A stretch of DNA of 64,000 nt from Eubacterium sp. (lineage in GTDB: Bacteria; Bacillota; Clostridia; Lachnospirales; Lachnospiraceae). Below the pieces are notes generated by a model. It saw only the letters and a program-made list of their open reading frames with translations. It was not told the origin of the DNA and ran no database searches. The stretch's first letter is position 1. Every line of letters starts with the position of its first letter. The position numbers were made by a program, and so were the translations under genes. Below are positions 1-64,000 of this stretch, piece after piece. The stretch is taken from assembly GCA_016292095.1 (NCBI GenBank), contig JAEFAB010000007.1, positions 41,240-105,239 on the forward strand. Reading direction: 5' to 3'.

Positions 1-380
1 ACATTTTTTATCATAAAGAACGGCGCCGGTAGATGCGTCAATTAACACTGCAGTCTGAGCAAAAACATCCGGTTCCTTTGGCCACCCCTTAGCGTCCTTT
101 GCACCTTGCACAGAAGCAGTATTTCCGCTAAAAACAAACGATAAAGTAACTAAAAAAACTAATGCATAAGATAATATTTTTTTCATAATAACCTCGACTA
201 TATAATATTCCTAATTATTTTACATAAAAATCATATAAAAATCAACCAACAGCATTCAACAGTTTTGTAATGCCTTATATTGTATATAATACTTTTTCGG
301 AGAAAATGTAACAAAATAGGGAAAAACCTTGAAGAAGCAAGGAAAATATCGTAAACTATTGGGCAGATACCAAGAATGAA

Positions 381-1031
381 ATGGAGAAAACAATGAGATT
401 ACGAAATGTACCAGGGGCAAGAGAAGCAATTGCTGAAAGCCCAATGACAATTACAGAACCGGAAAAAAATAAAGGAAACTGGAAGGCGGTTTTTGAGAAT
501 GAAAATCCTCTTCGTATCGAAATCGGTATGGGAAAGGGAAACTTCATTATTCAGATGGCACAGGAAAATCCGGACATAAACTATATCGGGATTGAGAAGT
601 ATTCCAGTGTATTGATTCGGGCGATTGAAAAATGCGAAGAACTGGAACTGAAAAATCTCAAATTTATCCGAATGGATGCAGAATACATTTGTGATGTATT
701 TGATCAAGAAGAAGTGGATCGCATTTATTTGAACTTTTCGGATCCTTGGCCAAAGGATCGTCACGCAAAGAGAAGATTGACATCCAAGCAGTTCTTTGCA
801 AGATATGATCAGATATTAAAAGCAGACGGGATTGTAGAATTTAAGACGGATAACGATCAGCTTTTTGAATTCTCCTTAGAGCAGGTTCCGGAAGCAAACT
901 GGAAGATTGTAGATTCCACATGGGATTTGCACAACAATGAGGAACTTTGTAAAGGAAATATTATGACAGAATACGAAGCAAAGTTTTCTGCTATGGGAAA
1001 TCCAATTCACAAATTAATCGCAACAAGATAA
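381..1031 (+). CDS. trmB: tRNA (guanine-N7)-methyltransferase
   Basis: Motifs EIGMGKG, NFSDPWPKDRHAKRRLT, FKTDN, MTEYE. Confidence 0.95.
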   Translation: MEKTMRLRNVPGAREAIAESPMTITEPEKNKGNWKAVFENENPLRIEIGMGKGNFIIQMAQENPDINYIGIEKYSSVLIRAIEKCEELELKNLKFIRMDAEYICDVFDQEEVDRIYLNFSDPWPKDRHAKRRLTSKQFFARYDQILKADGIVEFKTDNDQLFEFSLEQVPEANWKIVDSTWDLHNNEELCKGNIMTEYEAKFSAMGNPIHKLIATR

Positions 1032-1035
1032 AAGA

Positions 1036-1062
1036 AAGGTCATTGCATAAAGCAATGACCTT
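1036..1062. terminator. Hairpin between convergent genes, likely bidirectional terminator
   Basis: AAGGTCATTGC-ataaa-GCAATGACCTT, 11-bp perfect stem. Confidence 0.7.
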
Positions 1063-1067
1063 AAAAT

Positions 1068-2336
1068 TTATTTCTTATCTTTTTTATCTTTCAGTTCTTT
1101 TGACTCTTTTGCAATTGGTGGCAACTTAATGTGTGGCTTATCCGGCTTAAGAACCGGCATATTCAACTGCTTCTTTGTTAAACGTTCGTCAACAATACTT
1201 TCCATAACCTTGGTTACCACTGCCAGACACGGAACGCCCAAGAACATTCCTGCAACACCGGCAAGCCATCCGCCTAAGGTAATAGCGAAAATAACCCACA
1301 GTGGACGAAGACCGGTAGAGTCTCCTAAAATCTTAGGACCAATAACATTTCCATCCAACTGCTGAATAATTAAAATCAGAATTGCAAAAATCAATCCGCT
1401 CTTCGGAGAATAAATTCCCAGTAAGAATACACAAGGAATGCCACCGAGGAAAGGCCCAAAGTAAGGAATCATATTTGTAACGCAAACGATAATACTAACC
1501 AAAAGAGCACAACTTGCATAACCCGGAATTCCAAAGAAGCTGATTACCAGCATACAAACAAAAGTCAAAAGGCCGATGATTAAGGAATCAATCATCTTAC
1601 CATCAATGAAATCACCGAAGGTAGTAATCGCCAAACGAATACCTTTGCACAACTTGGATGCCTTTTCTTCCGGAAGGAATGCATAAATAACACGCTTAAT
1701 GCTTCGCTTCTGTGCTTTCTTATCAAGCAGCAGGTAGCAGGAAACAATCATAGCAACGATAATGTTGAATAAATAACGTACTACCGTAACACCGGTAACC
1801 ACCAATGCAGAAGTAATGGAAGGTACCAGTTTGTTTAAAACATCCTGCACATAAGAATCAGCATTTCCAAAAGAAGAAATCACAAAATCAAGATTCAGGT
1901 TCGGATGTTTGTCTGCGTAGTCATTCAAAAAAATCAAAATGGAATCTGCCCATTCCGGAACCCGGTCAACGAACAACGTCAAACTGGCAATGATTTCCGG
2001 AATAATATAAATCAATCCCACAACCATAGCAGAAACTACTATTAAATAGGAAATAATAATTGCGATAATATTAGCCAAAATACGATTAGAAACGTGGAAC
2101 CACTTCATTAAAACCGTATTGCGAATCCAATTCACTAACGGATTCATTAATAATGCGAAAATAACACCAATTAAAAACGGAGAAATCGCAGAAAGAAAAC
2201 TGTCGATTACCGCAAAAGAATCTTTCCAAAAGAAAAGTAACTTGATCATTAGAGCAATAATCAAAGAAGTAACAACGGTGTAAATTGCAATTGTGAAATA
2301 ATCACTGTTTGCCATAAATGTGTTTTTCTTAGTCAT
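1068..2336 (-). CDS. AI-2E (PerM) family membrane transporter
   Basis: Multi-TM; IPYFGPFLG, QQLDGNVIGPKILGDSTGLRPLWVIFAITLGG motifs. Confidence 0.9.
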   Translation of the reverse strand: MTKKNTFMANSDYFTIAIYTVVTSLIIALMIKLLFFWKDSFAVIDSFLSAISPFLIGVIFALLMNPLVNWIRNTVLMKWFHVSNRILANIIAIIISYLIVVSAMVVGLIYIIPEIIASLTLFVDRVPEWADSILIFLNDYADKHPNLNLDFVISSFGNADSYVQDVLNKLVPSITSALVVTGVTVVRYLFNIIVAMIVSCYLLLDKKAQKRSIKRVIYAFLPEEKASKLCKGIRLAITTFGDFIDGKMIDSLIIGLLTFVCMLVISFFGIPGYASCALLVSIIVCVTNMIPYFGPFLGGIPCVFLLGIYSPKSGLIFAILILIIQQLDGNVIGPKILGDSTGLRPLWVIFAITLGGWLAGVAGMFLGVPCLAVVTKVMESIVDERLTKKQLNMPVLKPDKPHIKLPPIAKESKELKDKKDKK

Positions 2337-2508
2337 AAAACAATCTCCCTTGAATTCATCATTATAAGTATAAGTACAATTGAAAAATAAAACAACCCAA
2401 AAGCCCGGAAATCCTATACAAATATAGTATAATCGGTAATAAAAAAAGCATACATAAACAATAATGTAAGAAATATGAAGAAAAAATGAATATTTTTTAA
2501 AAAAGAGG

Positions 2509-2537
2509 TTGCAATTTTTGAATGATAGATATATAAT
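2509..2537 (+). promoter_or_regulatory. Sigma-A promoter for tRNA-Lys
   Basis: TTGCAA(2509-2514)-17 nt-TATAAT(2532-2537). Confidence 0.65.
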
Positions 2538-2574
2538 AACACTTGTCGTTACTGAGGAACGACTTAAATAAAAC

Positions 2575-2647
2575 GCGCCTCTAGCTCATTTGGTAGAGCA
2601 CCTGACTCTTAATCAGGGTGTGCAGGGTTCGAGCCCCTGGAGGCGCA
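2575..2647 (+). tRNA. tRNA-Lys (anticodon CTT)
   Basis: Acceptor GCGCCTC/GAGGCGC, D-arm GCTC/GAGC, anticodon arm CCTGA-CTCTTAA-TCAGG, T-loop GGTTCGAG; CCA not encoded. Confidence 0.97.
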
Positions 2648-2698
2648 CGCGGGTACCGGTTTGGGCATTAAATTGTCTGGGTTGGTACTTTTTTTGTG
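2613..2698 (+). repeat. attL, 86-bp direct repeat (3' half of tRNA-Lys plus downstream hairpin/T-run)
   Basis: TCAGGGTGTGCAGGGTTCG...GGTACTTTTTTTGTG identical to 15447-15532. Confidence 0.95.
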
Positions 2699-2828
2699 CA
2701 TTCTTCGCAAACACTGATAAATAAAGGGATTGCGGAGTTTTTTATTTTCCTGAAAACGCTATTTTTAGATTTAAAAATGAAAAATGCCAGTAGGAAAAGG
2801 GTTCGAAAAAATGCATAATTATGTAAAC

Positions 2829-2861
2829 CTTCCCACAAATCTTCCCACAAGTTGTGGGAAG
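2829..2861. repeat. Putative integrase arm-type binding sites, left end
   Basis: CTTCCCACAA twice (2829, 2841) plus inverted TTGTGGGAAG (2852-2861); another copy at 15297 near attR. Confidence 0.65.
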
Positions 2862-2940
2862 ACTGCTATTTTTCATTTTATAATTTTATATTAATTTATA
2901 ACCTATTTTATAATTTTTGAATTTATTCCCTATCAAAGAA

Positions 2941-4308
2941 TCAACTTGAAATAGCATTCTCAAATATATTGATTGCTTTCTTTCTTGATTTTTCTGTTAC
3001 ATGAGAATAAGTATTTAATGTGATTTTTACATCTGAATGTCCAAGTAGAGCCTGTACGTCTTTAACGTTGGCACCATTTAATACTAAAGTTGAAGCATAA
3101 GTATGTCTCAAGCAGTGAAAATGAAAATGGCTAATATCCGGTAGATTTTTCTGCACGACTTTGTTACACCATTTTAGCGTCTGAGTGGTCATCAATTCTC
3201 CATCTTGTTTTGTGCAAACAAAATGTAAAGGCTGCAATGCAGAGTTATCTGAAAACTCATCTATATGAATCCCATGACAGAAGCGGGTCGTATTCTTGAT
3301 ATAAGCCTGATTATAGTTTGTATAAATCTGGCAGTGTGTTTTTCCACGCACTTCTTTATTGCAATAAAAATGAGTTTGATATAGTTCCCCATATAGAGTT
3401 TTAAGTTTCTCCTGATTGCGTTTCGCCATAATAAGAATAGTAGCAAGACTGTCTCCGAAATCAATTGCTCGTGGCTTACCGTTTTTTGGAACTTTTAATT
3501 CCCAAGTTTTCAAATCCTTATCGTAGTACATGGAACGTCTAACATAGAGAACTTGATTTTCAAAATCTATATCTTCCCAAGTAAGTCCACATACTTCTCC
3601 GGCACGCATTCCGGTATGATAAGCAATCTGAATGGGTAAAGTCAGATAACAGTAATCTTCGACAGAGGATAAATAACTAGTAATACGTAAGTATTCCCCA
3701 TGAGTGATTGTCTGTATTTTATTGCCTGTATCTTCACCGAATAAAGAGTTTTCTTTTGTAATTTTTCTCTTTTTAACATACTGCATTAAATTTTCTCTAA
3801 GAAGTTTCTTAGGGTAAACTGCAAACTTAAACATGTTATTGAGAACCAGAAAGAATTTTCTCATAGTCGCTTTGGCATAGGGTTTAGCGATTTGATTACC
3901 ATCTTCATCATAGAAGCCAAAGTATAGCCCGTCTACATATTGTTGAATATCTTCAATAGTTAAATCTGATAATTTGATTTCAGAAAATGGATTATTATGG
4001 ATGTTATTAATTGTATTTTTATATCCGTATTTTCCATTTGTTGTTAAATCGCTGTTCGCAATCTCAGCATCATACCACATATCTGCTAATTGCCCAACAG
4101 TAAGTGATCCTGAATAAAATACAGAACCATCCTTACGATATTCCGCTAATGCTTGGTTTAACATAAATTTTGTTTCGGCTTTTGTTTTTCCACCTTTAAA
4201 TTCATGCATTTTCCAAGTGCCATCTTGCTCTTTAATTCTAAAGCGGTAGTACCATTGTGATCCTTTCTGTCTTATACTTCCTGTTTGTAAAGATTCAAAA
4301 TTATTCAT
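2941..4308 (-). CDS. int: Tyrosine recombinase/integrase (Tn916-like)
   Basis: TGMRAGE, HCLRHTYAS, LLGHS, TLNTYSHV catalytic R-H-R-H-Y; adjacent to attL. Confidence 0.95.
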   Translation of the reverse strand: MNNFESLQTGSIRQKGSQWYYRFRIKEQDGTWKMHEFKGGKTKAETKFMLNQALAEYRKDGSVFYSGSLTVGQLADMWYDAEIANSDLTTNGKYGYKNTINNIHNNPFSEIKLSDLTIEDIQQYVDGLYFGFYDEDGNQIAKPYAKATMRKFFLVLNNMFKFAVYPKKLLRENLMQYVKKRKITKENSLFGEDTGNKIQTITHGEYLRITSYLSSVEDYCYLTLPIQIAYHTGMRAGEVCGLTWEDIDFENQVLYVRRSMYYDKDLKTWELKVPKNGKPRAIDFGDSLATILIMAKRNQEKLKTLYGELYQTHFYCNKEVRGKTHCQIYTNYNQAYIKNTTRFCHGIHIDEFSDNSALQPLHFVCTKQDGELMTTQTLKWCNKVVQKNLPDISHFHFHCLRHTYASTLVLNGANVKDVQALLGHSDVKITLNTYSHVTEKSRKKAINIFENAISS

Positions 4309-4433
4309 ATTCCTTCCTTTCCAAGTTAAGAACTTGGGAAAAGGATTTTAGGTTTAAATATCATTTCATCAAGTTTTTAACTTTATTTTATTTATTCATA
4401 AGATACACCTCCTTAAAAATTTTATTTACGTTA

Positions 4434-5036
4434 TTAATGAAGTTTTAATAATGCATCTAATCTGTTATTAGCTACATCAGGATTTTTTGAATAAGTTCTG
4501 ATGATATCACTGATTTCACTAAAAGTATTGATTGTATGTGTTATTTCTCTTAAAAACATTACTTCATTAAATTCATTTGATGAACTGAAACCAATTGTTT
4601 CGGCAAAGGAATTATTCTCATTATCAGTATATTTGGAAAGTGCTATTCCAAAAGACTGATTAAAATCGGTATATTCCTTCAATAAAAGTAGAAGAATGTT
4701 TTTAGAAAATAATGAGGCATTTTCTTCTAAATCATTAGGAACAGATTTTAAAGCTGTATTGAATGAATCAATAAGCTTCAGTTCCATATAATCTTCAATA
4801 TCAGAATTTAATTCTGATGTTTCTCCACGTAACCATTCCGGTGTAGTGTGAAGTATTTCTGCAAGACTGTCCAAAACTATTTTTTTGGAATTATCAATTA
4901 ATCCTGCTTCATATCTTTGAGCTGTAGAAATATTTACACCCATCTTATCGGCGATATATCCTAAGTTCAAATTTAATTCTTTACGTCTTTCTTTCATGCG
5001 CTTACCAATTGTGGCACATAATTGTTTATCTCTCAT
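4434..5036 (-). CDS. XRE-family HTH repressor with unknown C-terminal domain
   Basis: N-terminal HTH_3 pattern (RRKELNLNLGYIADKMGVNISTAQRYEAG); divergent from xis. Confidence 0.8.
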   Translation of the reverse strand: MRDKQLCATIGKRMKERRKELNLNLGYIADKMGVNISTAQRYEAGLIDNSKKIVLDSLAEILHTTPEWLRGETSELNSDIEDYMELKLIDSFNTALKSVPNDLEENASLFSKNILLLLLKEYTDFNQSFGIALSKYTDNENNSFAETIGFSSSNEFNEVMFLREITHTINTFSEISDIIRTYSKNPDVANNRLDALLKLH

Positions 5037-5084
5037 AAGAATAAACTCCTCTCATATAAGATAAAAATACTATAACACATAAAA

Positions 5085-5182
5085 TTGCATAATGCAAGAT
5101 AAGAAATAAAATAAATTTGCAAAAACTATTGACATTAAAGAAAATGCGATTTATATTATTATAAAATAATTGCAATATGCAA
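5085..5182. promoter_or_regulatory. Divergent control region: xis promoter flanked by two palindromic operators
   Basis: TTGACA(5129-5134)-17-TATATT(5152-5157); TTGCATAATGCAA (5085-5097) and TTGCAATATGCAA (5170-5182). Confidence 0.6.
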
Positions 5183-5202
5183 GTAAGAAAGAAGGTGATA
5201 TT

Positions 5203-5418
5203 ATGCAGAACACAAAATTAGCCTATACAGTAGAAGAAGCTTCAATTTCTACAGGTATAGGGAAGAATACTTTAAGAACTTTAATTGAATGGAAGAAAAT
5301 TCCTGTTATTAAAGTTGGAAGAAAGTTTCTTATTAAAAGAGATGTTCTTGAAAAATTTCTTTCGAAGAACGAAGGAAGAGATTTAAGAAGCAGAAATAAC
5401 GTTGAAGCAATTAAATAA
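5203..5418 (+). CDS. xis: Excisionase-like HTH protein
   Basis: LAYTVEEASISTGIGKNTLRTLIEWKKIPVIKVGRKFLI (HTH_17-like); ATG 5203 after GAAGGTG. Confidence 0.8.
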   Translation: MQNTKLAYTVEEASISTGIGKNTLRTLIEWKKIPVIKVGRKFLIKRDVLEKFLSKNEGRDLRSRNNVEAIK

Positions 5419-5433
5419 TAGGAGGTAGAGAAA

Positions 5434-5742
5434 ATGGCAAAAAGAACTTTTGAAGAAAGACTTAACGAACTTTCAAAAAAGCAAACGGCATATTTGGAGA
5501 AAGCAAATAACCTAAGCCAACAGATTAAAGTTTTAGAAAAGAAAGAAGCCGAAGAAAATCGTAAAAAGAGAAATCATAGATTGATTGAAGTAGGTGCGGC
5601 TGTTGAATCTGTTTTAGGTAGTCCCATTGAAGAAAAGGATATTCCAAAGTTAATCGGTTTTTTAAAGAAACAGGAAGCAAATGGTAATTATTTTTCGATA
5701 GCAATGGGAGTAAAAGAAAGAAATGATAATTCAAATATGTAA
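5434..5742 (+). CDS. Coiled-coil mobilization accessory protein (DUF3847-like)
   Basis: RKKRNHRLIEVGAAVESVLG motif typical of small proteins upstream of MobA/MobL; strong RBS. Confidence 0.6.
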   Translation: MAKRTFEERLNELSKKQTAYLEKANNLSQQIKVLEKKEAEENRKKRNHRLIEVGAAVESVLGSPIEEKDIPKLIGFLKKQEANGNYFSIAMGVKERNDNSNM

Positions 5743-5790
5743 GTTGTGAGAAGGGAGTAGATGTTTTTCTATTCCCTTCTTTTTGGTAGA

Positions 5791-5829
5791 AGGGCGCACT
5801 TATATGTGGGCGTAGCCCACATTGTATAA
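5791..5829 (-). other. MOBQ-type oriT
   Basis: Minus strand reads TAAGTGCGCCCT (5791-5802), the MOBQ nic consensus, next to inverted repeat ATGTGGGC-gta-GCCCACAT (5804-5822). Confidence 0.85.
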
Positions 5830-5988
5830 GCGCGATCCTATGCGGATGGCACCACTTCGTGGAGACTCTTGCGCAGAGGGCGGTCTTCACGCAGACGGCG
5901 TGTCATATCGCTAATGAGATGATTCGACCATGTCAGCTCGAATCCAGAGCCACATGGATGCAATATTGTAGAAAGGAGTTGATGCGAT

Positions 5989-7539
5989 ATGTCAATATAT
6001 CATTGTTCAATTAAAATAATTAATCGCGCAGGCGGTCGAAGTGCAGTTGCATCAGCTGCCTACCGCTCAGGTGAAAAATTGCACAATGATGAAACAGGAC
6101 TCACTCATGATTTTACAAAAAAAGGCGGAGTCATTATGAACGAAATTATATTGCCGGTTAATGCACCGGAAGAATTTCGTAATCGTGAGTACCTGTGGAA
6201 TGAAGTGCAAAAAATTGAGAAAAGAAATGACGCACAGTTTGCAAGAGAAATTGAAGTGGCTCTTCCTGTAGAAATGAATAGGGAAGAACAAATAGAGTGT
6301 GTAAGGAATTATATAAAAGAAAATTTCACAAGCAAAGGAATGATTGCAGACTGGGCACTTCACGATAAAGGGGACGGTAATCCTCATGCTCATATAATGC
6401 TTACAGTTAGAGAATTAGATTCTAATAAAAAGTGGATGGCAAAACAAAAATCTGTTTTTGCAAATGCAAGGGATAAAGAGGGCAGACCAATTTATAATCC
6501 GGAGTTGCCTTCGTACAATCCAAAAGATAAAGATGCAACAGAGAAATATCGTATTCCAAAACTTGACGAAAGAGGAAAGCAAAAAGTCAGAGTCAGGGAA
6601 GGTAAAGGAACAGAGCTTCTTTGGGAAAAAGTAACCATTCCATCTAATGACTGGAATGACAGGAAGAATGCAGAAGTCTGGAGAGAGTCCTGGGCAAAGC
6701 AATGTAACAGATTTTTGGATAAAGACAATCAGATTGACCATAGAAGTTATGAGAGACAGGGACTTGATATCATGCCATCAATTCATGAAGGTGTTACGGC
6801 AAGAAAGATGGAAGCAGACGGAAAAGTTGCAGATCGCTGTCAGATAAACAGAGATATTAAAGAACTAAATTTTATAAGAGGGCAGCTTAAACAATTGGCA
6901 AAAGAAATCACGGAGCTTATTACAGAGAAAGCGAGGGCAATCTATGACAGATTTAAAGAATTTAGAAGAAGTATTGGAGATGTTAAACGCTCAGGAACAG
7001 ATGGTGGAGATACTGGAAAATCAGCAGACAGAAATAGAGTCTCTGATGATGGAAAATCAGAAGCTGAAAGAAGAACTGGACGAATCGCTGAAACTAGGAG
7101 AGCAGTTGACGAAGCAATTAAAGAAACAGAACTTACAGATAGAGACATTGAAGAAACAGATAGCAGAATATCAAAGCTTAAACAGTTAATTAAAGAAAAG
7201 GAGGTAAATCGAGATGACAGACTTAAGAAACTCAAACAGAGAAGACGAGCTTCTAGTAATGCTGGAAGAAATGCAGGATCAGATAGAGACGCTTACGAAA
7301 AATCTGGAAACAGAGACTTACAAAAACTTAGAGTGCAGCAAGATGATATCAGAACTTTCATCAGCGAACTCAGAGATGAAGAAAGAGCTTCTAAAGAAAA
7401 GCGAGACAATAAAATCCTTGAACGACACGATAGGGAAGTTGAGCGAAAGCGACTTGATTCTGAGAGAAAACGAAGAATTGAAGAAACAGAATCTGATATT
7501 AGAGATAAGCGAGTTAAACGCAAGGAAAGAAGCCGATGA
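5989..7539 (+). CDS. mobA: MobA/MobL (MOBQ) relaxase
   Basis: MSIYHCSIKII..RSAVASAAYRSG, FAREIEVALP, WALHDKGDGNPHAHIMLT (HUH), IDHRSYERQG. Confidence 0.93.
   Translation: MSIYHCSIKIINRAGGRSAVASAAYRSGEKLHNDETGLTHDFTKKGGVIMNEIILPVNAPEEFRNREYLWNEVQKIEKRNDAQFAREIEVALPVEMNREEQIECVRNYIKENFTSKGMIADWALHDKGDGNPHAHIMLTVRELDSNKKWMAKQKSVFANARDKEGRPIYNPELPSYNPKDKDATEKYRIPKLDERGKQKVRVREGKGTELLWEKVTIPSNDWNDRKNAEVWRESWAKQCNRFLDKDNQIDHRSYERQGLDIMPSIHEGVTARKMEADGKVADRCQINRDIKELNFIRGQLKQLAKEITELITEKARAIYDRFKEFRRSIGDVKRSGTDGGDTGKSADRNRVSDDGKSEAERRTGRIAETRRAVDEAIKETELTDRDIEETDSRISKLKQLIKEKEVNRDDRLKKLKQRRRASSNAGRNAGSDRDAYEKSGNRDLQKLRVQQDDIRTFISELRDEERASKEKRDNKILERHDREVERKRLDSERKRRIEETESDIRDKRVKRKERSR
6944..7189 (+). 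CDS. Small coiled-coil protein nested in the +1 frame of the relaxase
   Basis: 81-aa heptad-rich ORF, GAGGG upstream; starts MTDL like the 7214 ORF. Confidence 0.45.
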   Translation: MTDLKNLEEVLEMLNAQEQMVEILENQQTEIESLMMENQKLKEELDESLKLGEQLTKQLKKQNLQIETLKKQIAEYQSLNS

Positions 7540-8203
7540 GAAATTAAAAGAATTAGAAAACAGAGAGCAGAAGGTCGTATCTCAGGAAAAGGAACTTGCT
7601 GACAGACAAAAACATCAAAGAACAGAAGTAAACAAAAAGGTTGAGAAGAAACTTACTGAAAAGGAAAGAGAGTTACTGCTTTCATATGATAGATATGAAA
7701 GCAACTTGGAAACGAAGTATAGAATACTTGAAAGAAAATATATGTCAGGATTTATTTTATCTTTAGTTTATGGAATTGTAGTTACCTTAATTCAGATGTT
7801 CAAAAGTGAAGTTTTCAAAACAGAATTGATGGACTTTGGGAAAGCGATAGTAAATACTGGCGTGTGGATTACGCACCGTTTCACCGATTTGATTGATATA
7901 ATTTATGGAATGAAGTTAACTGGGAATGAAATAGGAGATAAAACTATAAGTAGTACTTTAATATTGATGCTAATATTTTTAATAATTCTTTCAATCGATT
8001 TTCTAAGGAAAAGAGTTAAGAAATTTATTAGGGGGATAAAAGGAATAGCAGATAAATCTTTGTTAGAGATGATGTTAATAATTTTAATGGGGAATATGGT
8101 GTTTTGTGATTGGATAAAGGAAATCTTATCAATCAATCTCATCGCATCAATAATTTTTGAGTGCGGGACTGTGTTATTGATTAGAAAAAATTTATTACTT
8201 TAG
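7214..8203 (+). CDS. Coiled-coil plus C-terminal TM protein overlapping the relaxase 3' end (DUF6040-like)
   Basis: AAGGAGGT RBS; 326-nt overlap with relaxase; C-terminal hydrophobic helices. Confidence 0.7.
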   Translation: MTDLRNSNREDELLVMLEEMQDQIETLTKNLETETYKNLECSKMISELSSANSEMKKELLKKSETIKSLNDTIGKLSESDLILRENEELKKQNLILEISELNARKEADEKLKELENREQKVVSQEKELADRQKHQRTEVNKKVEKKLTEKERELLLSYDRYESNLETKYRILERKYMSGFILSLVYGIVVTLIQMFKSEVFKTELMDFGKAIVNTGVWITHRFTDLIDIIYGMKLTGNEIGDKTISSTLILMLIFLIILSIDFLRKRVKKFIRGIKGIADKSLLEMMLIILMGNMVFCDWIKEILSINLIASIIFECGTVLLIRKNLLL

Positions 8204-8222
8204 GTCTATTATTTTACATTAA

Positions 8223-8251
8223 TTGACATAAAATTAAGCATATGATAAAAT
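8223..8251 (+). promoter_or_regulatory. Sigma-A promoter of the cargo operon
   Basis: TTGACA(8223-8228)-17-TAAAAT(8246-8251) with extended TG. Confidence 0.7.
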
Positions 8252-8311
8252 ACATAAAGTTGAACGTACAGAAGATATGTTTGATAATATTGAAGAAGAG
8301 AGGCAAACATC

Positions 8312-8737
8312 ATGATTAAAAAACTCTCAGTGCTAATGATTGCTTTAATGGTGTTTATGGGTGTGATGACACAGACATATGCTGCTGGAAATTACAAAGA
8401 CACAAAATTCAAATTTTCCTTTACTGCATATTCTCCGTATATGGGACAAATGACAGAGACTCGTGCGAAAAAGGACAAAACTTCATCATATATGAAGTGT
8501 GAAAAAGCAAGTCATTCATATGATGCCGAGGTATACGCTGTAAATCCTAAAGGTAAAATGGCAATTGAATATTATGTGCCAGTAAACAGTCCAGTGTACA
8601 TTATGAAAAAAGGTGATGCAAAATACTTGGTTAATTATGTTAGAGAAAAAGGCTATAAAAATGCATGTATAAGAGTTGACGGAAGATATGCAGGCAAATA
8701 TACTGTGTCTGGATTATGGAGTCCAGATAGTATCTAA
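8312..8737 (+). CDS. Small basic secreted protein ending WSPDSI (DUF2712-like, putative bacteriocin-like)
   Basis: Sec signal peptide (..TQTYAA), Lys/Tyr-rich mature part, C-terminal SGLWSPDS; family assignment from memory. Confidence 0.6.
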   Translation: MIKKLSVLMIALMVFMGVMTQTYAAGNYKDTKFKFSFTAYSPYMGQMTETRAKKDKTSSYMKCEKASHSYDAEVYAVNPKGKMAIEYYVPVNSPVYIMKKGDAKYLVNYVREKGYKNACIRVDGRYAGKYTVSGLWSPDSI

Positions 8738-8743
8738 GAATAT

Positions 8744-8775
8744 AAAGTCCATGTTGTAAAGACATGGACTTTTAT
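8744..8775 (+). terminator. Intra-operon stem-loop after the secreted protein gene
   Basis: AAAGTCCATGT/ACATGGACTTT followed by T-rich tail. Confidence 0.65.
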
Positions 8776-8808
8776 TTAGCAGAAGAAAATGATGTTTGAG
8801 GAAAAGTA

Positions 8809-9486
8809 ATGAAAAAAATATTAACGTTGTGTATATGTATTGTATTTTTGGTAGGGTGCACTTCAAATAAAAAGGTAGAAAAAGAAAAAGAAAAAGAAAG
8901 TGAAAAGAGAACAATTAATTTTGTTATGGAAACGGAAACGGAGGAAGAAAGTGCAGAATACGAAAGAATTGGAGCGTTTAATCAAGTAGTTGATGAAGAG
9001 AATATTTTCGAATTAAATGATAGTATTAATTTTGACGGAATAATTTATTCTAATATTTCGGTCGAGTATTCAAAAGAATTACCTAAAAATGTAAGCAAAG
9101 ATGAGGTTACATATTTTGAAGAAAAGGCTAATGATAAGGGTAAACTAATAGATGATAATTATTATATTATTTGTAAAATAACAATTGAGAATAATACTAA
9201 AAAGGCATATGAAGTTGATTTGAGTGGAGGAAAATTTGCGGTATTGGATGAAAATAATGCGGTATATGATTCTTCGCAAGAATTGAGATATAGGAGCGGT
9301 TATTTACAAACAGAAAGTGATAAGAATTATTACTTTTCAACGCTTGGTTCGAATGAAAAGAAAGAATTTTTGTTATGTTACATTGTGAACGAAAGTATTT
9401 TGAAATCTGATAATTTATATTATGTATTAAATCCAAATGGAGAGGCCGCTGGAATTGCTAAATTGATGGCGTATAGGGTGAAATAA
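8809..9486 (+). CDS. Acidic lipoprotein of unknown function
   Basis: Lipobox FLVGC after a basic-hydrophobic leader. Confidence 0.7.
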   Translation: MKKILTLCICIVFLVGCTSNKKVEKEKEKESEKRTINFVMETETEEESAEYERIGAFNQVVDEENIFELNDSINFDGIIYSNISVEYSKELPKNVSKDEVTYFEEKANDKGKLIDDNYYIICKITIENNTKKAYEVDLSGGKFAVLDENNAVYDSSQELRYRSGYLQTESDKNYYFSTLGSNEKKEFLLCYIVNESILKSDNLYYVLNPNGEAAGIAKLMAYRVK

Positions 9487-10314
9487 ATGTTTAAGAATGA
9501 ATTATTGATTGAGTTCAAAAGAGCAATATATAATAAAAAATTTTGGTGTTGCATTATGCTTGCAATAACCTTGGCATTATTGCACTATTTTCAAGTTGTT
9601 TACCCAGAATTTAAGACGAATAATAGAGAAATTTATGCTAAAAATTTATATCCAGTTTCAACCTTTGAAATATGGATGGGAGCTAGGGGAGGACTACAAT
9701 CAACAATTTATTATTTGATGATTCCTGTATTAGCTATTCTTCCGTATGCATCTAGTTTGTTTGAAGATATAAAAACAGGATATATTCAAAATATAATTAT
9801 AAGAACATCTAGAAAGAATTTTTTTCTGTCAAAACTGATAGTATCAATTTTGGTAGGAGGTACGTTGGCAGTACTGCCTATGGTGTTGAATTTATATTTA
9901 ACAGCAATGACGGTTCCAAGCATAAAACCAGAGGTGACTCAAAAAATATTTCCAGCAATTAATATGAATTGTATGTTTAATGAACTGTTTTATTCAAGAC
10001 CATATTTGTATGTAGGAATATATTGTCTTATTATATTTGCATTTGCGAGTATATTTGTTGTTTTTTGTTTGATGTTGGCTTTTTATGCTAATAATTATAT
10101 TGAGGTAATCATATTTCCTTTTTTAGTGTACATCTTTTTAGATTTTGTATTTGAATTTTTGGGCAAATCAAATTTTTCACCAAGACAAATAATGAGAATT
10201 GATCAGGACGTTGAAATATCAGGAATAATCACTGGAATAGAATTAATTTTTTGTGGCACTACATTGTTAATGTTTTATATTAGAAAAGTTAAAAACTATG
10301 AAGCAACAATTTAA
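9487..10314 (+). CDS. ABC-2-type permease-like membrane protein
   Basis: About 6 TM helices; GYIQNIIIRTSRKNFFLSK loop motif. Confidence 0.7.
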   Translation: MFKNELLIEFKRAIYNKKFWCCIMLAITLALLHYFQVVYPEFKTNNREIYAKNLYPVSTFEIWMGARGGLQSTIYYLMIPVLAILPYASSLFEDIKTGYIQNIIIRTSRKNFFLSKLIVSILVGGTLAVLPMVLNLYLTAMTVPSIKPEVTQKIFPAINMNCMFNELFYSRPYLYVGIYCLIIFAFASIFVVFCLMLAFYANNYIEVIIFPFLVYIFLDFVFEFLGKSNFSPRQIMRIDQDVEISGIITGIELIFCGTTLLMFYIRKVKNYEATI

Positions 10315-11047
10315 AAAAATCAGTTTGAAAAATATTATTTTCCTTATTTTGATGATAACTATTATGGAATTATTATATTTTTCATATATAAAAGAGGATT
10401 ATTATATAGAACAAATTTCTATAGCAGATGTTTTGATTTGGAATCAAAGAGAATATTTTTTTTCTTATTATTTTAGTTTATTATTTTTGCTAATTATACA
10501 AAAAGAATTTAGGCATATGTTTAATTGGAATATTTGTATTAGATATAAGAGTTGGGAAAGTATTTGGAAAGAAAATATTAAGAAAAATATATATATTTCA
10601 ATGTATTTATCGACATTATTAATGATAGTTATAGTAGTAGTTTTTGGAACTCAGGGAATAAAAGTAATTAATTTCGATTATAGAAATAGTGTTTTTTCTT
10701 TATCAACATACGGGGGGACAATGCATGTTGACATAGGGATAATATTAAGGATTGTTAGTTGCTTTTGGTGTATTTCGTTAATAAAATTATTCATTTTGGG
10801 CTTGTTCTATATAATTTTATTTTGGGTTACCGAGAAAGCAGTAGTGTCGTTTGTTGGAACATATATCGTAAATATAATTATCAATAAATATAATTTTTTA
10901 CAATTAGATATGGATTATTTGAGTTGGTATAAGAATAGAGAACATATAAATATTTCAATACTTGTCTTAGTAATCCTTGTGATAATTATTGGAAAAAAAA
11001 TATGTAGAAGGAAGGAAGTATTGGATGCAAATCGAAGGCATAACTAA
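10298..11047 (+). CDS. Multi-pass membrane protein, putative ABC permease subunit
   Basis: Hydrophobic helices; overlaps both neighbours. Confidence 0.6.
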   Translation: MKQQFKKISLKNIIFLILMITIMELLYFSYIKEDYYIEQISIADVLIWNQREYFFSYYFSLLFLLIIQKEFRHMFNWNICIRYKSWESIWKENIKKNIYISMYLSTLLMIVIVVVFGTQGIKVINFDYRNSVFSLSTYGGTMHVDIGIILRIVSCFWCISLIKLFILGLFYIILFWVTEKAVVSFVGTYIVNIIINKYNFLQLDMDYLSWYKNREHINISILVLVILVIIIGKKICRRKEVLDANRRHN

Positions 11048-11795
11048 AAAAGACTATCTTATTTCGATAATAATAATTATTATGTCTGAGATGATGTATA
11101 TTAAAGAGACAGTCTTATATTCCAGTGAAATAGTGTTAGGAGATAATATTATATACTTATTTTATGGAATGGAAATATTTAAGGCGGATGAGTCAGGATT
11201 TAAAATTCCAATTATGTTTTTGATTAACTATTCAACGTTATTATATTTGTTTTTTAAATCATCGGTTTTTGATAGAGATAAAATAGGAGTCCAGCGATTA
11301 ATTAGATTAGGTAGTAAAAAAAAATGGTGGATACTTGTTAATATCAGAATCGCGGTTATAAGTGCTACATTTTTTATAAGTAAAGTTGTAGTAGCTTTGT
11401 TAGTATGTAGAGACTTGAAAATGGATATTAATAAGGGGTTTATAAATGATAGTTGTAATATAATTATTAATTCTAATAATAATAGATTATGTGTTTTTTC
11501 TGCAATAATAATACCATTAGTTACTATAGTGGTTATTGGAATGGTAATGCAATTGATTTCATTTTTTATAAAACCTTATGCTAGTTGCATTTTGGCGATT
11601 ATATTTTTGGTGTGTTCTACGTTTTTTTTTAATAAGTGGTTTATTGGCGAGTATTTATTTTGGGGTAGGAGTTCTTTAGCAGACTTAGGAGGATACGATA
11701 TAAAGTATTCAATTTTGGTGGATATAATTTGGTTGAGTTTTATATTGGCAGTTGGGATAATGTGTATAGAAAAAAAAGATTATGATGTTAAATGA
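11025..11795 (+). CDS. Multi-pass membrane protein, putative ABC permease subunit
   Basis: ATG 11025 preferred; LIRLGSKKKWW motif; TM helices. Confidence 0.6.
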   Translation: MQIEGITKKDYLISIIIIIMSEMMYIKETVLYSSEIVLGDNIIYLFYGMEIFKADESGFKIPIMFLINYSTLLYLFFKSSVFDRDKIGVQRLIRLGSKKKWWILVNIRIAVISATFFISKVVVALLVCRDLKMDINKGFINDSCNIIINSNNNRLCVFSAIIIPLVTIVVIGMVMQLISFFIKPYASCILAIIFLVCSTFFFNKWFIGEYLFWGRSSLADLGGYDIKYSILVDIIWLSFILAVGIMCIEKKDYDVK

Positions 11796-11808
11796 AGGGA
11801 TTGAAAAA

Positions 11809-12462
11809 ATGACATATATAAACATAAATAATGCAACAAAAATTATCAATAAAGAAAAAGTATTAGATGACATTACTATAGAGATGGAGAAAGGTAAAGT
11901 ATATGGCTTATATGGAAAAAATGGTTCTGGGAAGACAATGCTAATGCGTGCGATTTGTGGATTGATTCGTTTATCAAAGGGTACAATTATGATTAATAAT
12001 GAAATATTAGGTAAAGATATTTCTTTTCCAAGGAGTATAGGAGTATTGCTAGAAAATCCTTCTTTTATATCATATTATTCCGGAAAGAAAAACTTACAAT
12101 ATTTAGCAAACATAAAAAAACAGATAACAGATAAGGAAATAGAGAGTGCTCTTGAAAGAGTAGGGTTAGATTCGAACAATAAAAAGCATTATAAAAAATA
12201 TTCATTAGGAATGAAGCAACGATTGGGAATAGCGGCAGTTATTATGGAGAAACCAGATTTGTTAATATTTGATGAACCCACAAATGCGTTAGATGGTAAG
12301 GGAATTGAGCTAATTAATGAAATAATTCAGCAAGAAAAAGAGCGAGGTGCAACAATAATAATTGCTTGCCATGATAAGGAAGAACTGGAGTATTTGGCAG
12401 ATGAAATTTTTGATATAAAAGAGGGCAAAGTATATAAAAGAGAAAGTGAGTTTAAAGCTTAA
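11809..12462 (+). CDS. ABC transporter ATP-binding protein
   Basis: Walker A GKNGSGKT, signature YSLGMKQ, Walker B LLIFDEP. Confidence 0.93.
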   Translation: MTYININNATKIINKEKVLDDITIEMEKGKVYGLYGKNGSGKTMLMRAICGLIRLSKGTIMINNEILGKDISFPRSIGVLLENPSFISYYSGKKNLQYLANIKKQITDKEIESALERVGLDSNNKKHYKKYSLGMKQRLGIAAVIMEKPDLLIFDEPTNALDGKGIELINEIIQQEKERGATIIIACHDKEELEYLADEIFDIKEGKVYKRESEFKA

Positions 12463-12463
12463 T

Positions 12464-13003
12464 ATGAAAATTAAATGTGCATTATTAATAATAGCAATCA
12501 TTTTTATTACTGTAATTTCAGTACATAGATATAAAGAAATAAATACAAACAGTGAGGTGACTAATATCTATACTTATAAAGTAGGAGAAGAAATTGTTGG
12601 AGGGGATATTACTATATCAGCTGATAAATTTAGTTTATTAGAAAAAAAAGACTGTAAAAAGATTATTCCTGAAACAGAAAAAAATGATGCTGAAGATTTT
12701 GTTCTTGCGCTTGTAGAAATTAAATTGCATAATAATAGTAATAACAGGGTAGAGACTTGCCTAACAGATTTTGTATTACAGTCAAAATCATGGTCGAATG
12801 CATTTGATCTTGACACATATCAAAAGTTAAACAAATTTTCAGGTGTAATTATCGCATTGAAGGGAAATGAAGAAAAAAAGGTTTTATTACCATATTATAT
12901 ATATAAGTATCAATGGCCAAAAAATAAATGGGAAACAATACAAAACCAAAAGTATAATTTGATTTTTCAGGTTTATCCAGATAAACATATGATTATATTT
13001 TGA
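12464..13003 (+). CDS. Membrane-anchored extracellular protein (DUF4352/DUF5028-like Ig fold)
   Basis: Single N-terminal TM; YKVGEEI..GDITIS and VEIKLHNNSN patterns; ATG 12464 chosen over GTG 12446. Confidence 0.5.
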   Translation: MKIKCALLIIAIIFITVISVHRYKEINTNSEVTNIYTYKVGEEIVGGDITISADKFSLLEKKDCKKIIPETEKNDAEDFVLALVEIKLHNNSNNRVETCLTDFVLQSKSWSNAFDLDTYQKLNKFSGVIIALKGNEEKKVLLPYYIYKYQWPKNKWETIQNQKYNLIFQVYPDKHMIIF

Positions 13004-13181
13004 GATACAATAGTTGGTCTCAATTTGTGATATGTTTGACGAGTGTTACAAATTAACTATGTCAAAACAAGGTATATATAAATGGCAGTTATAAAAAATG
13101 CACTAAATAATAGTATTGTAGATGATAAAAATAATTGTGAAGGAATAAAAATGACTATATATAGATTTTAGTTTTGGGCTA

Positions 13182-13190
13182 TGCTATAAT
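13182..13190 (+). promoter_or_regulatory. Extended -10 promoter for the two-gene HD module
   Basis: TGcTATAAT about 30 nt upstream of ATG 13221; AGGAGG RBS follows. Confidence 0.6.
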
Positions 13191-13220
13191 ATTTTTTACT
13201 ATATAGGAGGGTGGATTAGA

Positions 13221-13583
13221 ATGTGTGTTTATATAGGGATTGAAGATTTGGCAGCAAATGCATTAATTGAAATTATTTCTAAAGATGAAAAAAAACGATT
13301 TGTTTCGTATGCAGAATTGGAAGATTATGGAGCAGAGGTTGTTAAGTTTTTAAATACTAAAGGTGAAAAAGCTGTCTTGATTCTTTCTAGAGAAAATACT
13401 AGTGATATGTTTAGAAACTATTCTGATATGTTTGAAGAAGTACTAAAAGATGAAATGTTAGGAATAGAGTTAAAAGCAGGCATAACAGTTGAACAATTAA
13501 TCAATAGGTTTAGAGGGTATTTGGCATGGGATGTACTTTTGGCGTTTGTAAATGAACGAACAGTTGCAAAATTGGGAGTATAA
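13221..13583 (+). CDS. Hypothetical 120-aa soluble protein, partner of the HD hydrolase
   Basis: Strong RBS; stop is 1 nt before the HD gene ATG; no motif recognised. Confidence 0.75.
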   Translation: MCVYIGIEDLAANALIEIISKDEKKRFVSYAELEDYGAEVVKFLNTKGEKAVLILSRENTSDMFRNYSDMFEEVLKDEMLGIELKAGITVEQLINRFRGYLAWDVLLAFVNERTVAKLGV

Positions 13584-13584
13584 T

Positions 13585-15213
13585 ATGCAAGATTACAAAC
13601 AGTTTAAGGATCCAATATATGGTTATGTTAAAATACCTTCAGATTATGTAGATAAAATAATTGATACTGCGGAGTTTCAAAGATTAAGACGAATAATGCA
13701 AACCAGTTATTCTCCATTGTATTCAGCTTCAGTTCATAATCGATTCATACATTCAATTGGAGTTTATCATTTGGGGACTATTGCGTCCAAAAATGTGTTT
13801 GATGATTTAAAAAAGAATCAATTAACCGCAGATTATACAGATTGGGACCGAATAGAAGAAGTCTTTTTGTTAGCATGTCTACTACACGATGTAGGTCATG
13901 CTCCGTTCTCACACACAGGCGAAAAATTTTATTTAGATGAGAATGGTGGTTATTTAACAATACATAATAAATTGGAGTCTCTTGTTAATACAGACACGTT
14001 TTCACAAGATATTCCAGAAAATAGTAAATCGGCAGCTCCGCATGAAATAATGAGTGCAATCGTTGCACTAGAAAATTTTGGTAAATATTTTAAAAATGAT
14101 TTCGAAAAAGAACTTTTTGTAAGATGTATTACTGGATATAAGTTTTCTGAAGAAAATTTGGAAAATTCAATCTATAATTGTATTATAACAATGTTAAATT
14201 CTAAAGTTATAGATGTTGACCGTCTTGATTATTTAATTAGAGATGCGTATTTTACTGGTTTTGAAACGGTTAATATTGACTATACTAGATTATTAAAATC
14301 TTTAACGATAATAATTGTTGAAGACAAAGCAAAATTGGGATATAACAAAAATGCAATCAGTGTTATCGAAAATGTTGTATATGCACATGATGCAGAGAGA
14401 AAATGGATACAGACTCATCCAATCGTTCTGTATGATATGTATATTATTCAACATGTTATTGATTATTTAAACAAAAAGAATTCTAGAGATAATGCTAATA
14501 AATTATTTTCTTTAGAATCGTTGAGTTTTGAAGGACACATAATAAATGATGACTTAGAAATTTCTCTTTTATGTGATGATGATATTATACATTTATTGAA
14601 GAAGTATAAGGAAGATTCACTTTGTATGGAGTATTTTTGTAGAAAAAATAGAAGGCATCCTTTGTGGAAATCGGAATCTGAATATAAAGCATATATTCCT
14701 CTTCAATTTGGTTCTAGTGGCAGAGTTATGGCTAATTTTGCAGAGGCATTGTCTGAGACTGAAAAATATATGAGAAAATATTCTGAAAGTTGGATAATCA
14801 ATGATGTAATAATAGAAAAAATAAAAAAAGAATTAGAAAATTTAGATAGTTCTGGAGTTCAGGTTGATGCTTCGACAAGAGAAGTTCAAAAGAATAAGAA
14901 AGAAAAAATATTAAGAGTTACTAATACACTAAAAACATTTGCTAATAATAATGGTATGGAATGTGATTTTGTATTGTTGGAAGCAAGTCAATTTTATAGT
15001 GGATTTAATAAACAAGATTTAGCAGAGATACCGATTAAATTTCCAAAAAAAGGAACAGATAATGTATTTGCGTTCGGAGAGGTCGTTCCAATTTTAGAAA
15101 GTAATAATGAAAAAGATAGTGATTTTTTCTATCTGTTTTATAAGGAAGGAGATCATCCGATAGATAGAGAAGCTCTTTGTGCTGAAATATACAAAGCTTT
15201 CATAGAGTATTAA
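13585..15213 (+). CDS. HD-domain phosphohydrolase, SAMHD1/dNTP triphosphohydrolase-like (542 aa)
   Basis: FKDPIYG, EFQRLRRIMQ, HNRFIHSIGVYHL, LLHDVGHAPFSH, PHE, DVDRLDYLIRD; ATG at 13585. Confidence 0.88.
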   Translation: MQDYKQFKDPIYGYVKIPSDYVDKIIDTAEFQRLRRIMQTSYSPLYSASVHNRFIHSIGVYHLGTIASKNVFDDLKKNQLTADYTDWDRIEEVFLLACLLHDVGHAPFSHTGEKFYLDENGGYLTIHNKLESLVNTDTFSQDIPENSKSAAPHEIMSAIVALENFGKYFKNDFEKELFVRCITGYKFSEENLENSIYNCIITMLNSKVIDVDRLDYLIRDAYFTGFETVNIDYTRLLKSLTIIIVEDKAKLGYNKNAISVIENVVYAHDAERKWIQTHPIVLYDMYIIQHVIDYLNKKNSRDNANKLFSLESLSFEGHIINDDLEISLLCDDDIIHLLKKYKEDSLCMEYFCRKNRRHPLWKSESEYKAYIPLQFGSSGRVMANFAEALSETEKYMRKYSESWIINDVIIEKIKKELENLDSSGVQVDASTREVQKNKKEKILRVTNTLKTFANNNGMECDFVLLEASQFYSGFNKQDLAEIPIKFPKKGTDNVFAFGEVVPILESNNEKDSDFFYLFYKEGDHPIDREALCAEIYKAFIEY

Positions 15214-15296
15214 AGTTTTTTCTTTTGGTGGATATACAATAATTAAAGTAATATCTTTAAGTTTCGAAGAGAGTAATTATGTATGAACCTAAAACC

Positions 15297-15308
15297 CTTC
15301 CCACAAAT
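15297..15308 (+). repeat. Putative integrase arm-type site, right end
   Basis: CTTCCCACAAAT identical to 2829-2840. Confidence 0.6.
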
Positions 15309-15446
15309 TCTTGAACTTTTTATACTTTATTACTAATTATTAAAAAGTTTCATATTGCTCGCAATGCGCGATAAACAAAGGCGTTGCGGGCATTTTTGTA
15401 ACATAAAATAAGTCTTAATAAATTGATATAAAATGCCCTATGGCTT

Positions 15447-15532
15447 TCAGGGTGTGCAGGGTTCGAGCCCCTGGAGGCGCACGCGGGTACCGGTTTGGGC
15501 ATTAAATTGTCTGGGTTGGTACTTTTTTTGTG
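15447..15532 (+). repeat. attR, 86-bp direct repeat with tRNA-Lys 3' remnant
   Basis: Identical to 2613-2698. Confidence 0.95.
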
Positions 15533-15540
15533 GCAACGAG

Positions 15541-15759
15541 TGGGACAAGTTAAAAGAAATAGAGAGACTTCCGTGCAAGCTGGCTTGCAAAAGGAAGTCT
15601 CTCTATTTCTTTTTCACTTTACCGCGACTGCGGTAAAGTGAGATGTAGCAACAAAGTTGCGAAATCGAACTTGTCCCAAGGCAAGCAAGTAAGTAAATCA
15701 TTCAATGCGAATGCCGTGAAGTGAGATGCAGCACCATAGGTGCGGAATCGAACTTGTCC
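15541..15759. repeat. Multibranch palindromic intergenic element with a duplicated 41-bp 3' module
   Basis: Outer arms TGGGACAAGTT/AACTTGTCCCA, 21-bp and 11-bp inner stems; 15636-15676 repeated at 15719-15759. Confidence 0.7.
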
Positions 15760-15810
15760 TTTTCATGCAAAAGAGTGGTAGCATGCGATTTTTTTGTATG
15801 ATAAAAAAGA

Positions 15811-16278
15811 TTGCTACACCATGCTATTCGCGATAAACTAAAAAAGGCTAATAATTTTGAAACGGGAGAAGAAGCAGTTACAAAACCTTGCCGGGGAATC
15901 ATAAAAGAAAAAAGTGCCAATGAATTTCAGATTACAATTCGATGTGATTATAATGACTATTTTGATTACTTGGATTTAGGAACATTTATAGTTGAAGGAG
16001 ACAAAATCAAACGAAATGATATGGCGATATCCTTTGAGAAATCTGTAGAGGACAAGAATCCGAATCAGGAAGGATGGCACTGCACTGTGAAGGTTTCAGA
16101 AAACCTTGTGGAATATCAGGCTTTTAATGATCAGGTAGAGACAGGGTATTATGAACATATTAACTTCCGGACAAATCATGTAATGGAATCATTTGAAAGC
16201 GGATATGGAGCAGAAAGTGATTTAATAAGAATCCGGAACATTTGTCTCACAGACGAAGCTCAGAATGTGGTAGAATAG
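15811..16278 (+). CDS. Hypothetical protein, start uncertain
   Basis: 155-codon open frame with protein-like composition; TTG start without a clear RBS. Confidence 0.4.
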   Translation: MLHHAIRDKLKKANNFETGEEAVTKPCRGIIKEKSANEFQITIRCDYNDYFDYLDLGTFIVEGDKIKRNDMAISFEKSVEDKNPNQEGWHCTVKVSENLVEYQAFNDQVETGYYEHINFRTNHVMESFESGYGAESDLIRIRNICLTDEAQNVVE

Positions 16279-16310
16279 CTTTATGAAATCGAATAACAGA
16301 GGTGCAGCAT

Positions 16311-17186
16311 ATGAAAAAAATAATTCTATTGTTGCTAAGCATTCTTTTGATTGTTACAGGATGTGACGGCGAGGAAGAACTGGAAAGTCGAAGACAGGAA
16401 GAAGCAATTAACAAGATTGCAAGTTATCATCCGATGAAGGAATATCAGGGAGAGCCCTTTGTCACTTGTCGTTTAGGTCACCCGGATTTTTCTGAGGAAG
16501 AAAAACAGTGCACAGAACCTTTTGAAGAGTATAGCGATTTGGATGAATTGGGACGCTGTGGCGTTGCCTTTGCAAACGTGTGCAAAGAAACAATGCCCAC
16601 AGAGAAGCGAGGAAAAATCGGAAATATTAAACCTTCCGGATGGAACTTTGCCAAATACGACTTTATAGATGGAAAGTACCTGTACAATCGTTGTCATTTA
16701 ATCGGATATCAATTGACCGGGGAAAATGATAATGAGAAGAATTTAATTACCGGAACAAGATACTTTAATATAGAAGGAATGTTGCCATTTGAAAATTTTG
16801 TGGCAGACTTTGTAAAAGAAACAAATTATCATGTGCTTTACAGAGTAACCCCACTTTATCATGGGAATGATTTATTGGCATATGGGGTTCAAATAGAATC
16901 CTACTCAGTAGAAGACGAAGGAAGAGGATTACACTTTAATGTTATTGTATTCAACAGTCAGCCGGGTGTTATCATTGATTATGCCACCGGAGAAAGTAAA
17001 AGCGCAGAAGATGTTACGGAGTCGGAAGAGCAGGATTATGTACTGAACACAAACACAAAAAAATTCCATCGACCAACCTGTGACAGTGTTAATCAAATGG
17101 CGGCAAATCACAGAGTTTATGTAAAACGAAGCAGAGAAGAAATAATTAGCGGTGGTTACGAACCGTGTCACAATTGTAACCCATAG
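16311..17186 (+). CDS. Lipoprotein DNA/RNA non-specific endonuclease with C-terminal Ada-like Zn-binding domain
   Basis: Lipobox IVTGC; LDELGRCGVA, YNRCHLIGYQL, NLITGT, YRVTPLY; C-terminal KKFHRPTC..PCHNCNP. Confidence 0.85.
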   Translation: MKKIILLLLSILLIVTGCDGEEELESRRQEEAINKIASYHPMKEYQGEPFVTCRLGHPDFSEEEKQCTEPFEEYSDLDELGRCGVAFANVCKETMPTEKRGKIGNIKPSGWNFAKYDFIDGKYLYNRCHLIGYQLTGENDNEKNLITGTRYFNIEGMLPFENFVADFVKETNYHVLYRVTPLYHGNDLLAYGVQIESYSVEDEGRGLHFNVIVFNSQPGVIIDYATGESKSAEDVTESEEQDYVLNTNTKKFHRPTCDSVNQMAANHRVYVKRSREEIISGGYEPCHNCNP

Positions 17187-17205
17187 GAAAGGAAAAGGAG
17201 AAAAA

Positions 17206-19080
17206 ATGAAAGGGAAGAAACTGGTAAAACTTATGTTGTCAGGAATTCTGTCATTAGCAATGGTAGGAACAAGCCTGACAATTACAACGAAAACAACAAA
17301 AGCAGCAGTTTATGCGGAACAGGGAGCCTTTGGAGTAGGTCTGGGAAAACAGATTCCGGACCACATCTTTGCACCCTTTGTAGACATTGCGTATTACGTA
17401 TCGGATAAGAATTATTCTTCCGCAGGTTCACTGAGTCTGGAGAAAATGTACAAGGACACAGGAATCTTATATTACAATTTGGGATTTATCACTGCCACAA
17501 CCGGTGGAAGCGTGCATGACGGAAAAGTTGACTGGTCTTGGGGTGGATACACAACAATGTCAGAAACCTCAACAGATACGTGGCAGTTGGATGGTATTAA
17601 AGACTCCATTCGATACATTCGTTCCAAAGGCGGAGATGTAATTGTCTCAGTCGGAGGATTAAATGAAGGGAATTTATTTCAGGCAACGCAGGATGAAACA
17701 GTCTTGTTTAATACCTATATGGATATTATTCAGGGATACGGCTTGACTCGTCTGGATTTGGATATTGAAGGAAACGGTCAGGGAAAACAGATTAATGCGG
17801 CTAATGCACGAGCACTGAAAAGAGTGCAGGATGCAACAGGAGTTGAAATTGTCTTAACATTGCCGGTATTACCAAGCGGTCTGACAGATCTGGGATTAGG
17901 TACCATGGAAGCTTACATTGAAAATGGTGTCGATGTCAAAATGGTCAATATCATGGCAATGTGTTACGGCAGCGGCGTTGTATATCCGGGAGAAACTTAT
18001 GCCCAGGCATCTGTTCGTGCCATTGACAATACAGCGCAGCAGATTAAAACCGCCTATGCAAATGCAGGAAAGACAATCAATGATGCTACAGCATACGGAA
18101 AAGTAGGCGTAACTGTGTCCATTGGAAAAGAAAGCGACAGCTTCCCAATCTGGACAACAGATTATTCGGAAGTAGTCAACCAGAAAGCTATTGAATCTAA
18201 TATCGGAATGACTTCGTTCTGGTGCTTGAATCGTGACTGTCAGCAGTACAGTGCAAACAGTGGAATTTACGGTATGTATGAACACACTAATGTATTCAAA
18301 ACCTTTATGGGAGAGAATGCATACCAGATTCCGGAGGATAACGGAGAAGACGAAACCGGAGAGAATGGTGAAACAATCGGCCCATGGAAAAGCGGTGCTG
18401 TCTATACACAAGGGGATCGAGTAATCTATAATGGTAAAATTTGGGAAGCACAGTGGTGGTCTCAGGGAGATACCCCGGGAGCCGAAATCGGCGTTCCAAA
18501 TCCATGGATATATATCAGTGACGTAACCACGCCGGAGGAAACAACCACAGCAGAGATTACAACAGAAGTACATACGAATGTGGAAATGGAAATCAACGGA
18601 ATTCAGATTAGTACAACAAAAGGTGGCTTTAGAGTTGTTTATTCGGTTGAAGACAGTGACAATGAAATCGATGAGATGGGAATGGTTTACGGACTTTCTG
18701 TTCCGGATGCGGATATGACACTAGACAGCGCAAATAGTCTTGTACATTCCTACGCAACAACGGATGAAGGAAAGATGAGAAGAAATGCCAGCAGCAATCC
18801 AAATGCACAAAGCTATGCAATGACAATGAAGCTGATTCGTAATGCAGCATTTTACAATTCGGAAATCGATGTGAGAATGTATGTGAAACTGAAAAACGGT
18901 AATATCATGTACAGTGACATCCAAAAATTTACGGTATTCCAGATAGCACAGTATTTGTACGACAACATGGAAATGCCGAATATGACAGCACATAACTATT
19001 TGTATAACAATATCTTAAAAGTAGCGGATCCAAATTATGCGTATAAGGCGTTTGATTTAGGAAATAGTCTTGCAATATAA
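17206..19080 (+). CDS. Secreted GH18 chitinase with CBM5/12 chitin-binding module and unknown C-terminal domain
   Basis: Signal peptide; RLDLDIEG (DxDxE); NIMAMCYG; WKSGAVYTQGDRVIYNGKIWEAQWW. Confidence 0.85.
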   Translation: MKGKKLVKLMLSGILSLAMVGTSLTITTKTTKAAVYAEQGAFGVGLGKQIPDHIFAPFVDIAYYVSDKNYSSAGSLSLEKMYKDTGILYYNLGFITATTGGSVHDGKVDWSWGGYTTMSETSTDTWQLDGIKDSIRYIRSKGGDVIVSVGGLNEGNLFQATQDETVLFNTYMDIIQGYGLTRLDLDIEGNGQGKQINAANARALKRVQDATGVEIVLTLPVLPSGLTDLGLGTMEAYIENGVDVKMVNIMAMCYGSGVVYPGETYAQASVRAIDNTAQQIKTAYANAGKTINDATAYGKVGVTVSIGKESDSFPIWTTDYSEVVNQKAIESNIGMTSFWCLNRDCQQYSANSGIYGMYEHTNVFKTFMGENAYQIPEDNGEDETGENGETIGPWKSGAVYTQGDRVIYNGKIWEAQWWSQGDTPGAEIGVPNPWIYISDVTTPEETTTAEITTEVHTNVEMEINGIQISTTKGGFRVVYSVEDSDNEIDEMGMVYGLSVPDADMTLDSANSLVHSYATTDEGKMRRNASSNPNAQSYAMTMKLIRNAAFYNSEIDVRMYVKLKNGNIMYSDIQKFTVFQIAQYLYDNMEMPNMTAHNYLYNNILKVADPNYAYKAFDLGNSLAI

Positions 19081-19150
19081 GGCAAAGGTTGTACAAATAG
19101 AAAAATATGGATATAATAGACGTCGGAAATCTGACGGGATGGAGGTTTTT

Positions 19151-19549
19151 ATGAAACGAGAAAATTTAGAATGGAAAGATCGGAAGCGAAATTTTCTGGG
19201 GCTTCCTTGGACATTTACAAAGTATGCATTAGATAAAGATCGATTGTTTATTGAGACAGGCATTTTAAGTTCCAGAGAAGACGAAGTTCGCCTTTACAGA
19301 ATTACAGATTTAACATTAACAAGAAGTCTGTGGCAGAAAATTATCAAAACAGGAACCATTCATTGTGATTCAGCAGATAAGACAATGAAAAACTTTGATA
19401 TTAAGAATATTAAAAATGCATCAGAAACAAAGGAGATTCTTTCAAACTTTGTGGAAGAGGCAAGAAGAAAAAATCGTGTTTATGCTAGAGAAAGCATGGA
19501 ATACGAATATGAAGATGGTGATGTGGAATTAGAGGATGACAATCACTAA
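19151..19549 (+). CDS. Bacterial PH-domain (bPH_2-like) protein
   Basis: WTFTKYAL..RLFIETGILSSREDEVRLYRITDL; GGAGG RBS. Confidence 0.75.
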   Translation: MKRENLEWKDRKRNFLGLPWTFTKYALDKDRLFIETGILSSREDEVRLYRITDLTLTRSLWQKIIKTGTIHCDSADKTMKNFDIKNIKNASETKEILSNFVEEARRKNRVYARESMEYEYEDGDVELEDDNH

Positions 19550-19563
19550 TAGCGGAGGTTATA

Positions 19564-20655
19564 ATGGCTACTAAAAAGAGTGCGGTAGAGACAACGGAAG
19601 AAAAATATGAACGAGCGAAACGTCTGGAAGTCTCGGTAAAAAGTCTTTTGAGAGACAAAGAACGAGGAGAAATCTATCAGAAAGCGTCAGATCTTTATGC
19701 TTCATTGGGAGAGTATGAAGATGCGCAGAAACGTTCTGAAGATTGTGCAAAAAAGGCGAAAGAGTTCCGTGAAAAATACAAGCAGCAGGAAAAGGAAAGA
19801 AAACAGGCGGAAAAGGAAACCAAAGAAGAAGAAAATCAGGATAAGAAATATCTTCAACGAAAAATTAAACTGGCGCTCCTTGCAATCATTATTTTGGCAA
19901 TGGGATGCACAGCAGTTTTCTTAAAACTGAAACCGGGATGCTATTTCCGAGCAGATTTATTTGAACGGATAGGATATTATGAAAAGTCTTATAAAATGTT
20001 CCATAATCTGAAAGACTATAAGGACAGCGAAGACAGATATTTAGAAAGCTATTATAAATATGGTATTGGTGCAAAAGATGCCAAAGAATACGAAAAGGCG
20101 AAAACCGTGTTCAGAAAACTGGAAGATTATAAAGATAGCGAAGAACAGCTTACCGGCGTTGAAATGGAAATGATCAAGGCAAGCAAAGTCGGAGACGACG
20201 TTTTGTTTGGTGAATATCGCTGGATGGTTCTGGAAAAGGACGATGAGAAGGTATTCTTAGCAAAAATGGTACCGGTTAATGGAGTTGCATATGACAGCAA
20301 AGATGCAGAAACATGGGAAAACGCTTCTGTAAGAGAATATTTAAATGGTGAATTCCTGGAAGAAACCTTTAATGATTCGGCAAAGAAGCACATATTGAAA
20401 ACAACAGTTGAGTTTTCGACAGAGTCTGATAAGACAGCAACAACAGAAGATGAATTATTCTTCTTAACTGCCAAGCAGGCAGAACAGTATCAGGAAATTT
20501 TATCCAACTATTTAAGAGACTGGTGGGTACTTGATAGCGGGAAAGAAGCCCATACGGCACAGTTTGTATCCCGTGGCGTAGTGATGGAATATGGTTATGA
20601 AAAATCAAATGACAATATATTCATCAGACCGGCAATGTGGATTACAATGAAATAA
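19564..20655 (+). CDS. TPR-like/YKDS-repeat membrane protein with DUF6273-like C-terminal domain
   Basis: Repeated YKDS helices, one TM, FGEYRWMVLE..WENASVREYLN..IRPAMWI. Confidence 0.6.
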   Translation: MATKKSAVETTEEKYERAKRLEVSVKSLLRDKERGEIYQKASDLYASLGEYEDAQKRSEDCAKKAKEFREKYKQQEKERKQAEKETKEEENQDKKYLQRKIKLALLAIIILAMGCTAVFLKLKPGCYFRADLFERIGYYEKSYKMFHNLKDYKDSEDRYLESYYKYGIGAKDAKEYEKAKTVFRKLEDYKDSEEQLTGVEMEMIKASKVGDDVLFGEYRWMVLEKDDEKVFLAKMVPVNGVAYDSKDAETWENASVREYLNGEFLEETFNDSAKKHILKTTVEFSTESDKTATTEDELFFLTAKQAEQYQEILSNYLRDWWVLDSGKEAHTAQFVSRGVVMEYGYEKSNDNIFIRPAMWITMK

Positions 20656-20658
20656 AAG

Positions 20659-20696
20659 AGAAGGAGCTGAAGTAATAGTTCAGCTCCTTCTTTTTT
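20659..20696 (+). terminator. Rho-independent terminator
   Basis: AGAAGGAGCTGAA/TTCAGCTCCTTCT plus T-run. Confidence 0.8.
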
Positions 20697-20744
20697 GTAA
20701 AAAACCCTGCATCGGTCGCAACCAATGCAGGGTTAGTTATCAAA

Positions 20745-21425
20745 TTAATCAACTTTACTGTAGTAAATAGAAATGGAATAAGAACCGTTGGCATCATACT
20801 GAGAGTATGCAGCTAACATAACTTTCTTTGTACGCCAGAATGTTGTCTTTGTACCGTTGCTGTAAGAACGAACCAGGTTTGGTTCACCATACTTTGCAGT
20901 GTTTGTTGCAACAATGGCATCATAATTATCCGGTGTAGAAGCACCAAAGTTAATACGAACTTCAATTAACTTCTTATCTTTTAAAACATACATTAAATTA
21001 GCAGCTTGATCCGTAGCATTCACAGTACCACCAAAGAACTGAGGGATTGTTGCACCTGCTATAAAGTTGTAAGTCAGGTAAGAATAACCGGAACCGTCTT
21101 CAGCGTTTGTAATGGAGCCGTTATCCGTATCCTTCTGCTTCTTTTCCATTTTCTGAATCTTCTTTAAAGAAGTACCAAGTTTAATATTTCTAACAGGTTC
21201 TAAATTAGCTTCGATTGTACTTTCGAAATTACCCTGTTCATTTACAATGCTGAGCTGAGTCGTCTGTGGGGTTCCACCATTCTGTGCACCGTTTTGTGTA
21301 TTGCCATTCTTAGACTTCGAAAATGCAAGAACCGCAATCAGTATAAGAACAATCGCAACTGATGCAATAATAATATAAAGTTTATTTTGGTCTAATTTTT
21401 TTGTTTCTTTTACATCCATTGACAT
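20745..21425 (-). CDS. Hypothetical membrane-anchored extracellular protein
   Basis: Single N-terminal TM, Gln/Asn linker; ATG 21425 preferred. Confidence 0.65.
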   Translation of the reverse strand: MSMDVKETKKLDQNKLYIIIASVAIVLILIAVLAFSKSKNGNTQNGAQNGGTPQTTQLSIVNEQGNFESTIEANLEPVRNIKLGTSLKKIQKMEKKQKDTDNGSITNAEDGSGYSYLTYNFIAGATIPQFFGGTVNATDQAANLMYVLKDKKLIEVRINFGASTPDNYDAIVATNTAKYGEPNLVRSYSNGTKTTFWRTKKVMLAAYSQYDANGSYSISIYYSKVD

Positions 21426-21638
21426 AATAAACGCCTCCTTATAAATACCTTTCAATCTTAACATAAATAAAATGCAAAATAAAGGTCAATATCTAAGAAA
21501 AGAATATTGAAACTTATTGGAAATCTGCTATAATGGTGGGGTAGTACCTAATACTTATAGGAGTCTCTCCTAAGACTCGTAAGTATACTAACATATTTTT
21601 CAGTCCGGAACGGTTAAGGCAAGGGGGCCCTAACCGTT

Positions 21639-22022
21639 CTTTGCGTTTAGCTACGAGACACACATACTTAGAAAAGAGGGCTTCTGATGGGAGCTTGCTC
21701 ACAAAAGGAAGCCCTCTTTTCTAAGTATGCGTGGCGACAGCCACGCATGAGGAAGAAGCGAAGCGAATTCCGAATGAGTGTCTCGAAGCTAAACGCAAAG
21801 AGAGAACAGAGCCACGCATGAGGAAGGAGCGGAGCGGATTCCGAATGAGTGTCTCGTAACTAAACGCAAAGAGAGAACAGAGCCACGCATGAGGAAGAAG
21901 CGGAGCGGATTCCGAATGAGTGTCTCGAAGCTAAACGCAAAGAGAGAACAGAGCCACGCATGAGGAAGGAGCGTAGCGGATTCCGAATGGGTGTCTCGAA
22001 GCTAAACGCAAAGAGAGAACAG
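21639..22022. repeat. Palindromic element ending in four 71-bp tandem units
   Basis: Units start at 21739, 21810, 21881, 21952; 22-bp perfect IR 21663-21684/21708-21729; inverted copy of the unit 3' arm at 21639-21661. Confidence 0.9.
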
Positions 22023-22037
22023 CGTACAGGAGGCAAA

Positions 22038-22916
22038 ATGAAAACAGGATGGTTAATTGTAAACGGATACTTAAAAAGTGAAAAATTTGAAGAAATATAC
22101 CACTGGCTTATGGAGGCGGCAGCAAAGCAGGAAATCAAGCTGCAGAAACTGACGAATGACCAACTCACATCAATCTTGCCTATTAGTAGCGGAAAAACAG
22201 ATTGGCGAATCAAACCGGACTTTGTACTGTTCTGGGATAAGGATATCAGACTGGCTCAGATGTTGGAGGCAGAAGGATTTCCGGTATTTAATTCCGCAGA
22301 AGCGATAGAAATCTGTGATGACAAAGCGTTGACGTACATTCGATTGAAGAACACAGACATTGAAATGCCAAAGACCTATATTGCCCCGATGACCTTTTTT
22401 AAAGAATATCAGGACTATGCGTTTCTGATGCAGGTGGAAAACAGCCTGGGTTATCCGATGGTTATTAAGGAAAACAAAGGATCTTTTGGAGAACAGGTCT
22501 ATTTGGTTGAAAACCATGAAGAAGCGGTAAAGAAGATTCAGGAAATCGGACATCATGAATTTATCATGCAGGAATACATTCAGGAATCCAAAGGACGAGA
22601 TATAAGAATCAACGTGGTGGGAAATCAGGTGGTGACGGCAATGGAACGAACCAATGATAAGGATTTCCGTGCCAATATCACAAACGGCGGAAGTATGAAG
22701 CCGTATACACCGACAGAAAAGGAAGCAGAATTGGCAGTCAAAGTATGCAGGTACTTAAAGCTGGATTTTGCAGGGGTAGACATCCTGTTTGGAAAAGACA
22801 ATCAACCAATGCTTTGTGAGGTCAATTCCAATGCACACTTTAAAAACATTTATGATTGTACCGGAGTCAATGTGGCAGATGCAATCATGAAGTACATCGA
22901 CGGGAAAGTTCAGTAA
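22038..22916 (+). CDS. RimK-family ATP-grasp ligase
   Basis: ICDDKALT, PMVIKENKGSFGEQV, QEYI, GRDIRINVVG, DFRANIT, GVDILF, CEVNS; ATG 22038 after GGAGG. Confidence 0.88.
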   Translation: MKTGWLIVNGYLKSEKFEEIYHWLMEAAAKQEIKLQKLTNDQLTSILPISSGKTDWRIKPDFVLFWDKDIRLAQMLEAEGFPVFNSAEAIEICDDKALTYIRLKNTDIEMPKTYIAPMTFFKEYQDYAFLMQVENSLGYPMVIKENKGSFGEQVYLVENHEEAVKKIQEIGHHEFIMQEYIQESKGRDIRINVVGNQVVTAMERTNDKDFRANITNGGSMKPYTPTEKEAELAVKVCRYLKLDFAGVDILFGKDNQPMLCEVNSNAHFKNIYDCTGVNVADAIMKYIDGKVQ

Positions 22917-23703
22917 CAACATATTCAACAAACATAGCAGCAATATCCAAATCGGATACTTCATACAACATGCGGGCGCCAACGGCGTCCTCTATTTCGT
23001 TAAAGACAGCTTTTCCGTCATGGAAAATGAAATCAATTCCGGCATAGTCAATATCAAGTTTACATAAAATCTTTTGAACTAAATCTTTTTCGTAAGAAGT
23101 CAATAAATGCATTGCAACCTGACCGCCCAGACTGTAATTGCTTTTAAAACTGTTTGGAGAGGAACGGAGCACTGCTGCCACAATCTCATTGCCAAGAATG
23201 TAAACCCGAACATCTTTCCCGGGATTGTTGGAACACTTCTGAACCAGGTAAGGTTTTCCGGCTAAGGCCTTGGCCGCCAGACTTTCTTCGCCGGCGTTGG
23301 AAACAAGAAATACTTCACTGCCTCCATGACCGCTACAGCTTTTAAATACTACCGGATAAGAAAATTCGCCGCTGACATAATCTTCAGAATATTTTGCATC
23401 CATAAACGGAACAATACCATCAAGAAAGTGATAGCTCGCCATTTTGTCATTGGCAATTTTAGTAACCAGAGCATTGTTAAAAACAGGGATTCCCTGTTCC
23501 TCAAACAGAGAGGAGATTTCATGGAAACGACTTCGATTGATGACAAAATCCGGCAAATCCGAAAGCAGCTCGCTGATGGACAACTGTTCATAAACAACCG
23601 TTTGGAGTAAAATGCCGTGACGGGCAAACCCCTCCTCTAATTTCTTAATGAAAAATTTGTTCTTTTTAATATCCTTTTCAGAATAAATCAAATAGCCAAT
23701 CAT
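22885..23703 (-). CDS. RimK-family ATP-grasp ligase (convergent paralog)
   Basis: IANDKMAS, PVVFKSCSGHGGSEV, GKDVRVYILG, FKSNYSLGG, GIDFI, FNEIED. Confidence 0.82.
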   Translation of the reverse strand: MIGYLIYSEKDIKKNKFFIKKLEEGFARHGILLQTVVYEQLSISELLSDLPDFVINRSRFHEISSLFEEQGIPVFNNALVTKIANDKMASYHFLDGIVPFMDAKYSEDYVSGEFSYPVVFKSCSGHGGSEVFLVSNAGEESLAAKALAGKPYLVQKCSNNPGKDVRVYILGNEIVAAVLRSSPNSFKSNYSLGGQVAMHLLTSYEKDLVQKILCKLDIDYAGIDFIFHDGKAVFNEIEDAVGARMLYEVSDLDIAAMFVEYVVTELSRRCTS

Positions 23704-23880
23704 TCTTAAATCCTCTCAGTAAAATCTGTTATTTGTTATCATAACACAAATTTTTTGCCTTCAAAATATGTGGAAATATATTATTAATAGAAAAAATGTG
23801 GTATACTAAACTGCACTTGTAAAATATATTAAGAAATATATTGCTTTATAAGCAGGTGTCGGAATAGGAAGTGGAGTAAA

Positions 23881-24456
23881 ATGAAAGAAGAGAAACGGTT
23901 GAATAGATTTACGCGACTGTTTGGTCATTTTAAAACAATTACCAAGCATAGACATTTGGTAATTCGTCATTGTGCAAAGGCGGGAATTCTTTGGCAGGGA
24001 TTATTTCATGATTTGTCAAAGTACAGTCTTGCAGAATTTGTTCCGGGAGTGAAATATTATACAGGAAAACGCAGCCCTAATGAAGGAGAACGGGAAAATT
24101 ATGGTTTTTCTTATGCGTGGATGCACCACAAGGGGAGAAATAAACATCATTACGAATATTGGAATGATTACAATTTGGAAACCCATAGAAATGAACCGGT
24201 GGAAATGCCCTATAGGTATTTGGCGGAAATGTTTTGCGATAGAGTGGCGGCAAGCAAAGTATATAATGGAAAAAAATATACGAATGCTTCACCTATGGAA
24301 TATTTTTTACAAAGAACACCACATCGAAGTATTCACCCAAATACGAAGAAAGAATTGGAAAAGCTTCTTCAGATGTTAGTGGAACAAGGGGAAGAATCCA
24401 CGTTTCGATATATTAAGAATAATGTTAAAAGCACTAGACGCGAACGCGACAAATAG
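23881..24456 (+). CDS. DUF5662-like (HD-related) protein
   Basis: FHDLSKYS, WMHHKGRNKHHYEYW, EMFCDRVAA. Confidence 0.7.
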   Translation: MKEEKRLNRFTRLFGHFKTITKHRHLVIRHCAKAGILWQGLFHDLSKYSLAEFVPGVKYYTGKRSPNEGERENYGFSYAWMHHKGRNKHHYEYWNDYNLETHRNEPVEMPYRYLAEMFCDRVAASKVYNGKKYTNASPMEYFLQRTPHRSIHPNTKKELEKLLQMLVEQGEESTFRYIKNNVKSTRRERDK

Positions 24457-24517
24457 CTTTTAAAAAAACAGATAAAAGATTTTTGAAGAAAAAGACATAT
24501 AGCGGAGGTAGAATTAG

Positions 24518-25450
24518 ATGAACAATAGTGAAAAAATGTTATCAGTTGTTTTGCCGGCATATAATGAGGAAAAGATGATTCATAAAGCAGCTGTAACAAT
24601 AAAGACCATTCTGGACAATGCATCAATTCCATATGAATTAATATTTGTTGATGATGGATCCAAGGATAACACATGGGATGAAATTGAAAAAACATCGGCG
24701 GAGGATCCGAATATTATCGGGATTCATTTTTCGCGTAACTTTGGAAAAGAATCTGCATTATTTGCAGGAATAGCTCAAGCAAATGGCGCTTGTTGTGCAG
24801 TAATGGATTGTGATTTACAGCATCCACCAGAAATTCTTCCGGAAATGTACTCGTTATGGCTACAGGGAAATGAAATCGTAGAGGGAGTCAAAAAAAGTCG
24901 TGGAAAAGAAAGCTTTCTCCATAAGGCATGTGCCGGACTATTCTACAAGATGATTTCAAAAGCGGTTAAAATCGATATGTCAAGAGCTTCAGACTTTAAA
25001 TTGATGGATAGAAAGGCAGTTGATTCATTGTTGAATATGCCTGAAAAAAATGCTTTCTTTAGAGCATTATCCTCTTGGATTGGATATAAAACAGCAACAA
25101 TAGAATTTGATGTACAAGAGAGAACAGAGGGAGAATCGAAATGGTCCACCTGGTCATTAATTAAATACGCGATAACAAATATTGTGGCATTTTCTTCAGC
25201 TCCGATGCAGATAGTAACTATTGCCGGAGTACTGGTTTTTGCATTGGGAGTAATAATAGGAGTTCAAACAATTGTGAAATTCTTTATGGGGCATGCTGTT
25301 GAAGGATTTACTACTGTAATTTTGCTGATATTAATTATTGGAAGTCTTGTAATGATTAGCTTAGGTATTTTAGGATATTATATTTCTAAAATATATGAGG
25401 AAGTTAAGGGACGACCAAAATATTTGATTTCAAAAAAAGTTGGAAAGTAA
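24518..25450 (+). CDS. GT2 polyprenol-phosphate glycosyltransferase (GtrB/YkoT-like)
   Basis: VVLPAYNEE, FVDDGSKD, FSRNFGKESA, MDCDLQHPP, two C-terminal TMs, EVKGRPKY. Confidence 0.9.
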   Translation: MNNSEKMLSVVLPAYNEEKMIHKAAVTIKTILDNASIPYELIFVDDGSKDNTWDEIEKTSAEDPNIIGIHFSRNFGKESALFAGIAQANGACCAVMDCDLQHPPEILPEMYSLWLQGNEIVEGVKKSRGKESFLHKACAGLFYKMISKAVKIDMSRASDFKLMDRKAVDSLLNMPEKNAFFRALSSWIGYKTATIEFDVQERTEGESKWSTWSLIKYAITNIVAFSSAPMQIVTIAGVLVFALGVIIGVQTIVKFFMGHAVEGFTTVILLILIIGSLVMISLGILGYYISKIYEEVKGRPKYLISKKVGK

Positions 25451-25517
25451 TATTTTAGAATCAATTTGTAATAAGAAAAAGGGGCTGTAAAAGCCCCTTT
25501 TTAAGTACGGAAAATAT

Positions 25518-27035
25518 TTATTGAATTGTTTCTTTCCACTCCGGATAAGAGATGTATTCGTATGTGATATCTAAAGGATAGTGATAATAATTATTGAAAT
25601 TTTGCTGCCAAACTTCATCACAAGGACTTACATTAACAGTATAAATATTTGAAAATGGCAAAAATGGAACTGTTATTTGTTTCTTTCCGGCTTCAATTTG
25701 TGATTCGATGTACTGTGCCTTCTCGTTCGCTGCATGATTAAGGAAGATGCTACATCTTATATCTTTTACCATACATAAAACAGTAAAAATGATAACAGCA
25801 TAAACAATCCAATTATAATACTGTCCAAGTTTCTTATGCTGAATAAATGTTAATGTTCCTTCTTTAATACAGTATTCAATGATTTCAACAATAAAGAGAG
25901 CAAACATCAAATAACTGCTAAGGAAACAGCGAGCATTAATAGGATCTGAAATAATTAACGGAAAAACTAAAAACGGTTGAGCTAACAGTGTTGTCAAAAT
26001 CAATAGTCGATCCTTTTTATTTGAGATTCCCTTTATAACGCAATAAACAAGACTAAGGCAAAAAACAATATATATGATTGCAGACAACGAATTGTCATAT
26101 TCAAAATAAAAAGAGGTATCTTCGGAATATGCCTTATACATGAAAAATAGTGTGGCAAAAACATAAAATTTCAAGAATATTTTTTTGTATTTTATATTTG
26201 TAGCCATTACAAAAATAATTGCGGTAATACCTAATACAATCATTAAATATTTATTGTTGATAAACCAATATGGCAACGTTTGTGTAGTGAATTTATCCCA
26301 TGTGCTCTGGAACCAGGAAGGACTTCCTAAAGGCATGTTGATGTCTTTGTAAGTTTTGGAACTTCCCACAGAAGCGTTGTAGTAAGCTGAATTTTGGAAC
26401 ATTATTATAGCTCCGATTATATTGCTAAGGAACAATATAAAATAGTGCTTATTTAACATGCGATTCTGAAACCAGTAAAAAAGATTAGTAAATATGCCTG
26501 CCAGAATAAAGAAAATTGTTGAATTTTCTACAAGCAACTGAGATAGGATTCCAAAAACAAACCATACAGATATTTCCAAAATCTTCACTTTTCTATCGTC
26601 ATAATATTTTTTCAAAAATAAAATGTATATCATTATGGACAGAAAGGAAAAAATATAATTAGAAAAACCGGAAATCCAGCCAAATGTCTGGGTAAACATA
26701 TTTTTAGGCATAACCACATTTAACACCAAAAAAATCAAAATAAGATATTTTTTATCAAGTATTTTGTTAAGGCATAAATAAATGCATCCTACAATTGCAC
26801 CTTCGATAAGGGCAGTTACAATCACCGGGCATCGAACCAATATAATTACAAGTATATTTCCTAAATAACGTCCGTTATAGCCTACAAAATAATCCTTTAA
26901 TCGTTCAATGCCTATGTGAGAACCCCATGTCCAATCATCAAGATTTTTTGGAATAAATAAGAGCATAATCACATATAACAATATGAAAATAGTGATTGTT
27001 AGATTTAATAATTTTTGCTTATTTAGTGTATTCAT
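25518..27035 (-). CDS. Polytopic membrane protein, DUF6056-like putative GT-C transferase
   Basis: DDWTW..YNGRYLGN N-terminal motif, >10 TMs; convergent with gtrB-like gene. Confidence 0.6.
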   Translation of the reverse strand: MNTLNKQKLLNLTITIFILLYVIMLLFIPKNLDDWTWGSHIGIERLKDYFVGYNGRYLGNILVIILVRCPVIVTALIEGAIVGCIYLCLNKILDKKYLILIFLVLNVVMPKNMFTQTFGWISGFSNYIFSFLSIMIYILFLKKYYDDRKVKILEISVWFVFGILSQLLVENSTIFFILAGIFTNLFYWFQNRMLNKHYFILFLSNIIGAIIMFQNSAYYNASVGSSKTYKDINMPLGSPSWFQSTWDKFTTQTLPYWFINNKYLMIVLGITAIIFVMATNIKYKKIFLKFYVFATLFFMYKAYSEDTSFYFEYDNSLSAIIYIVFCLSLVYCVIKGISNKKDRLLILTTLLAQPFLVFPLIISDPINARCFLSSYLMFALFIVEIIEYCIKEGTLTFIQHKKLGQYYNWIVYAVIIFTVLCMVKDIRCSIFLNHAANEKAQYIESQIEAGKKQITVPFLPFSNIYTVNVSPCDEVWQQNFNNYYHYPLDITYEYISYPEWKETIQ

Positions 27036-27234
27036 TGTTTTTCTTTCCCTTTTATGAATAGTAGTTGGTTTTGACACCAAGTTAATAATATATCATATAA
27101 AAGAAATAAATCAAAGGGCTGGCGGAAATTTAAAAGATTATTGTACGAACAGTAAAAGAATAAAATTTGAATAAAGTATGTAATAATGGTATAATTGGAA
27201 TGTTAATTTATAATAAATGAATGAAAGGACTTCT

Positions 27235-29784
27235 ATGAAAGAGGTAATAGAAACACGAGATTATCGAAAAGTAAAAAGAGAGATTGTAAAAAATCAGAAA
27301 GAAGCTTTTAAACTGAATAAGTTTTTCAGAAATAGAGTTCAGTATGTTGATGCATATAAAAAATATGATGTAAAAGAAAATATTGTTTTGTATCAGTCAT
27401 ACTTTGGACGAGGATTGATTTGCAGTCCCTATGCTTTGTTTAAGCAGGCTTTAAAGGATGAAAGATTTTCCAATTTTACACATGTGTGGGTGTTGGATGA
27501 CATGAGCCAGCATGATGTGGAAAGAGAATTATATAAAGAATATAAGAATGTCATTTTCATTGAAATTGACAGCGAGGAATACTATAAGTATTTATCCTCT
27601 GCAAAATACCTGATTAATAACGTAACCTTCCCGTACTATTTCGTAAAGAAAGAGGGACAGGTGGTATTAAATACCTGGCATGGTATTCCTTTAAAGCATC
27701 TGGGTTATGATATGCCACGAGGAAATGTGGAAACAGGAAATATGTTCCGTAACTTTATGATGTCAGATTACATTGTTTCTCCGACAGAATTTACAACGGA
27801 AAACTTCCGCACAGCCTATAGATTGCAGGGGATTTACGAAGGAAGCATTGTTGAAACAGGTTATCCGAGAAATGATGTATTCTTCGAAAATGATAAAGAA
27901 GCATTAATTGAAAAATTCAAAAAATTCGGTGTGGAAATCGATCCGAATAAGAAAGTGGTTATCTATGCACCAACCTGGAAAGGAGAAGCATACGGAAATC
28001 CGGATTTGGATATTGATTCTTATGATCGATTTTTGGAAACTGTATATCAATATGTAGATAAAGATGAGTATCAGGTATTGTTTAAACCCCATCAGGTAGT
28101 TTATAAGCATTTGCGTGATAAGGGATTATTGGACAGCCATTACATTCCGGCTTTAATTGATACCAATGAATTGTTATCCGTGACAGATGTTTTGATTTCC
28201 GATTATTCCAGCATTTTCTTTGACTTTATGGTTACAGGAAAGCCGATTTTATTCTATATTCCTGATTTGGAAACTTATTCCGAGCAGCGTGGTTTGTACT
28301 TTGAACCGGACCGTTTGCCGGGACCGATTACAAAGGACGTCAATGAAATTGGAAAATGGTTGAAAGATATCGATCAGGTTGATACATTCTATGACGCGTC
28401 AAAATATCAGATTGTTAAAGACTGGGCGATTAAGTATGAAGATGGTCATGTTTGCGAAAGAATTATTGATGTGATGCTGGGAAATGAAGGAGACACACTT
28501 ATTCACAGAGATTTCTCCACAGACAAAATTAAACTGTTAATTCACAACGACACTATGAAAACCAATGGAATTACAACTTCCATTATGAACTTGTTGAACA
28601 ACTTGGATTACGATAAGTATGACGTGACTCTATCAGCCGGAAAATCAAGAAAGGCTGAGATTGAAGAAGCGGAAGATAATATATGCAATGTGAATCCGAA
28701 TGTAAGAGTATTTTATAGAAACTCAACTTACAGTGGAACCCTAAAGGAAAACATTGAGAATGAGTTGGTAATGCAGTATGGCGTGGAAGTTGCGAAAGCA
28801 CGAAAAGCATTTCCAGCAGAATTCTATGAAAGAGAATTCGACAGATGTTTCCCGAATGCACACTTTGATTACGTAATTAACTTTGCCGGTTATTCTAACT
28901 TTTTGGCATTGATGTTGGCATCAAAAACAGACTGCAAGAAGCTGATTTGGATGCACAATGATATGATGGCAGAAAGAGAACGATTTGAAAACGGCGAGCA
29001 GCGATTCAAAGTATTGGCATCCATCTATGATTTGTATGACCGTTATGTATCCTGTTCAAAATCCGTTATGGAAATCAATTACGAAAGTTTGGGAACAGAA
29101 GATACAAAGGATAAATTTTCTTATGCGAGAAATGTCGTGGATGATAAGAGAATTTTAGATGGAATCAAGGAAGAACGCTGGATTGATGTTAAGGATAAAC
29201 CATACTATGTAAAAAGTATTGATGAAAAGGTTGGAGAGCGTTGCCGCATTGAATTGGTAGACGGAATTGAGGACCAATGTACAAACTTTGTTACAATGGG
29301 ACGACTTTCCATGGAAAAGAATCATTTGGCAATGATTGAGGCGTTCAAAAGATTATATGATGAAAATCAGAATGTACGTCTTCATATTTTAGGGGAAGGT
29401 CCTTTGAAAGATGAAGAAGAACGTTTAATTAAGAAATATAGCCTTCAGAATAAAGTTCGGTTGACAGGAAATCTATCCAATCCATTTGCTTACATTAAGC
29501 ATTGTGATTGCTATCTTATGCCATCCCTTCATGAGGGACAGCCTATGGCTATTTTAGAAGCACGTATGATGAAGATGCCAATTATCGTATCAGACTTCAG
29601 TACGATAAAAGATAGTCTTTATGAAAATGGACAGTTGTTAATCAAGAAAGATGTCGATTCCATTTACGAAGGAATGAAAGCATTTATTGAGGGCAAGGTG
29701 CCAAATGAATTCGTCTTTAAAGTAGAGGAATACAATCAGTTGGCAATGAAAGAATTTTTGAATAACTTATCTTTTAATTCATAG
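27235..29784 (+). CDS. Fusion of CDP-glycerol glycerophosphotransferase (TagF-like) and GT4 (GT-B)
   Basis: NTWHGIPLK, GYPRND, YAPTWKG, ISDYSSIFFD; C-terminal MGRLSMEKN, PSLHEGQP. Confidence 0.88.
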   Translation: MKEVIETRDYRKVKREIVKNQKEAFKLNKFFRNRVQYVDAYKKYDVKENIVLYQSYFGRGLICSPYALFKQALKDERFSNFTHVWVLDDMSQHDVERELYKEYKNVIFIEIDSEEYYKYLSSAKYLINNVTFPYYFVKKEGQVVLNTWHGIPLKHLGYDMPRGNVETGNMFRNFMMSDYIVSPTEFTTENFRTAYRLQGIYEGSIVETGYPRNDVFFENDKEALIEKFKKFGVEIDPNKKVVIYAPTWKGEAYGNPDLDIDSYDRFLETVYQYVDKDEYQVLFKPHQVVYKHLRDKGLLDSHYIPALIDTNELLSVTDVLISDYSSIFFDFMVTGKPILFYIPDLETYSEQRGLYFEPDRLPGPITKDVNEIGKWLKDIDQVDTFYDASKYQIVKDWAIKYEDGHVCERIIDVMLGNEGDTLIHRDFSTDKIKLLIHNDTMKTNGITTSIMNLLNNLDYDKYDVTLSAGKSRKAEIEEAEDNICNVNPNVRVFYRNSTYSGTLKENIENELVMQYGVEVAKARKAFPAEFYEREFDRCFPNAHFDYVINFAGYSNFLALMLASKTDCKKLIWMHNDMMAERERFENGEQRFKVLASIYDLYDRYVSCSKSVMEINYESLGTEDTKDKFSYARNVVDDKRILDGIKEERWIDVKDKPYYVKSIDEKVGERCRIELVDGIEDQCTNFVTMGRLSMEKNHLAMIEAFKRLYDENQNVRLHILGEGPLKDEEERLIKKYSLQNKVRLTGNLSNPFAYIKHCDCYLMPSLHEGQPMAILEARMMKMPIIVSDFSTIKDSLYENGQLLIKKDVDSIYEGMKAFIEGKVPNEFVFKVEEYNQLAMKEFLNNLSFNS

Positions 29785-29799
29785 AAGGGATACTTTAAT

Positions 29800-31428
29800 A
29801 TGATTCAGTCAAAAAAGAGAAGCTTTAAAGAATATAAAAAACAGACGGAAACATTCCATGCAACAATGGATAAAACATCTATGCTTGCATATGCAAAGTA
29901 TTTGAATGCACCAATTGTTCCGGGAACCGTTTTTTACCTGAATTACAATCGAAACGGAAATCATGAAAGAGGAAATGCAATTGTAAAAGCCTTAAAAGAC
30001 AAAAAAGTGATTTCAAGTTTTGTAATGAGGAATGATTTTTCCGGCGAGAAACATGTGAAATTTATAAAGAAGAAAAGCGAAGACTTTTTCAAATACCTGG
30101 CAACCGCCGAGTATATTATTACAGATGTTACCCTGAGCCCATACTTCGTGCAGAAGAAAGGACAGTGTGTAATTAATATTTTGGATAACTGCGACACAGC
30201 GCTTTACACAGCAAAGGCTGCTCTGAGCAGACAGTTATTAAAGAGTGATGTCGTAGTTGAAGCAACGCCGGAAAAAGGGAAGGAAAAAGTTCAGGAATTT
30301 GTTGGAAATACCTGGAGCTTTTCCGGTGAATATATGTCTGATGAACAGGTCATTCAGATGATTCGCGAAGGCAAGAAAGTGGAACGCAAACCCCTTGAAA
30401 AGAAAACTGTTGCCATTGCAGCAACGTTCGATTTGGCAGAAATCTGGGTTCCTCGATTATTCCATGTGATAAAACAGTATGACTTGGAAAAGGAACATGT
30501 AATTCTTATTGTAGACAATACAAACATTGAAGAATTATCCGGATATTTAAGAAATATTCCGGATGAGGTAACCATTGTAACCAGACAGGGATGGTTCCTG
30601 GCAGAAGAAAAACTTCAGGACTTATATGCGTACATTAAAACAGACTTGATGGTTCTTAAAGATGTTAATGAGATTTATTCTTATATTAAGAAAGATGTCT
30701 ATCGGACAGAATTCAACACAATTGCAGGAAATGCGAAAATTGATGAATTTGTTTTCTTAGGTGACAGTATGACCCAGAGAAGATATTGGTATATGATGGG
30801 TGGTGCTGTAGAAGCGGCAAAGAAAGTCATCGGATTTGATAACTCCACAGATGAAGAGTTTTTGGTTCAGGACAATGAATTGCGAAGTGCATATGAGTCG
30901 AACATGAAAAAAGTTTACGAAATGTTTGATGAGGTGTTGTTCTGGGGAGAAGAGCAGAAGAAAGAATATCTTGAAAAGGTTGAAGATCTGAAGGCAGAAA
31001 CCCGCACCGTTATTATTGATGAATACCTGGATTATCAGTTGAGAATGCTGGAGTTCAACTTGTTGGGAAAACGGGCAATTGCTTACAATATTTTCAATCA
31101 TGATAAGATGATGGACATAATGAAGTTGCCGAAGTCCGGATATGATGTTATTGTAGTAGAGAATGATGATGAATGTACTTTAGAGTATGCAGCTAAAATA
31201 GAACAAATCATCAAAGAAAATGCAGACAAAGAATATTTCTTAATTGATTTGAACGACATCAGCAAATCGGTGTACACAGCAATAGTTGATGCCAACAGTA
31301 ACATCTCTATGTACAGAGGAGCTGTTTATTTAAAAGCGGCGATGAAGAATGCGGACAAGGTGATTGTTGGCGAAGCAAATAAGCGTTTGAGAAAAATTTT
31401 AGCAGACAGTAAGGTAGACATGATTTAA
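29800..31428 (+). CDS. Degenerate TagF-like/GT-B-like protein, probable pseudoenzyme
   Basis: FFKYLATAEYIITDVTLSPYFVQKKGQ resembles TagF, but WHG, GYPRND, YAPTW and SDYSS motifs are absent. Confidence 0.55.
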   Translation: MIQSKKRSFKEYKKQTETFHATMDKTSMLAYAKYLNAPIVPGTVFYLNYNRNGNHERGNAIVKALKDKKVISSFVMRNDFSGEKHVKFIKKKSEDFFKYLATAEYIITDVTLSPYFVQKKGQCVINILDNCDTALYTAKAALSRQLLKSDVVVEATPEKGKEKVQEFVGNTWSFSGEYMSDEQVIQMIREGKKVERKPLEKKTVAIAATFDLAEIWVPRLFHVIKQYDLEKEHVILIVDNTNIEELSGYLRNIPDEVTIVTRQGWFLAEEKLQDLYAYIKTDLMVLKDVNEIYSYIKKDVYRTEFNTIAGNAKIDEFVFLGDSMTQRRYWYMMGGAVEAAKKVIGFDNSTDEEFLVQDNELRSAYESNMKKVYEMFDEVLFWGEEQKKEYLEKVEDLKAETRTVIIDEYLDYQLRMLEFNLLGKRAIAYNIFNHDKMMDIMKLPKSGYDVIVVENDDECTLEYAAKIEQIIKENADKEYFLIDLNDISKSVYTAIVDANSNISMYRGAVYLKAAMKNADKVIVGEANKRLRKILADSKVDMI

Positions 31429-31462
31429 TAGAAGTAAAACTTTTTGAGAGGAAGGTAGCACA

Positions 31463-32656
31463 ATGAAGATTGCAGTTGCAGGAACAGGTTATGTAGGACT
31501 TGCCAATTCCGTATTATTGGCACAGAACAATGAGGTTTATGCTATTGACATTATTCCTGAAAAGGTAGAAATGATTAATAACAAAGTTTCCCCAATCGTT
31601 GATAAGGAAATTACAGAATATCTTACAACAAAAGAATTAAATCTTACAGCGACATTGGACGGGAAAGAGGCATATAAGGAAGCGGATTATATCGTTATTG
31701 CCACTCCGACAAATTACAATGAAGAACAGAACTTTTTCGATACTTCATCGATTGAAAGTGTATTGGACATTGTAAAAGAAGTTGGAACAAATGCAACAAT
31801 CGTAATTAAATCAACAATTCCAGTAGGATATACATTATCCATCAGAGAAAAATATAAAGACAGCATCGGTTCAAAGATTATCTTTTCACCGGAATTCTTA
31901 AGAGAAGGAAAGGCATTATATGACAATCTGTATCCTTCAAGAATCATTGTTGGGGTACCAAACTATGATGCGGAATTAGTGGAAAAGGCGAAGGGCTTTG
32001 CGGAATTATTAAAGCAGGGTGCGATTAAAGAAGATATTAAGACTTTGATTATTAACCCGACAGAAGCAGAAGCAGTGAAGCTTTTTGCAAATACTTATCT
32101 TGCAATGCGAGTTTCTTACTTCAATGAGTTAGATACTTATGCGGAATTGAAGGGATTAAATACAATGGAAATCATCGAAGGTGTTGGATTAGATCCACGT
32201 ATTGGTGATCATTACAATAACCCATCCTTCGGTTATGGTGGATATTGTCTTCCAAAGGACACAAAGCAGTTATTGGCAAACTTTGCAGGCGTGCCAAACG
32301 ATATTGTGAAAGCAATCGTAGATGCAAATCATACAAGAAAGAAACACATTGCGCATCAGGTACTTGCAAGATGTCCAAAGGTTGTAGGTGTATATCGTTT
32401 GACGATGAAAGCAGATTCCGATAACTTCCGTCAGTCATCCATCCAGAGCGTTATCAAGATGTTAAAAAATAACGGAGTGGATATTGTGATTTATGAGCCA
32501 ACATTAAAGGATGAATCATTTGACGGAAACAAGGTTATTGAAAATTTTGAAGAATTCAAGAAAGTTTCAGACGTGATTATTGCAAACAGATTCGAAACAG
32601 GCTTGGAAGATGTAAAAGACAAACTTTACACGAGAGATATTTATTTCAGAGATTAA
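31463..32656 (+). CDS. ugd: UDP-glucose 6-dehydrogenase
   Basis: [34 protein letters not shown]. Confidence 0.95.
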
Positions 32657-32716
32657 TAGAAAAGCCGAAGAGAAATATAAATTTCTTTTCGGTTTTCTTT
32701 TTAGAGGAGTAGAAAA

Positions 32717-33343
32717 ATGGATTTTTTAAAGAGAAAAGATATCCCTCTGGTTACAATCATCTTAGTAGCAGTGAATGTGATCATCTTTTTATACATGGAT
32801 TTTACCGGAAACACGAGAGATACGATGTATTTATATGAGCATGGAGCAATGGAAGTTTCTGCCGTTTTGGATCATGGTGAGTGGTATCGTGTGTTAACCC
32901 ATATGTTTATGCATTCCGGAATAGAACATTTGGGAAACAATATGTTAATGCTGGGTGTTGTGGGATATACCATTGAGAATATTTACGGAAGATGGAAATA
33001 TCTGATTTCTTACTTTATCTGTGGCATTTGCGCTACAATCTTTTCGGCAGCATATGATATTTACACGAATCAGTATCCGGTAGGCGTGGGTGCTTCCGGT
33101 GCGATTATGGGAATTTTTGGGATTTATATTATGATGTCTGTAAAAAGCAAAATGGAGGATGGAATCGGAGATCCAATCAGGCTGTTGGTACTGATGGCGT
33201 TAATGATTTTTGGAAATATGCAGGAAGGTGTAGACTGGATGGCACATTTAGGCGGCGGATTAACCGGACTGGTATTAGGCCTTCTGTTATATCGACCGAA
33301 AAAAAGAGATAACACTTCCATGAAGTATTATCCCTATGAATAA
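32717..33343 (+). CDS. Rhomboid intramembrane serine protease
   Basis: HMFMH, GASG (catalytic Ser), AHLGG (catalytic His). Confidence 0.9.
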   Translation: MDFLKRKDIPLVTIILVAVNVIIFLYMDFTGNTRDTMYLYEHGAMEVSAVLDHGEWYRVLTHMFMHSGIEHLGNNMLMLGVVGYTIENIYGRWKYLISYFICGICATIFSAAYDIYTNQYPVGVGASGAIMGIFGIYIMMSVKSKMEDGIGDPIRLLVLMALMIFGNMQEGVDWMAHLGGGLTGLVLGLLLYRPKKRDNTSMKYYPYE

Positions 33344-33345
33344 TC

Positions 33346-34461
33346 TTAAATCTTTTTAATAATGTAATTGACCAGCTTGTTGTAGCCTAAGTATTTTTTC
33401 AATAATTCTAAAACCACGGAGACGGCTAAAGATACGGAAAGAAGTACCAAGGTGATAAGCCATACACTGTGGAAGGAATATGTAAAGTCATAATACCAGG
33501 TGGCACGAATAAAGTTATGGATTAAAAACATATCCATAGAATATTTTCCAAGAACTGAAAGCACATTTTTCAATACCGGAATTACATTTAGAAATTCAAA
33601 ACCGAATTCAACAATCAGGAACGCTAATAGCGCATTCCAAGTAGGGAATAGCGTTGGTGTTCCTGTTTTTTTGCGTAAATATATGAAAAATACAATTGCT
33701 AACAGGAAGCAGATAAACTTAATACCTTTCCCAAGAATCGGCAATGATTTGATTGGATTCCATTGGCGGATATGTGTAAGAAACTCTTTATCTGCTGAGA
33801 TGATTCCAATTGCAACAACAACAATGTACACTGGAAGAAATGAATAAGTACGCGGCTTGGATGCAGCTGTGGCAGAAACAGGAAATATAACGGAAAAGTA
33901 AATACTAGTTCCAAGAAGAACATACTGTCCAAATCTGTGATAGCACCAAAGCAGCAGTGGAAAAATAAAGATAATCAGCTGGGCTAAAGACATATACCAA
34001 AATGTGCTAATAAATGTAGGAGTATGAAACAACTGAGCCAATCCGAGAAAATCAAGAAAGGCATAAAATCCACTAATGATACCGGTTCCGTAAATTTTTG
34101 TATACCTTTCAAAGCCCATTACACAGGAGTAGAACTGAAGAGCGATAAATACAAAGAAAAAACCGCTCATCATTTTTACATAGCGCTTCAAAATCATAGA
34201 ACGCAATTCTGTTCCGGAATAAGTATATTCGGAATTGGCTTTCTTATAAGAAATCGTCAACCCATATGCCGTTAAGAAAACGAAAATTGAAACGCAGAGT
34301 TTCATTGCAAGGGCGATGGTATTCACAGTGTATTCGGAAAGTGGATAAAAAGAAATATCCATTCCGGGATATCGATTTGGAGTCATAAATAAATGATGAA
34401 AGAACATAAAAATAATGGCAAGTCCTTTAATCTTTTGAGTATCTTCTTTTGAAAAATGCAT
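33346..34461 (-). CDS. Acyltransferase-3 family membrane O-acyltransferase
   Basis: IKGLAIIFMFFHH, VSIFVFLTAYG, WYM, GKYSMDMFLIH. Confidence 0.8.
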   Translation of the reverse strand: MHFSKEDTQKIKGLAIIFMFFHHLFMTPNRYPGMDISFYPLSEYTVNTIALAMKLCVSIFVFLTAYGLTISYKKANSEYTYSGTELRSMILKRYVKMMSGFFFVFIALQFYSCVMGFERYTKIYGTGIISGFYAFLDFLGLAQLFHTPTFISTFWYMSLAQLIIFIFPLLLWCYHRFGQYVLLGTSIYFSVIFPVSATAASKPRTYSFLPVYIVVVAIGIISADKEFLTHIRQWNPIKSLPILGKGIKFICFLLAIVFFIYLRKKTGTPTLFPTWNALLAFLIVEFGFEFLNVIPVLKNVLSVLGKYSMDMFLIHNFIRATWYYDFTYSFHSVWLITLVLLSVSLAVSVVLELLKKYLGYNKLVNYIIKKI

Positions 34462-34596
34462 CTGTCATCTCCTAAAATCAAAAATAATCATTCATATCTT
34501 AGCATATTTAATTTACAAAATGCAATAAGGAGCATTGCGGGTGATTCTAGAAATCTAGGTTAGAATATGATATGATGAGTGGAAAGGAGGCGTACG

Positions 34597-35001
34597 ATGG
34601 AAGATTGTATTTTTTGTAAATTAGCAAATGGTGTATTTGAGACAAATACATTATATGAAGACGGAGACTTCCGTGTAATATTTGATGCAAGTCCTGCTAC
34701 TGTAGGACATGTATTGATTATCCCAAAGGAACATTATGCAAATGTTTTTGAAATTCCTGAAGAGTTGGCAGGAAAGGCTTACATTCTGGCAAAGAAAGTT
34801 GCGGCTGTATTAACAGAAGTGACAGGATGTAAAGGGGTTAACATTCTGCAGAACAATGGAGAAGCTGCAGGACAGACTGTTTTCCATTTCCATATGCACG
34901 TTGTTCCACGTTATGACGAAAAAATCATTACATGGGTTCAGCAGGAAGCAGAACAGGACAAGATTGACGAGATTATTAATAAAGCAAAAGACTTGTTCTA
35001 A
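34597..35001 (+). CDS. HIT family hydrolase
   Basis: CIFC, GHVLIIPKEH, HFHMHVVPR. Confidence 0.93.
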   Translation: MEDCIFCKLANGVFETNTLYEDGDFRVIFDASPATVGHVLIIPKEHYANVFEIPEELAGKAYILAKKVAAVLTEVTGCKGVNILQNNGEAAGQTVFHFHMHVVPRYDEKIITWVQQEAEQDKIDEIINKAKDLF

Positions 35002-35045
35002 GAGAAAAGAAACACCATCGTAAATCGATACGATGGTGTTTTTTA

Positions 35046-36104
35046 TTATGACAATTCTTTAATTAACTGAATAATTTTTTCGACCCCTCCGGTTCCGTCG
35101 GAGTTTTTCATTTTTGCAATGTAAGCGTCACGGTTGTTGTAAACTTTTTCCACGGCCTGAATTAAATCCTTGGCTGTGGCAACGTCTTCATCCAAAACTT
35201 CGCTGAATCCCTGCTTTGCAAAGGATTTTGCATTTAAAATCTGGTCGCCACGGCTTGCAGCGGCAGATAATGGAATTAATACGTTTGGCTTTCCTAAAGC
35301 AACGATTTCACAAATGGAATTGGCACCGGCTCTGGAAATAATCAGGTCTGCCATAGCAAAGAAGTCTTTCATTTCATCGCTGATATATTCAAACTGACAA
35401 TACCCTTCTGTTCCAATCAGGCTTTCATCTAACTTGCCTTTTCCGCAAAGGTGGGCTACTTGGAAATCTTTTAAAAGCTCCGGTAATGCTTCTCGGACTA
35501 ACTGATTGACCTTTTCTGCCCCAAGGCTTCCGCCGGTAACCATAAGAACCGGTTTGTTGGCAGTGAAACCACATAAATTCAAGGCGGTTAATTTGTTCCC
35601 TTCAAATAATTCCTGACGAATCGGGGAACCGGTATGTACTGCCTTGTTTCCTAAGTGTGCTGCAGTTTCCGGAAAGTTGTGGCATACTTTGGTAGCTTTC
35701 TTAATTGCCAGTTTGTTTGCCAATCCCGGAGTCATATCAGATTCATGAATGATTACAGGAACTTTATATTTTGCTGCGGCATATACCACAGGAACCGTAA
35801 CAAATCCGCCTTTGGAAAAAACCACATCCGGTTGATATTTCTTAATGATTTTCTTTGCTTCAAAGTAACCTTTAATAACACGAAACGGATCGGTAAAATT
35901 CTTTAAACTGAAATAGCGACGGAGCTTTCCGGAAGAAATTCCTTCATAATCCAATCCGGCGTCCTGTACCAACTTCTTTTCCATTCCTTCTTTTGTTCCG
36001 ATATATTTGATTTCATAATCATTTTCTTTAAGCTTTGGAACCAGGGCAATGTTTGGTGTAACATGTCCGGCAGTTCCACCACCTGTAAGAACAATCTTTT
36101 TCAT
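35046..36104 (-). CDS. murG: Undecaprenyl-PP-MurNAc-pentapeptide GlcNAc transferase
   Basis: TGGGTAGHVTP, KGGFVTVP, HESD, GSPIR, GGSLGA, SRAGANS, DQILNA. Confidence 0.95.
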   Translation of the reverse strand: MKKIVLTGGGTAGHVTPNIALVPKLKENDYEIKYIGTKEGMEKKLVQDAGLDYEGISSGKLRRYFSLKNFTDPFRVIKGYFEAKKIIKKYQPDVVFSKGGFVTVPVVYAAAKYKVPVIIHESDMTPGLANKLAIKKATKVCHNFPETAAHLGNKAVHTGSPIRQELFEGNKLTALNLCGFTANKPVLMVTGGSLGAEKVNQLVREALPELLKDFQVAHLCGKGKLDESLIGTEGYCQFEYISDEMKDFFAMADLIISRAGANSICEIVALGKPNVLIPLSAAASRGDQILNAKSFAKQGFSEVLDEDVATAKDLIQAVEKVYNNRDAYIAKMKNSDGTGGVEKIIQLIKELS

Positions 36105-36124
36105 TTTGTCAGTTCTCCCGTTTA

Positions 36125-37549
36125 TTATTTATTATATTCTTCAATCTGCTTTTCTATGGTAGCAGTATCAGAACCATCCAATGTCATCTTAATCAGATTT
36201 GTAGCATTTGCTACAGAAGTTTCATCCTGTTCTACAACAGCTTTGTAGCTTCCGTCCCATAAAATCGGAAGTTTGGAAGGTGTTCCCACAACACTGTATG
36301 AAACAATGTTCCATCCGTTGTAATTGCTCTGAGAAGCAATGGCTGTCTGGAACTTCACTAAGGAAGGAAGGTTCAAATTCGTTGAGAAGGAATTTCCAAG
36401 AGCTTCCAAAATGTCCGTGTAGTTGTTCTGGACATAAGTGGATGTGGAAAGCATCTTGTTTGCAATAGCCTTCATAACAGCAACCTGATGCTTATTACGT
36501 CCCATATCGCCGGCGCCCAGTTTCTTACGTTCACGAGCATAAGTAAGGGCTTCTGCACCGTTCATTTCCTGTTTTCCTTCTTTGAAGACGTAATCTGCAC
36601 GACCTTCATCATTTTCGTAGTTTGCATAGGTACGTGTTGTAAAGCTGGAGTCTACATCTACAGTAACACCGCCCATTGCATCAATTAATCGACCGAAGCC
36701 GGTAAAGTTCATTTTTAAATAAGAATAATTGCTGTTATCAATCTCAACATGATAAAGAGTTCTTAAAGTATTCATAATGGCAGTGAATCCATTGTATTCG
36801 GAATTTTTGCCATACATACTGTTGTTACCCCATTTACCACCCTGTTCAATAACGTTGTAACCGGTAGTCCAATCGGAAGCAGTCATTTTGTTTCCGTTGG
36901 AATCGTATGCCACACCACTTCCGTAAAGACCAACGTGGGTGAGCTTTTCATAAGAAGAACCTGCATTTGGATCTACACTTTCCGCATCTACAACCACATA
37001 GTAATCTCTTGGTGTGGAAACCATCAGTACGGTGTAAGTTTTTGGATTTACAACCGCAAGAATGTTTGTATCGGAACGATAGTTCACATCATCAGAGTAT
37101 TCGCCGAATTCATCAGAAGCAGAAAGGAATACTACAAACGGAGTATCTACATCTACATGAATGTTTCCACCAAACTGATTTAAATAGGAAAGAAGTTTGT
37201 TTGAGAAAATACTTGCAACCACCAAAACAATAATCATAATAATTGCAAAAATCTTTCCGAAGGTACGGGTTCCTTTTTTGCCATGCTGTGTAAACATGGA
37301 AATCCCAAACAGTACCAGCAACACCCCAATCAATGCTGCCAAAAACGGTGTGGACAACAGTGTGTAAACCTTGCTGACAAAATAAACAGAAGCAGCAAGC
37401 TGAGTTAACGCAAGAAGAACACCGAAAATACTGCCCTTCTTTCCTGTAGATTTCTTTTTCCCTTTATTCGATGGGGCAATCCGTCCTTCTGAACGGTAGC
37501 CGTAATAACCTGTGTTATTATTCAATTCCGAAAGCGTTTTCTTTGCCAT
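36125..37549 (-). CDS. LCP (LytR-CpsA-Psr) glycopolymer transferase
   Basis: N-terminal TMs; RSDTNIL, STPRDYYV, FGRLIDAMGGV, ALTYARER, DMGRNKHQ. Confidence 0.9.
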   Translation of the reverse strand: MAKKTLSELNNNTGYYGYRSEGRIAPSNKGKKKSTGKKGSIFGVLLALTQLAASVYFVSKVYTLLSTPFLAALIGVLLVLFGISMFTQHGKKGTRTFGKIFAIIMIIVLVVASIFSNKLLSYLNQFGGNIHVDVDTPFVVFLSASDEFGEYSDDVNYRSDTNILAVVNPKTYTVLMVSTPRDYYVVVDAESVDPNAGSSYEKLTHVGLYGSGVAYDSNGNKMTASDWTTGYNVIEQGGKWGNNSMYGKNSEYNGFTAIMNTLRTLYHVEIDNSNYSYLKMNFTGFGRLIDAMGGVTVDVDSSFTTRTYANYENDEGRADYVFKEGKQEMNGAEALTYARERKKLGAGDMGRNKHQVAVMKAIANKMLSTSTYVQNNYTDILEALGNSFSTNLNLPSLVKFQTAIASQSNYNGWNIVSYSVVGTPSKLPILWDGSYKAVVEQDETSVANATNLIKMTLDGSDTATIEKQIEEYNK

Positions 37550-37860
37550 AGAATCCTCCTTTTTCTAAAACCATGTTTAGATGTGTTTTGTTTGTATATG
37601 ATAACTGTAATACGAATTATTCAAGTAAAATATTTCAAATTGCATTAATATAATGAAGACAGTGTCCTCAATGCATTGTTTTTCATTATACAACAGAAAT
37701 GGAAAAAGGGAAATAGGAAACCGCTTCCTTTTTCAGAGGACAAAACGTTGGTTTCATTGACAAACCCCATTCCCTTTGGTAAAATTGTCTTAATTTGTAA
37801 CAATTTATTTGGTAATTTTACCGATACTTTTACAAAAAGTTTATTGGAGATTAAGTTAGA

Positions 37861-39222
37861 ATGAGAGAATCAAGAGCTTTTCGAAGAATTGTTGTTCTTT
37901 TACTTTTAGCAATTAATGTTGTCGGACAAACGGCAATTTTTGGATATTTTTGGGTAACCCATTACAATTTAGGAATTGATCGACCTTTCGTTATCCGAGG
38001 TCATTTAGTGATGTTCTTAGTATACGCTATTTTGTTTACCGCATTTGGTAACGTATATGGCGCATTTAAAATTCGCAGGCTTCAGTACTCAAATCTGATC
38101 TTTTCACAGATTCTGGCATTACTGTTTTCCAATGTCATTGAGTATTTCGAAATTTCCCTGTTGTCATTGAAGATGGTGGATCCGGCCACATTGATTGGAA
38201 TGTCTTTTGATAACATTCTTTTTGCATTGCTTTGGTGTGGTGTGGAAATCCTTGTTTATCGTTGGTTATACCCACCACGAGACATGCTTCTTATTTACAG
38301 CGACAGAGATCCGGATAATTTAGTTAAGAAGATTAAAACAAGAGAAGATAAATATATGATTACTGATGAAATCCACTGCGATGCGGATCCGGATGAATTA
38401 AAGTATGCGATTCGTCATCATCAGTCAGTAATCCTTTGCGATATCCCAAGTGGACAGCGTAACCAGATTATTAAATATTGTTATATGCATGATAAGCGTG
38501 CGTATATTACACCGAAACTTTCGGATATTATTATTATCGGATGCGAACAAAATACCTTGTTCGATTCTCCGTTATTGGTTACTAAGATTAAAGGCTTAAA
38601 GTGGGAGCAGGCAGCGGTTAAGAGATTTATGGATATTGTAATCTCTTTGGCATTATGTATTCCTACTTTGGCGGTGATGGTTCTGGTAGCAATCGGAAAC
38701 CTGATTTGGGACAGAGGACCGTTGTTCTATACACAGCCTCGTCTCACACAAAACGGAAAAGTATTTAAGATTATCAAGTTCCGAAGCATGAAAGTGGATT
38801 CGGAAAAAGACGGTGCAAGACTTGCAGCAAAAGAGGATGAAAGAATTACAAAAGTGGGACGTGTTCTTCGTGCTACTCATTTGGACGAGTTGCCACAGGT
38901 CTTCAATATTCTGATGGGACATATGTCCGTTGTCGGTCCGAGACCGGAAAGACCGGAGATTGCCAAGGAATATGAAGAAGCAATTCCGGAATTCCGATTC
39001 CGTTTGAAAGTGAAAGCCGGTTTGACCGGATATGCACAGGTATATGGAAAGTACAATACGACTCCATATGATAAATTGAAATTAGACTTATATTACATTC
39101 AGCATTATAAAGTTTATATGGATATTCAATTGATTCTAATGACCTTTAAGATTATGTTCCTGAAGGAAAACACGGAAGGAATTGAGAAGGATCAGGTAAC
39201 TGCAACCATAACAAAGAGATAG
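37861..39222 (+). CDS. Initiating polyprenyl-phosphate sugar phosphotransferase (CpsE/WcaJ-like)
   Basis: KRFMDI, KFRSM, DERITKVG, LDELPQ, VGPRPERP, GLTGYAQ. Confidence 0.9.
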   Translation: MRESRAFRRIVVLLLLAINVVGQTAIFGYFWVTHYNLGIDRPFVIRGHLVMFLVYAILFTAFGNVYGAFKIRRLQYSNLIFSQILALLFSNVIEYFEISLLSLKMVDPATLIGMSFDNILFALLWCGVEILVYRWLYPPRDMLLIYSDRDPDNLVKKIKTREDKYMITDEIHCDADPDELKYAIRHHQSVILCDIPSGQRNQIIKYCYMHDKRAYITPKLSDIIIIGCEQNTLFDSPLLVTKIKGLKWEQAAVKRFMDIVISLALCIPTLAVMVLVAIGNLIWDRGPLFYTQPRLTQNGKVFKIIKFRSMKVDSEKDGARLAAKEDERITKVGRVLRATHLDELPQVFNILMGHMSVVGPRPERPEIAKEYEEAIPEFRFRLKVKAGLTGYAQVYGKYNTTPYDKLKLDLYYIQHYKVYMDIQLILMTFKIMFLKENTEGIEKDQVTATITKR

Positions 39223-39232
39223 GGGAACAATT

Positions 39233-40045
39233 GTGGATTATTCCGTATTAATGTCAGTATATTATAAAGAAAAACCTGAATATTTAAGGGCCTCCATAGA
39301 CAGCATTTTGAATCAGACGGTTCCAACCAATGATTTTGTGCTTGTCTGTGACGGACCGATTGGTAACAGCCTGGAAGATGTGATTGACGAATGTCAAAGA
39401 ACAGCTCCGGGCTTGTTCAATATCTATAGACTTTCAAAAAACATGGGATTGGCGAAGGCATTGAACCATGGAATTATACAATGTAAAAATGAAGTGATTG
39501 CCCGAATGGACAGTGATGACATTGCAGCCCCGAATCGTATGGAAATGCAGTTGAAGGTGATGGAAGAACAGGGATTGGATTTGATTGGTTCCAATGTGAT
39601 TGAATTTAACGGGGATGTTTCTAACACCGGTGGTATTCGACAGGTTCCGGAGACTCAGGAGGAAATTATGTCCTTTGTGAAAAACAGAACGCCTTTCAAT
39701 CATCCGACAGTGGTGTATAAAAAGTCGGCTGTGGTAGAAGCAGGACTATACGAGGACTACCGTTATTTTGAGGATTATCACCTTTGGGCAACTATGTTAA
39801 AGAATGGCGCAAAAGGGTACAATGTTCAGGAGAACTTAGTGTTTATGCGCGGTGGCGAAGCAATGTATAAGCGCCGCGGCGGTTTGCGTTATATCGGAAG
39901 CATTTTCCGTTTTCAGAATTCCCTCCGGAAAATGGGATACATCGGAATGGGAAAATTTTTATTCAATGGATTATCAAGATCCCTTGTAAGCCTGTGCCCA
40001 ACAGGACTTAGAAAATTTCTATATGAAAAAGTTTTAAGAAAATAG
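39233..40045 (+). CDS. GT2 glycosyltransferase (AmsE-like)
   Basis: SVLMSVY, LVCDGP, ARMDSDD, PFNHP, EDYHLW. Confidence 0.88.
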   Translation: MDYSVLMSVYYKEKPEYLRASIDSILNQTVPTNDFVLVCDGPIGNSLEDVIDECQRTAPGLFNIYRLSKNMGLAKALNHGIIQCKNEVIARMDSDDIAAPNRMEMQLKVMEEQGLDLIGSNVIEFNGDVSNTGGIRQVPETQEEIMSFVKNRTPFNHPTVVYKKSAVVEAGLYEDYRYFEDYHLWATMLKNGAKGYNVQENLVFMRGGEAMYKRRGGLRYIGSIFRFQNSLRKMGYIGMGKFLFNGLSRSLVSLCPTGLRKFLYEKVLRK

Positions 40046-40059
40046 GCAAGGAAGAAAAG

Positions 40060-41175
40060 ATGAAGAAAGAGTTGTTGAAAATCGGATTTAAACCACTTAC
40101 ATTGCTGAATAAAGTAATGAAAAAGAATCCTAAGATGATTTTTTTCTATTCCAATTTAGGGTTTCGGGATAATGTAAAAGCGTTTTATGATTATCTGATT
40201 CAAAATAAATATCATGAAAATTATGAAATTGTAGTAAGTGCCAATGACTTCGAACGGTTTGTAAAAGATGCTCCGGAAGGGGTAACCTTTGTAAATTTAA
40301 AGGCGGGAATTCGATATTTCCTGAAGGCAAAATATGCCTTTTTCTGTTTTGGAAAATATCCGATTAAGCCGGCAAAGAAGCAGATGGTTGTAAACCTTTG
40401 GCATGGAACGCCGTTAAAGAAAATCGGAAATCTGGAAGCGGGTTGCGAGAAGATTGACTACAATTTCTTTACGAAAGTTCTAACAACGGCACCGATGTAC
40501 AAGTCGATTATGGCAAGTATTTTTGGTTGTAAGGAAAGCCAGGTAGAGGTTATGGGAAATCCCCGAAACGATGAAATGTTTGTTTCAAACAAATTGCTAG
40601 ATACAGCGATTCGTCGCGGAAGCAGAAAAGTATTTCTTTGGTTGCCGACCTATCGGGAGTATAACCCGGACTTTGTGATCAGCTGTTTGGGACGTGAAGA
40701 TTTGGACCGACTGAATGAATACCTGAAAGGTGTCGAAAGTCGGCTGATTATTAAGACTCATCCGTTACAGACGATTGCGGAAGAATCACTGAACTATCCG
40801 TATATTGATTTTATTACGGAAGAGCAGTTGCAGAAACAGAAAATGACAGTGTACACGCTGTTGCGTAATGCAGACGGTTTGATTACCGATTACTCATCCG
40901 TGTATTTTGACTATATGCTTTTGGACCGACCAATTGCTTTTGCAGTGGAAGATATGGAAGAGTATGGTGCCAAGAGAGGTTTTGTTTTTGAAAATCCAAA
41001 GGAATATATGCCGGGAATGGAAATCCGGAAGGTGGAGGATGTGGAGAAATTTATTTCCGATACCTTTAACGGAATGGATCCTTGGAAGGAACAACGAAAA
41101 GAAATTAATGACAAAGTAAACTATTATCAGGATGGCGATACCTGTGAACGGATCGCAAAACGATTTATCAGATAG
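40060..41175 (+). CDS. CDP-glycerol glycerophosphotransferase family protein
   Basis: NLWHGTPLK, GNPRND, WLPTYR, LITDYSSVYFD. Confidence 0.88.
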   Translation: MKKELLKIGFKPLTLLNKVMKKNPKMIFFYSNLGFRDNVKAFYDYLIQNKYHENYEIVVSANDFERFVKDAPEGVTFVNLKAGIRYFLKAKYAFFCFGKYPIKPAKKQMVVNLWHGTPLKKIGNLEAGCEKIDYNFFTKVLTTAPMYKSIMASIFGCKESQVEVMGNPRNDEMFVSNKLLDTAIRRGSRKVFLWLPTYREYNPDFVISCLGREDLDRLNEYLKGVESRLIIKTHPLQTIAEESLNYPYIDFITEEQLQKQKMTVYTLLRNADGLITDYSSVYFDYMLLDRPIAFAVEDMEEYGAKRGFVFENPKEYMPGMEIRKVEDVEKFISDTFNGMDPWKEQRKEINDKVNYYQDGDTCERIAKRFIR

Positions 41176-41184
41176 GAAGAAATT

Positions 41185-42396
41185 GTGAAAGTAATTAAAA
41201 ATTGCCTGAGAAGGCTGATGCTTTTATACAAGAGAATACTGTTTGGTGTGGCAAAACTGTTGTGCAGACCGGATGAAAAGACGGTTGTCTTTGAAAGTTT
41301 TCAGGGGCGCAGTTTTACCTGCAATCCCAAAGGAATTTATGAAGCTATGAAGAAGGATCCGACCTATAAGGATTTCCGCTTCATTTGGGTGTTTCGGGAT
41401 TTGGAGAAAGGAAAGAACCTGATTAAGGATGACACTGTTTCTCTGGTGAAATTTGAAAGTCCTTCTTATTATAAAGCTCTGGCAGGAGCAAAGTACTGGA
41501 TTTTCAATTCCAATCCAAGGACCTTTGTGAAACCGGGAAAGAAGCAGGTATTTGTTCAGACCTGGCATGGGACACCGCTAAAGAAGATTGGCTGTGATGT
41601 GGAGCATGCAGGAAACGCCGTAACAAAACTTTCGGAGATTTCAAAAATCTATCATCGGGAGGCGGCAAAGATTTCCTATATGATTTCCCCTTCTGCGTAC
41701 TGTACGGACAAGTTGATTTCCGCATTTGCTTTAAAGACGGTGGGAAAAGAAAACCGTGTATTGGAAATCGGTTATCCGAGAAATGATAGCCTGTTTCAAA
41801 GAACAGAGGATGAAATCCGAAAAATCAAGGAACAGTTAAATATTCCGAGGGACAAGAAGGTGCTGTTGTATGCACCAACGTTTCGGGATAATAAACATTC
41901 CCAACGAAGTGGATTTTCCGTCGAACAGGGAATTGACTTCCAAAGTTTCCGGGATGCTTTGGGAGAGGACTATATTGTTTTGTTCCGCGCGCACTACTTC
42001 ATTGCAAAGCGATTGAATCTGAAGGCCTTTGAAGGATTTGTTTATGATGTGTCGGACGTTAATGATATCAATGAACTGTATCTGGTCAGTGATTTGCTGG
42101 TGACGGACTATTCTTCCGTATTTTTCGACTATGCAAACTTAAGGAGACCGATGTTCTTTTTGGTTTATGATTATCAGGAATACAAAAATCAGGTGAGGGA
42201 TTTGTACTTTGATTTGCAGGAATTGCCGGGACCGATTGTTGAGACACAGCAGGCGCTGGTTCGGGAAATTCAAAATTACCGTCCGGAAGAATGGACTGAA
42301 AAGTATGAAGCTTTTCATGAAAAGTACAACCCGTTGGATGGACCGGACTGTGGTAAAAAGGCAGCAGATTGTATTGTGAAAAAGAGAAAAATTTGA
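41185..42396 (+). CDS. CDP-glycerol glycerophosphotransferase family protein
   Basis: QTWHGTPLK, GYPRND, YAPTFRD, VTDYSSVFFD. Confidence 0.9.
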   Translation: MKVIKNCLRRLMLLYKRILFGVAKLLCRPDEKTVVFESFQGRSFTCNPKGIYEAMKKDPTYKDFRFIWVFRDLEKGKNLIKDDTVSLVKFESPSYYKALAGAKYWIFNSNPRTFVKPGKKQVFVQTWHGTPLKKIGCDVEHAGNAVTKLSEISKIYHREAAKISYMISPSAYCTDKLISAFALKTVGKENRVLEIGYPRNDSLFQRTEDEIRKIKEQLNIPRDKKVLLYAPTFRDNKHSQRSGFSVEQGIDFQSFRDALGEDYIVLFRAHYFIAKRLNLKAFEGFVYDVSDVNDINELYLVSDLLVTDYSSVFFDYANLRRPMFFLVYDYQEYKNQVRDLYFDLQELPGPIVETQQALVREIQNYRPEEWTEKYEAFHEKYNPLDGPDCGKKAADCIVKKRKI

Positions 42397-42471
42397 CTAA
42401 TTGGCAAGAAGTCCGTAAAATAGCGTATGGACTGTATTGATAAATTTATGATCTAAAGGAGATTAGAGATT

Positions 42472-42864
42472 ATGAAACGAGTAATTACTTATGGAACATT
42501 TGACATGCTTCATTATGGACATATTAATTTATTGCGTAGAGCAAAAGAATTGGGAGATTATCTGGTGGTAGTATTATCAACAGATGAATTCAATTGGAAC
42601 TCTAAGCAGAAGAAATGTTATTTTACATATGAAGAGCGTAAGAAAGTTTTAGAAGCAATTCGCTACGTAGATTTAGTAATTCCTGAAAACAATTGGGAAC
42701 AGAAAGTTTCTGACGTTCAGGATTATAAGATTGATACTTTCGTTATGGGAAATGACTGGGAAGGAAAGTTTGACTTCTTAAAGGATTACTGTGAAGTTGT
42801 TTACCTTCCAAGAACAGAAGGAATTTCCACAACACAGATTAAAGAAGATTTAAATAATAAGTAA
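42472..42864 (+). CDS. tagD: Glycerol-3-phosphate cytidylyltransferase
   Basis: YGTFDMLHYGH, LPRTEGISTT. Confidence 0.95.
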   Translation: MKRVITYGTFDMLHYGHINLLRRAKELGDYLVVVLSTDEFNWNSKQKKCYFTYEERKKVLEAIRYVDLVIPENNWEQKVSDVQDYKIDTFVMGNDWEGKFDFLKDYCEVVYLPRTEGISTTQIKEDLNNK

Positions 42865-42891
42865 GAGATTGGTTCATGGCGGAGGAACGAA

Positions 42892-45075
42892 ATGATTAGT
42901 ATTGTTGTAACACATCAGATGAATTTAAAATATCTGCGGGATTGTCTGGAAAGTATTGCAGACCAGAATTATCCGGATATTGAAACCATTCTCGTATTGG
43001 ACCATACGGAGGATGATGTTACAGAACTGGTTTCTGAATTACAGGAGAAAATTAATCTCTCTGTATACGAATTGGAAGAAGGCAGAACCGGATTGTCTGC
43101 TGCCAGAAATCTTGGCTTAAGCAAAGTTCAGGGAGACCACTTTATGTTCCTGGACAATGACGATTATCTGATGCCGGGAGCAATTCAGGGATTCTTGGAA
43201 GTATTGGAAGAAGACACCGATATTGTCTATGCCAGACTTCACAGTACCCGTGGAGACCGTGCTGCATATCTGGAAGGCAGAGCGGAGCCGATGCTGGGAG
43301 AAGAAGAAGTGGAAGCCAGCATGAACTTCGATGATGGAATCAATTATTGTGTGGAACGATACCGATTATTCGAGAAACTGACGATTCTTGCTTGCTTGTA
43401 TCGTACCGGTTTGTGGACTGAGAATGATATTCATTTCAATGAGGAACTGCTCTTTTTCGCAGATGCTCCGGTTATGGCAAGAGTCTTCAGTAAGGCAAAG
43501 AAGTTAAAAGGTGCAGAAAACGCAACCTATGTAAAGCGTTTTCATAACGATAAGGTAAATAATCCTTCACAGTTACAGTATCCGAAGGATGAAACAATGC
43601 CTTATTACATTAAATCATATAACGAAGCAATTTCTGTTGTGGAAAATGACAGAGTTCGAAAACATATGAATTTGATTTTGGGAAAATTCATTGCCAGATT
43701 ATTCCCGAAAAAATATCGTGGAAGTGATGATGATAAATGGAGAGGGGAATATTATCACGCCCTTTTGGACATGTCCAAGACCATTGATAAGAAACATATT
43801 CGCAAGTCTGATATGTTCCGCCGAAATAAAAAGTACCTTTTCAAGTTTATGAAGGGCAATGAAGCGAAGATTGGAAAATATTCCAATATGCTTTTGGCGA
43901 AGAGAAAACTCATTCGTATGTTTCAGGATAGCCATTTCAGAAACAAAACCATTACACAGTACATTTTTGCAAAGTGGTCTTTAAAAGAAAACTGGGTTGT
44001 TTTTGAAAGTTTTATGGGAAGAAATTATTCCGGACAGCCGAAGTATATTTATCAGTATATGCAGAAAACATATGGAGATAAATATCGTTATATCTGGATT
44101 GTAGATAAGCATGGAATTAAAATTGACGGAAAGTGCAAAAAGGTGAAGCGCTGGAGTCTTAAGTACTTTTTCTATATGAATCGTAGTAAGTATTGGGTAC
44201 TGAACATGCGTCAGCCGTTAAGTGTTCCGAGAAGAGAAGAAACAATTCTCTTGCAGACCTGGCACGGTACTCCGTTAAAGAAACTTGCATTTGACCTGGA
44301 AAACATTCATTCTTATACACCGAAGTACAAAGAAAATGTATTCAAGCAATCCAGAGATTGGAACTATATGCTTTCAGATAATCCACATTCTTCCAAGTGC
44401 TTTACCAGTGCATATATGTTGGAACAGCATCAGTTATTGGAAGCAGGATATCCTGCCAACGATCCGATGTATGCACCGGACAAAGAACAGCGTGCGGAAC
44501 AGTTGAAAGAACAATTGGGAATTCCAAAAGATAAAAAGGTCATTCTTTATGCACCGACATGGAGAGATGATGAATTTATCGATACCGGAGAATATGGATT
44601 TAATCTTGCATTGGATGTAGATAAAATGCGGGAACAGTTTTCTGATGAGTATGTACTTTTGATGAGACTGCATTATCTGGTGGTAGAACGACTGGATAAG
44701 AAAATGTTTGACGACTTCGTGATGAATGTTAGCAGTTATGATGATATTACGGACTTATATCTTTTAACAGATTTAATTATCACGGATTATTCATCAGTAT
44801 TTTTCGATTTTGCAAATCTGAAACGACCAATGTTGTTCTATATGTATGACTTGGAAAATTACAGAGACAATCTTCACGGATTTTATTTGAATATTCAGGA
44901 AATCCTTCCGGGACCGATTCTTCGAACCAATGAAGAAGTGTTTGATGCGATTGCAAACATTGATCGGGTAGAAGAAGAATACAAAGAGAAATATGATGCA
45001 TTTTACGAAGAATTCTGTTGTTGGGACGATGGTCATGCAGCAGAACGCGTTGTGAAAGAAGTATTTCAGAAATAA
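42892..45075 (+). CDS. tagF: GT2 (GT-A) plus TagF-like glycerophosphotransferase fusion
   Basis: GLSAARN, FLDNDD; QTWHGTPLK, GYPAND, YAPTWRD, ITDYSSVFFD. Confidence 0.85.
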   Translation: MISIVVTHQMNLKYLRDCLESIADQNYPDIETILVLDHTEDDVTELVSELQEKINLSVYELEEGRTGLSAARNLGLSKVQGDHFMFLDNDDYLMPGAIQGFLEVLEEDTDIVYARLHSTRGDRAAYLEGRAEPMLGEEEVEASMNFDDGINYCVERYRLFEKLTILACLYRTGLWTENDIHFNEELLFFADAPVMARVFSKAKKLKGAENATYVKRFHNDKVNNPSQLQYPKDETMPYYIKSYNEAISVVENDRVRKHMNLILGKFIARLFPKKYRGSDDDKWRGEYYHALLDMSKTIDKKHIRKSDMFRRNKKYLFKFMKGNEAKIGKYSNMLLAKRKLIRMFQDSHFRNKTITQYIFAKWSLKENWVVFESFMGRNYSGQPKYIYQYMQKTYGDKYRYIWIVDKHGIKIDGKCKKVKRWSLKYFFYMNRSKYWVLNMRQPLSVPRREETILLQTWHGTPLKKLAFDLENIHSYTPKYKENVFKQSRDWNYMLSDNPHSSKCFTSAYMLEQHQLLEAGYPANDPMYAPDKEQRAEQLKEQLGIPKDKKVILYAPTWRDDEFIDTGEYGFNLALDVDKMREQFSDEYVLLMRLHYLVVERLDKKMFDDFVMNVSSYDDITDLYLLTDLIITDYSSVFFDFANLKRPMLFYMYDLENYRDNLHGFYLNIQEILPGPILRTNEEVFDAIANIDRVEEEYKEKYDAFYEEFCCWDDGHAAERVVKEVFQK

Positions 45076-45115
45076 AAAAAGAATTGTACAGCAGTGATGT
45101 TGTACAATTCTTTTT
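45076..45115. terminator. Bidirectional terminator
   Basis: A-run, GAATTGTACAGCA/TGTTGTACAATTC stem, T-run, between convergent genes. Confidence 0.75.
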
Positions 45116-45118
45116 TGT

Positions 45119-46849
45119 TTATAGCAGGGCATTGGCAAAGGATGCCCAGTATTTGGTGATTTCACCAATGAATTCGATTTGGTCAAAATGAACATTCCCC
45201 AGGGTTCGACGGACTTCCCTGCGGAAGAATGTTTGATTTTCCTGAGTGACAAAAGGTAATGCATACCATACAAGAATTCGAACTTCCGGTGGAAGATGAT
45301 TAAAGAACTCTTTGTTGAACTCATCTTTAAAGGAAGTAACCAACAAGGTTACATCCGTCTCAGAGTAATCAATTTCCTCCAGATAATCTGTTAACTCATC
45401 ATAATGTTCCTGAGAGTTGGTTCGGGTGTTAAAGCAAAGCAGCAACCGTTCCTTTCCGGTATTAAAGCCGTCAAAACCATAGAAAGATTTTTCCGGTCGG
45501 GTGTACTGTTCTAAATGAATTTCCGATAAATCTTCACGGAGATTTACATCGCTCCCCGGATCCAAAGCATCCCCAAATACAATATGAATAAATCGCATAC
45601 ATGCGTGACCGTCTTCATTGTAGGTACACCAGGATTTCATTGTTTCCTGCTTCGAAGCATAAGGCTTCATATATGCAGCAGGACTTTCTGAAATGGTGAT
45701 CTTGGTAAGGGCAGCACAGGCTTCCCTTTTATTGGATGTAACCAATCCCGGCAATACATCCGTTGGAACGTAAAGTCCTCTGCCGGATTCGTACTGGTCT
45801 AAGTCCGGTACATAGAAGATGATTGGTTTGTCCATCAGCAGATAATCAAAGAAAATGCTGGAGTAATCGGAAATTAATACATCCACAACGGACAGCAATT
45901 CATTGGTATCTACAGTAAAAGGAATTAAGATTTCTCTCAGCTCCGGATCCTGTGCCAAAATTCGGTAGAGGAAATAATGAACGCGGAGATAAATCCGGTA
46001 TTCCTTACGGTTAATGGAAGCAGTAAACTTCTGCACTAACGCTTTAAACTCATCTACATCATAACTGAGCTGGTCGTAAAGATTTCCTTTCCAAGTCGGT
46101 GCGTATAGAATGATTTTCTTGTCTGTTTCAATTCCTAATTGTTCCAACTTTTCCAAAACCGCTTCCCGGTCCGGATAAACCAAAGTATCACATCGTGGCG
46201 AACCGATTTCCAGAAGTTTTCCTTCAAAGAGACCGTCCATTTTATAGGCACGGCGATACATAACGTTAGTCATAAAGCGGTTGGCAGAAAGCAGGTAGTC
46301 TGCAGAGAGAAAATGTCTCGCAGGACCACGGGCATTTTCCACACGTTCTACGCTATGCTCATACCCCATTACCTTTGTTGGAACTCCGTGCCAGGTATTG
46401 ACGTAAACCTGCCCTTTTCGTTTCTCAAAAAAGTACCCGAAGGTTGTGTTTGCAATCAGATACTTGCAGGTGGCAAGATATCTGTAATAGTCATCGGAAC
46501 CCCGAAGAACAATAATAACATTTTCCAGAGAAGAAAATTCTTCCACATTAAAGTCTGCCAGCTCCAAATCATCAATGGACCAAACGTGTGTGAAGTCCTC
46601 AAAGGTCGGGTCGTCCAGCAACGCTTTGAAGATCGCACGGGGATGGTCTAAAATTCCCAATCCGGCAAAAGCTTCATAGAAAACATAGTTTTCTAAAATC
46701 GGTTCCTTCACCGCTTCGTAATAGACGAGCTTTCCCTTGTCCTTTCTGGATAGTCTGGAAGGCTGAATGATCTTTTTTATCATGCGCTTTCCGCGGGAAA
46801 TCATATTCGGTTTACGCGTGGCTTTAAATTTTTTCATTGTAATTCCCAC
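45119..46849 (-). CDS. TagF-like glycerophosphotransferase with truncated GT-B-like tail
   Basis: NTWHGVPTK, GSPRCD, YAPTWKG, ISDYSSIFFD; tail resembles only the N-half of the GT4 domain. Confidence 0.8.
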   Translation of the reverse strand: MGITMKKFKATRKPNMISRGKRMIKKIIQPSRLSRKDKGKLVYYEAVKEPILENYVFYEAFAGLGILDHPRAIFKALLDDPTFEDFTHVWSIDDLELADFNVEEFSSLENVIIVLRGSDDYYRYLATCKYLIANTTFGYFFEKRKGQVYVNTWHGVPTKVMGYEHSVERVENARGPARHFLSADYLLSANRFMTNVMYRRAYKMDGLFEGKLLEIGSPRCDTLVYPDREAVLEKLEQLGIETDKKIILYAPTWKGNLYDQLSYDVDEFKALVQKFTASINRKEYRIYLRVHYFLYRILAQDPELREILIPFTVDTNELLSVVDVLISDYSSIFFDYLLMDKPIIFYVPDLDQYESGRGLYVPTDVLPGLVTSNKREACAALTKITISESPAAYMKPYASKQETMKSWCTYNEDGHACMRFIHIVFGDALDPGSDVNLREDLSEIHLEQYTRPEKSFYGFDGFNTGKERLLLCFNTRTNSQEHYDELTDYLEEIDYSETDVTLLVTSFKDEFNKEFFNHLPPEVRILVWYALPFVTQENQTFFRREVRRTLGNVHFDQIEFIGEITKYWASFANALL

Positions 46850-46855
46850 ATCCTT

Positions 46856-49309
46856 TTATACTAACAAATTATCAAACTGTTTCATGGTTTCAGCATTGTA
46901 TTCCTTATCGCTGAACTGATAAACAGGAGCTCCCTGTTCAATAAACTCCTTCATTCCTTCATAAATGGAATCCGCATCCGTACCCACCAGTAGCTGCCCG
47001 TTTGGAATAACAGCAGAACGGTAAGAACTGAACTTGGACATTAAAATCGGCATGGAAAGAAGTCGTGCTTCTAAAATAGAAACCGGTTGTCCTTCATAAA
47101 GAGAAGGAAGGACGAAGCAGTCACATTCCTTCATAATGCGGAATGGATTGTCCACGTTTCCGGTCATAAACACTTTTCCGGTTAACTGATTTTCCGTAAT
47201 CAGGTTTTGCAGTGTTTCTTTTAAAGGGCCATCCCCCAAAATGTAAAGTCTGGCATTGTCATACTCCTTTTGCAATTTGGCAAAAGCAAGAATCAGTTCT
47301 GCCTGATTTTTTTCCGGGGAAAGTCTTCCCATATTTACAAAGGAAATTCGATTGCTTTCAAAAATTTCCATAATTCCCAAATCCTGTGCGGTTTCTTTGG
47401 ATAATGGTTCTTTTACGGAATCCAGAACACGCTCAAAGTTTGCGGTGTTTCTTACAAAGGAACATCGGTCTTTCAAGTGATGATAGCCAATCTTCTCCAG
47501 ATTCACTTTCATAACGTCTTCTGAGCAACCGACGATTTTATCGTAGAAGTCGTAAGCAGAGAAAACCACGCGAAGCTCTCGGTTATGAGGACGCTTTCCG
47601 TGGATGACTTTTACTTTATCCACTTGCAGGTCGTTATGCTGCCAAATCAGTTTTTTTGCCTTCTGCGCACTCAATAACAAAATTGAGTAGAAGGAGCCGT
47701 AACCGGAGTAGTCAATGACTGCATCAAAACGGCTGTCTCCGAAACAGCGGGTGTATTCTCTGTCATACATTGCCTTTGGATAGATTTTCTTCATGAATGG
47801 AAAATGGAATCCGAAAACCCGAAGGAAATCATTGCGAATCTGTTCCGTAAAGGTGGCCGGTGTGTAATCAATTCTTGCAAAGGCACGAACCGTTTCCGGG
47901 AAAGAATTAATCATCGCTTCGCATTCCGGCAATTTCAGGTTGGCCGCAAAAAGTGTCACATCATATTTATCATAATCCAGATATTGAATCATATTCCGCA
48001 GGGCAGTGGAAATTCCGTTGAGACGAAGTCCGCCCCCAAAGAACAGAACCTTTTTCTTGGATGATTTTTCGCATCTTATCATTCGATATGGTCGCCCTTG
48101 TTCATCGGCGGTTTTTCCTTTGAAGACAATGTCTACAATACGTTTGGAAACCTGACCATCATCATAAGGGCAGGCGAATTCTTTTGCCTGTTGATAGTTA
48201 TCACGGTAGCGGTTCATAACCTCCGGCAAATTGTTAATAGCTTCACCCAAATCCTCCAAGGATGTGAATGCAGGAGCCGGAAGTTCCGAAGGCTTCAAAT
48301 AAAGACCGCGGTCTTCTTCATATTTTTCCAAATCCGGAATATAGAACAGAACCGGTTTACTGCCGGCTAAGAAATCATAAAAGATACTGGAGTAATCCGA
48401 AACCAAAAGATCCGTAACGGATAATAACTCGTTGGTATCCATTTCTGCCGGAATAAATGCAGGGGAAAGCTTTCCCTGCTTCTTTAATGTCTGGTAAACC
48501 ACCTGATGGGGTTTGATTAAAATCTGATACTTGTCGGTATCGATAATCTGTTCCAATGTATTTTGGAAACGGTCAAATTCTTCCACGTCGATTTCCGGTT
48601 TGTAGTAATCGTTCCCTTTCCAGGTCGGTGCATAAAGAAGAACGTCTTTCTTTTCATCAATGGATATGCCGAAAGAAGCGAGTTTTTCCAAAACTTCCTT
48701 TCGGTCTGCCTGAAGCAGACGGTCATTTCTCGGGTATCCCTCTTCAATGATCGTTCCTTCAAAAAGCCCTTCCAGTTTGTACTTCTCTTTGTAGACAGAA
48801 GTAAGGAAAGGATTTTGGGAAATAATATAATCAGCAGACAGGAAATTACGAAGCACATTGGAAATGGTTGCCGCCGAACCCGGAATATCATATCCCAAAC
48901 TCTTCAACGGTGTTCCGTGCCAGGTGTTGATATAAATCTGTCCCGGTTTTTTGCAGTAATAATACGGCATGGAAACATTGGTGATAATGTAACCTGCGCT
49001 GGCAAGGTATTTCAAATGTCCTTTGCTGTGTCTGCGAACAAACATTACATTTTCGGCTTTTGGGAAATGCGCTGTGTCTGCATTGTCGTCGAGAACCCAA
49101 ACATGTTTGAACTGCTGAAAATCAGGGTCTTCTTTCAATTCCGAAAATAAGGCATAAGGATTACAAATCAAGCCTCTGCCAAAATAAGAATCGTATAAAA
49201 CAACTTTGGAATTAACCTTTAAATGTTTATAGTATCCGGCGTACTTGGAACGACGAAGCGTTACCTTGACGCTACCGGCTTTTTTTCGTAATTTTGTTAC
49301 AACGCTCAT
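46856..49309 (-). CDS. TagF-like plus GT4 fusion (paralog of 27235-29784)
   Basis: NTWHGTPLK, GYPRND, YAPTWKG, SDYSSIF; MGRLSPEKN, PSLYEGQP. Confidence 0.88.
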   Translation of the reverse strand: MSVVTKLRKKAGSVKVTLRRSKYAGYYKHLKVNSKVVLYDSYFGRGLICNPYALFSELKEDPDFQQFKHVWVLDDNADTAHFPKAENVMFVRRHSKGHLKYLASAGYIITNVSMPYYYCKKPGQIYINTWHGTPLKSLGYDIPGSAATISNVLRNFLSADYIISQNPFLTSVYKEKYKLEGLFEGTIIEEGYPRNDRLLQADRKEVLEKLASFGISIDEKKDVLLYAPTWKGNDYYKPEIDVEEFDRFQNTLEQIIDTDKYQILIKPHQVVYQTLKKQGKLSPAFIPAEMDTNELLSVTDLLVSDYSSIFYDFLAGSKPVLFYIPDLEKYEEDRGLYLKPSELPAPAFTSLEDLGEAINNLPEVMNRYRDNYQQAKEFACPYDDGQVSKRIVDIVFKGKTADEQGRPYRMIRCEKSSKKKVLFFGGGLRLNGISTALRNMIQYLDYDKYDVTLFAANLKLPECEAMINSFPETVRAFARIDYTPATFTEQIRNDFLRVFGFHFPFMKKIYPKAMYDREYTRCFGDSRFDAVIDYSGYGSFYSILLLSAQKAKKLIWQHNDLQVDKVKVIHGKRPHNRELRVVFSAYDFYDKIVGCSEDVMKVNLEKIGYHHLKDRCSFVRNTANFERVLDSVKEPLSKETAQDLGIMEIFESNRISFVNMGRLSPEKNQAELILAFAKLQKEYDNARLYILGDGPLKETLQNLITENQLTGKVFMTGNVDNPFRIMKECDCFVLPSLYEGQPVSILEARLLSMPILMSKFSSYRSAVIPNGQLLVGTDADSIYEGMKEFIEQGAPVYQFSDKEYNAETMKQFDNLLV

Positions 49310-49497
49310 AAAAAACTCCTATGATTTTTGCTTCTATTATAATATCATAGAAAAGAGGTTTTTCAAAATAGGGAAAGCGGGTTACAGCCTCGAAGTTTGA
49401 CAATCATGGGAAATATTATATAATAGGTGAGTATCGCTGAAAGTTTCAAATGGTAAAATGAATGTGTGCATTGCCGGAAGGCATATGCGGAGGTTTT

Positions 49498-50304
49498 ATG
49501 AAAAAGTATATTGATAGTTTTTTAAGATACAGATATCTTTTGAAGGAACTGGTGGTAAAAGGAATTAAGTTAAAATACCGTCGTTCATACTTAGGACTTG
49601 TATGGACGCTGTTGGAACCATTGCTTACTTCATTAGTATTAAACCTGGTATTCGGAACATTCTTTCATAAGAAGGAATACGTGATGCCGTTTATTATTTA
49701 TATCCTTGTAGGACGTTTGGTTTACAGCTGCTTCTCCAGTGCGACGAAGATAGCTATGCGTTCTATTCGGGCAAATCAGGCAATGATTAAAAAGGTATAT
49801 GTGCCGAAGTACTTATACCCATTGTCCAGTGTAATTTACAATTACATTTTGTTCCTGTTATCCCTGATTGTATTGGCGTTGCTGATGCTGGTTAAAGGGG
49901 TATATCCAAGCTGGACCATTATCGAATTGATTATTCCATTGACAACCCTGTTCATTATGTGTATTGGGGTAGGACTTTTACTGGGAACCGTTTGCGTGTT
50001 CTTCAGAGATTTGGAATATCTTTGGGATGTTGTGTTAATGCTTATTATGTACTGCTCCGGTATTTTCTACTACGTGCATGATATGGGTGGTATTATTTTG
50101 AAGATGATCCGATTGAATCCGCTTTATTGTGTCATCAATAATGTCAGATGCCTTGTGGCCGGTGAGAATTTGTTTACCTATGTTGACCACGGTGCTTCAC
50201 AGTTACAGATGATGGGTTATTCTTTTGGATTTAGCGTTGTAGTACTGATTGCAGGTGTTCTCTTATTTAAGAAACATCAGGATAAGTTTATTTTGCACAT
50301 CTAG
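49498..50304 (+). CDS. Polysaccharide/teichoic acid ABC exporter permease (Wzm/TagG-like)
   Basis: KLKYRRSYLGLVWTLLEP, FFRDL, LNPL. Confidence 0.9.
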   Translation: MKKYIDSFLRYRYLLKELVVKGIKLKYRRSYLGLVWTLLEPLLTSLVLNLVFGTFFHKKEYVMPFIIYILVGRLVYSCFSSATKIAMRSIRANQAMIKKVYVPKYLYPLSSVIYNYILFLLSLIVLALLMLVKGVYPSWTIIELIIPLTTLFIMCIGVGLLLGTVCVFFRDLEYLWDVVLMLIMYCSGIFYYVHDMGGIILKMIRLNPLYCVINNVRCLVAGENLFTYVDHGASQLQMMGYSFGFSVVVLIAGVLLFKKHQDKFILHI

Positions 50305-50312
50305 GAGGAAGT

Positions 50313-51056
50313 ATGGGTAAAGTAGCACTGAAGGTTGAAGATATCAGCATTCGATTTAATTTAAGTAAAGAAAAAGTTGATAACTTAAAAGAATTATTGA
50401 TTAAGAAAGTCAAAGGCGAGAAAATTCGTTTTAACGAGTTTTGGGCATTGAAAAATGTCAGCTTTGAAATAAAGAAAGGGGACCGTTTGGGAATTCTCGG
50501 ACTGAATGGTGCGGGAAAGAGTACTTTGCTGAAGGTAATCGCCGGCGTTTATAAGCCAACTTCAGGAAAGGTTGTGAGAAACGGACATATTGCTCCGATG
50601 ATTGAATTGGGAGCAGGATTTGACCCAAACTATACGGGAAAAGAAAATGTTTTTCTGTACGGTTCCGTATTGGGATTTTCCAGAGAGTTTCTGGAGTCCA
50701 AGTACGATGAAATTTTAGAGTTTTCCGAGTTGGGAGATTTTATTGATGTCCCGATTAAGAATTACTCTTCCGGTATGAGAGCCAGACTTGGTTTCTCGAT
50801 TGCAACAGTGGTAGAACCTGAGATTTTGATTTTGGATGAAGTATTGTCCGTAGGTGATGCCAAGTTCAGAAAAAAATGTGAAAAGAAGATGCAGGGAATG
50901 TTTGATCACGGGGTTACGGTATTATTTGTATCCCACAGTCTTGATCAGGTAAAGCGTCTTTGTAATAAAGCGATTTTATTAGAGCATGGTCAGTTGATTG
51001 CCAAGGGTGACATTGAGGATGTGGCCGAGGTATATGAATCAATGCTCAATGATTAA
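50313..51056 (+). CDS. Polysaccharide/teichoic acid ABC exporter ATPase (Wzt/TagH-like)
   Basis: GLNGAGKST, YSSGMRARL, ILDEVLSVGD. Confidence 0.92.
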   Translation: MGKVALKVEDISIRFNLSKEKVDNLKELLIKKVKGEKIRFNEFWALKNVSFEIKKGDRLGILGLNGAGKSTLLKVIAGVYKPTSGKVVRNGHIAPMIELGAGFDPNYTGKENVFLYGSVLGFSREFLESKYDEILEFSELGDFIDVPIKNYSSGMRARLGFSIATVVEPEILILDEVLSVGDAKFRKKCEKKMQGMFDHGVTVLFVSHSLDQVKRLCNKAILLEHGQLIAKGDIEDVAEVYESMLND

Positions 51057-51112
51057 TTTTGAAAAGAGAAGAAATGTTATATTTCTTCTCTTTTTCAGTA
51101 AAGGAGGTAGTG

Positions 51113-51805
51113 ATGTTAGGAATTATTGGAGCAATGGAAGTGGAAGTGGAAAGCCTGAAGGCAATGATGGATGATGCTCAGGTGATTCAAAAGGCGGGAA
51201 TGGATTTTTACCGCGGAACAATTTCCGGAAAAGAGGTTGTTGTAGTGAAGTCCGGAATCGGAAAAGTCAATGCTGCAATTTGCAGTCAGATTTTAGTGGA
51301 TGTATTTCAGGTTCGGGCTATCATCAATACCGGTGTGGCAGGCTCGTTGAATACAGAGATTAAGATTTGTGATATTGTAGTTTCCACGGAAGCACTGGAA
51401 CATGATATGGATGTATCTCCGTTGGGGTACGAAAAAGGTGTGATTCCGGATATGCCTGTTTCCTGCTATCCGGCAGATGAAGCATTGCGTGAATTGGCAA
51501 AGAACAGCGTGAAAGCTGCAGGACTGGAAATCGGTGTGTTTGACGGACGCGTGGTATCCGGAGACCAGTTTATTGCAACACCGGAAAAGAAAGATGAATT
51601 GCGTGGATTCTTCAAAGGGGACTGTGCGGAAATGGAAGGTGCTTCCGTTGCCCATACGGCATATTTGAACGAAGTACCATATTTGATTATTCGTGCGATT
51701 TCCGATCAGGCAGACGGAAAAGCGGAAATGGATTATCCGACGTTTGAAAAGAAAGCAGCAGAAAATTCTGTGAAGCTGTTAGTGGAAATGATTCGTGCAT
51801 ACTAA
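51113..51805 (+). CDS. mtnN: 5'-methylthioadenosine/S-adenosylhomocysteine nucleosidase
   Basis: GIIGAMEVE, SGIGKVNAA, EMEGASVA, RAISDQADG. Confidence 0.93.
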   Translation: MLGIIGAMEVEVESLKAMMDDAQVIQKAGMDFYRGTISGKEVVVVKSGIGKVNAAICSQILVDVFQVRAIINTGVAGSLNTEIKICDIVVSTEALEHDMDVSPLGYEKGVIPDMPVSCYPADEALRELAKNSVKAAGLEIGVFDGRVVSGDQFIATPEKKDELRGFFKGDCAEMEGASVAHTAYLNEVPYLIIRAISDQADGKAEMDYPTFEKKAAENSVKLLVEMIRAY

Positions 51806-51896
51806 TATTTCGTCGATATTTGAAGAACGATTTTTAATGTAGTGGAATGACTCCTGTGGTAAAATAGGTGCAGAAAAACAAAGGGGGTCATAAACA

Positions 51897-52511
51897 ATGT
51901 TTAATGAAGAAACAAACTATGAAATGATGAATGTATTATTTAATGAAAAGTACTTCCTAATTATTTTAGGAAGTATTTTTTTCTTGGGATTTGTCGCAAA
52001 AGGAATGGTTATGGCACATTTTCGGAGAATGATTCATAGTGCGGAGAAAATCAGTAAGGTCGAGAATGCCATGATTCGGCAGATTAAGATGCGGATTGAA
52101 AGTGTGAAAGAAGTCTGTGGTGAAATTGTGGGACCGGAACCTTTTATTGAACGGCAGTTGAATCGGGAAACCATTGGGCCGGTTTCAGTTAATACAATGG
52201 ATCAGATAATCCATTGGTGCGCAACGGCGATTCTGCTTTGGTCGGTGTTTGGCCTGATTTATAACCGCAGTGCCATCAATATGTTTATCGGAATCGGCTT
52301 TGCTCTGGTACTGGAAGCAGCGGATTACAGTTTCGGAACGGACAGACTCCGGGATGAATTGCGAGTGGTACTAACGGATTATATTGTAAACAGCGGAAGT
52401 GAAAAAAAGAGAGCGTCTCTTCAGGTCGAGGACTCCGGGACAAAAGAAGAAAAGGACAGGGAAATGCAGGAAATGATTTTAAATCAGGTTTTGGGAGAAT
52501 ATCTTCCCTAA
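51897..52511 (+). CDS. Hypothetical membrane protein
   Basis: Three hydrophobic segments; RBS present. Confidence 0.6.
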   Translation: MFNEETNYEMMNVLFNEKYFLIILGSIFFLGFVAKGMVMAHFRRMIHSAEKISKVENAMIRQIKMRIESVKEVCGEIVGPEPFIERQLNRETIGPVSVNTMDQIIHWCATAILLWSVFGLIYNRSAINMFIGIGFALVLEAADYSFGTDRLRDELRVVLTDYIVNSGSEKKRASLQVEDSGTKEEKDREMQEMILNQVLGEYLP

Positions 52512-52584
52512 AAAGACGGTTGAAAAAAGAAATTCGAGTTATTATACTAGAAATTACAATGCCCTTTAGAAGAAGGAGAATGGA

Positions 52585-52866
52585 ATGGAAGAGTTTAAAA
52601 AGAAACAGGAACAGAAACTGGAGCAGCATAAGCAGCAGTTGGCAGCGATTTCTGCTTTCAGCGCAATCTTTTTGGTCATTGCTCTGGCACTGCTCATTGT
52701 ATTGTACTTTTATTACGGAAGTGCCGACGAAGCCAAAATGAGATTGTGCGCTTTAGGATTGTGCGCCAGCGTGGCAATTGCTGTGATTTTAAGCATCGTT
52801 CGCAGAATTATTATTGTTCGATGCAAGGAAGTGACAAAAGATTTAGACCGGATGAAAGATTACTGA
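52585..52866 (+). CDS. Small two-TM hypothetical protein
   Basis: AAGGAG RBS, two hydrophobic helices. Confidence 0.6.
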   Translation: MEEFKKKQEQKLEQHKQQLAAISAFSAIFLVIALALLIVLYFYYGSADEAKMRLCALGLCASVAIAVILSIVRRIIIVRCKEVTKDLDRMKDY

Positions 52867-52900
52867 TTTCAGGGAGCGTGATGTTCACAGGAAAATACTC

Positions 52901-52929
52901 TTGATAAAAGTGTTCCAACACCATATAAT
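52901..52929 (+). promoter_or_regulatory. Sigma-A promoter of pgi
   Basis: TTGATA-17-TATAAT. Confidence 0.7.
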
Positions 52930-53011
52930 ATAATGAGTATTTGTGAGCCAGAGAGAGAAATCTCCCTGACCGAATATGGGTTATTCACAAATTAACGGAG
53001 GAGAAATTAAA

Positions 53012-54358
53012 ATGGCAAAGGTATCATTTGACTATTCAAAAGCAACAAAGTTTTTCACAGATGCTGAAGTAAACAGCATGAAAGAAAAAGCTGAAAGTGC
53101 AAAAAGCGTATTAGTAAACAAAACAGGGGAAGGTAATGATTTCTTAGGATGGATTGATTTACCGGTTGATTATGATAAGGATGAATTTGAACGTATTAAG
53201 AAGGCAGCAGCAAAAATCCAGAGCGATTCCGAAGTATTGGTTGTAATCGGTATCGGTGGTTCTTATTTGGGAGCCAGAGCTGCAATCGAATTTTTGAGAC
53301 ATGATTTTTATAACAATGTTTCCAAGGAAGTTCGTAAAACACCTGAAATTTATTATGCAGGTAACAACATCAGCTCTACATATCTTGCAGGATTGTTAGA
53401 AGTTATTGGTGATAGAGATTTCTCTGTAAACGTTATTTCAAAGTCAGGTACTACTACAGAACCTGCGATTGCGTTTAGAGTATTCAAGAACTTACTTGAA
53501 AAGAAGTATGGTAAGGAAGAAGCAGCAAAGAGAATTTACGCAACAACAGATAAAGAAAAGGGAGCTTTAAAAGTTCTTGCTACAGCAGAAGGATATGAAA
53601 CATTTGTAGTTCCTGATGATGTAGGTGGACGTTTCTCCGTTCTTACAGCAGTTGGTTTACTTCCAATTGCAGTCAGCGGTGCTGATCTTGACCAGTTAAT
53701 GGCCGGTGCAGCAAGCGGACGTGAAAGAGCATTAAACGCAGCATTTGAAGAAAATGATGCAATGCAGTATGCAGTAATCAGAAACATTCTTCACGAACAG
53801 GGCAAATCTGTGGAAATCGTAGCAAACTATGAGCCAAGTCTTCATTATGTAAGTGAATGGTGGAAACAGCTTTACGGCGAAAGTGAAGGAAAAGACTTAA
53901 AGGGTATCTTCCCAGCAGCTGTTGATTTAACAGCAGACCTTCATTCTATGGGACAGTTCATTCAGGAAGGAACAAGATTAATGTTCGAGACTGTATTGAA
54001 CATTGAAAATCCTGCAGCAGAAGTATTAATTGAAGAAGCAGCAGAAGACTTAGACGGATTGAATTACTTAGCAGGAAAGAACATGGACTTTGTAAACAAG
54101 AGTGCTATGAACGGTACAATTCTTGCGCATACAGACGGTGATGTTCCAAACCTTATGGTTAAGGTTCCTGAAAGAAACGAATTCTTCCTTGGAGAATTAT
54201 TCTATATGTTTGAATTTGCATGTGGTGTCAGCGGATACATCCTTGGTGTGAATCCATTTAACCAGCCGGGTGTAGAAAGCTACAAGAAAAACATGTTTGC
54301 ACTTCTCGGAAAACCGGGATTTGAAGATATGGCAGCAGAATTATTAAAGAGACTGTAA
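53012..54358 (+). CDS. pgi: Glucose-6-phosphate isomerase
   Basis: [45 protein letters not shown]. Confidence 0.97.
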
Positions 54359-54408
54359 TTATGAAATAAAAGAAAAGTCGATTCCGACGTGTGCCGGGAT
54401 CGACTTTT

Positions 54409-54675
54409 TTAATCTTCTTCAATGACGTAGAAGTCCAAATAATCGAAATCAATGGATTCCACAAAACAGTCTGCGGTAAATCGCGTTCTTGCAATGCGTT
54501 TAAATTCTTTAATATTCGTATCCAACCAGATTGGATTGCTCAAATCAAACTCTTCGCAAATCATTTCCAAAGCTTTGAATACTTTGTGTGTTCTCGTATC
54601 ATCCAGATCCAACTCAATGGTAGTGCTTTGCAGCATATTATTATTTTTAAAAGTTCTTCCCCAAACGCGAAACAT
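54409..54675 (-). CDS. Small hypothetical protein
   Basis: 88 aa, GGAG RBS, protein-like composition. Confidence 0.65.
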   Translation of the reverse strand: MFRVWGRTFKNNNMLQSTTIELDLDDTRTHKVFKALEMICEEFDLSNPIWLDTNIKEFKRIARTRFTADCFVESIDFDYLDFYVIEED

Positions 54676-54890
54676 ACTATTCTCCTCACATTTATCAGAT
54701 ATAATGGCAAATTGTGACTAATTGAAAGTTTACCACCACATAAGTTTATGATAGATTGTTGTCTGTGTAAAGTACAATTCAGACAAAAAACAGACAACTG
54801 TTTATTTTGTAAACAAAAAGTGGTAAAATAGTCGGTGCTGCATCTTTGCAGTATGATATTTTTTTTCAGGAAATTGAAGGAGGTATAAAA

Positions 54891-57800
54891 ATGAGGATGA
54901 AAAAATTAATATCACATTTAATGGTAACATCTATGGTTTTTGGCTTGTGCACGAATATGCAATTTGCAAACAATGTAAATGCAGAGTCGGCTCCAACAGT
55001 TGAACTTTCCAATTGGACGTTTCTTCAGGGGGGTGCTTCAGTAGTTGATGTAGAAGCTGAAAACGGAAATTGGGGTTTCCTTAACTCTGTAGTGATGAAT
55101 GGAACAGGTGAAGAAATAACCGGATGGCTCGATGAAGGGGAAGAGTCTAGGGGACAGACAAAAGTAGCAACAGAATCGTCTGATGGATTTACGCTTGATA
55201 TAAAAACCAACGGATGGGATGCAATGTGGAATTATGACCCGACTCGTATTAATCCATGGTCTATTCAGGCAAACATGGAAGATGTTGCAATCAAGGCTGG
55301 ACATACTTATAGAGTAAGTTTTAAAGCCAGTGCAGAAAAAAGAAAATATGGATATGTAAAATTTGAATCCAGCGCAATCGATGAACCACCATATGGTGAG
55401 GAAGAATTTTTGTATGGAGATAACCAGATTATTACTCTGGGAACAGAAGATAAAACATTTACATACGAGTTTACAAACTGGAGTGGCGTAGAAGATTTTT
55501 CAACACGTTTAATGTTTGGTGCATTCACCAGTCAGTATGATTTTGATGGAAATGATATTTCAGATATTATTGCTGAAACTGAAACCACTTGGAGTGGTAC
55601 AGTATCTGTTAGTAACTTCAAGATTGAAGATTTAGGTTTAGATCCGGCATATAAAGAACCAGAAATAAACGGAACTTGTGAAGGTGAAATTCAAGTGGAT
55701 GAAGTAAAGGCACTTCCGGTAGATGGAACATTCCATTATTACACATTTACACCGGAGAAAACAGCAAATTACACATTCTATTCGCTCTCAAATAAGGACA
55801 CATATGGTATTTTATATGATAAATATCTGAATGAAATTGCTGAAGACGATGATAGTGGTGAAGACAGCAACTTTAGCATTGATGCAAAATTGAAAAAAGG
55901 TTATACCTATATTCTGTTTGGAAGATTATATGATGAAAATGATAATGGAAGCATTGATGTATGCATTGAAGAAAACAAAATTGATTCTATTTCTTTCGAA
56001 TTAGCGAAACCAATTGAATTGATTGAAAATGTAGACGGCGATTGGTGCTATGATGATGATGACGATGATAACGAATATTTTGAGTATGATACACCGTCAA
56101 TCCAACAAGAAGGCAATCAGTTTACAGTTAATTATACGGATGGAACAAAGGATGTTTACATTTATCAGTATAACGAAGATGCTGATGATTATGATTTCTA
56201 CACATCTGATGGAAAACATTTAAACGAAGCATATAAGATCTTGACAAATCAGGACACTGAGCATTGGACACTGGGAAGTGATAACTATATGACTTTATCT
56301 TTTCATGGTCATAGTACAAAGATTCCGGTAACAATTGCTTCAAATCCGGTATACAGTATTTCATTTAAACCGGCAGAAGGGGTAACGTTATATGAAAATG
56401 TAGACGGCGATTGGTGCTATGATGATGATGACGAGAAGTATTTTGATTACAATACTTCTTCGATAATTTATGCAGAAGGTAGTACATTGACTGTTTACTA
56501 TAAAGATGGCAGAGACCCGGAAGTATTTACTTATGGTTTCAGTGAAGAAGATGACCATTTTGGATTCTATAATGAAAACGGAGAAGCTTTACCGGGAGAT
56601 ATTGAAGTAAAAGCATCCCAGTACAAGAATCATTGGACTTTAGGAAGTGATAACTATTGTTCTGTTAGCTATATGAACAAAAGTGATCAGTTTAAGGTGA
56701 CGGTTTCTGAAAATCCGGTAAAAGAAATTTCTTTCAATCCGGAAGTGGTTACGATTTATGAAGGAATAGATGGTTATTACGAAGAGGATGACTATGGGGA
56801 AGAGTATTACGAGTACGATACGGATGAATTCTTCAAAGATGGATATCAGTTAACAGTAAAATTTAAAAATGGCTCAGAAAAAATTTACACATATTCTAAT
56901 GAAAAGTGTGATTTCCTTGATGAGGATGGAAGCATCATGCCATATGAAATTTCAAAATCATCAAATCAGTACAAATATCATTGGACAGTGGGAGATGATA
57001 ATTACTTAAAGTTAACTTATATGGGTAAAACAACGGAAGTTCAGATTAATATTGTTAAAAATCCGGTATCAAGCATTAATTTCGAATTTGCAAGACCGCT
57101 CGTGTACAATGTAGAGTATGATGGTGAATGGGATGAAGATAACTACGGAAATGAATTTTTCAGATATAATGAGCCATCAGCATACGAAGTCGGAAACAAG
57201 TTAACAATTAACTATAAGGATGGAACGAAAAAAGTATATACAGCGGAAAAGACTGGAAAAAACGATGTATTTTTCTATGATGAAGATCATAACTTACTTA
57301 CAGTTTCAGAGGTTGAAGTAAAATCTTCTCAGAGTGATACTCCGTGGGTGATGGACAGTGAAAACGAGTTGACAGTATCTTATTGTGGTGCTTCTGTGAC
57401 ACTGCCTGTTTCAATTGTTGAAATGCAGAGAGAATTTGCAGGAACATTGACACTGAATGAGACCGTGGAAGCAACAGTAAACAGCAACAACAGATATTAC
57501 ATTTTTACTCCGCGTGAAGATGGAGCATACCATTTTGAAGCAACAGGAGACGATGATACATACGCTGAATTGTTGAATTCAGACTTTGAACTTTTGGAAT
57601 CTTGCGATGATAATGGTGCAAATGTAAACTTTTCGTTTGATTACGAAATGGAAGCTGGAGTATCCTATGTGTTCTGGCCAAGATTTTATCAGGCTAGACA
57701 GGATGGAACAATTTCCTTTACAGTAACAAAGGTACAGAGTGATTCCGAGGAAGAAACTTCAACAGAGGAAGTTTCAACAGAAGAAGTTTCAACGGAAGAA

Positions 57801-58250
57801 GTTTCAACGGAAGCATCATCTCAGGAAACAAACACAAATACCGAAACAACTTCCGCAGATGAAACAACAAGTGGTGAAGTGTCTACAGAAGAAACATCAG
57901 CTACAGAAGAAACAACAACAAAGGCTGTTGTAAACTTAGCAAACGTTAAAGTGAAGAAAGCGGTTAAGAAGAAATCTGCAAAGAAAGTTAAGATTACTCT
58001 TAGCAAGACTTTAAAGGGAGTTGATGGATACGAAGTTCGTTTCTACGGAAAGAAGAAACTTGCAAAGAAGAACAAGAATGCAATCCTTAAAGTATTCGTA
58101 GAAAAGAATAAGAAGGTTCTTTCTGTATCAAACAAGAAGTTGAAAAAGAAAAAGACTTTATTTGTTCGCGTACGTGGATTTAAGAAGGCTGGAAAAGGAA
58201 AAGTCTTCAGTCCGAAGTGGTCTGCAGTGAAGAAAGTTAAAGTGAAATAA
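54891..58250 (+). CDS. Large secreted acidic repeat surface protein (CBM-like N-terminus, two PPC-like domains, four ~120-aa Ig-like repeats, EEVST linker, Lys-rich tail)
   Basis: Signal peptide; visible internal repeats; strongly basic C-terminal domain; domain labels are by resemblance. Confidence 0.7.
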   Translation: MRMKKLISHLMVTSMVFGLCTNMQFANNVNAESAPTVELSNWTFLQGGASVVDVEAENGNWGFLNSVVMNGTGEEITGWLDEGEESRGQTKVATESSDGFTLDIKTNGWDAMWNYDPTRINPWSIQANMEDVAIKAGHTYRVSFKASAEKRKYGYVKFESSAIDEPPYGEEEFLYGDNQIITLGTEDKTFTYEFTNWSGVEDFSTRLMFGAFTSQYDFDGNDISDIIAETETTWSGTVSVSNFKIEDLGLDPAYKEPEINGTCEGEIQVDEVKALPVDGTFHYYTFTPEKTANYTFYSLSNKDTYGILYDKYLNEIAEDDDSGEDSNFSIDAKLKKGYTYILFGRLYDENDNGSIDVCIEENKIDSISFELAKPIELIENVDGDWCYDDDDDDNEYFEYDTPSIQQEGNQFTVNYTDGTKDVYIYQYNEDADDYDFYTSDGKHLNEAYKILTNQDTEHWTLGSDNYMTLSFHGHSTKIPVTIASNPVYSISFKPAEGVTLYENVDGDWCYDDDDEKYFDYNTSSIIYAEGSTLTVYYKDGRDPEVFTYGFSEEDDHFGFYNENGEALPGDIEVKASQYKNHWTLGSDNYCSVSYMNKSDQFKVTVSENPVKEISFNPEVVTIYEGIDGYYEEDDYGEEYYEYDTDEFFKDGYQLTVKFKNGSEKIYTYSNEKCDFLDEDGSIMPYEISKSSNQYKYHWTVGDDNYLKLTYMGKTTEVQINIVKNPVSSINFEFARPLVYNVEYDGEWDEDNYGNEFFRYNEPSAYEVGNKLTINYKDGTKKVYTAEKTGKNDVFFYDEDHNLLTVSEVEVKSSQSDTPWVMDSENELTVSYCGASVTLPVSIVEMQREFAGTLTLNETVEATVNSNNRYYIFTPREDGAYHFEATGDDDTYAELLNSDFELLESCDDNGANVNFSFDYEMEAGVSYVFWPRFYQARQDGTISFTVTKVQSDSEEETSTEEVSTEEVSTEEVSTEASSQETNTNTETTSADETTSGEVSTEETSATEETTTKAVVNLANVKVKKAVKKKSAKKVKITLSKTLKGVDGYEVRFYGKKKLAKKNKNAILKVFVEKNKKVLSVSNKKLKKKKTLFVRVRGFKKAGKGKVFSPKWSAVKKVKVK

Positions 58251-58404
58251 GGATCTTTTAGAGAGCTGTCCAAAGGGGCAGCTCTTTTTTAGTTGTCTAA
58301 AGGGGGGGAATAATGATATACTAGTTATGGTGGCGTAGTCTGTAATCTGATATTTGAAGGCAGACATGCCCCGGGACTGTTGACAGGATTTAAAGGAAGC
58401 AGAT

Positions 58405-60453
58405 ATGAAAAATAAGAAAAAAGTTAGAGGTCGGATAAGTCAATATTTGCGGACTCCTATTTATTGGGATGTCTTTTGGTTCATAATCTCCGGAATTATT
58501 CTGGTGTATGATTATAAAGTTGGCTTAGTATTATTGGGTTGTTCCCTTCTTTACATGGTTGTTTCCGCAGTATTGTATGCTCGTTTTAAACCAACAATTC
58601 TGAAGCATTTGGTTAATTTCGGAACGCAATACGGTCTTGTTCAAAGACGGATGTTGAATGAACTGGACATTCCATACGGATTGATGGATGAAAGCGGAAA
58701 AATCCTTTGGAGCAATCAACAGGTAAATAATCTTTTTGAGGGAGAGTCTTTAAAACATCTGAACATTATGGACATTTTCCCGGACATCAAGCCGGAATTT
58801 CTGCAATTGGAAAAGGATCAGAATGAATTCCATATTGAGCACGAAGAAAAGATTTATAAGATTGTTTTAAAAGAGATTTCCTTTAAGGAAACCTTGGAAA
58901 GTAATGAGTTTCCTATGGTGGATGAAGGGGAAGGAATGATTATTTCTTTCTACATTGTGGATGAAACACAAATCCAGCAGTTGGAAAAGGAAACCCAGGA
59001 CGAAAGAACTGTTATTGCAAATATCTATATTGATAACTATGATGAAGTTTTACAGGATGTGGAGGCTACCAGAAGAACATTGCTGGTTGCGTTGATTGAC
59101 CGAAGAATCAATATCTATTTTTCACAGTATGACGGCATCGTGCGAAAACTTGAAAACGATAAATATTTTGTTATGTTTAAAACAAAATACATCAGCAAAA
59201 TGCAGACCAACAAGTTTGCGGTTTTGGATGATGTAAAGAATGTAAACATGGGAAATGGCATTCCGGTTACCATTAGTATCGGTATCGGAATGGGGGGTGA
59301 AACCTTGCAGGAAAGCTATGAACTGTCTACGACTGCCATCGATATGGCTCTTGCCAGAGGTGGCGATCAGGCGGTGTTGAAGGATGGAAACAGAGTTTAC
59401 TACTATGGTGGTAAGACAAAATCTGTTGAAAAGAACACCCGTGTTAAGTCCCGTGTTAAAGCACAAATTTTTAGGGATTTGCTGGAAACAAAGTCGGATA
59501 TATATATTATGGGACATCATATTGGCGACAACGATTCCTTTGGTGCTTCCATCGGTATGTATCGTATTTGTAAAACCATTGGTAAAAATGCGCATATTGT
59601 TATCGGCGAAATGGGAAGCAGCGTGAAGGAATTGGTTGACACATTCCGTGAAGAAGAGGTATATGAAGATGACCTGTTCTTAACCGGTCCGGAAGCAGAA
59701 GCAAAGATGGACAAAAATGATGCACTGGTGGTTGTGGACGTAAGCCGTGCAGGCTATACGGAACATCCGAAGTTGGTGGAGAAGGCACAGTGTATTGTTG
59801 TGTTTGATCATCATCGACAGACCTCAGATGTAATTGAGAATGCCCAGCTTTCTTATATTGAATTGTCTGCATCGTCTGCATCAGAAATGGTAGTGGAAAT
59901 TATGCAGTACATTAAGGAGACTGTAAAACTTTCCAAGATGGAAGCGGAGGCTCTTTACAGTGGTATCATGATTGATACAAATAACTTTACCGACAGAACC
60001 GGTGTCAGAACTTTTGAAGCAGCAGCTTACCTGAGAAAGAAAGGTGCGGATATTACAAAGGTTCGCAGAATGTTCAGAGAAGACATGGCTGATTATAAAG
60101 CAAAAGCAAAAGCCATTGAAAATGCAGAAATCTATTTGGGAGAATTTGCATTTTCCACGTATATTCCGAATGGACAGGAAGAATCACCGACGGTTGTTGG
60201 TGCCCAGGCAGCAAATGAATTGCTGAATGTAAGAAACATTAAGGCATCTTTTGTATTGACGCCTTATAATGATCAGGTGTACATCAGTGCCCGTTCCATT
60301 GGAAAGATTAATGTGCAGACCATTATGGAAGATTTCGGTGGCGGTGGTCATATGAATCTTGCGGGAGCACAGGTTAAAGACGCAGAATTGCTGGAAGTTA
60401 TAGATCAGATCAAAGAAAATATTAGCAGAAGAATTGAGGAAGGAGACCTATAA
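58405..60453 (+). CDS. gdpP: c-di-AMP phosphodiesterase (DHH/DHHA1)
   Basis: Two N-terminal TMs, degenerate GGDEF-like region, VFDHH, GGGGH; syntenic with rplI-dnaB. Confidence 0.92.
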
Positions 60454-60899
60454 TGAAGGTTATATTATTACAGGATGTAAAGACTCTCGGAAAAAAGGGA
60501 GATATTGTTGAAATTAACAATGGTTATGCAAGAAATTATGTTTTGCCACAGAAGCTTGGAATTGAAGCAAACGGTAAGAACTTAAATGACTTGAAACTTC
60601 AGAAGAAGAATCAGGATAAAATTGCTCAGGAAAAACTGGAAGCTGCTCAGAAGTTAGCAGAAGATTTAAAGGAAAAATCCATTACGGTAAAAATTCAGTC
60701 CGGCGTGGAAGGAAGAGTCTTTGGTTCGATTTCCAGCAAAGAAATTGCTTTGGAAGCAAAGAAGCAGTTAGGTTTGGAATTGGATAAGAAGAAAATTGTG
60801 ATCCCTGATGCAATCAAGTCTTTGGGAACATATAATGTGAATATTAAATTACACAAAGATGTAATGGGAACATTAGCAGTTAAAGTAGAAGCAAAATAA
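60453..60899 (+). CDS. rplI: 50S ribosomal protein L9
   Basis: [31 protein letters not shown]. Confidence 0.97.
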
Positions 60900-60923
60900 T
60901 CGAAACGGAATTGGAGGATTTGA

Positions 60924-62267
60924 ATGGAAGAGGCTGTAGTAAAACGTATTATGCCTCATAGCAATGAAGCCGAGCAGGCGGTAATTGGTTCCATGCTTAT
61001 GGATGTGGATGCCATTCCGGTTGCAATGGAAAAGTTGTCAGATGAAGATTTTTACAATCGTCAGTATGGTTCTCTGTTCAAAGCAATGGTTGAACTGTAC
61101 AACGAAGGTAAAACTTGTGATTTGATAACGGTTAAAGATAAATTGGTGGAAATGGAAGTTCCGTCAGAAGTCATTAGTATTGATTTTATAAAGAACATTT
61201 TAGAGATGGTTCCAACGTCTGCAAATATTAAGCAATATGCAGATATTGTTTATGAAAAAGCAGTTCTTAGGAACCTCATTCGTGCGAATGAAGAAATTGC
61301 CAATGAATGCTATGCAGGAAATGATAAACTGGAAGCGATTTTAGAAAATACAGAAAAGAAAATATTTGATTTAATACAGACAGGAAATACAGGAGACTAT
61401 GTTCCGGTGCGTCAGGTTGTATTAAACGTGTTTGAGAAGATTGAACAGGCTTCTCATACCCGTGGAAGTATCACCGGATTGCCAACCGGATTTACACGAC
61501 TGGATCATCAGTTATCCGGACTTCAGCCGTCAGATATGATTCTGATTGCGGCGCGTCCTTCTGTAGGTAAAACAGCCTTCGTATTGAATATCACAGAAAA
61601 TGTTGCAATCAAGCACAATCATGCCGTGGCTATTTTCAGTTTGGAAATGTCCAGCGAGCAGTTAATCAACCGTATTCTCGCACAGAATTCCATGGTTAGC
61701 TCTCAGAAAATCCGAGTAGGTGATTTATCGGATAATGAGTGGGCAAACATTGTTGAGTCCGCAAACATTATCGGTAATTCCAATATTATCATTGATGATA
61801 CTCCGGGTATCAGTATCGGTGAAATGCGTTCCAAGTGTAGAAAGTTTAAACTGGAAAAAGATATTAAGTTGGTAATCGTGGATTACTTACAGTTGATGAC
61901 CACTAATGGTCGTTCCAGCAGCCGCGAACAGGAAATCGCGGAAATTTCCCGTACCTTGAAAGGAATTGCCAGAGAACTGAACGTTCCGGTAATTGCCTTA
62001 TCTCAGTTGAACCGTGCATCAGAAACGCGTGAAGACAAGAAGCCGATTATGGCGGATTTGCGTGAATCCGGTTCGATCGAGCAGGATGCCGACGTTGTAA
62101 TGCTTTTATCTCGTTTCTACGATCGAGAAACAAAAACCGAAGACCGTAACCGTATTATTGTCAATGTGGCAAAACAGCGTAACGGCCCGGTAGGTGAGGT
62201 AGAACTTGTCTGGTTACCGGAATATACAAAGTTCGAAAACGCAGAAGTAAATCAAGAACAACAATAA
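60924..62267 (+). CDS. dnaB: Replicative DNA helicase
   Basis: AARPSVGKT, SLEMS, VDYLQL, SQLNR, LRESGSIEQDAD. Confidence 0.97.
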   Translation: MEEAVVKRIMPHSNEAEQAVIGSMLMDVDAIPVAMEKLSDEDFYNRQYGSLFKAMVELYNEGKTCDLITVKDKLVEMEVPSEVISIDFIKNILEMVPTSANIKQYADIVYEKAVLRNLIRANEEIANECYAGNDKLEAILENTEKKIFDLIQTGNTGDYVPVRQVVLNVFEKIEQASHTRGSITGLPTGFTRLDHQLSGLQPSDMILIAARPSVGKTAFVLNITENVAIKHNHAVAIFSLEMSSEQLINRILAQNSMVSSQKIRVGDLSDNEWANIVESANIIGNSNIIIDDTPGISIGEMRSKCRKFKLEKDIKLVIVDYLQLMTTNGRSSSREQEIAEISRTLKGIARELNVPVIALSQLNRASETREDKKPIMADLRESGSIEQDADVVMLLSRFYDRETKTEDRNRIIVNVAKQRNGPVGEVELVWLPEYTKFENAEVNQEQQ

Positions 62268-62444
62268 AGTCAACCCCCGAGGATGGTATCCTTTGGGGGT
62301 TTTTCATTTACAAATCCCGGCAGCATTCGGCAAAGGGGCAAAAGGTTACAATTTTTGCAGGGGTGGAATAATTGAAGCATTGATTCGTTTAAGTTTATAA
62401 TTGAGGTGTCCGTTGGGGCAACTCAATTTTTTTAGGAGGGGATT

Positions 62445-63095
62445 ATGGAGGAGAAAAGATATATGATTTCTGATACGTCAAAAATGTTGGGAATCGAATC
62501 GCATGTACTACGGTATTGGGAAGAGGAATTGGACATTGTGATTCCGAGAAATGAAATGGGACATCGTTATTATACGGAGTTTCATATTAATCTTTTGAGG
62601 AATGTGAAAAGACTAAAGAAGCAGGGCTATGGCTTGCGTGCCATTAAAATGATGATTTCAGATCCGAATAGGGATGTGCCGGTAGAAGGAGAACGCATCA
62701 GAGAATTGCCGGATGTGGGGATGGTTCCGGGAAAAGAACGGTTAGAAGTTATTGATGTTTCCATGAATGCGAAGTTGGAACAGTTTCAGAAGATTATGGA
62801 CAATATTGTTGAGAAGGCAATGCGGGAATCCACAAAAAATCTGGGGAAAGAACTGAGCGACCATGTGAGTCAGAATGTGATTAAGGGAATGAATTACATG
62901 ATGCGGGTGCAGGATGAAAAAGAAGAGGAACGATATAAGAAACTGGATCAGCTGTTAAGAAGCAGACAGAAAGAGAGTCGCAAAGAACGGAAAAACAGAT
63001 TAAAAGCAGAGAAGCAGTTGGCGAAAGATATTCAAAAGTCTAAACGTAGCGGAAATATTTTGAAGAAGAGTGGAAAGATTGAGGCGACGGCATAA
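62445..63095 (+). CDS. MerR-family HTH protein with coiled-coil C-terminus
   Basis: ISDTSKMLGIESHVLRYWE..RNEMGHRYYT. Confidence 0.8.
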   Translation: MEEKRYMISDTSKMLGIESHVLRYWEEELDIVIPRNEMGHRYYTEFHINLLRNVKRLKKQGYGLRAIKMMISDPNRDVPVEGERIRELPDVGMVPGKERLEVIDVSMNAKLEQFQKIMDNIVEKAMRESTKNLGKELSDHVSQNVIKGMNYMMRVQDEKEEERYKKLDQLLRSRQKESRKERKNRLKAEKQLAKDIQKSKRSGNILKKSGKIEATA

Positions 63096-63139
63096 AAATA
63101 AAGCAGCAATCCCAAAGAATAGGACTGCTGCTTTATTTT
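63095..63139. terminator. Bidirectional terminator
   Basis: AAAATAAAGCAGCA/TGCTGCTTTATTTT. Confidence 0.7.
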
Positions 63140-63145
63140 CATAAA

Positions 63146-63319
63146 TTAATCATCAAGTTTGATAGAATCTGTTGGGCAAGATCCTGCACAAGCACCACAT
63201 TCGATACAAGCGTCAGCGTCGATTACGAATACTCCATCACCTTCGCTAATAGCTCCTACTGGGCAAGTTCCTGCGCAAGCACCACAACCGATACATCCGT
63301 CAGTAATTTTGTAAGCCAT
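63146..63319 (-). CDS. fdx: 2[4Fe-4S] clostridial-type ferredoxin (57 aa; below the ORF-track cutoff)
   Basis: Manual translation [57 protein letters not shown], two CxxCxxCxxxCP motifs; GGAGG RBS. Confidence 0.95.
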
Positions 63320-63432
63320 TATGTATGCCTCCTTTTTTATAGAGTATGTGTCAAATTCCTTTGGGCAAAGAATACCGACACGTTAGTATACTTATCATAA
63401 TACAATTGCACAAAATATGCAATTAAAAGTTA

Positions 63433-64000
63433 CTATTTCGTTTTTGCTTTTCGAATGGAAAAAACAAACTCTGTTCCGGCACCTTCGGTACTGATTACGT
63501 CAATGGTTTCGTTATGAGCCATAATGATTTCCTTCACAATGGAAAGACCGATACCGGAACCGGTTTTGTCCCGACCGCGGGAAGAATCTGTCTTGTAAAA
63601 ACGCTGCCAAATCTTTTCCAGGGAGTCCTTTGGAATTCCCAATCCGAAATCCTTTACGGAACAATACATTTTTTCTCCACGACTATTGAGTTTAATAATA
63701 ATCTTGGAATTCTGAGGACTGAATTTAATTGCATTATCCAACAGGTTGTACAGAACCTGCTGAATTTTTCCTTTATCAGCATATACATTGTAATGCTTGG
63801 AAGGAAGCTGTAAAACCAGCTCAATCTGTTTCTTTTCGCAGACCCCTTCAAAGGTACTGACAGAAGAAGTGATAATGTTTTCCATATCAAACTCTTCGTA
63901 TATTAATTCCGGTCCGGACTTATCCCAGTTGCTTAAATCACGAAGCCCTTCGGTCAGCTTTTCTAATCGTTCAGCTTCCGATAAGACAATGGAAAGATAT
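63433..64000 (-). CDS. Sensor histidine kinase, C-terminal part (5' end outside the window)
   Basis: Frame open to the window edge; QVLYNLLDNAIKFS, DFGLGI, RFYKTDSSR, GSGIGLSI, GTEF. Confidence 0.92.
   Translation of the reverse strand, partial: YLSIVLSEAERLEKLTEGLRDLSNWDKSGPELIYEEFDMENIITSSVSTFEGVCEKKQIELVLQLPSKHYNVYADKGKIQQVLYNLLDNAIKFSPQNSKIIIKLNSRGEKMYCSVKDFGLGIPKDSLEKIWQRFYKTDSSRGRDKTGSGIGLSIVKEIIMAHNETIDVISTEGAGTEFVFSIRKAKTK

Follow-up and report, generated by a model that had tools for sequence, protein, structure and literature searches.

A putative divergent Clostridiales-1 copy with four tandem 3' modules in the 5' UTR of a RimK-like ATP-grasp gene of Eubacterium sp.

The window (the whole stretch of 64,000 nucleotides of Eubacterium sp. 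DNA that was analysed) contains a RimK-like ATP-grasp gene preceded by a strong sigma-70-type promoter, a leader conserved in the genus and an array of four tandem units that ends shortly before the ribosome-binding site (Table 1). A search of the forward strand upstream of the ATP-grasp gene revealed no second promoter-like site besides that at 21507-21534; any transcription of the gene must therefore pass through the array. In the leader, which we treat as context outside the repeat, a small hairpin carries an invariant CUCCUAAG loop, a further inserted hairpin is optional, and a strong intrinsic terminator is formed by GAACGGTTAAGGC..GCCCTAACCGTTC and a T-tract. The leader lies upstream of the same ATP-grasp gene in all congeners examined, and covariation was seen in its small hairpin. 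Comparison of 21541-21650 with Rfam gave no match, and the leader is a candidate for an undescribed attenuator or riboswitch. At its 3' end the ATP-grasp gene converges with a second RimK-like ATP-grasp gene (22885-23703, reverse strand), the two overlapping by 32 bp at 22885-22916; a DUF5662 gene adjoins this pair.

Table 1. Features of the array locus and further Clostridiales-1 copies of this genome (G000). Locations are window positions unless a contig is given (C-numbers, e.g. C17 and C40, are contigs).
Feature	Location	Strand	Details
Sigma-70-type promoter	21507-21534	+	TTGAAA-16-TATAAT with TG extension; 11/12 matches; kept in relatives
Genus-conserved leader	21541-21650	+	~105 nt; 93-97% identity in 23 congeners
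P1 5' arm, single copy	21638-21665	+	28 nt; repeat search
P2 long hairpin	21659-21733	+	repeat search and alignment to Rfam P2
GACA hairpin	21729-21746	+	GCGTGGC-GACA-GCCACGC
Four tandem 71-bp 3' modules	21739-22022	+	Tandem Repeats Finder: period 71, 4.0 copies, 94% matches, score 512
Module boundaries	21739-21809, 21810-21880, 21881-21951, 21952-22022	+	
GNA hairpins	21751-21771, 21822-21842, 21893-21913, 21964-21984	+	GGAA-GNA-GC-GNA-GC-GNA-TTCC
P1 3' arms	21774-21801, 21845-21872, 21916-21943, 21987-22014	+	71 nt apart; repeat search
Ribosome-binding site	22028-22033	+	AGGAGG
RimK-like ATP-grasp gene	22038-22916	+	ATG at 22038; PF08443, E = 4e-41
Sibling Clostridiales-1 element	15543-15759	+	core 15543-15676, 51.6 bits; second 3' module 15719-15759
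Sibling Clostridiales-1 copy	contig C40		66.1 bits
T-box leader and short form upstream of ileS	C17:22120-22795 (L196 421-1096)		T-box leader, 83.6 bits, then short form, 46.5 bits, with 3.2 tandem 78-nt modules
Short forms starting within ~30 nt of stop codons	C26:3095-3158, C26:51138-51202, C63:15844-15907, C6:7827-7890		genes rplQ, rpsI, rplT, etfA-like

An earlier note on this DNA had described the array, a single 5' arm facing four 3' arms, a 22-bp stem, a GACA hairpin and a hairpin that varies only at the N of GNA triplets; repeat searches confirmed this anatomy. The 28-nt 5' arm of the outer helix (P1) is 93% complementary to each of the four 3' arms. The arms of the long hairpin P2 measure 26 nt (21659-21684 and 21708-21733), with a perfect portion of 22 bp (21663-21729) and the tip GAGCTTGCTC at 21691-21700; its stem pairs an A-rich with a T-rich side and is therefore terminator-like. 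A short complementarity between the P2 stem and the start of the ATP-grasp coding sequence (15 nt, 87%) was taken as chance. The 3' half of the GACA hairpin forms the start of the repeat unit, and units 2-4 retain that half alone. The GNA hairpin, flanked in the first unit by CATGA...GAATG, carries the triplets GAA/GAA/GAA, GGA/GGA/GGA, GAA/GGA/GGA and GGA/GTA/GGA in units 1-4. Six of the 71 columns vary among the four units; three of them are the N positions of this hairpin, within which nothing else varies. The probability that all three N columns fall among the six variable columns is 3.5e-4. Folding of the array region against shuffled sequences gave z = -10.3 as RNA and z = -9.5 as DNA. 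A role of the GGA/GGAG-rich modules as CsrA sponge or STAB-SD was considered and is not put forward. The 71-nt unit was found at no second locus.

The earlier note had set a match to a known Rfam family against its own proposal, and such a match exists. Stretch 21659-21780 was aligned by cmscan to all 166 positions of Clostridiales-1 (RF01699) with 39.9 bits (E = 6.5e-7), below the curated gathering score of 48 bits. The outer helix around a long hairpin with a conserved GUGCUUGCAC tip, which characterises RF01699, is present at the array locus, where P1 has 28 bp (7 in the model) and the terminator-like P2 has 22-26 bp and the tip GAGCUUGCUC. As in Clostridiales-1, the long hairpin tipped G(CUUG)C is followed by AUGAG...CGAAU hairpins with G-N-A internal loops. 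The model adds a P3 hairpin with AUGAG...GCGAAU and a P4 hairpin with GGAUUGCGGGAG...; each module of the array contains a single hairpin of this type, accompanied in the element by a GACA hairpin, and one of the two 3' hairpins is missing or rearranged. The signature ATGAG...CGAAT assigns the GNA hairpin to the P3 domain, yet cmscan lays it on P4. Further differences are the length of the short form (~120-165 nt here, 166 nt in the model) and the fourfold 3' module. Two sibling copies in the genome exceed the RF01699 cut-off (Table 1). Judged by this alignment and the shared fold, the element at the array locus is a divergent member of RF01699 that scores below the cut-off. When the 64-kb window was searched at the Rfam gathering threshold, one tRNA was reported and neither Clostridiales-1 copy, including the one of 51.6 bits.

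A script that searched this genome for long perfect hairpins tipped GCTTGC or GCTCGC returned ten loci, to which the copy on C40 was added as the 11th. The genome contains at least 11 short-form elements, at least six of them with tandem 3' modules. All share one order of parts: 5' arm, long hairpin, short GC-rich hairpin, G-N-A-loop hairpin flanked by ATGAG...CGAAT, and 3' arm. Besides the arrays listed in Table 1, we found arrays of 4.6 x 26 nt on C42 and 2.6 x 37 nt on C9, and tandem 3' modules on C25; arrays of 3.3 x 105 nt (L073) and about six modules (L074) occur in another genome, G020. The boundaries of the units vary by locus, and the P1 3' arm is contained in every unit. The amplification of 3' modules suggested in the earlier note is real and recurrent, at six or more loci of this genome, and is undescribed in the literature searched. 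Four copies lie directly 3' of T-box leaders, namely the one upstream of ileS on C17 and those at L052, L074 and L027; L074 and L052 carry extra 3' modules too. In the short forms that follow rplQ, rpsI, rplT and the etfA-like gene, P2 consists of an A-tract, a stem and a T-tract and resembles the intrinsic terminator of each gene. The location of copies near gene ends and after T-box leaders fits a preference for AT-rich targets, as indicated by the composition of the target duplications described below.

Searches across the family revealed copies of Clostridiales-1 in 124 of 251 Lachnospiraceae genera and between 0 and 21 copies per genome within the genus, rising to about 75 outside it. Many Lachnospiraceae genomes had at least 10 scored matches and 50-160 candidates, and one contained six copies with identical scores. 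These genome counts are lower bounds because the initial genome search missed both copies of the window. Matches to the family ends numbered 154 in genome G110 and 75 in G094. The copies of G184, G110 and G094 are near-identical, measure 183-194 bp and reach ~30 nt past the Rfam model, their right end mirroring the left end (TGATnnnnGGGTCAAAAG). Perfect, AT-rich target duplications of 6-8 bp flank all 12 copies parsed in these three genomes. In congeners, the sequences on either side of an active G110 copy show no synteny with each other. The earlier proposal of a non-coding, dispersed, MITE-like repeat family agrees with the numbers of copies, the inverted-repeat ends and the target duplications seen in relatives: many non-coding copies exist and their presence varies, with at least 11 here, 0-21 in the genus and about 19 empty sites at the array locus. 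Clostridiales-1 behaves as a structured MITE of Lachnospiraceae. This behaviour is absent from the 2010 description, which presents the motif as common, four-stemmed and of unknown function and leaves mobility unmentioned (Weinberg et al. 2010, PMC2864571).

The searches revealed no partner transposase. Scans for the family ends in G094, G110 and G184 gave only pairs at MITE spacing and solo ends, the latter adjoining ordinary genes; end pairs at IS-scale spacing were not found in these genomes. A scan of 121 genomes for DUF772/IS1182-type transposases gave one match, which was one-sided. At that locus (L202 of G128, 359-1968), the gene for a 512-aa transposase of the DUF772/IS1182 type is followed, 70 nt after its stop codon, by the family-type end TGATGCAAAGTGTCAAAAG; the opposite end is unmatched.

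The Clostridiales-1 family shares with bacterial MITEs its lack of coding sequence, its tight fold, its many copies, its AT-rich targets, its inverted-repeat ends and its target duplications, and the presence of the array-locus copy differs between species. It differs from them in the lack of a partner transposase among our matches, in internal loops that are conserved between genera, an uncommon trait among MITEs, and in the state of the array-locus copy, which has lost the duplication and the family end sequence. No target-site duplication was detected at the array locus, and its 28-nt inverted arms are unrelated in sequence to the TGATnnnnGGGTCAAAAG-type family ends and are partly host leader. 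The descent of this copy from a transposed one is for these reasons inferred from homology.

Comparison of the site among congeners revealed that the element is present in only four genomes, this one, G007, G011 and G013. The site is empty in about 19 congeners (16 loci read directly and three judged by match extent), in which the ATP-grasp gene follows 30-130 nt after the terminator. The filled sites of G007 and G011 contain two modules each, and the contig of G013 ends inside the repeat. The ATP-grasp proteins of G007, G011 and G013 are 82-86% identical to that of this genome, those of other species at most 74%. A single gain in the common ancestor of the four species would be the simplest reading of these sequences. 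In G011, P1 and P2 are fully covaried. The first ~11 nt of the P1 5' arm (TCTTTGCGTTT) are the T-tract of the leader, which is also conserved in species without the element; the 3' arms have therefore been made complementary to host DNA. Two of the four element-bearing species contain a second, unrelated tandem hairpin array in the same 5' UTR, located 3' of the Clostridiales-1 modules and before the start codon of the ATP-grasp gene (G007, L077 ~1090-1490; G013, L076 1-380), with GGAGGA-rich units of ~83-85 nt in at least 5-6 copies.

The helices were analysed with Rfam's model, alignments of orthologues and scripts. Two-sided changes affected 18 of 65 pairs among three orthologues of the array locus, which supports the helices by covariation; another group of orthologues showed such changes in 10 of 50 pairs. 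In both groups the helices are retained despite complete sequence turnover. In predicted minimum-energy folds of 25 copies, the share of G-U among all pairs was 2.1% for the sense strand and 2.4% for the antisense strand. For tRNAs of this genome, run through the same pipeline, the two values were 10% versus 5.3%, and for four T-box leaders 14% versus 9.3%. G-U pairs are scarce on both strands, so the stems behave as DNA palindromes with no strand preference. This scarcity, together with the growth of P1 into host sequence, leads us to favour, tentatively, a DNA-level mechanism that keeps the palindromes perfect over selection on the transcribed strand.

The explanation that we prefer, and think likely to be right, is that the array locus is an old, immobile, short-form Clostridiales-1 copy that arose by insertion, upkeep of its palindromes and duplication of its 3' half, and that affects the mRNA passively. 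A copy would have entered the T-rich stretch just past the terminator of the conserved leader in the common ancestor of the four species. Its helices would then have been kept as near-perfect Watson-Crick inverted repeats, probably by hairpin-templated strand switching during replication or repair, and the same process may have extended the outer helix into pre-existing leader sequence. An ACAG microhomology would then have mediated a duplication of the 3' half, which consists of the 3' arm, the GNA hairpin and a portion of another hairpin, and slippage would have raised the number of units to four; ACAG is common to both junctions at the array locus, which fits microhomology-mediated duplication followed by slippage. 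Upon read-through of the leader terminator the whole array would be transcribed, because no other promoter precedes the ATP-grasp gene, yielding a very stable 5' UTR of ~390 nt. The ATP-grasp mRNA would likely be affected passively, through altered read-through, processing or stability, and a dedicated function of the array is not likely.

A known parallel in build is the pneumococcal BOX element (Croucher et al. 2011, PMC3049150), likewise a modular interspersed repeat with an internal module in tandem arrays of variable number. The ends of boxA-boxB(n)-boxC pair, the element is co-transcribed with its neighbours and its orientation mirrors coding bias; the SPRITE repeat of the same study is terminator-like, as are the P2 hairpins of the short forms. 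BOX has no sequence relationship to Clostridiales-1 and repeats boxB between two ends, whereas here the repeated module contains the 3' terminal arm itself, so that one 5' arm faces several 3' arms.

Selection for a cis-acting RNA device in the 5' UTR would be a different origin of the array, and we regard it as unlikely. The modules would then be binding sites or protective structures with GA-rich internal loops and a GNA triloop, and the 3' arms would serve as alternative partners that tune read-through, processing or stability. The array is of necessity co-transcribed with the ATP-grasp gene, and the loops are G/A-rich on one strand, this sense strand being the more stable one in 23 of 25 predicted folds. 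Copies lie mostly in sense relative to the flanking genes, by 9 versus 2 in this genome and by about 14 versus 4 within the genus, with gene orientation called from stop-to-stop frames. The G-N-A rule put forward for the array applies to the wider family as well: the internal loops of long-form copies are G-N(N)-A opposite G-N-A and are conserved family-wide. Multi-module copies recur between T-box terminators and genes (ileS on C17, L074 and L052). The orientation bias, the one-strand G/A loops, the variation at N positions alone and the recurrence after terminators would also fit an RNA under selection, as would the very stable RNA fold. However, the same leader and gene occur without the element in the roughly 19 congeners with an empty site, the number and even the type of modules differ among the four species that bear it, and the family has no consistent gene association. 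Moreover, the frequency of G-U pairs is 5-7 times lower than in genuine RNAs of these genomes and does not differ between the strands.

Several of these observations could be combined in a further reading, to which we assign a small probability, namely that the short forms are descendants of the MITE that have been domesticated in three ways. The P2 hairpins may serve as terminators of the highly expressed genes rplQ, rpsI, rplT and etfA. In copies lodged between a T-box or leader terminator and a gene, the single 5' arm and the variable 3' arms may form a heritable, quickly adjustable attenuator or stabiliser. Fold-back template switching of the hairpins themselves may yield both the arrays and the outward growth of P1. 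If true, this would be structure-driven repeat expansion, a mode undescribed for bacterial interspersed repeats.

A REP-like nature was also proposed in the earlier note, with folding in single-stranded DNA and possible processing by an enzyme of the HUH class (RAYT/TnpA type) encoded elsewhere. Mini-hairpins of the d(GCGNAGC) type and sheared G-A motifs are very stable in DNA, the stems are almost without G-T pairs and the DNA fold is far more stable than that of shuffled sequences. Clostridiales-1 shares with REP/BIME sequences and their RAYT enzymes the form of short intergenic palindromes, often near gene ends and sometimes arrayed. REP/RAYT systems, however, make no target duplication and require a Y1 HUH gene. 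A search for the Y1 HUH transposase domain PF01797 revealed no match in this genome or in the copy-rich genomes G027 (21 copies) and G020 (13 copies), and genomes with PF01797 carry only 0-2 copies of the element. The active family members have target duplications of 6-8 bp, which elements of the IS200/IS605 and REP/RAYT types are not known to produce. Of the copies in G027, a complete genome, ten were sense-on-leading and nine sense-on-lagging, i.e. no replication-strand bias was seen, in a test that takes dnaA at 516 kb as the assumed origin and is confounded with gene orientation. The proposed HUH substrate is not borne out by these results, and we consider this reading very improbable.

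Equally little credence is given to the possibility that the four units owe their number to faulty assembly of this metagenome-derived genome, which consists of 74 contigs at 91% completeness and whose relatives show assemblies broken at repeats: the four units differ at six columns, each being distinct, which argues against a collapsed or inflated repeat, and two modules are seen independently in relatives. The least credible reading makes the element a small RNA gene in its own right. Rfam and Weinberg et al. (2010, PMC2864571) do class the family as 'Gene; sRNA' and report significant covariation, but neither an own promoter nor a terminator was found, the element sits within a 5' UTR, and the family is multi-copy with target duplications.

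Read as an immobile short-form Clostridiales-1 copy, the array locus would be a repeat-derived insertion in a 5' UTR and not a new class of element. The results further support the view that Clostridiales-1, on record as an orphan "sRNA" family since 2010, is a mobile repeat. Its decayed copies persist, with their helices intact, in the leaders and at the 3' ends of housekeeping genes, and its short forms are a blind spot of standard annotation. The arrangement of one 5' arm facing many 3' arms offers a testable case of how hairpin-rich repeats grow, and it might alter the expression of genes controlled by T-boxes and leaders.
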